Virus record (IMG/VR): IMGVR_UViG_3300027896_000967
Span: 1 to 10,258 of that record
Strand: one strand, 5' to 3'
Length of the DNA: 10,258 nucleotides
Shown: positions 1-10,258 of the stretch, one piece after another
How positions within the stretch are numbered: the stretch's first letter is position 1
Layout of the letters: each line of letters opens with the position of its first letter
The notes under the pieces: generated by a model
What the model was told of the DNA's origin: nothing
Seen by the model: only the letters and a program-made list of their open reading frames with translations
Database searches by the model: none
Position numbers and translations under genes: made by a program

Positions 1-288
1 TTAAATCGCTTTCCTATATTTTTGACATTTAAGATTATCGCATAAAAATCCATCAGGTTCTCCATATTCTTTAGAATCAATCCAAAAAGGAGATAATGTT
101 TCATTGCATACTTTGCAAAAATGAGAAACCAATTTTTCAGGACTAAATTTTTCAAAATTTATTATGCAATCTGGATATATTTCATAGGGAGAAATTACAT
201 TACATTTTACAGGTAAATTATAAATTGGACACCAAATTTCTCGATATTTTATTTTAGGAAAATTTATCTGTCTTTCAATCATTGCCAT
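1..288 (-). CDS. Cys-rich putative zinc-finger protein (95 aa; may start at the second Met, 282)
   Basis: CKVC...CDNLKC pair plus WCP...KC...DC cysteines; upstream TATA-like elements; same orientation as polB. Confidence 0.65.
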   Translation of the reverse strand: MAMIERQINFPKIKYREIWCPIYNLPVKCNVISPYEIYPDCIINFEKFSPEKLVSHFCKVCNETLSPFWIDSKEYGEPDGFLCDNLKCQKYRKAI

Positions 289-309
289 CTTATGACCGAT
301 CCTAAGACC

Positions 310-342
310 ATATATACGAGTGCATACTTAAAGGTATTTAAA
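310..342 (-). promoter_or_regulatory. Archaeal-type promoter for the Zn-finger gene
   Basis: TTTAAATA (342-335) or CTTTAAGT (333-326) followed by GTATATAT, an architecture shared with the promoter at 5014-5043. Which box is used is ambiguous. Confidence 0.5.
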
Positions 343-351
343 TATGACTAT

Positions 352-2163
352 TTATATAAATTCATTTAAAATAAAAGGCTTTGAATGATTGTCAATGACG
401 ATTCCCTTATCATATTCTCTAGATAGATTTTTCGTTACATATTCTACTCTAACCGTTCCATCTTGAATACCTTTTGAATATCGTGATTTTTTAGTTAAAA
501 ATTGGTTTTGAATGTATTTACCTTCAGACAATTTGATTGCATCTTTTTTAATTCCTTTAATTTTAATTTCATCATTAAAAACATAATCTTTATTTCCATT
601 ACATTTTAAAGTGCCACAATCTACTAGTTTTAATGATCCTAATACTTTTTCATCTACTTTTCCGAATTTAAGTAAATTATCATATCCAATTTGATTTACG
701 AAAATTGAATCGGTATCACAATAATAGAAATTTCCATCTCCTGCAATCATCATAAATTCCCATAATAATCTTCTAGCATAAGATGTAACTGCACTAGAAA
801 TTATTGGTATCGAATCTTTAGAATAATCACCATCAATTTTTTCTGATATGTAAAGATCGTTTCCTATCCGTGTTTTTTCGTCTATTTTGAATGTTCCTAT
901 ATCGGACATTATTTTGAACCATAATTCTTTAACTTTTTCATCAGTTATCATCTTAGTTTCTGTAGATTTCCGTTGGGCAAATTTACCATATAAACTATTT
1001 AATATTTTCTTAGCCATATATTGTATGCTTTTATTTGCAGAATTTTGTTTAATATTATAAAAGAAATCTACGAAACTTTCAAAAATCTTTTCTTGTTTAT
1101 ATGCAACTAGACGATTTACTTTAACAATTTCTCCGATTTCAGGATGATTCAAAATATATTCTATTTCTGGGGAAGTTATTATCTGTTTGAATTTACCTAT
1201 TGGAAAAAGTAATTTATCTCGTTTAGTTGCAATAAAAGGTTTCTTGAGATTTAAGTTACAATCGGCTAAAAGAAATAAATCTTTTGAAATGGATTCTTTA
1301 AGATCATCTATTGAGCAATTAATTATAGGAGTATTTGATAATGGAATTGTAGGATACTTAAATGATTTCATAACAAATGGATACATAGAATTAACATCTA
1401 AATTATATATATTATCAGCTTTTTCAAATATAAAAGTTTCATTTCTGCCTCCACGGTAACTAGCTTTTTCCATATCTAATATTTCTTGATATGTATGGAT
1501 TAAAAGATTCGTATGCAAAAATCTATGACGAAATGCCGTCATAGATTGACCGGCTAAAGTTTTCTTAAAACATCCTAAGTCATTTTCTTTAAGAAATTGA
1601 ATATAATATTTCATAACAGTAGCTAAAACTTGAGTATCACGAATATTATAAGGTATTAATTCTTGATCGGTTGATGTCCTAAAATCTGGAGAATCCATTT
1701 TACTAATTCCAAATGTTTTACCCAATTCTTTAAGAGAATCACTAAAGAAATTTGTGGATGAAATAAAAGATATATTTCCAGCTTCACGAATAAAAACTGG
1801 AGAAATAACATCCATATCTAAAACTAAATGTCGTGAAGATAAATATGAATCTAATTTTAATATAGCATAATCATAAGCCATATTATGAGCAATGACATAC
1901 AATTTTTTCTTAGGATATTCGATGGCAAAACGATCCAATAAATTCCAAAAATCATTAACTGTCTTAAGCGAATATCCAGTTTCCGTCCAACTTTCAATAT
2001 AAGTATTTGTCTTGAATAAATGTATTGCATAACCTAATCTAAAAGTTTGTTCCTCATATTTAGTAGATTTTTTAATAAATGCTTCGGTATCTACGATAAG
2101 TAAATTGGATGGTGATTCCGTGCTTTCATTATGCTTAAGATAATGATTGAATCTATTGCTCAT
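352..2163 (-). CDS. polB: Protein-primed family B DNA polymerase (pPolB), 603 aa
   Basis: ExoI IVDTE, ExoII HNMAYD, ExoIII YNIRD, SYRGGRNE (YxGG), motif A DVNSMYP, motif B KKILNSLYGKFAQ, TSYAR (Tx2AR), motif C YCDTDS, KDY and KIKGI. Insertions between motifs A and B and after motif B sit at the TPR1/TPR2 positions typical of phi29-like polymerases. Confidence 0.97.
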   Translation of the reverse strand: MSNRFNHYLKHNESTESPSNLLIVDTEAFIKKSTKYEEQTFRLGYAIHLFKTNTYIESWTETGYSLKTVNDFWNLLDRFAIEYPKKKLYVIAHNMAYDYAILKLDSYLSSRHLVLDMDVISPVFIREAGNISFISSTNFFSDSLKELGKTFGISKMDSPDFRTSTDQELIPYNIRDTQVLATVMKYYIQFLKENDLGCFKKTLAGQSMTAFRHRFLHTNLLIHTYQEILDMEKASYRGGRNETFIFEKADNIYNLDVNSMYPFVMKSFKYPTIPLSNTPIINCSIDDLKESISKDLFLLADCNLNLKKPFIATKRDKLLFPIGKFKQIITSPEIEYILNHPEIGEIVKVNRLVAYKQEKIFESFVDFFYNIKQNSANKSIQYMAKKILNSLYGKFAQRKSTETKMITDEKVKELWFKIMSDIGTFKIDEKTRIGNDLYISEKIDGDYSKDSIPIISSAVTSYARRLLWEFMMIAGDGNFYYCDTDSIFVNQIGYDNLLKFGKVDEKVLGSLKLVDCGTLKCNGNKDYVFNDEIKIKGIKKDAIKLSEGKYIQNQFLTKKSRYSKGIQDGTVRVEYVTKNLSREYDKGIVIDNHSKPFILNEFI

Positions 2164-2641
2164 ATTTTTGTCCTATATAAGTTTTGATTACTGATCCATC
2201 TATCGCATTGTAAATTCGCAATATCTTCAACTTAATTGGCGATCCACCTTTTGCGTATTCATCTCTAGTACGGTTGAATAAATACTTTTTATTCGTTTCA
2301 TTCATTTCAAATAATTCCTCTGATGTCATTGAGAATCGTCTAAACTCATTTCCATATTTTGATTGCATTAAATAAATATATTTATTCGGTCTTACTCCGG
2401 TTCGTTTAAAATCAGATTTAGTCGCCTTAGTTACAGTAGTTTTTTTCTTATATTCTTTTGGAAAACTTACTTTCAAAACAACATAGTCTTTAACAGCTTC
2501 GGTGTCCTTCTGACTATGCCATTTTCTAGTAGTTATCCAATGTCCAGATTCATCTCTAGCGACAGAATGTAGCCCATTTTTCCATTTTTCTCGCTTTATT
2601 CGAATCGTGGGTGGCGTGGCTAGAGTTGAGGATTTCGCCAA
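2153..2641 (-). CDS. Basic protein, candidate terminal protein for pPolB priming (162 aa, TTG start uncertain)
   Basis: Lys/Arg-rich, many Ser/Thr/Tyr, directly upstream of polB and overlapping its start by 11 nt. The function is inferred from position only. Confidence 0.6.
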   Translation of the reverse strand: MAKSSTLATPPTIRIKREKWKNGLHSVARDESGHWITTRKWHSQKDTEAVKDYVVLKVSFPKEYKKKTTVTKATKSDFKRTGVRPNKYIYLMQSKYGNEFRRFSMTSEELFEMNETNKKYLFNRTRDEYAKGGSPIKLKILRIYNAIDGSVIKTYIGQKYEQ

Positions 2642-2677
2642 CTGATGACCAGAGAGGTAGATAGGTCGGTAGTTACA

Positions 2678-2710
2678 TATAGCTATTGAATATCACGATA
2701 TATATTAAAG
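2678..2710 (-). promoter_or_regulatory. TATA promoter for the terminal protein candidate-polB unit
   Basis: CTTTAATA(TATAT) at 2710-2703 in the gap after the ATPase stop; predicted TSS about 2680. Confidence 0.5.
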
Positions 2711-2720
2711 TGTTAATATA

Positions 2721-3488
2721 TTAATCAGACAATTTTGCTCGTCTGGTTTCGATGGCATCAAAAATAGTATCTGCATATCGTTTAGGGAGATCGTTTCTCA
2801 AACAATAATCTCTAACAACACTTTTCTTTATTTTTTCTATACCATATTGTTTTATAAGTTTATCACAATGAACATCAATATCTTTAATAATATTAGTCAT
2901 ATCATCAGTAATGTTCATTATTAAAGATTTGTCAATAGGATCAATTAATTCTAAAGTATTATACATTTGAAAATACTTTATCGCTTTACTAATAGACAAA
3001 AAATATCTCTTAGGTTTGTATCTACCCTGTCTAGTTATTTTTTGTTCAGAATATAAAAATCCTAAAATATTATCAGTTTTATTCGGATCGATATTAGGAT
3101 TCTTAAGTATTTTAATACATTTAGTTATAAAATTAATCATTTGTCTATATCTTAAATCAAAAGTAGATTCAAGTTGATAAGTTATTATAAAATCCATACC
3201 TCTTTTTCCAGATTGAAAAAGAATGTATGACATATATTTATTAATATCTTTTCCGCTTGAACGAGATTCTATCCAGGCATAAATTTCATCTATTAAAATT
3301 AAACACGGTTCATTAATCTCGAAAAGCATTTCAGGTTTTAAAGCCACATAATTCTTAAAAAATCGTGTATTTAATTGAAAATTGGAGAAAATTCTCCTAT
3401 TCGGATATTTTCTAGCATATTTAAATGCTTGAATAACTGTTCGTAATGTTTTACCTGATCGAACATCACCTTCAAAAGCATATAACAT
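2721..3488 (-). CDS. Zot/pI-like (FtsK-HerA superfamily) morphogenesis/packaging ATPase, 255 aa
   Basis: N-terminal Walker A GDVRSGKT, IFSNF strand, Walker B LILIDEI, QSGKRGMDFIITYQ (strand-4 Gln) and DLRYR. SD AAGTGA 5 nt before ATG. Confidence 0.9.
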   Translation of the reverse strand: MLYAFEGDVRSGKTLRTVIQAFKYARKYPNRRIFSNFQLNTRFFKNYVALKPEMLFEINEPCLILIDEIYAWIESRSSGKDINKYMSYILFQSGKRGMDFIITYQLESTFDLRYRQMINFITKCIKILKNPNIDPNKTDNILGFLYSEQKITRQGRYKPKRYFLSISKAIKYFQMYNTLELIDPIDKSLIMNITDDMTNIIKDIDVHCDKLIKQYGIEKIKKSVVRDYCLRNDLPKRYADTIFDAIETRRAKLSD

Positions 3489-3493
3489 TTATT

Positions 3494-3694
3494 TCACTTA
3501 TATTCCATAATTTCTATTTCCATTTTATGTGTAGAATCTATCCACGGTTTAGCAATAGAAACTATACACGATTCGCAAACATACATCGTATTTTTCTTTC
3601 CAAAATGAAATCCTATTATTCCCAATTTGAAAGGAAAATAAAGTCTTTTAACTTTATATTTAGCTGATCCCATTCCACACCATTTACATTCCAT
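3494..3694 (-). CDS. Small C4 zinc-finger protein (66 aa)
   Basis: CKWC...CESC; GGTGA SD; TAATG stop/start overlap with the upstream gene. Confidence 0.8.
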   Translation of the reverse strand: MECKWCGMGSAKYKVKRLYFPFKLGIIGFHFGKKNTMYVCESCIVSIAKPWIDSTHKMEIEIMEYK

Positions 3695-4092
3695 TAAGTT
3701 TCACCAGTTTGTGGAGGAGACATTAATTTTTCTGATAATCTCCTCTCTTCTTTTATTGTTTCTGTCAATGCTTGAATTATCTCTTTAGATCGTTGTCTTT
3801 TATAACTCACCATATTTTTCCTAAAATTTTCTACGAAATCAACTAATGTTTTTTCACAGTCAGTAGCTTTTTCATCTCCACACCATTTAGCGAGAGTTTC
3901 TAATCTAGTTAAATTCAATGGATTATCTATTTCAGTATGAGCAAAAACATTTTCAGGAGTTAGCATAGCATTTAATATTTGCATCGTGGATTGTTCTTGA
4001 ATCGGAGTAAAATCTCCTTCATTAAAATCCATTTCAGAATCGTCAATATGTTCTGGTGGGGATTTTCTTTTGCTCAACTTTTTATTAACCAT
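3694..4092 (-). CDS. Hypothetical soluble helical protein (132 aa; probable start ATG 4092 rather than GTG 4101)
   Basis: The GTG at 4101 is part of the SD AAGTGA, which lies 5 nt before ATG 4092. The gene is coupled to both neighbours. Confidence 0.8.
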   Translation of the reverse strand: MVNKKLSKRKSPPEHIDDSEMDFNEGDFTPIQEQSTMQILNAMLTPENVFAHTEIDNPLNLTRLETLAKWCGDEKATDCEKTLVDFVENFRKNMVSYKRQRSKEIIQALTETIKEERRLSEKLMSPPQTGET

Positions 4093-4097
4093 TATAA

Positions 4098-4517
4098 TCA
4101 CTTAAAAGGTAAAAAATTTCCTAAAATATATCCAAATGGTAATGCAGTTAAAATTCCTATTATTATATAAAAAACCATTTGTTTAAATTCTGCATTTTTT
4201 AATCCTGAAACCAAATCTTTTACAATGTGCTGATTCATTATTTGATCCCATAGTTTAGGAGAGAATTGTTTTTTAGTATGGTCAAAATCAATTTGACCTT
4301 CCTGTAAATCTACAAAATAATGAAACTTATTTCTTGAACGGTATGCAGGTTTAGTAGAATCAAATTTCATTCTATTATTTTTCGGCCCAACTAATGAAAC
4401 ATTTACTGGAATTTTTTTAACTTTAGTTTGAGTTAAAATTCCTCCTTTCATTTTAACATAATGTAAAACATTTTTATCCTTTCTTGAAAATAATCTATCT
4501 AAAAATTCGGATTCCAT
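4098..4517 (-). CDS. Basic protein with C-terminal transmembrane anchor (139 aa)
   Basis: C-terminal MVFYIIIGILTALPFGYILG; SD GAAGTGA 4 nt before ATG; lies in the ATPase operon. Confidence 0.82.
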   Translation of the reverse strand: MESEFLDRLFSRKDKNVLHYVKMKGGILTQTKVKKIPVNVSLVGPKNNRMKFDSTKPAYRSRNKFHYFVDLQEGQIDFDHTKKQFSPKLWDQIMNQHIVKDLVSGLKNAEFKQMVFYIIIGILTALPFGYILGNFLPFK

Positions 4518-4521
4518 TAAA

Positions 4522-4683
4522 TCACTTCTTTAAACTCTTATCAATACATCTACGAATAACTTTGTGTAATGGTTCCTCTTCAATCTTTTTTAGTTTCTTA
4601 AGATCATCTCTTAAGACAACTGGAACACGGATAGTAGTCATTTTTATTTCTGGTTCATATTCAATTACTAAATTTTGTTCCAT
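4522..4683 (-). CDS. Ribbon-helix-helix (CopG-like) DNA-binding protein, 53 aa (not in ORF track)
   Basis: Manual translation MEQNLVIEYEPEIKMTTIRVPVVLRDDLKKLKKIEEEPLHKVIRRCIDKSLKK. TTIRV strand followed by two amphipathic helices (LRDDLKKLK; LHKVIRRCI); SD AGGAAAGTGA. Confidence 0.85.
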   Translation of the reverse strand: MEQNLVIEYEPEIKMTTIRVPVVLRDDLKKLKKIEEEPLHKVIRRCIDKSLKK

Positions 4684-4774
4684 TGTTCACTTTCCTAATC
4701 AAAAATAAAACAAAAATTGAATTTATTAACCAACCTAATGCAAAAAATAAAATTGCTATTAACCATTCTGGCAT
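4661..4774 (-). CDS. Single-pass membrane microprotein, 37 aa (not in ORF track)
   Basis: Manual translation MPEWLIAILFFALGWLINSIFVLFLIRKVNNGTKFSN. TAATG overlap with the upstream stop, GGAG upstream, fills the apparent gap exactly. Confidence 0.75.
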   Translation of the reverse strand: MPEWLIAILFFALGWLINSIFVLFLIRKVNNGTKFSN

Positions 4775-5013
4775 TATAATTTCTCCATCTTTATTTCCAG
4801 ATTACCTGGCATAACTTTATTCCATGCTCTTACCAATAAATCAGCTTGAGCAAAAGAAAATGGTTCAACACATACAATATATTTATCGGAACCTCTTATT
4901 AATTCGTTGGAAATTATTATTCTTTTAGGCATCTTTTTTCTAAGTCCAAATGCAAATTTTGATGAATATTTAAAATCGAAACCTGATACGCTTATTTTGT
5001 AATTTTCGATCAT
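4774..5013 (-). CDS. Hypothetical protein (79 aa), probably the leaderless first gene of the operon
   Basis: ATG 5013 lies 22 nt downstream of TATA CTTATATA; no SD. Confidence 0.72.
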   Translation of the reverse strand: MIENYKISVSGFDFKYSSKFAFGLRKKMPKRIIISNELIRGSDKYIVCVEPFSFAQADLLVRAWNKVMPGNLEIKMEKL

Positions 5014-5050
5014 CAAGTATATATACGCATACTAGTATATAAGCCTTACG
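5014..5050 (-). promoter_or_regulatory. Archaeal promoter of the small-gene/ATPase operon
   Basis: CTTATATA at 5043-5036 with purine-rich GTAAGG upstream; overlapped by palindrome ATACTAGTAT (5029-5038). Confidence 0.65.
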
Positions 5051-5063
5051 CACTTGCATATAT

Positions 5064-5105
5064 AAAAAAGAAAAATGTTTTATTGCTAATAAATAGCAAT
5101 AAAAC
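5064..5105 (-). terminator. Hairpin plus U-tract terminator after the MCP gene
   Basis: Perfect 12-bp stem GTTTTATTGCTA (5077-5088)/TAGCAATAAAAC (5094-5105) with a 5-nt loop, 5 nt after the MCP stop, followed on the minus strand by TTTTTCTTTTTT. Confidence 0.8.
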
Positions 5106-5110
5106 CTGAA

Positions 5111-5335
5111 TCATTCTGCATTAGAACGCCGCATAAATACCAGAATGATCGTGATAACTGCGAGAACAGGAAGCAATATTGCAACCATTATTCTAACGGA
5201 GTTATCAACATTTGGCATCTTAGCGGCGGTTGTGCTGTTTGCGAGTAGATTCAACGCTACTGGCAACATAATCGCACTAACAAAAAGTGCAATCGCAATT
5301 CCAACAACTTTTTCCATTAGCTCTATCGTATTCAC
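5111..5335 (-). CDS. Major capsid protein of spindle-shaped virus type (His1 gp21 / fusellovirus VP1-like); exact start uncertain
   Basis: Two hydrophobic helices (VVGIAIALFVSAIMLPVAL; IMVAILLPVLAVITIILVF) joined by a polar loop with an N-S-T sequon, and a basic tail RRS. The G..LPV..NxT..PxV..LxP pattern matches mature SSV1 VP1 as I recall it. Dedicated promoter, strong SD GGGGGTGA and terminator. Confidence 0.85.
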   Translation of the reverse strand: MNTIELMEKVVGIAIALFVSAIMLPVALNLLANSTTAAKMPNVDNSVRIMVAILLPVLAVITIILVFMRRSNAE

Positions 5336-5348
5336 CCCCTTTTGGAGT

Positions 5349-5393
5349 TATGATCCAGTATCGCTATCTAATTATATAAACTTGTTTTATATA
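5349..5393 (-). promoter_or_regulatory. Consensus BRE-TATA promoter of the MCP gene
   Basis: Minus strand AAAACAAG-TTTATATA (TATA 5380-5373). Predicted TSS about 5349, giving a short leader that contains the SD. Confidence 0.7.
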
Positions 5394-5435
5394 TTAATAA
5401 CTATTTTCATATACATTAATATACGGATGTATATA

Positions 5436-5475
5436 GGAAGGTTCTTTATATCAATACGAATATATAGATATTGGA
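5436..5475 (+). promoter_or_regulatory. Promoter of the plus-strand structural operon
   Basis: CTTTATAT at 5444-5451 followed 8 nt later by ATATATAG; alternative TTTATATA at 5386-5393. Confidence 0.5.
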
Positions 5476-5486
5476 TAACGATCAAT

Positions 5487-8186
5487 TTGATTCGTAAAAT
5501 ATTTTCTATAAGCATTATAATTATTTTTATCTTTTCCTCATTAGTAAGTTTAACATCTAATGATAAAGAAAAATCTTCAATTATTAACGAAAAAAATATC
5601 TCTAAAATAATGGATTTAACCTATCCTAATAATGATAAATCCGTATTATGGATGAGGCATAATGGATCGGATGCAGGATTTCCATATAGAGGGGCAAATG
5701 TTCCTGCATCATTAGGAATGAATTTTTTCGGAACCAATATACTTCAAGTTGGATGGGATTTTAATTTAACCGAATTAGAAACTACTACTTTAATTCCACC
5801 TGATGCACAACTTTACATACAAATTTCTTATTTATTCGCAAATATTAATTATGTTACAGCAGTAGCTAATCTGGCTTTAACGGATCATAGAATAATAGGT
5901 TGTTGGATAGATGATTTTCCTGTCGGCCAGGTAGCCGCTTGGGAGATAGCCGATATATATTCGGCGGTACATTCTAAAGATAATGTTGGATATTCGCACA
6001 CTTTAAAATTAGCTATCGTAATATATCAATATAATTATTTTATACAATCTCCCGTTCCGTGGACAGATTACATAAATTATTTTGATATAATACAATTTTG
6101 GTTTTATCCACGATCATATCCACTTCTATATTCTGAATTTTATGGATATTATGACGATTTTCAATTAATGAGAGCCTCAATACCAGGTAAAGAATATTGG
6201 ATAGGTATATATCTTCACTACTATAATGTTGGAGAATATCCATATACATTTACAAATGACCAAATGAATATAGCGTTGAAACTACTTAGAGGTGGATCAA
6301 TTTCAAAAATAACAATATTAGAAAATTTCTGGATTCAATGGAACATTCCAACCGCACAGATTATTAAAAAATACTTAGATGAATATAATTATAATTATGT
6401 TACAAAAATGTATAGTGAAACTAACATACAATCTTTTATAAATGGAAATAATGGAACATTAACAACCACATTGATTAATAATGTAAGTAAGATAATTCCA
6501 TTCAGCGATGGAGTTTATAATTTTACCGGATATAATGTTACATTTTATTCTAAAAGATTACAGGATTTATGGGTATTTGGTTATGGAACAATAGTTATAA
6601 ATGATCGTCTTACTCTTGTAGATATGAGAACCGGAGAATATGATTTCGGTATTCAAGACGACTATTATTTTTGTTATAAATATCATTTAGAGGAAGGAAA
6701 AACATACAAATTAGTAAATATCATACATTCGGTTTATTATATTTACGGAACGGTTGATCTAACTGATACAGGATTTAGTAATGGGGAACATACTATAAAT
6801 GGTATGCACTTTATGTATAATACATCTACCCATATAATGAAAATTTTTCCTGGTATTTATATTATATCAGGAAAAATTTACATAAATGCTACTGTTGATA
6901 TGTTGTTTTCCGAATTTATTTTCACGGTTGATAATTATATTGACCACACATATCTACATACAAAACCTGCTTATGGATTCATATTTGAGAGTAATAATAT
7001 CAATCTCAGATTTTATATGCAAAATTGTATCGTTTCTGGTCAATCTAAAACATATCCTTATTTATTTTATAGGTATAGAGAATCGTGGAACGGGAAATTT
7101 AATGGAACCGGAGATTTTCCTTATGAACAATGGGTATTCATTGAAAATTCAATAATTGCTGGATACTGGGATAATTATAAACCATCCGGAATACTTTATT
7201 TTGAAAATACTACTTTTTATGGTGTTCAACCTAGCGGTACGAATGTTCATTCTGGATTATGGATAGAATCTCCAAGCAATTATATTGGTATGTTAGAAAT
7301 GTATAATGTAACGGTATGGAATTACGAAATACCTGGAGTATGTGGAGTTTTCATAATGCCAGCGGGATTATGGAATGACAAGCCTCTTTTTGTAATGACG
7401 GGTATGACATTGATCGAATTTAAAGGCCATTTAACTCCAACCGATGTTGTTTTTTATGGCCTAGGTGGTGTCTTAGGTTTCTTTTCACATCACATTAAAG
7501 TTTTAAATGCTACAGGATATTATGTTTCACAAAACAAATTTTTAGTAAGCAATTTAACTATAGTCGGTGGAAATTGGGGACTATGGACAGATACAACTTA
7601 TTCTTTATCTGGAACAAAAATAGATAATCTTACCTGTATTGGAGAGGATTTGCAAACTACACAATATTTTAATGGAACATATATTCCTTATGGAAATCAT
7701 ATCTTTATAACATTTAGATTAGATGGAACACAAACAATTATTTTCGTAGCAAAAATGAAAACATTGATCGCTAGTTGGAGTATTTATGCTCCATATTATG
7801 TAAGACAATATTTTGAAGTGCAATTTAAAGGAATTTCAAATGGAATATATGCGCTAACAATAGACGGGGTGATATACTATAATAGTGTTGAAAAAAATAC
7901 GCTTACAATACTTTATGTAGGATCGTGGTCGCCAACTAGAAATAATTTCACTTTACAATTTTACGGTACTACTAGCTCATCTCAAACCGGAATATCTAAT
8001 TTAATTTGGCTAATTATAATGTTTTCTCCCGCTATGTTATTAACCCAGGCAATACCAAAAATAGGATTCATATTCGGAATTTCAATAATGATATTAATAA
8101 TAGGAATATCCGATCTAACATTCTTTCCATATATGTTTGTAAGTTTTTTCGTAATAGCAGTTTTAACATATAAGGAGTTGGGATAA
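5487..8186 (+). CDS. Large membrane-anchored virion glycoprotein / adhesin (fusellovirus VP4-like architecture), about 899 aa
   Basis: Signal-peptide-like (M)IRKIFSISIIIIFIFSSLVSL from TTG 5487 (ATG 5427 is an alternative). At least 15 N-x-S/T sequons, beta-helix-like repeats (NCIVSG, NSIIAG, NTTFYG, NVTVWN, NLTIVG, NLTCIG) and three C-terminal hydrophobic segments. Confidence 0.8.
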   Translation: MIRKIFSISIIIIFIFSSLVSLTSNDKEKSSIINEKNISKIMDLTYPNNDKSVLWMRHNGSDAGFPYRGANVPASLGMNFFGTNILQVGWDFNLTELETTTLIPPDAQLYIQISYLFANINYVTAVANLALTDHRIIGCWIDDFPVGQVAAWEIADIYSAVHSKDNVGYSHTLKLAIVIYQYNYFIQSPVPWTDYINYFDIIQFWFYPRSYPLLYSEFYGYYDDFQLMRASIPGKEYWIGIYLHYYNVGEYPYTFTNDQMNIALKLLRGGSISKITILENFWIQWNIPTAQIIKKYLDEYNYNYVTKMYSETNIQSFINGNNGTLTTTLINNVSKIIPFSDGVYNFTGYNVTFYSKRLQDLWVFGYGTIVINDRLTLVDMRTGEYDFGIQDDYYFCYKYHLEEGKTYKLVNIIHSVYYIYGTVDLTDTGFSNGEHTINGMHFMYNTSTHIMKIFPGIYIISGKIYINATVDMLFSEFIFTVDNYIDHTYLHTKPAYGFIFESNNINLRFYMQNCIVSGQSKTYPYLFYRYRESWNGKFNGTGDFPYEQWVFIENSIIAGYWDNYKPSGILYFENTTFYGVQPSGTNVHSGLWIESPSNYIGMLEMYNVTVWNYEIPGVCGVFIMPAGLWNDKPLFVMTGMTLIEFKGHLTPTDVVFYGLGGVLGFFSHHIKVLNATGYYVSQNKFLVSNLTIVGGNWGLWTDTTYSLSGTKIDNLTCIGEDLQTTQYFNGTYIPYGNHIFITFRLDGTQTIIFVAKMKTLIASWSIYAPYYVRQYFEVQFKGISNGIYALTIDGVIYYNSVEKNTLTILYVGSWSPTRNNFTLQFYGTTSSSQTGISNLIWLIIMFSPAMLLTQAIPKIGFIFGISIMILIIGISDLTFFPYMFVSFFVIAVLTYKELG

Positions 8187-8194
8187 TCGCAGTA

Positions 8195-8413
8195 ATGGAT
8201 TATATAGTTATTATAGGAGCAATAATAGCTTTCAGCTCTTTTTGTTCAATAACTAGAAAAGGTTTTTCAACGAATGTTTTTATGGCATCATTTGCAATAT
8301 CCATTATGATATTGATATGGAAAAATATGTTGCCAGTATTTTCAGTAATATTTGTAATAATCATAACAATAGGATTGTTATTCTCAGCAAAAAAAGGTGA
8401 AGATATTGAATAA
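8195..8413 (+). CDS. Small 3-TM membrane protein (72 aa)
   Basis: Almost wholly hydrophobic with a charged tail; directly follows the adhesin and resembles its C-terminal anchor. Confidence 0.8.
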   Translation: MDYIVIIGAIIAFSSFCSITRKGFSTNVFMASFAISIMILIWKNMLPVFSVIFVIIITIGLLFSAKKGEDIE

Positions 8414-8870
8414 AATGTTGGTATTCCCAATAGCAATTATGTTTCTAATGACAATGTTTATTTTCTTAGAAACTTCTATTCAACCTTCCTCCGAATCTGG
8501 AGATTATTCTAGCCCAGGAAAATTATATGTTAATGGTTCTGATGCAAAAAATGGATCGTATAATAATCCTCAAGCAACATCTAAAACACTTAATATTTGG
8601 AGTATTAATGGAGTTTTAATAATTTTAGGAATAGCATTAGCGGCGGGTATGGTTGCAGGAATAACAGTTTTAGGATCGGGAGTTTCCGGGTTCGCAGAAT
8701 CATTAATATTTAGTAGTATTTTATATCTAGGATTGTGGGGATGTTTGACAATAATATCATCCTCATTTTTCTTTAATAATGGCCCATTAGTTATGATTAT
8801 ATGGGTAGGTTTAACAATGTTGTATGTTGTTGGATTCGCAACTCAAATAAATTCGTCAGAGGGTACTTAA
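8406..8870 (+). CDS. Multi-pass membrane glycoprotein (154 aa; probable start TTG 8406), putative tail/virion component
   Basis: SD GGTGA 5 nt before TTG. N-terminal TM, polar loop with two NGS sequons, then three Gly-rich TM segments. Confidence 0.8.
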   Translation: MNKMLVFPIAIMFLMTMFIFLETSIQPSSESGDYSSPGKLYVNGSDAKNGSYNNPQATSKTLNIWSINGVLIILGIALAAGMVAGITVLGSGVSGFAESLIFSSILYLGLWGCLTIISSSFFFNNGPLVMIIWVGLTMLYVVGFATQINSSEGT

Positions 8871-9107
8871 GTGATAACCGATTCATTGTTAATTTATTTT
8901 CTAGGACAGATCGTATTGCTAATAATTAATATTATTGCATATACGAAAATACCATATATTTCTATAATAGGAATAATGGGAGATTTAGCATTAGCGGCGG
9001 ATACAATCATAGCATTTGGAAATTACTATCTTATTGCAGTAATTCTAATACTTACAAATACAATAATTCCATTTTTATCAATAGCTAAAGCAGTAAGAGG
9101 TAGGTAA
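8871..9107 (+). CDS. Small multi-TM membrane protein (78 aa)
   Basis: GTG abutting the upstream stop, SD GAGGGT, hydrophobic throughout with basic tail KAVRGR. Confidence 0.8.
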   Translation: MITDSLLIYFLGQIVLLIINIIAYTKIPYISIIGIMGDLALAADTIIAFGNYYLIAVILILTNTIIPFLSIAKAVRGR

Positions 9108-9310
9108 TGACATTTGAAGATCAAATGTTCACAATATTAATGTTTGGAGGAACATATTTTTTTGTAACTACATTTCTATCAACTATGAAAGATGAATATA
9201 AACATTATAAAATATGGTCTAATGAACATCCAAATTTTATAATAAAGGAATTGAACAAACAAAAAATTGAACGGATGAAATTATATGAGCATTTTCAAAA
9301 ATCTAGTTGA
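9107..9310 (+). CDS. Hypothetical protein with N-terminal hydrophobic segment (67 aa)
   Basis: TAATG overlap, SD GAGGT, segment MFTILMFGGTYFFVTTFL. Confidence 0.72.
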   Translation: MTFEDQMFTILMFGGTYFFVTTFLSTMKDEYKHYKIWSNEHPNFIIKELNKQKIERMKLYEHFQKSS

Positions 9311-9455
9311 ATCAGTTAATAATTGGATCGACAATTATAAAATGATAAGAGATAATAAAACTGATTTACTAATGAAAAAATTAGGTTATCCAGATTACAG
9401 AAAACATATTTTAGAGGAGGAATTTAAACGATTACAATTAAAATCACAAAAATAA
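9285..9455 (+). CDS. Hypothetical basic helical protein, 56 aa (not in ORF track)
   Basis: Manual translation MSIFKNLVESVNNWIDNYKMIRDNKTDLLMKKLGYPDYRKHILEEEFKRLQLKSQK. GGATGA upstream; overlaps both neighbours and fills the gap. Confidence 0.7.
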   Translation: MSIFKNLVESVNNWIDNYKMIRDNKTDLLMKKLGYPDYRKHILEEEFKRLQLKSQK

Positions 9456-10258
9456 TTTCGTTTTCATTAGTAGCTTTTTTTCTTATTACTACATTTTCTG
9501 GAATCATCAAACCAGTTTCCGCAACACCACCAACAATAACTGCTTATAAAATAAGTCCGACTAATGCTTTATCTGGAACAGAAATTTTGTGTTGGCTTAC
9601 TTATACCGATGCAGACAACGATCCTCCAAATTATGTTAGATGTGAACGGTCTACAACACCAGGAACATCGGGATTACAACCGCCAGTAAATAATATGATT
9701 GCTAACGATAGTGGAGATGTAACTTATACCGATGGAAAACAATATTATTTCAATTGGTTTTATTTTCCATTTGTAGGAACCGGATTCATATTATTTATGG
9801 TTCAATCTGGAGCTGATGCTCAAGTAACTAAATTTGTTGTTTGTTTTCAACAAGTAGAAATAATATTATCTCATTTAGGAGTTACTCCTGCGAATAATAA
9901 TGCAGGAAATCATACATTTTTTGCTAATTATACTGATACATTTAATAACCCTCCGAATTATTTATATGTATATATAAATGGAATATCTTATTCAATGAGC
10001 AAGAATAATTCTAGCGATACTCATTTCGTAATCGGAGTAGACTATTTTTACACTTCATATCTTTTAGAAGGTAATAATACATTTGCATTTAAAGCTCAAA
10101 TGTATTATACAGTTGTGGGAAATCCAATATATTCTGGAACATTCTGGATCAAAATTCATAATGATACCGCAAATAATAATGTATTTCTAGTTTTAATTGT
10201 CGCTTCTTTACTTAGTATATTTATTATACTAATAGTTGCGACACGAAAAAAGGAGTAG
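9428..10258 (+). CDS. Type I membrane glycoprotein with two tandem Ig-like repeats; probable non-canonical start (ACG 9428 or ATT 9431)
   Basis: The frame is open from 9428, after TAA 9425-9427, and encodes the signal peptide TITIKITKIISFSLVAFFLITTFSGIIKPVSA. SD GAGGAGG at 9414-9420; repeats TYTDADNDPPNYV / NYTDTFNNPPNYL; C-terminal TM followed by RKKE. Confidence 0.8.
   Translation, partial: TITIKITKIISFSLVAFFLITTFSGIIKPVSATPPTITAYKISPTNALSGTEILCWLTYTDADNDPPNYVRCERSTTPGTSGLQPPVNNMIANDSGDVTYTDGKQYYFNWFYFPFVGTGFILFMVQSGADAQVTKFVVCFQQVEIILSHLGVTPANNNAGNHTFFANYTDTFNNPPNYLYVYINGISYSMSKNNSSDTHFVIGVDYFYTSYLLEGNNTFAFKAQMYYTVVGNPIYSGTFWIKIHNDTANNNVFLVLIVASLLSIFIILIVATRKKE

What the first reader, a model, noticed from the sequence alone, without database searches (positions are those of the whole stretch)
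1..10258. Probable undescribed spindle-shaped archaeal virus combining protein-primed replication with a Zot/pI-like ATPase, possibly infecting Asgard archaea
Seen: intact pPolB, two-helix MCP, P-loop ATPase, adhesin plus small TM proteins, archaeal TATA/SD signals and low GC. Known: pPolB together with a spindle MCP occurs in His1 (Halspiviridae), Thaspiviridae and Asgard-linked spindle viruses, and wyrdviruses were described with pI-like ATPases. Inferred: a linear dsDNA genome with terminal proteins and non-lytic membrane egress. The basic, AT-rich proteome argues against a haloarchaeal host. The terminal Ig-like repeats resemble surface-protein repeats I associate with Lokiarchaeia and other anaerobic sediment archaea. 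I cannot confirm novelty without a search.
Basis: partly seen in the sequence, partly recalled or inferred. Interest (0 to 1): 0.85.

Follow-up and report, generated by a model that had tools for sequence, protein, structure and literature searches.

The report
Wyrdvirus-like spindle virus of archaea
The window is most of the roughly 13-kb genome of an uncultured archaeal virus from an already described group, the spindle-shaped wyrdviruses of Asgard archaea, so it is a new relative and not a new kind of virus.

Summary
[quoted passage not shown] The window is an IMG/VR entry cut at gene boundaries out of a 12.9-13.0 kb contig that was assembled twice.

The claimed new combination of polymerase, spindle capsid and pI-like ATPase is not new. 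It is the published gene set of the polymerase-encoding wyrdviruses (Medvedeva et al.). The window shares seven genes with WyrdV2, six with WyrdV1 and five with Muninn virus. Its polymerase falls in a well-supported clade whose sister branch holds WyrdV2. It differs from them in sequence (19-37% identity) and in having the virion-building genes split into two divergent arms.

No terminal inverted repeats were recovered for this contig, but four relatives have them.

An Asgard host is plausible but unproven. MAG labels are useless here. However, the last gene carries two copies of a repeat domain that recurs in giant cellular proteins, and every strong named hit is an Asgard archaeon. Verdict: a new member of a known kind, of moderate interest.

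The parts
1..288 (-). 95-aa Cys-rich (CxxC-type) small protein with no family hit. It is the first gene of the small-gene arm, which continues beyond the window.
   Evidence: Found only in this virus. The flank beyond position 1 holds a SAM methyltransferase and zinc-ribbon proteins.
352..2163 (-). [quoted passage not shown]
   Evidence: PF03175 E 1.7e-33; phrog_1907 2e-48. Exo and polymerase motifs are invariant. 30% identity to the WyrdV2 polymerase, E 9e-75. Tree placement.
2153..2641 (-). 162-aa very basic protein (pI 10) that overlaps the polymerase start. Candidate terminal protein; this is inference from position only.
   Evidence: Conserved only in the closer relatives, always directly upstream of pPolB. 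No family hit.
2721..3488 (-). Zot/pI-type P-loop morphogenesis ATPase, 255 aa, with no membrane segment.
   Evidence: Pfam Zot 21.1 bits against 20.3; phrog_197. Walker A and B motifs present. PDB 2r2a E 6e-6. AF2 model pLDDT 80.5. BFVD top hits include Inoviridae Zot-annotated proteins. WyrdV1 'AAA+ ATPase' 4e-22, Muninn 2e-24, WyrdV2 6e-28.
3494..3694 (-). 66-aa zinc-ribbon-like protein.
   Evidence: Two CxxC pairs in the translation. Weak Zn_ribbon_15 hit. Present in some relatives.
3694..4101 (-). 135-aa conserved protein of the wyrdvirus morphogenetic block.
   Evidence: Matches WyrdV1 9629-9970 (2e-7), Muninn 8724-9047 (2e-9) and WyrdV2 (2e-7). Core gene.
4098..4517 (-). 139-aa conserved protein with a C-terminal membrane anchor. 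It is the counterpart of the WyrdV1 gene annotated 'conserved fusellovirus protein B277'.
   Evidence: 2.6e-5 to WyrdV1, 6e-8 to Muninn. Membrane segment at 113-137. Core gene.
4522..4683 (-). 53-aa basic conserved small protein, possibly a DNA-binding regulator (inference).
   Evidence: Conserved across the clade. No family hit.
4774..5016 (-). 80-aa protein of unknown function, specific to this virus.
5078..5104 (-). 11-bp hairpin followed by a T-run on the minus strand, directly after the MCP stop. Likely a transcription terminator.
   Evidence: Read from the sequence.
5111..5335 (-). His1-like major capsid protein, 74 aa, two hydrophobic helices.
   Evidence: Missed by the public gene calls.
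5336..5426 (.). AT-rich divergent intergenic region with TATA-like boxes for the MCP arm and the adhesin arm.
   Evidence: Consistent with archaeal promoters, not proof.
5427..8186 (+). Adhesin-like large virion protein, 919 aa. It has an N-terminal anchor or signal, a glycoside-hydrolase-like (beta/alpha)8 domain, a beta-rich middle and C-terminal membrane helices.
   Evidence: Position next to the MCP as in wyrdviruses. Conserved but fast-evolving in relatives. No detectable sequence similarity to the WyrdV1 adhesin. AF2 pLDDT 62. Foldseek matches GH30, GH27, GH51 and GH18 barrels. Membrane segments.
8195..8413 (+). 72-aa three-helix membrane protein, the first gene after the adhesin.
   Evidence: Weak match to the first gene after the adhesin in WyrdV1 and WyrdV2 (3e-3 each)..
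8397..8870 (+). 157-aa multi-pass membrane protein; core gene.
   Evidence: WyrdV1 1e-5, Muninn 8e-6, LCBv1 4e-3; WyrdV2 1.6e-6..
8871..9107 (+). 78-aa three-helix membrane protein.
   Evidence: Conserved in the window's clade..
9107..9455 (+). Two small soluble ORFs of 67 and 56 aa, specific to this virus.
9455..10258 (+). Surface protein with a signal-peptide-like N-terminus, two copies of a roughly 95-aa repeat domain and a C-terminal anchor. The domain is shared with giant Asgard cell-surface proteins.
   Evidence: Relatives carry 700-1250-aa versions.

Best explanation
The window is about 80% of the near-complete, roughly 13-kb linear dsDNA genome of an uncultured archaeal virus. It belongs to the wyrdvirus/Muninn assemblage of spindle-shaped viruses.

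**Shown here**
- It encodes the group's five-gene core: a His1-like MCP, a pI/Zot-type ATPase without a membrane anchor, and three conserved block proteins of 135, 139 and 157 aa.
- It also has an adhesin-like protein and a polymerase that groups with that of WyrdV2.

**Inferred mechanism**
- The polymerase copies the linear genome from terminal inverted repeats. It primes on a terminal protein, and the basic 162-aa protein just upstream of the polymerase gene is the candidate.
- The two-helix MCP is inserted into the host membrane and assembles into a lemon-shaped shell.
- The adhesin and the small membrane proteins sit at one pole.
- The soluble ATPase, together with the membrane-anchored 139-aa protein, drives assembly and extrusion without lysis, as proposed for wyrdviruses.

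**Host**
- The host is most likely a low-GC Asgard archaeon, about 0.65 on my estimate.
- The only relatives with CRISPR-linked hosts infect Lokiarchaeia and Odinarchaeia.
- The last gene carries a repeat domain typical of giant Asgard surface proteins.
For: **Source**
- The window is an IMG/VR UViG trimmed from a 12.9/13.0-kb contig that was assembled independently twice.
- A 6.5-kb stretch is identical in another metagenome.

**Individual genes**
- pPolB is intact.
- MCP homology: a clade-only HMM hits His1 VP21 at 33 bits and WyrdV1 MCPs at 47 bits; hhalign probability 98.9%.
- ATPase.

**Gene sharing**
- Shared with WyrdV1, Muninn and LCBv1 and with WyrdV2, contig Ga0209633_10003833.
- The core is present in all group members examined.
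- pPolB tree: the window sits in a clade of 37 rows (SH-aLRT 96) that almost all carry the core genes. Its sister branch holds WyrdV2.

**Genome form**
- Terminal inverted repeats occur in relatives: L140 73 nt, L102 76 nt, L013 27 nt, L085 19 nt.
- All polymerase relatives sit on contigs of 18.8 kb or less.
- The flanks hold no cellular genes, integrase or Cas1.

**Host lead**
- The repeat domain of the last ORF recurs up to 35 times in proteins of 2,000-6,800 aa on contigs of up to 184 kb.
- All strong hits that carry an organism name are Asgard: Lokiarchaeia/Lokiarchaeota, Helarchaeota, Hodarchaeota, Sigynarchaeota and Promethearchaeota.
- GC is 0.286, against 0.283 in WyrdV1.
- Published definition of wyrdviruses.
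Against: - No terminal inverted repeat is present in either assembly of this contig. Both ends are probably short by 100-250 nt compared with relatives.
- The terminal protein is assigned by position only.
- The adhesin has no detectable sequence similarity to the WyrdV1 adhesin, and its model is of low confidence.
- The window MCP alone is below the Pfam His1_capsid cut-off (13.5 against 27 bits). Only 3 of 11 clade members reach E <= 0.01.
- By fold alone the ATPase resembles RecA and KaiC as much as 2r2a.
- Gene order differs from published wyrdviruses.
- There is no CRISPR or other direct host link.
- Related contigs are binned into MAGs of many bacterial and archaeal phyla. One core-bearing relative sits in a Thermoplasmatota bin.
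- Relatives range from 26% to 50% GC.
- Weak bacterial homologues of the repeat domain exist.
- No virion has been seen.
Confidence: 0.85

Rival explanations
1. It is the same kind of virus, but the host is a non-Asgard archaeon of anoxic sediments, for example Bathyarchaeia, Thermoplasmatota, a methanogen or a DPANN archaeon. The repeat domain would have reached the virus by horizontal transfer unrelated to its current host.
For: - There is no direct host link.
- Core-bearing relatives are binned in Thermoplasmatota and Paludibacter MAGs.
- Relatives range from 26% to 50% GC.
- His1-like MCP viruses with pPolB are also predicted for methanogens (PMC9796341).
- Weak bacterial homologues of the repeat domain exist.
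Against: - Bins of such small contigs are plainly unreliable. They include Saccharibacteria, Armatimonadota and others.
- The only CRISPR-linked relatives, WyrdV1 and Muninn, infect Asgard archaea.
- All named strong carriers of the repeat domain are Asgard.
- GC matches WyrdV1.
Confidence: 0.3
2. It is a non-viral linear pPolB plasmid or a casposon-like element, not a virus.
For: - pPolB occurs in plasmids and casposons.
- No terminal repeats were recovered.
- Many polymerase relatives in MAGs lack the capsid and ATPase genes.
Against: - The window carries the full spindle-virus structural and morphogenetic gene set.
- No Cas1, integrase or cellular flank is present.
- Contig sizes are capped near 19 kb.
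Confidence: 0.03
3. It is a member of Halspiviridae (His1-like) or Thaspiviridae and not of the wyrdvirus group.
For: It shares the MCP fold family and protein-primed replication with His1.
Against: - Only the MCP is shared with His1 among the profiled families.
- The His1 polymerase is a distant outgroup at 66 bits.
- No His1 or Nitrosopumilus virus record matched the polymerase at E <= 1e-5.
- The basic proteome is unlike that of haloarchaeal viruses.
Confidence: 0.03
4. It has the same gene set, but the virion is not a spindle, for example a pleomorphic vesicle or a short rod.
For: No particle of any wyrdvirus or of Muninn virus has been imaged in the papers read here. Morphology is inferred from MCP homology alone.
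Against: His1-type MCPs are so far known only from spindle-shaped virions (stated).
Confidence: 0.1

Closest known systems
Wyrdviruses WyrdV2/WyrdV3/WyrdV6 (Medvedeva et al., 'Viruses of Asgard archaea'; WyrdV2 = contig Ga0209633_10003833)
   Same: - One His1-like MCP, a large adhesin, a pI-like ATPase without a membrane domain, conserved block proteins, and a pPolB of the same clade.
- Small, low-GC genome: WyrdV2 is 13.75 kb at 24.6% GC.
- Seven genes are shared by BLASTP.
   Different: - Only 19-37% amino-acid identity.
- In WyrdV2 the genes from MCP to ATPase run on one strand. Here the run MCP-139-135-ATPase-162-pPolB reads leftward and the run adhesin-72-157-78 reads rightward.
- The protein upstream of the polymerase and all small genes are unrelated.
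- TIRs are reported for WyrdV2 and 3 but were not recovered here.
- The terminal repeat-domain gene is not detected in WyrdV2.
Lokiarchaeota virus WyrdV1 (MZ666939)
   Same: MCP, ATPase and the block proteins are shared, six genes in all. GC is nearly identical at 28.3%.
   Different: WyrdV1 has two MCP paralogues, no polymerase, and a colinear module. Adhesin similarity is undetectable.
Muninn virus (OM716000; Odinarchaeum yellowstonii; Tamarit et al. 2022)
   Same: - 12.7-kb linear genome with TIRs.
- pPolB, His1-like MCP, and the block proteins corresponding to 135, 139 and 157 aa.
- An ATPase homologue that is not annotated in the record.
   Different: - Thermophilic host.
- The polymerase is of another lineage, on a long separate branch; the paper places it near SEV1.
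- Colinear module.
- 27-36% identity.
His1 virus (Halspiviridae)
   Same: Two-helix MCP family, protein-primed linear genome of similar size (14.5 kb), and an adhesin-type protein.
   Different: - No pI/Zot-type ATPase or block proteins were detected in His1 with the profiles used.
- The polymerase is distant.
- Halophilic host.
pI/Zot morphogenesis ATPases of filamentous phages (Tubulavirales)
   Same: The N-terminal P-loop domain belongs to the same family.
   Different: There is no transmembrane or periplasmic C-terminal part. The virus type and host domain are different.

Membership tests
Wyrdviruses (as defined in bioRxiv 10.1101/2021.07.29.453957) | One or two His1-like major capsid proteins of about 80 aa with two hydrophobic segments | tested here: met
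   BLASTP to both WyrdV1 MCPs at 6e-8 and 2.5e-7. hhalign probability 98.9%. Two hydrophobic segments.
Wyrdviruses (as defined in bioRxiv 10.1101/2021.07.29.453957) | AAA+/P-loop ATPase most similar to pI of filamentous phages and lacking a transmembrane domain | tested here: met
   4e-22 to the WyrdV1 ATPase and 6e-28 to that of WyrdV2. Zot family hits. No membrane segment.
Wyrdviruses (as defined in bioRxiv 10.1101/2021.07.29.453957) | Receptor-binding adhesin in the morphogenetic module | tested here: inconclusive
   A 919-aa protein sits next to the MCP with a similar size and C-terminal helices. BLASTP to the WyrdV1 adhesin is not significant. The glycosidase-like fold comes from a low-confidence model.
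Wyrdviruses (as defined in bioRxiv 10.1101/2021.07.29.453957) | [quoted passage not shown] | tested here: inconclusive
   Four of the five have counterparts: 157, 139 and 135 aa are significant and 72 aa is weak. They are not one block, because they are split over two divergent arms.
Wyrdviruses (as defined in bioRxiv 10.1101/2021.07.29.453957) | In the linear members, a pPolB of the WyrdV2/3/6 type and terminal inverted repeats | tested here: inconclusive
   The polymerase is in the same supported clade as WyrdV2. No TIR is found in this contig. TIRs are present in four relatives.
Wyrdviruses (as defined in bioRxiv 10.1101/2021.07.29.453957) | Asgard (Lokiarchaeia) host shown by CRISPR spacers | not testable with these tools
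   No spacer search is available. Indirect support comes from the repeat domain shared with Asgard giant proteins.
[quoted passage not shown] | Exo I-III and polymerase motifs A, B and C intact; Pfam DNA_pol_B_2 | tested here: met
   Invariant D25/E27, N94/D98, Y172/D176, D256, K385/Y392/G393 and D483/D485.
[quoted passage not shown] | Terminal protein and inverted terminal repeats on a linear genome | tested here: inconclusive
   The 162-aa basic protein upstream of the polymerase is only a positional candidate. No TIR is found here.
Zot/pI ATPase family (PF05707) | N-terminal P-loop NTPase domain scoring above the family cut-off | tested here: met
   21.1 bits against a cut-off of 20.3, which is marginal. 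Reinforced by the profile hit to PDB 2r2a at E 6e-6 and by PHROG 197.
Zot/pI ATPase family (PF05707) | C-terminal transmembrane segment and periplasmic domain, as in phage pI | tested here: not met
   No hydrophobic segment. The C-terminus is a charged helical bundle. The same holds for published wyrdvirus ATPases.
Halspiviridae | Gene content shared with His1 beyond the MCP and the polymerase class | tested here: not met
   Only the MCP profile hits His1. The polymerase is distant.
Casposons / integrated elements | Cas1 integrase, chromosomal flanks | tested here: not met
   No such gene is in the window or in the full contig. Relatives occur only on contigs of 18.8 kb or less.

The most novel reading that the evidence does not exclude
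The window represents a distinct, family-level lineage within a wider order-like assemblage that also holds the wyrdviruses and Muninn virus. The assemblage would be defined by a five-gene core. This lineage has a rearranged, two-armed morphogenetic module. It is numerous in sediment metagenomes yet almost invisible to virus-calling pipelines: 143 ATPase relatives were found in JGI metagenomes but only 8 in IMG/VR. It would also have captured a repeat domain from the giant surface proteins of its Asgard hosts. That domain could serve as a sequence-based host marker and points to surface mimicry or attachment.
Probability: 0.4. Interest if true: 0.55.

Novelty: new member of a known kind. Interest (0 to 1): 0.4.

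Why it matters
Few viruses of Asgard archaea are known. Wyrdviruses were described from a handful of deep-sea contigs.

- This contig and its many relatives show that the same virus design is much more widespread and diverse than those first examples. More than 100 polymerases at 36-79% identity were found, all on contigs of 18.8 kb or less.
- Standard gene calling misses its capsid gene.
- Related contigs contaminate bacterial MAGs.
- The repeat domain shared with giant Asgard surface proteins gives a testable lead to the host and to how the virus meets the cell surface.

It does not change the picture of how such viruses replicate or assemble.

Tried and rejected
- **Close-relative scan of IMG/VR with the polymerase.** It found only the window itself.
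- **Word-indexed protein search with the MCP.** It gave one hit, because the gene is not called in public annotations. tblastn of the MCP against the phage collection gave nothing.
- **Terminal inverted repeats.** I searched the window and both full assemblies and found none.
- **Host from MAG labels.** I rejected this. Polymerase relatives sit in bins of many unrelated phyla.
- **Sample identifiers.** None of them was found in the paper library, so the environment could not be named.
- **Fold search of the ATPase against PDB.** It does not discriminate Zot from RecA or KaiC.
- **Pfam on the adhesins of 12 relatives.** No family was hit.
- **tRNAs.** None.
- **Fylgjaviridae, the cultivated Lokiarchaeum provirus.** I considered and dismissed it. 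It is an integrating 16-kb provirus assigned to a family of its own.
- **Programmed frameshift joining the 56-aa ORF to the last ORF.** I considered it and judged it less likely than a non-canonical start. It was not tested.

Full report
**Source of the window.** An exact 35-mer finds the window as the whole of IMG/VR entry IMGVR_UViG_3300027896_000967. That entry starts and ends exactly on stop codons. The polymerase protein is encoded on two longer assemblies: JGI Ga0209777_10006722 (12,895 bp) and ENA ERZ27247850 k141_161107 (12,969 bp). The two are 99.98% identical.

The window is therefore a gene-boundary trim. About 2.4 kb lie beyond position 1 and 0.2-0.3 kb beyond position 10258. The extra part carries a SAM-dependent methyltransferase and small zinc-ribbon proteins. 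It has no cellular genes, integrase or Cas1. A 6,481-bp contig from another metagenome is 100% identical.

**Check of the observation.** Seventeen genes cover 96% of the window in two divergent arms.

*Leftward arm:*
- MCP, 5111-5335.
- Three small or mid-sized proteins of 80, 53 and 139 aa.
- A 135-aa protein and a 66-aa zinc ribbon.
- The ATPase, 2721-3488.
- A very basic 162-aa protein.
- The polymerase, 352-2163.
- A 95-aa Cys-rich protein.

*Rightward arm:*
- A 919-aa protein, probably starting at 5427. The mechanical 1013-aa ORF runs antisense through the MCP gene.
- Membrane proteins of 72, 157 and 78 aa.
- Two small ORFs.
- A surface protein with two repeats.

The polymerase is PF03175 (E 1.7e-33), and all exonuclease and polymerase motifs are invariant. 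The ATPase has Walker A and B motifs and no membrane segment. It scores just above the Pfam Zot cut-off, hits PHROG 197, and as a profile hits PDB 2r2a, the N-terminal domain of a Neisseria Zot-family protein (E 6e-6). Its model (pLDDT 80.5) matches Zot-annotated inovirus proteins best among viral structures. Against PDB the generic RecA and KaiC fold scores equally well.

The window MCP alone is below the Pfam His1_capsid cut-off. A profile built only from this clade's MCPs hits the WyrdV1, Muninn and His1 capsid proteins and nothing else. Profile-profile comparison gives 98.9% probability. GC is 0.26-0.32 and the proteome is basic.

**What it is.** In the phage and archaeal-virus collection the polymerase is nearest to LCBv1 and Muninn virus from the Odinarchaeum study. 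The ATPase hits only Muninn virus and Lokiarchaeota virus WyrdV1.

ORF-by-ORF BLASTP results:
- WyrdV1: six shared genes, namely MCP, ATPase and the 157-, 139-, 135- and, weakly, 72-aa proteins.
- Muninn virus: five shared genes.
- WyrdV2: seven shared genes, including the polymerase at E 9e-75. A metagenome scan with the ATPase alignment had recovered WyrdV2 itself, contig Ga0209633_10003833.

A presence table shows a five-gene core of MCP, ATPase and the 135-, 139- and 157-aa proteins. It is present in the window's clade, WyrdV1, WyrdV2 and Muninn virus.

In a polymerase tree the window lies in a fully supported group of eight contigs of 13-19 kb. That group sits inside a supported clade (SH-aLRT 96) of 37 rows. 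Almost all of these carry the core genes, and the sister branch contains WyrdV2. This was a quick-search tree with long branches elsewhere.

The paper that defined wyrdviruses lists a His1-like MCP, an adhesin, a five-gene block and a pI-like ATPase lacking a membrane domain. It reports polymerases in WyrdV2, 3, 6 and 7 and terminal repeats in WyrdV2 and 3.

**Differences from the described members.**
- Identities are 19-37%.
- The module is split into two divergent arms instead of one colinear run. All close relatives share this arrangement.
- The adhesin is not detectably similar in sequence to that of WyrdV1.
- The protein upstream of the polymerase is lineage-specific.

**Genome form.** No inverted terminal repeat is present in either assembly. 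The ends align to positions 100-250 nt inside related contigs, so the termini are probably missing. Four relatives do carry terminal inverted repeats of 19-76 nt. Muninn virus shows its published repeat in the same test. All polymerase relatives are on contigs of 18.8 kb or less. A linear, protein-primed genome is thus well-founded inference but is not shown for this contig.

**Adhesin.** The model is weak overall (pLDDT 62). Residues 70-350 form a confident (beta/alpha)8 barrel followed by beta-rich domains and three C-terminal helices. The best structural matches are GH30, GH27, GH51 and GH18 glycosidases. This agrees with the 'carbohydrate-binding adhesin' label of WyrdV1 but remains tentative.

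**Host.** MAG labels are not usable. Polymerase homologues carry Lokiarchaeota and Thorarchaeota labels but also Paludibacter. In species-representative genomes they are scattered over Saccharibacteria, Armatimonadota, Anaerolineales, Archaeoglobales, Thermoplasmatota and others, always on small contigs.

A better lead is the last ORF. With its signal-peptide-like N-terminus it is 267 aa and holds two copies of a roughly 95-aa domain. An exhaustive search found 372 homologues. Most are giant proteins of 1,000-6,800 aa with up to 35 copies of the domain, on contigs of up to 184 kb. One of these contigs carries ThiF, JAB and transporter genes. These proteins are cellular.

Every organism name attached to the strong hits is Asgard: Lokiarchaeia/Lokiarchaeota, Helarchaeota, Hodarchaeota, Sigynarchaeota and Promethearchaeota. 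Only much weaker hits are bacterial. Three lines of evidence therefore make an Asgard host the best guess, at about 0.65:
- The CRISPR-linked hosts of WyrdV1 and Muninn virus.
- The match in GC with WyrdV1.
- The repeat domain shared with Asgard surface proteins.

The 26-50% GC spread among relatives suggests that the wider group infects several lineages.

**Mechanism.**

*Shown:* the gene set and its homologies.

*Inferred from the families involved:*
- Protein-primed replication from terminal repeats by the polymerase. The 162-aa basic protein is the likely primer, because terminal-protein genes commonly precede the polymerase gene in protein-primed viruses (my own knowledge).
- Membrane insertion of the two-helix MCP and assembly of a spindle-shaped shell.
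- The adhesin and small membrane proteins at one pole.
- ATP-driven, non-lytic release by the soluble pI-type ATPase together with membrane-anchored partners, as proposed for wyrdviruses.

A hairpin followed by a T-run directly after the MCP gene fits strong, separately terminated capsid expression.

**Novelty and verdict.** Only nine papers in the library mention wyrdviruses or Muninn virus, and none describes this lineage. IMG/VR holds only eight ATPase relatives against 143 in JGI metagenomes. The contig is a new, divergent member of a known kind. It is probably a new genus or family within the wyrdvirus/Muninn assemblage. It is not a new combination of functions. Interest is moderate.

Noticed in passing
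window 5111-5335 (-) versus 5145-8186 (+): Public gene calls on both source contigs take the 1013-aa ORF and omit the capsid gene on the opposite strand. This is why the MCP has almost no database relatives by protein search. The adhesin probably starts at ATG 5427.
   Followed up: yes
L001 (Muninn virus OM716000), about 8031-8705 (-): The GenBank record has no annotated feature over a clear homologue of the wyrdvirus pI-like ATPase (35% identity to the window's ATPase, E 6e-21). The ORF appears to overlap the 3' end of the polymerase gene.
   Followed up: partly
window 310-328 and 5019-5033: The motif ATATATAC-(0-4 nt)-GCATACT occurs twice, with 0 expected in shuffles. Each copy lies just upstream, on the minus strand, of a leftward gene start (the 95-aa and 80-aa ORFs). 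It may be a shared promoter or operator element.
   Followed up: partly
window 5078-5104: A perfect 11-bp hairpin with a 5-nt loop, followed on the minus strand by a T-rich run, lies immediately downstream of the MCP stop codon. It is a likely terminator.
   Followed up: no
window 9428-9586: The last ORF has a textbook signal-peptide-like N-terminus in frame upstream of its first TTG, but there is no ATG, GTG or TTG there. Possible explanations are an ATT or ATA start, or something less ordinary. The preceding ORF ends on CAA AAA TAA, one frame away.
   Followed up: no
L020-L078 (genome-contig hits): Small pPolB-bearing contigs of 2-18 kb are binned into species-representative MAGs of many bacterial phyla, including Paludibacter, Saccharibacteria, Armatimonadota and Anaerolineales. 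These are probably mis-binned mobile elements or viruses. Two of them (L020, L033) carry the full wyrdvirus core.
   Followed up: partly
L004 11750-12500 and both contig ends: GC rises from about 0.28 to 0.43-0.47 near the small-gene end of the full contig. A run of GAAAC pentamers lies about 100-135 nt from that end. Its meaning is unknown; it may be terminal or origin sequence.
   Followed up: no
L081 (Ga0031655_10006090): A 6,481-bp contig from a different metagenome is 100% identical to the window's virus over its whole length.
   Followed up: partly
L160 (GCA_040960625.1, JBFOMW010000788.1) and proteins P0135-P0332: The roughly 95-aa domain of the last ORF has no Pfam match. It forms arrays of up to 35 copies in Asgard proteins of 2,000-6,800 aa that also carry PKD, LamG, S8 peptidase or HEAT regions. 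It looks like an undescribed, mainly Asgard, surface repeat.
   Followed up: partly
L002 (LCBv1 OM716002) 2252-2689 (-): The window MCP matches both halves of this 145-aa protein. This agrees with the tandem MCP duplication reported by Tamarit et al.
   Followed up: no

What the first reader, a model, noticed from the sequence alone, without database searches (positions are those of the whole stretch)
2153..2641. Candidate new terminal protein family upstream of pPolB
pPolBs need a primer protein, and its gene lies immediately upstream of the polymerase in phi29, PRD1 and Bam35; a similar-sized ORF was proposed for ABV. This 162-aa basic, Ser/Thr/Tyr-rich ORF overlaps the polB start and shares its predicted promoter. 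Archaeal viral terminal proteins are poorly characterised.
Basis: inference. Interest (0 to 1): 0.62.

Follow-up and report, generated by a model that had tools for sequence, protein, structure and literature searches.

The report
Candidate primer protein beside viral polymerase
A small basic gene sits directly in front of a protein-primed DNA polymerase gene in an archaeal spindle-virus-like genome; it belongs to an undescribed family that always sits there and is predicted to dock onto the polymerase, so it is the best candidate for the still-unknown protein that primes replication in these viruses, though priming itself is unproven.

Summary
The ORF is real. It lies at 2153-2641 on the minus strand, is 162 aa with a TTG start and pI 10, and overlaps the start of a canonical protein-primed family B polymerase (pPolB, 352-2163) by 11 nt. 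No Pfam, PHROG, PDB-sequence or fold match explains it. About 25 cluster representatives (mostly 130-190 aa) form a family. Wherever downstream DNA is available, a member lies between a pI/Zot-like ATPase and the pPolB, down to 44% pPolB identity. The one exception is a 1.2-kb contig.

With 28 sequences the protein folds (pLDDT 83) into three parts:
- a basic beta-beta-beta-alpha N-domain;
- a disordered Lys-rich linker;
- a beta-beta-alpha-beta-beta C-domain.

A complex prediction passed (ipSAE 0.71, best control 0.01). The C-domain sits on the TPR2-equivalent insertion and the thumb; the N-domain stays free.

Related ~18-kb contigs end in a shared inverted terminal motif, as linear protein-primed genomes do. 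An ORF abuts the pPolB start in 55 of 60 surveyed loci.

Against a priming role:
- no hydroxyl residue is invariant (S107 and Y129 are each 89% conserved);
- the model shows no active-site or TPR1 contact;
- the window's own contig shows no terminal repeats.

Verdict: probable new terminal-protein family (about 0.55). The main rival is a non-priming polymerase accessory or DNA-tethering subunit.

The parts
2153..2641 (-). Candidate terminal (primer) protein gene: 162 aa, TTG start, TAG stop
   Evidence: ORF list and translation. Family of about 25 representatives. Conserved position upstream of pPolB.
2450..2605 (-). N-domain, residues 13-64: three beta strands plus a helix, basic, with the most conserved motif (K16 R17 E18 x W20 ... 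V27 x R29 ... G33 ... W41). Predicted nucleic-acid-binding module.
   Evidence: Model m203d9cc9d7d9, pLDDT above 90 in this part. Invariant or near-invariant columns. Free of the polymerase in the complex model. Only weak AP2-like fold similarity (Z 4.8).
2381..2449 (-). Linker, residues 65-87: Lys-rich, variable in length and sequence, low model confidence
   Evidence: pLDDT 49-60. Gapped and variable columns. 9 K+R in 23 residues.
2156..2380 (-). C-domain, residues 88-162: beta-hairpin, helix, two strands. Predicted polymerase-docking domain and, under the best explanation, the priming domain.
   Evidence: Model. Confident interface residues 80-84, 89, 91, 93, 98-104, 129, 141-151. The C-domain HMM's best non-family hits are two other pPolB-upstream ORFs.
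2321..2323 (-). Codon of Ser107, at the end of strand beta2. Best-conserved Ser of the C-domain and a candidate priming residue.
   Evidence: 89% Ser and 93% S/T/Y among 28 sequences; the exceptions are I and A.
2255..2257 (-). Codon of Tyr129, at the C-terminal end of the helix. An alternative candidate priming residue; it lies in the predicted interface.
   Evidence: 89% Tyr; the exceptions are H and F. Listed among the interface residues.
2153..2163 (-). 11-nt overlap between the end of the candidate gene and the pPolB start (ATG at 2163), implying co-transcription and possibly coupled translation
   Evidence: Sequence. Overlap or abutment recurs in relatives and in Bam35c, where the terminal-protein gene overlaps the polymerase gene by 17 nt.
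352..2163 (-). pPolB, 603 aa. Canonical motifs: DxE at 25-27, DVNSMYP from 256, motif B at 385-397, YCDTDS at 481-486, K525xY527. No N-terminal extension that could be a fused terminal protein.
   Evidence: Aligned to phi29 polymerase.
2642..2720 (-). Intergenic region upstream of the candidate, with a TATA-like TTTAATATATA at 2698-2708: the likely promoter of the candidate-pPolB pair
   Evidence: Read directly. Not tested.
2721..3488 (-). pI/Zot-like P-loop ATPase, the conserved upstream neighbour (morphogenesis module of wyrdvirus-like viruses). Context only, not part of the replication pair.
   Evidence: Pfam Zot E 2.3e-4 and phrog_197. 31% identical to the WyrdV1 AAA+ ATPase and 35% to a Muninn virus ORF.

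Best explanation
The ORF most likely encodes the terminal (primer) protein of this virus's protein-primed replication, and represents a new, sequence-unrelated terminal-protein family.

Proposed mechanism:
1. The gene is co-transcribed with the pPolB and probably translationally coupled to it.
2. The C-domain (residues 88-155) docks on the arch formed by the polymerase's enlarged TPR2-type insertion and thumb.
3. A hydroxyl residue of that domain (Ser107 or Tyr129 are the candidates) receives the first dNMP at a genome end.
4. The basic N-domain and Lys-rich linker stay free of the polymerase. They bind DNA to recruit the heterodimer to the ends or to anchor the genome, as the phi29 terminal-protein N-domain does.

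Shown here: the gene, the family, its fixed position, the two-domain fold prediction, a passed in-silico binding test, and linear relatives with inverted terminal motifs.

Inferred: DNA binding by the N-domain, priming, and the identity of the priming residue.
For: 1. Position. The candidate directly precedes and overlaps a canonical pPolB. The polymerase has no N-terminal extension (ExoI motif at residues 25-27), so a primer protein, if used, must be separate.

2. Synteny. The order ATPase, family member, pPolB is found in every locus with enough DNA: L002, L003, L012-L018 and the P0010 contig. It holds down to 44-51% pPolB identity, where only the N-motif is still visible to tblastn. The candidate diverges faster than the polymerase (58% vs 77%; 48% vs 65%), as expected for terminal proteins (my own knowledge).

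3. Census. A same-strand ORF abuts the pPolB start in 55 of 60 non-redundant loci (7/7, 20/21, 28/32 by polymerase similarity class). Bam35c's annotated terminal protein occupies the same place, with a 17-nt overlap.

4. Complex prediction. ipSAE was 0.71, 0.72 and 0.69, against a best control of 0.01. Partner pLDDT was at least 74 and the runs agreed in at least 81% of contacts. The mark was reached by 58 of 80 solved complexes and 2 of 110 mismatched pairs (counts are rough because my own alignments were used). The interface is the C-domain against pPolB 406-430 and 439, plus 554-576. The first stretch falls in the insertion between motif B and motif C, which corresponds to phi29 TPR2 by the alignment. 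The second is in the thumb. In phi29 the priming domain is wrapped by thumb and TPR2, and the N-domain does not touch the polymerase (PMC3351185).

5. Conserved hydroxyls in the C-domain: S107 89% and Y129 89%.

6. Related full contigs of 17.8-18.6 kb carry the 14-mer GTTTGAGAGAAAAA only at their ends, inverted: L150 at positions 1 and 3, and L148, L015 and L016 within 50 nt of the end. More distant pPolB contigs have 55-315-bp inverted terminal repeats.

7. The polymerase keeps YCDTDS and KxY. It therefore lacks the TTD/KTRG hallmarks of primer-independent piPolBs.

8. No other fold or function was found.
Against: - No protein-dNMP link or 5'-bound protein has been observed; everything here is computational.
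- The confident contacts include no active-site, palm, exonuclease or TPR1 residue. S107 and T106 are not among them. In phi29, TPR1 contacts give the terminal protein its specificity.
- No Ser/Thr/Tyr column is invariant. S107 is I or A in two members; Y129 is H or F in two.
- The C-domain is net basic (13 K+R vs 9 D+E), unlike the DNA-mimicking acidic priming domain of phi29.
- At 162 aa it is smaller than the characterised phage terminal proteins. Two related upstream ORFs are only 88 and 97 aa.
- The window's own contig (L004/L010) shows no terminal inverted repeat.
- One member with two N-domains (P0009) is followed by a 130-aa ORF, not a pPolB, on a 1.2-kb contig.
- There is no similarity to any known terminal protein.
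Confidence: 0.55

Rival explanations
1. A non-priming accessory subunit of the pPolB. The C-domain anchors on the enlarged TPR2-type insertion and the thumb. The basic N-domain and linker hold DNA. The protein would act as a tether for origin or end recruitment, a processivity or strand-opening aid, or a genome-anchoring factor. The true primer would be another protein, or the polymerase would start in some other way.
For: - The predicted contacts are confined to the TPR2-like insertion and the thumb, with nothing at the active site or TPR1.
- That insertion is about 64 residues, against about 35 in phi29. It could be a dedicated docking site, as the thioredoxin-binding loop is in the T7 polymerase thumb (my own knowledge).
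- The architecture is a DNA-binding module, a flexible linker and a docking module.
- No hydroxyl residue is invariant.
- The C-domain is basic, not DNA-mimicking.
Against: - pPolBs studied so far are intrinsically processive and need no such factor (PMC1635332 abstract).
- No other gene is conserved next to pPolB across the clades to serve as the primer.
- The position is exactly that of the proven terminal protein of Bam35.
- Variants of 88-97 aa lack any N-terminal DNA-binding module, so tethering cannot be the constant function.
Confidence: 0.28
2. A DNA-binding regulator or nucleoid-type protein of the early operon, for example a transcription factor or genome-coating protein. It would merely be co-transcribed with the polymerase and would not work with it physically.
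For: - It is small and very basic (pI 9.99).
- The N-domain has a beta-beta-beta-alpha topology, seen in AP2- and integrase-type DNA binders, with weak similarity only (6sy0, Z 4.8).
- The N-domain occurs in tandem in P0009 on a short contig without a pPolB directly downstream.
Against: - The complex prediction passed with a wide margin over controls.
- Gene overlap with pPolB is kept while the rest of the genome varies.
- The part linked to pPolB is the C-domain, not the putative DNA-binding N-domain.
Confidence: 0.1
3. The frame is a chance ORF or a mis-called start, and no protein is made.
For: The start codon is TTG. There is no RNA evidence: only the source DNA run holds the sequence.
Against: Full-length homologues exist at 42-62% identity with the same ends, some with ATG starts. 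About 25 representative clusters were found across many samples, and a confident fold was predicted from their covariation.
Confidence: 0.02

Closest known systems
Bam35 B4 and PRD1 P8 terminal proteins (Tectiviridae)
   Same: The gene lies immediately upstream of the pPolB gene, is co-oriented and overlaps it (Bam35c ORF4 overlaps by 17 nt; here 11 nt). Tectiviral pPolBs are among the nearest named relatives of this polymerase (about 29-32% identity over partial matches covering 42-57% of the query). The genomes are small and linear with inverted terminal repeats.
   Different: There is no sequence similarity. The tectiviral proteins are 245-259 aa against 162 aa here (the PRD1 length and the priming Tyr190/Tyr194 are from my own knowledge). 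The virus here is spindle-virus-like, not tectiviral.
phi29 terminal protein p3 in complex with phi29 DNA polymerase (PDB 2EX3)
   Same: Both have a three-part layout: an N-domain that does not touch the polymerase, a connecting part, and a C-terminal domain held by TPR2 and thumb (PMC3351185, against the interface).
   Different: - phi29 p3 is helical (the priming domain as a four-helix bundle is my recollection), 266 aa and acidic in its priming domain. This C-domain is a beta-beta-alpha-beta-beta fold and net basic.
- phi29 specificity comes from intermediate-domain contacts with TPR1, which the model here does not show.
- No fold match was found.
Upstream ORFs of Muninn virus, LCBv1 and other archaeal pPolB contigs (unannotated hypothetical proteins)
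   Same: They occupy the same position, abutting the pPolB, and are of similar size (124-181 aa). Many show by eye a similar C-terminal pattern: an aromatic-rich hairpin, a Ser/Thr, a helix and a strand. Muninn virus also shares the pI/Zot-like ATPase and a His1-like capsid protein with the window.
   Different: Profile comparisons are not significant: probability 0.2-0.3% for LCBv1 and Muninn, and E 0.007 with probability 5% for the C-domains of the second family. Their N-terminal parts look helix-turn-helix-like, not beta-beta-beta-alpha. The papers on these viruses name no terminal protein.
Thioredoxin bound to the T7 DNA polymerase thumb insertion (accessory-factor analogy, my own knowledge)
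   Same: A small protein docks on a lineage-specific insertion near the thumb of a replicative polymerase.
   Different: Thioredoxin is a host protein without a DNA-binding arm and does not prime. There is no sequence or fold relation. This is offered only as the model for the main rival explanation.

Membership tests
Terminal (primer) proteins of protein-primed DNA replication (a functional class, not one homologous family) | Gene encoded next to, and co-expressed with, the cognate pPolB, or fused to it | tested here: met
   11-nt overlap with the pPolB. The arrangement is conserved in all informative related loci. Bam35c has the same layout.
Terminal (primer) proteins of protein-primed DNA replication (a functional class, not one homologous family) | Forms a specific heterodimer with the pPolB | tested here: met
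   In silico only. ipSAE 0.71 against a best control of 0.01; partner pLDDT at least 74; at least 81% contact agreement between runs. The mark was reached by 58 of 80 solved complexes and 2 of 110 mismatched pairs (rough, because my own alignments were used). No biochemical test.
Terminal (primer) proteins of protein-primed DNA replication (a functional class, not one homologous family) | A Ser, Thr or Tyr whose hydroxyl is presented at the polymerase active site and becomes linked to the first dNMP | tested here: inconclusive
   S107 and Y129 are each 89% conserved, but neither is invariant. The complex model lists no active-site contact and does not list S107. No coordinates were available to measure distances.
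Terminal (primer) proteins of protein-primed DNA replication (a functional class, not one homologous family) | Protein covalently attached to the 5' ends of the linear genome | not testable with these tools
   Needs virion or replicating DNA.
Terminal (primer) proteins of protein-primed DNA replication (a functional class, not one homologous family) | Linear genome with inverted terminal repeats | tested here: inconclusive
   The window's contig (L004/L010) has no terminal inverted repeat and is probably incomplete. Relatives with 66% identical pPolB end in an inverted 14-19-nt motif. More distant ones have 55-315-bp repeats.
Terminal (primer) proteins of protein-primed DNA replication (a functional class, not one homologous family) | phi29-type recognition through TPR1 | tested here: not met
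   Confident contacts are only pPolB 406-430 and 439 (TPR2-equivalent insertion) and 554-576 (thumb). This feature defines the phi29 mode, not the class.
Known terminal-protein sequence or fold families (phi29 p3, tectiviral, adenoviral) | Detectable sequence or structural similarity | tested here: not met
   - Pfam and PHROG gave nothing, for the protein or for 28 members.
- PDB sequence profiles gave nothing.
- Foldseek against PDB and BFVD gave no match at E <= 0.001. VIA-align had a best Z of 5.0. ESM Atlas matches had TM below 0.4 by the query.
- tblastn against 50,697 phage records gave no match at E <= 10.
[quoted passage not shown] | PF03175 match, canonical exonuclease and polymerase motifs, insertions at the TPR1 and TPR2 positions, and no piPolB hallmarks | tested here: met
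   PF03175 E 1.7e-33. D25/E27, D256, K385, YCDTDS 481-486 and K525/Y527 are invariant in 37 relatives. Aligned to phi29 polymerase with a 64-residue insertion at the TPR2 position. piPolBs have TTD and KTRG instead (PMC5695915).
AP2 / integrase-type three-stranded DNA-binding domains (for the N-domain) | Beta-beta-beta-alpha fold with significant structural or profile similarity | tested here: inconclusive
   The topology fits. The best such match is weak (6sy0: Z 4.8, rmsd 4.4 over 60 residues) and tied with unrelated folds. There is no Pfam hit.
Wyrdvirus / Muninn-like spindle-shaped archaeal viruses (genomic context) | pI/Zot-like ATPase without a transmembrane domain, a His1-like capsid protein, a large adhesin, and pPolB in the linear members | tested here: inconclusive
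   The ATPase is 31% identical to WyrdV1's and 35% to Muninn's. A 74-aa two-helix ORF matches the Muninn capsid protein only weakly (E 7e-4 pairwise). The 1013-aa protein was not compared. The family description is from bioRxiv 10.1101/2021.07.29.453957.

The most novel reading that the evidence does not exclude
The C-terminal fold of about 70 residues (beta-hairpin, helix, two strands) is a minimal priming and docking domain shared by the pPolB-upstream ORFs of many archaeal-type pPolB lineages, while the N-terminal DNA-binding module is swappable or absent. The N-terminal module is beta-beta-beta-alpha here and helix-turn-helix-like in a sister family, and it is absent in the 88-97-aa versions. 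This domain would recognise the polymerase through an enlarged TPR2 insertion and the thumb instead of TPR1. That would be a second, structurally unrelated solution to protein priming, and the first primer-protein family for wyrdvirus/Muninn-like viruses linked to Asgard archaea.
Probability: 0.3. Interest if true: 0.75.

Novelty: new variant of a known kind. Interest (0 to 1): 0.6.

Why it matters
Protein-primed polymerases are common in archaeal viruses: halspi-, thaspi-, ovali-, ampulla-, gammapleolipo- and wyrd-like viruses. The papers read here on the nearest named viruses, Muninn virus and the wyrdviruses, name no primer protein, so replication in that group cannot yet be reconstituted or compared with the phage and adenovirus paradigms.

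This work gives a concrete, testable candidate with:
- a defined family;
- a two-domain model;
- a predicted docking site on the polymerase;
- two candidate priming residues.

If confirmed, it would show a new fold and a new recognition mode (TPR2 and thumb rather than TPR1) for protein priming. It would allow the replication module to be annotated in hundreds of metagenomic pPolB contigs. It could also provide a very small primer protein for phi29-style amplification systems.

Tried and rejected
Sequence and profile searches
- Pfam and PHROG scans of the protein and of 28 family members gave only noise.
- PDB sequence profiles gave nothing useful.
- ESM Atlas feature search gave no usable hit.
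- tblastn against the phage records gave no match.
- Profile comparison with the upstream ORFs of LCBv1 and Muninn virus was not significant.
- hhalign of the C-domain against a second upstream-ORF family gave E 0.007 but probability 5%. I treat this as suggestive only.
- A home-made iterative HMM search over 5,919 locus ORFs did not extend the family. A single-pass search gave only two weak extra hits.

Structure
- The first structure prediction, from 3 sequences, was unusable (pLDDT 42).
- Fold searches with the good model found no match that stands out (Foldseek PDB and BFVD, VIA-align wide, Atlas).

Related loci
- With A4 it found nothing in genome contigs and one locus in IMG/VR.

Genome ends and host
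- The search for terminal inverted repeats in the window's own contig found none.
- No tRNA or attachment-site clue to integration was found.
- Host assignment from MAG labels was rejected. Whole contigs of about 10 kb are binned into unrelated bacterial and archaeal MAGs.

Reads and papers
- Only the source run holds the sequence and no RNA run was found.
Full report
OBSERVATION

It is 162 aa, with a TTG start and a TAG stop.

The next gene downstream on that strand (352-2163, 603 aa) is a protein-primed family B polymerase (PF03175 E 1.7e-33; phrog_1907 E 2e-48). Its ATG lies 11 nt inside the candidate ORF.

The protein is basic (pI 9.99, 35 K+R) and has 37 S+T+Y residues, 22.8%.

The only non-coding gap is upstream (2642-2720). 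It holds a TATA-like TTTAATATATA, so a shared transcript is a fair inference.

The TTG start is supported by homologues that align from residue 1, some starting with ATG.

THE WINDOW

The window is an IMG/VR record labelled provirus, cut from a 12.9-kb freshwater metagenome contig (L010; also L004). Its gene content points to a spindle-shaped archaeal virus of the wyrdvirus/Muninn type:
- The upstream P-loop ATPase is pI/Zot-like. It is 31% identical to the WyrdV1 AAA+ ATPase and 35% to a Muninn virus ORF.
- A 74-aa two-helix ORF weakly matches the Muninn His1-like capsid protein.
- The description of wyrdviruses fits: a pI-like ATPase without a membrane span, an adhesin, and pPolB plus inverted terminal repeats in the linear members (bioRxiv 10.1101/2021.07.29.453957).

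Neither that paper nor the Muninn paper names a terminal protein.

THE FAMILY

No Pfam, PHROG or PDB-sequence match was found. The word search found two homologues. A profile search of 1.84 billion representatives found 25 with E <= 0.001, nearly all 130-190 aa.

The family has three parts:
- a strongly conserved N-terminal motif, K-R-E-x-W ... V-x-R ... G ... W;
- a variable Lys/Pro-rich linker;
- a more loosely conserved C-terminal part.

LINKAGE TO THE POLYMERASE

In every related locus with enough downstream DNA the order is ATPase, sometimes a small ribbon-helix-helix-like ORF, then the family member, then pPolB. The last two overlap or abut. This holds for L002, L003, L012 to L018 and the contig of P0010. 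It holds down to 44% and 51% pPolB identity, where tblastn sees only the N-motif of the candidate.

IMG/VR had cut one such contig exactly at the end of the family member. The longer metagenome copy shows the pPolB right after it.

The one exception is P0009. It has two N-domains in tandem and is followed by a 130-aa ORF on a 1.2-kb contig.

The candidate diverges faster than the polymerase (58% vs 77%; 48% vs 65%).

A WIDER CENSUS

The polymerase belongs to a large clade: more than 2,000 word-search relatives, mostly on contigs of 8-18 kb. I fetched 129 more pPolB loci and asked whether a same-strand ORF of at least 60 aa ends at the polymerase start.

| Polymerase class | Loci with such an ORF | ORF length |
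|---|---|---|
| Closest | 7 of 7 | 132-171 aa |
| Middle | 20 of 21 | 85-181 aa |
| Distant, largely tectivirus-like | 28 of 32 | 122-294 aa |

In Bam35c that position holds the annotated genome terminal protein, which overlaps the polymerase gene by 17 nt.

The family HMM recognises only the closest class. The C-domain HMM's two best extra hits among 5,919 ORFs are both pPolB-upstream ORFs: an 88-aa one in L099 (E 0.0084) and one in L019 (E 0.071).

The middle class carries a second family with a helix-turn-helix-like N-terminus. By eye it has a similar C-terminal pattern. The profile comparison is weak (E 0.007, probability 5%), so I do not claim homology.

STRUCTURE

With three sequences the model was useless (pLDDT 42). 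With 28 it reached pLDDT 82.8. It shows:
- residues 13-64: three strands and a helix, pLDDT above 90;
- residues 65-87: disordered;
- residues 88-155: a hairpin, a helix and two strands.

Fold searches gave nothing that stands out: no Foldseek match at E <= 0.001 in PDB or BFVD, a best VIA-align Z of 5.0, and Atlas TM below 0.4 by the query. An AP2-type match for the N-domain (Z 4.8) is tied with unrelated folds. DNA binding by the N-domain is therefore inferred from charge and topology only.

COMPLEX WITH THE POLYMERASE

- Scores were 0.71, 0.72 and 0.69, against a best control of 0.01.
- Partner pLDDT was at least 74, and the runs agreed in at least 81% of contacts.
- The mark was reached by 58 of 80 solved complexes and 2 of 110 mismatched pairs. 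These counts hold only roughly, because my own alignments were used.
- The model supports binding; it does not show it.

Confident contacts join candidate residues 80-84, 89, 91, 93, 98-104, 129 and 141-151 to pPolB 406-430, 439 and 554-576.

Aligning the polymerase profile to phi29 polymerase places 397-460 at the TPR2 position. The insertion is 64 residues, against 35 in phi29. The same alignment places 554-576 at the start of the thumb.

In phi29 the terminal protein's N-domain does not touch the polymerase, and the priming domain is wrapped by thumb and TPR2 (PMC3351185). The predicted layout is parallel to that.

There are three differences:
- there are no TPR1 contacts, which give phi29 its specificity;
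- there are no active-site contacts;
- the docking domain is basic rather than acidic.

PRIMING RESIDUE

The best-conserved hydroxyls of the C-domain are S107 (89% Ser; I and A in two members) and Y129 (89% Tyr; H and F in two). Neither is invariant, though other hydroxyls lie within two or three residues in the exceptions. This test is inconclusive.

GENOME ENDS

The window's contig has no terminal inverted repeat. Full contigs of close relatives (pPolB 66% identical) do show terminal motifs:
- L150 (17,807 nt) has a perfect 19-nt inverted repeat at positions 1-19 and 3-21.
- L148 has an imperfect one.
- The 14-mer GTTTGAGAGAAAAA occurs only within 50 nt of contig ends in three related genomes.

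More distant pPolB contigs carry 55-315-bp inverted repeats. Exact 141-nt ones in k141 assemblies may be artefacts.

No tRNA or cellular genes flank the element. The provirus label is therefore doubtful, and the window is more likely a fragment of a linear genome.

THE POLYMERASE ITSELF

It keeps YCDTDS and KxY, which are invariant in 37 relatives. It therefore lacks the TTD and KTRG hallmarks of primer-independent piPolBs (PMC5695915). Its ExoI motif is at residues 25-27, so no terminal protein is fused to it. A separate primer protein is thus expected.

WEIGHING

The terminal-protein reading rests on five points:
- the polymerase type requires a primer protein;
- no other gene is conserved next to the polymerase;
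- the candidate occupies the exact position of proven tectiviral terminal proteins;
- the binding prediction passed, with a phi29-like division of labour between domains;
- relatives are linear with inverted ends.

Four points hold it back:
- there is no evidence of any kind for covalent priming;
- the predicted contacts stop short of the active site and TPR1;
- no hydroxyl residue is invariant;
- the protein is small.

The same facts fit a polymerase-bound accessory or tethering protein. However, studied pPolBs need no processivity factor (PMC1635332 abstract), and the 88-97-aa versions lack the DNA-binding arm.

I put the terminal-protein reading at 0.55, the accessory subunit at 0.28, an unrelated DNA-binding regulator at 0.10 and a non-gene at 0.02.

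NOVELTY

The family is undescribed in the libraries and papers searched. Its fold differs from the phi29 terminal protein, and its predicted docking site differs too. Terminal proteins are a known kind of protein, so I rate this a new variant of a known kind. It is of moderate to good interest because it makes the primer question in wyrdvirus/Muninn-like archaeal viruses directly testable.

Noticed in passing
window 5111-5335 (-), overlapping the listed start of the 1013-aa ORF at 5145-8186 (+): A 74-aa ORF with two hydrophobic helices weakly matches the His1-like major capsid protein of Muninn virus (28% identity, E 7e-4 pairwise). The first 60 or so codons of the 1013-aa ORF are antisense to it, so the large (adhesin-like?) gene probably starts further downstream. 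The ENA gene calls omit the small ORF.
   Followed up: partly
whole window; L004 and L010 (12.9-kb parent contig); L148-L150: IMG/VR labels the record a provirus. However, no tRNA, integrase or cellular gene flanks it, and close relatives are 17.8-18.6-kb contigs ending in an inverted terminal motif. The window is more likely a fragment of a free linear genome.
   Followed up: partly
L023, L024, L025, L069, L034, L029, L100, L101, L036, L032, L037 and others: the ORF just upstream of pPolB: A second family of 145-193-aa ORFs occupies the same position in pPolB lineages about 30-34% identical to the window's. It has a helix-turn-helix-like N-terminal motif (G-h-x-Y/I-R-R/K-x-D/E) and a C-terminal pattern like the candidate's C-domain. 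L101, which carries one, has 315-bp inverted terminal repeats.
   Followed up: partly
L099 2429-2695 and L033 2814-3107: The ORFs upstream of pPolB here are only 88 and 97 aa and seem to consist of the C-domain alone. L099 is the best non-family hit of the C-domain HMM (E 0.0084).
   Followed up: partly
L007 60-782 and L008 11-733 (protein P0009, 240 aa): This family member has two tandem copies of the N-domain and a different, acidic C-terminal half. It is followed by a 130-aa ORF, not a pPolB, on contigs of only 1.2 kb. The N-domain may therefore be a mobile module.
   Followed up: no
L006 (Muninn virus OM716000.1) 8256-8705 (-): An unannotated stretch next to the Muninn pPolB encodes a homologue of the window's pI/Zot-like ATPase (35% identity, E 6e-21). 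The record lists no feature there.
   Followed up: no
window 4522-4683 (-); L012 1816-2052; L014-L016 9698-9973: A small ribbon-helix-helix-like ORF (shared motif around V/I-P-V-x-L-R-D-D/E-L) lies between the ATPase and the candidate in relatives, but about 1.9 kb further upstream in the window. This looks like a local rearrangement of the regulator gene (by eye).
   Followed up: no
L019-L098 (genome-contig hits): Whole contigs of about 8-14 kb carrying related pPolBs are binned into MAGs of very different bacteria and archaea (Paludibacter, Saccharibacteria, Rhizobiaceae, Archaeoglobales, Nitrososphaerales and more). This is most simply mis-binning of small linear elements, so MAG labels give no host. 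The pPolB relatives that carry an NCBI organism name in the word search are from Lokiarchaeota and Thorarchaeota MAGs.
   Followed up: no
L044, L051, L094 contig ends: Perfect inverted terminal repeats of exactly 141 nt occur in contigs from k=141 assemblies. These may be assembly artefacts rather than true repeats.
   Followed up: no
window 1-288 (-); L148 13040-13564; L017 3898-4095: A Cys-rich zinc-ribbon ORF follows the pPolB in the window and in several relatives (95, 174 and 65 aa). It is a second, looser neighbour of the polymerase with unknown role.
   Followed up: no

What the first reader, a model, noticed from the sequence alone, without database searches (positions are those of the whole stretch)
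9414..9586. Signal peptide with no ATG/GTG/TTG: strongest case for non-canonical initiation
Between the in-frame stop (9425-9427) and TTG 9587 there are 53 sense codons encoding a typical signal peptide ending in VSA and the start of repeat 1, but no canonical start codon. A strong GAGGAGG lies 7 nt before ACG and 10 nt before ATT. A protein starting at 9587 would lack its export signal and begin mid-domain. Alternatives are a ribosomal frameshift from the overlapping 56-aa ORF (A ATT TAA AC region) or a single ATG-to-ACG sequencing error or mutation.
Basis: seen in the sequence. Interest (0 to 1): 0.66.

Follow-up and report, generated by a model that had tools for sequence, protein, structure and literature searches.

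The report
Viral surface-protein gene lacking a normal start codon
A conserved, exported surface protein of an uncultured freshwater archaeal virus has lost the usual start codon, and the sequence suggests it is still made, at a low level, from an ACG or ATT codon just behind an unusually strong ribosome-binding site.

Summary
After the stop at 9425-9427 come 53 in-frame sense codons with no ATG, GTG or TTG before TTG 9587. Homologues show these codons are coding. They encode a 31-32-residue signal peptide (two Lys, hydrophobic helix, Val-Ser-Ala cleavage motif) and the first two beta strands of domain 1.

All nine homologues with readable DNA start with ATG (eight) or TTG (one) behind a Shine-Dalgarno (SD) site, so the loss is specific to this lineage.

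GAGGAGG (9414-9420) is the longest SD in the virus. It uses two rare GAG codons of the overlapping 56-aa ORF. ACG 9428 sits at the virus's typical spacing (7 nt; own genes 5-9). ATT 9431 sits at 10 nt.

Three assemblies in two haplotypes share the sequence, so an assembly error is unlikely. No raw reads were available.

No in-phase slippery heptamer and no RNA structure supports a frameshift.

Best reading (about 0.55): SD-directed initiation at ACG 9428 or ATT 9431, giving a type-I membrane protein with two Ig-like domains. Main rival (about 0.22): a recent start-codon loss that silences the gene.

This is a new member of a known kind and of modest interest. Nothing shows that translation starts here.

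The parts
9414..9420 (+). Shine-Dalgarno site GAGGAGG, inside the 3' part of the upstream 56-aa ORF, where it codes Glu-Glu-Glu as GAG GAG GAA
   Evidence: It is the longest SD match in the virus. GAG is rare (20 GAG against 133 GAA in the window's genes). AGGAGG occurs only twice in the window on both strands.
9425..9427 (+). In-frame TAA that closes the frame upstream of the gene
9428..9430 (+). ACG, candidate start codon, 7 nt after GGAGG. This is the spacing typical of the virus's own SD-led genes.
   Evidence: aligned spacings of nine SD-led genes are 5-9 nt, mean about 7. Homologues of this gene show 4-8 nt, with one at 11.
9431..9433 (+). ATT, candidate start codon, 10 nt after GGAGG. 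It is a table-11 start codon and gives a 31-residue signal peptide.
9428..9523 (+). Signal-peptide coding region: n-region with two Lys, hydrophobic helix, Val-Ser-Ala before the predicted cleavage site
   Evidence: Homologues have signal peptides of 28-34 residues with the same -3/-1 pattern and the same mature N-terminus.
9524..9853 (+). Mature N-terminus and Ig/FN3-like beta-sandwich domain 1 (model strands from residue 36 to 142)
   Evidence: Domain 1 against domain 2: 27% identity, E 5e-5.
9587..9589 (+). TTG used by gene callers as the start (223-aa product). It has no SD in front and lies after two strands of domain 1.
   Evidence: (P0003).
9860..10156 (+). Ig/FN3-like beta-sandwich domain 2
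10166..10258 (+). C-terminal transmembrane helix, short basic tail and TAG stop (10256-10258)
9285..9455 (+). Upstream 56-aa ORF, hydrophilic, with its own ATG. It overlaps the target gene by 28 nt and contains the target's SD.
   Evidence: (also called in the ENA contig).
9893..9893 (+). A/G polymorphism (Asn156/Asp156 of the target protein). It is the only difference between the two haplotypes within the window.

Best explanation
The gene at 9428/9431-10258 is a real, intact gene of a ~12.9 kb protein-primed archaeal virus. The virus is probably spindle-shaped. In its relatives the gene starts with ATG or TTG. In this lineage the start has mutated, most simply ATG to ACG at 9428-9430.

The inferred mechanism runs as follows:
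- The small ribosomal subunit binds GAGGAGG (9414-9420) on the polycistronic mRNA.
- That binding places ACG 9428, or after a 3-nt shift ATT 9431, in the P site.
- Initiator Met-tRNA pairs with this near-cognate codon at a few percent or less of AUG efficiency.
- The product is a 275-276-residue preprotein. Its 31-32-residue Sec signal peptide is cut after Val-Ser-Ala.
- The mature protein is a glycosylatable type-I membrane protein with two Ig-like domains and a C-terminal anchor, probably a low-copy virion or cell-surface protein.

Shown here: the anatomy, the homology, the SD placement and the agreement of the assemblies. Inferred: that initiation happens, which of the two codons is used, and the low expression level.
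For: - No canonical start lies in the 53 codons, yet they are homologous coding sequence.
- Nine homologues have ATG or TTG 4-11 nt after an SD at the equivalent place.
- This gene has the longest SD of the virus, built from rare GAG codons. ACG lies at 7 nt, the centre of the virus's 5-9 nt range. ATT lies at 10 nt.
- The 276-codon frame is intact in a 29% GC genome, and all 26 invariant family residues are kept.
- It is the only gene of the window with BLASTP-detectable relatives in the related elements, so it is the most conserved gene of the module.
- The same start region occurs in JGI, ENA and Logan contigs in two haplotypes, at depth about 14.
- TTG 9587 has no SD and would truncate domain 1.
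- In E. coli, AUU/AUA/AUC/CUG start at 1-2% of AUG and the remaining 57 codons at 0.1-1%; ACG gave recoverable protein with an N-terminal Met (bioRxiv 10.1101/063800).
- About 30% of putative alternative start sites in Haloferax ribosome profiling were near-cognate codons (PMC7261190).
Against: - There is no direct evidence of translation. No RNA run holds the sequence, and only contigs, not reads, could be laid.
- The non-canonical codon is not conserved: every relative has ATG or TTG. The only sequences sharing it are 99.99% identical, so the state may be very young.
- The strong SD would be there whether or not the mutated start still works.
- Retained non-canonical starts are very rare: 1 AUG-to-AUU switch among 61,358 reconstructed AUG starts, and no ACG listed among the switches quoted (PMC5622118).
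- Archaeal aIF1 destabilises initiation complexes on non-AUG mRNAs (PMC6237735).
- The host is unknown.
Confidence: 0.55

Rival explanations
1. Recent loss of the start codon with no meaningful translation. The gene is a null allele, a young pseudogene or a defective variant, and the intact frame and SD are leftovers.
For: - All relatives use ATG or TTG.
- The two haplotypes differ by only 1-2 bases in up to 10 kb, so there has been no time for decay to show.
- The only polymorphism in the window is a non-synonymous change in this gene.
- Switches to non-canonical starts are almost never retained (PMC5622118).
Against: - It is the most conserved gene of the structural module across elements of 29-54% GC, so a null allele should be costly.
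- The allele is nevertheless the consensus at depth about 14 and in two haplotypes.
- All other genes of the contig are intact.
- Near-cognate codons behind a strong SD are leaky rather than silent.
Confidence: 0.22
2. A -1 ribosomal frameshift from the 56-aa ORF (frame of 9285) into the target frame, making a fusion whose signal sequence is internal.
For: - The ORFs overlap by 28 nt, and the target frame is -1 relative to the 56-aa ORF.
- Two places allow perfect re-pairing of a single tRNA-Lys: the A-run at 9440-9443, and the A-run at 9449-9452 directly before the TAA stop.
Against: - No X XXY YYZ heptamer is in phase. The TTTAAAC at 9423-9429 is out of phase for this ORF.
- No stable structure lies downstream: z-score 0.25 for 9400-9540.
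- The SD is 19 and 28 nt from the two A-runs, outside the 10-14 nt that stimulates -1 shifts in dnaX (own knowledge).
- All homologues begin with their own Met directly at the signal peptide and have no N-terminal extension.
- No Rfam element was found.
Confidence: 0.07
3. Termination-reinitiation. Ribosomes finishing the 56-aa ORF at TAA 9453-9455 restart at the overlapping ATA 9452 or at ATT 9455, giving a 23-24-residue signal peptide.
For: ATA 9452 is in frame and overlaps the stop in an ATAA arrangement analogous to the common ATGA coupling. The first 8 codons being open in frame is not in itself significant in this composition.
Against: - The product would lack the two basic residues that nearly all homologues have (the TTG-start homologue has one), and it would be shorter than their 28-34-residue signal peptides.
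- The SD is 31 nt away.
- ATA is itself non-canonical.
Confidence: 0.06
4. Sequencing or assembly error: the true sequence has ATG.
For: A single base change would create ATG, either C to T at 9429 or T to G at 9433. Only contigs, not raw reads, could be inspected.
Against: - JGI, ENA (MEGAHIT) and Logan assemblies all give the same bases.
- They represent two haplotypes that differ elsewhere.
- Depth is about 14, and no other letter is listed at 9429 or 9433.
Confidence: 0.03

Closest known systems
AUU-initiated genes of E. coli (infC, pcnB)
   Same: A near-cognate start codon is used behind an SD and gives low-level translation. ATT is an accepted table-11 start.
   Different: The AUU of infC is conserved and serves IF3 autoregulation (own knowledge). 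Here the codon is not conserved in relatives, and the presumed host is an archaeon, which has aIF1 rather than IF3. ACG fits the spacing better than ATT.
ACG-initiated viral proteins of eukaryotic viruses (AAV VP2, Sendai virus C'; own knowledge)
   Same: A viral protein needed in small amounts is made from ACG with initiator Met-tRNA. Archaeal initiation factors are of the eukaryotic type.
   Different: Those cases use 5' scanning and Kozak context. Here the site is set by an SD inside a polycistronic mRNA, and nothing is known of the expression level.
Programmed -1 frameshifting (dnaX, IS elements, phage tail chaperones)
   Same: There are overlapping ORFs in the 0 and -1 frames, A-rich runs and an SD-like element upstream.
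   Different: There is no in-phase slippery heptamer, no downstream structure, the wrong SD distance, and no fused homologues.
Spindle-shaped archaeal viruses with protein-primed DNA polymerase (His1/Halspiviridae, NSV1/Thaspiviridae, metagenomic methanogen viruses; PMC9796341)
   Same: The window has a protein-primed PolB and a Zot-like ATPase, a large protein, small two-helix membrane proteins and an exported membrane-anchored protein. In relatives the target gene follows a His1_capsid-type gene and a large protein.
   Different: No capsid protein of the window itself matches His1_capsid. The ~12.9 kb contig is 29% GC and from fresh water. No other gene is BLASTP-similar to the relatives.

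Membership tests
Sec-type (signal peptidase I) signal peptide | Basic n-region at the N-terminus | tested here: met
   Two Lys lie in the first 10 residues from either candidate start, as in nearly all homologues (the TTG-start homologue L021 has one).
Sec-type (signal peptidase I) signal peptide | Hydrophobic h-region of about 10-20 residues | tested here: met
   The best 10-mer has Kyte-Doolittle hydropathy 2.56. The AlphaFold2 model has a helix at residues 3-24.
Sec-type (signal peptidase I) signal peptide | Small neutral residues at -3 and -1 of the cleavage site | tested here: met
   Val-Ser-Ala precedes Thr-Pro-Pro-Thr and aligns with the (V/A)(S/T/A)A motif of all homologues.
Sec-type (signal peptidase I) signal peptide | Score from a trained predictor (SignalP or equivalent) or experimental cleavage | not testable with these tools
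   No signal-peptide predictor was on hand.
Genes with a near-cognate (non-ATG/GTG/TTG) start codon | No canonical start between the upstream in-frame stop and conserved coding sequence | tested here: met
Genes with a near-cognate (non-ATG/GTG/TTG) start codon | Ribosome-binding site at working distance from the proposed codon | tested here: met
   AGGAGG lies 7 nt before ACG and 10 nt before ATT. The virus's own range is 5-9 nt.
Genes with a near-cognate (non-ATG/GTG/TTG) start codon | The non-canonical codon is kept among diverged relatives | tested here: not met
   All nine readable homologues have ATG or TTG. Only 99.99%-identical contigs share ACG-ATT.
Genes with a near-cognate (non-ATG/GTG/TTG) start codon | Direct evidence of initiation (N-terminal peptide, ribosome profiling, reporter) | not testable with these tools
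   No RNA run holds the sequence, and only contigs could be laid.
Programmed -1 ribosomal frameshift | Slippery heptamer X XXY YYZ in the upstream ORF's frame | tested here: not met
   TTTAAAC at 9423-9429 is out of phase. Only single-tRNA A-runs exist, at 9440-9443 and 9449-9452.
Programmed -1 ribosomal frameshift | Stimulatory downstream structure | tested here: not met
   For 9400-9540 the MFE is -10.3 kcal/mol with z-score 0.25. No Rfam match was found.
Spindle-shaped archaeal viruses (His1-like) | His1/SSV1-type major capsid protein | tested here: inconclusive
   The two-helix proteins at 8195-8413 and 8871-9107 get no Pfam match. The relative L011:6141-6386 matches His1_capsid at E 2e-6.
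Spindle-shaped archaeal viruses (His1-like) | [quoted passage not shown] | tested here: met
   DNA_pol_B_2 matches at E 2e-33. The best phage-collection hits are archaeal viruses, including Muninn virus.

The most novel reading that the evidence does not exclude
ACG 9428 is a selected, working start codon. On this reading it would be the first natural ACG-initiated gene in an archaeal virus, with the strongest SD of the genome offsetting a deliberately weak start so that a virion or surface adhesin is made in small amounts. A more remote variant is that the C of ACG is deaminated in the mRNA to restore AUG, as in plant organelles. Nothing here excludes either, and nothing here shows either.
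Probability: 0.2. Interest if true: 0.55.

Novelty: new member of a known kind. Interest (0 to 1): 0.36.

Why it matters
- **Annotation.** Standard gene callers cut this protein to 223 residues, removing its export signal and part of a domain (P0003). A homology-guided start at 9428 or 9431 recovers the full exported protein.
- **Biology.** If initiation is confirmed, this would be a natural test case for how far an SD can drive initiation on a near-cognate codon in an archaeal, eukaryote-like initiation system. Data on that are scarce.
- **Viral gene dosage.** It would also be an example of a virus tuning down a conserved surface protein through its start codon.
- **If the gene is silent.** It would then be a snapshot of a structural gene just after inactivation.

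Tried and rejected
- **Searches of viral collections.** Three IMG/VR scans (P0001, alignment A1, the polymerase) found no relatives. tblastn of P0001 against the phage collection found nothing.
- **RNA elements.** Rfam at gathering threshold and ARAGORN found nothing in the window.
- **Reads.** The one sequencing-run search gave a single DNA run kept as contigs. Allele frequencies at 9429 and 9433 and any RNA evidence could not be obtained.
- **Another genetic code.** Rejected: TAA, TAG and TGA all end genes here, and the frame upstream of the TAA is full of stops.
- **Start at TTG 9587.** Rejected: no SD in front and a truncated domain.
- **Start at ATT 9437.** It fits the homologues' Met position best, but it lies 16 nt from the SD core (the AGGAGG match falls outside the 2-14 nt range scanned). 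Judged unlikely.
- I repeated it by reference.

Full report
**What the window is.**
The 10,258 bases are the whole record held for this 'genome', and the tools treat it as a virus record. It is bases 2425-12682 of a ~12.9 kb contig found three times:
- a JGI metagenome contig of 12,895 nt, 100% identical to the window;
- an ENA MEGAHIT contig of 12,969 nt;
- a Logan contig of 12,890 nt from a 2017 freshwater metagenome, at depth about 14.

GC content is 29%. [quoted passage not shown] On the plus strand lie a 1,013-aa protein, several small membrane proteins and the gene in question. The polymerase's best matches in the phage collection are archaeal viruses, including Muninn virus of an Odinarchaeon.

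**The observation.**
It is correct in every detail:
- TAA lies at 9425-9427.
- 53 sense codons follow (9428-9586), beginning ACG, ATT, ACA, ATT, with no in-frame ATG, GTG or TTG until TTG 9587.
- GAGGAGG lies at 9414-9420, 7 nt before ACG and 10 nt before ATT.
- A 56-aa ORF (9285-9455) overlaps by 28 nt in another frame.
- The target frame upstream of the TAA is full of stops.

**Are the 53 codons coding?**
Yes. The word search found eleven related proteins, one of them the 223-aa truncated call from the near-identical contig. In the alignment the relatives carry Met, two basic residues, a hydrophobic stretch and a (V/A)(S/T/A)A motif, followed by a conserved Thr-Ala-Pro-Thr-Ile-Thr mature N-terminus.

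- Window residues 33-53, all upstream of the TTG, are 13-15/21 identical to the closest relatives. The rest of the protein is about 59% identical.
- Signal-peptide lengths in relatives are 28-34 residues. The window gives 32 from ACG 9428, 31 from ATT 9431 and 29 from ATT 9437.
- The AlphaFold2 model built on the alignment has pLDDT 81. It shows a helix at 3-24, two beta sandwiches at 36-142 and 145-243, and a C-terminal transmembrane helix at 247-275.
- Foldseek returns only generic tandem Ig/FN3 matches.
- The two domains are internal repeats: 27% identity, E 5e-5.
- TTG 9587 is residue 54, so a product starting there would lose the signal peptide and two strands. No SD lies in front of it.

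**How relatives start.**
I read the DNA of nine homologues.
- Eight start with ATG. For three of them, gene callers had picked an internal ATG, and the real one lies 14-19 codons upstream.
- One starts with TTG.
- In each case the start follows a GGAG, GAGG or GGTGA-type SD.

The missing canonical start is therefore peculiar to the AT-rich lineage of the window.

**Is it an error?**
This is unlikely. The JGI contig on one side and the ENA and Logan contigs on the other differ at window 9893 (A/G, Asn156/Asp156) and at one base beyond the window. They are identical across 9360-9600. No other letter is listed at 9429 or 9433.

Two caveats apply. Only contigs could be laid, not reads. The three assemblies may also draw on the same or sister samples, so independence is limited.

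**Where would initiation occur?**
I aligned the upstream 30 nt of each gene to a generic anti-SD complement. Nine SD-led genes of this virus place the last G of GGAGG, or its equivalent, 5-9 nt before the start, with a mean of about 7. A tenth match, a weak GATC at 14 nt, was set aside as dubious. The homologues of this gene show 4-8 nt, with one at 11.
- ACG 9428 lies at 7 nt.
- ATT 9431 lies at 10 nt.
- ATT 9437 lies at 16 nt from the SD core.

The target's SD (AGGAGG within GAGGAGG) is the longest in the virus. It is built from two GAG codons of the overlapping ORF, although GAG is used only 20 times against 133 GAA. AGGAGG occurs twice in the window on both strands, with 1.1 expected. The Pyrococcus aEF1A start region quoted in PMC6237735 has GGAGG 8 nt before AUG, so 7 nt and 10 nt both bracket a known archaeal spacing.

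Spacing favours 9428 as the ancestral start position, implying a single T-to-C change. Precedent in prokaryotes favours ATT, which is a table-11 start, and the ORF listing with those starts gives 9431..10258. I cannot decide between them.

**Literature on near-cognate starts.**
- In E. coli, AUU, AUA, AUC and CUG start at 1-2% of AUG and the other 57 codons at 0.1-1%. ACG-initiated GFP was recovered and carried an N-terminal Met (bioRxiv 10.1101/063800).
- In Haloferax ribosome profiling, about 30% of putative alternative start sites were near-cognate codons (PMC7261190).
- aIF1 destabilises initiation complexes made on non-AUG mRNA (PMC6237735).
- Among 61,358 reconstructed AUG starts, only one had switched to AUU, and ACG is not among the switches listed (PMC5622118). 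The same paper reports stronger SDs with weaker start codons.

**Frameshift alternative.**
The target frame is -1 relative to the 56-aa ORF. The TTTAAAC at 9423-9429 is out of phase for that ORF: a tandem -1 slip from TTT-AAA to ATT-TAA leaves a first-position mismatch for both tRNAs. Only single tRNA-Lys slips are possible, at the A-runs 9440-9443 and 9449-9452; the second of these lies directly before the stop.

Several points count against a frameshift:
- The region 9400-9540 has no structure beyond shuffled controls (z-score 0.25).
- Rfam finds nothing.
- The SD is 19 or 28 nt from the two A-runs.
- No homologue carries an N-terminal extension.

I rate it at about 0.07.

**Silent gene alternative.**
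The strong SD and the intact frame would persist for a while after a start-codon loss, and the two haplotypes are too close to show decay. Three observations argue against silence:
- This is the only gene of the window with BLASTP-detectable relatives in the related elements, across 29-54% GC, which makes it the most conserved gene of the module.
- The allele is the consensus in the population sampled.
- The rest of the genome is intact.

I rate complete silence at about 0.22 and working near-cognate initiation at about 0.55. The remainder goes to reinitiation at ATA 9452 or ATT 9455 (which would give a signal peptide without basic residues) and to sequence error.

**Context and function.**
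In relatives the gene directly follows a large protein of 836-995 aa. In one group that large protein follows an 81-aa protein matching His1_capsid. Integrases are present. This is the structural module of spindle-shaped archaeal viruses. Comparable metagenomic viruses with protein-primed polymerases are described in PMC9796341.

The window's own small two-helix proteins (8195-8413 and 8871-9107) get no Pfam match, so membership of that group is inferred rather than shown.

The two-domain module of the target protein recurs 42 times in giant open frames of a Thermoplasmata MAG. That fits an archaeal surface-adhesin origin and an archaeal host. Seven N-X-S/T sequons lie in the mature part.

**Verdict.**
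It is a new member of a known kind: a gene whose only possible starts are near-cognate codons behind a strong SD. Interest is modest. It would rise if initiation at ACG in an archaeal system were demonstrated.

Noticed in passing
window 1 and 10258; L001:1-415 and L001:10678-10839: The window is an internal 10,258-nt piece of a ~12.9 kb contig. A methyltransferase gene lies just beyond window base 1. A 53-aa very basic ORF follows the target gene, and its SD (AGGAG) overlaps the target's TAG stop, 7-8 nt before its ATG.
   Followed up: partly
window 9893: The only difference between the JGI contig and the ENA/Logan contigs within the window is A/G at 9893. It is non-synonymous in the target protein (Asn156/Asp156), in a variable loop of domain 2.
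   Followed up: partly
G001 (Thermoplasmata MAG reached through L024); L025-L027: The two-domain module of the viral protein matches 42 places in giant open frames of 1,700-3,900 aa in one Thermoplasmata MAG. Pfam gives those frames only weak Y_Y_Y, DUF5013 and PKD-like hits. This looks like an unnamed repeat family of archaeal surface proteins shared with viruses.
   Followed up: partly
L004:1703, L005:128, L006:172; L021:2989: Database proteins P0008, P0009 and P0006 are truncated by gene callers at internal ATGs. Their real ATG starts lie 14-19 codons upstream and restore normal signal peptides. One homologue (L021) starts with TTG.
   Followed up: yes
window 8195-8413 and 8871-9107: These are two small proteins of 72 and 78 aa with two hydrophobic helices each, the size and shape of spindle-virus capsid proteins, but they have no Pfam match. 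The relative L011:6141-6386 does match His1_capsid.
   Followed up: partly
window 2153-2641 (-): A 162-aa basic ORF directly upstream of the polymerase gene overlaps it by 11 nt. Its only canonical start is TTG, with no SD. It is a candidate terminal protein, and its start is also uncertain.
   Followed up: no
P0007, P0008, P0009 (L002, L004, L005): Some homologues are about 410 aa long. They carry an extra domain and a multi-helix membrane region in place of the single C-terminal anchor.
   Followed up: no
window 4441-4446 (-): The only other AGGAGG in the window lies inside gene 4098-4517, where it codes Gly-Gly, and is followed by a stretch similar to the one after the target's SD. This is probably chance.
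   Followed up: no
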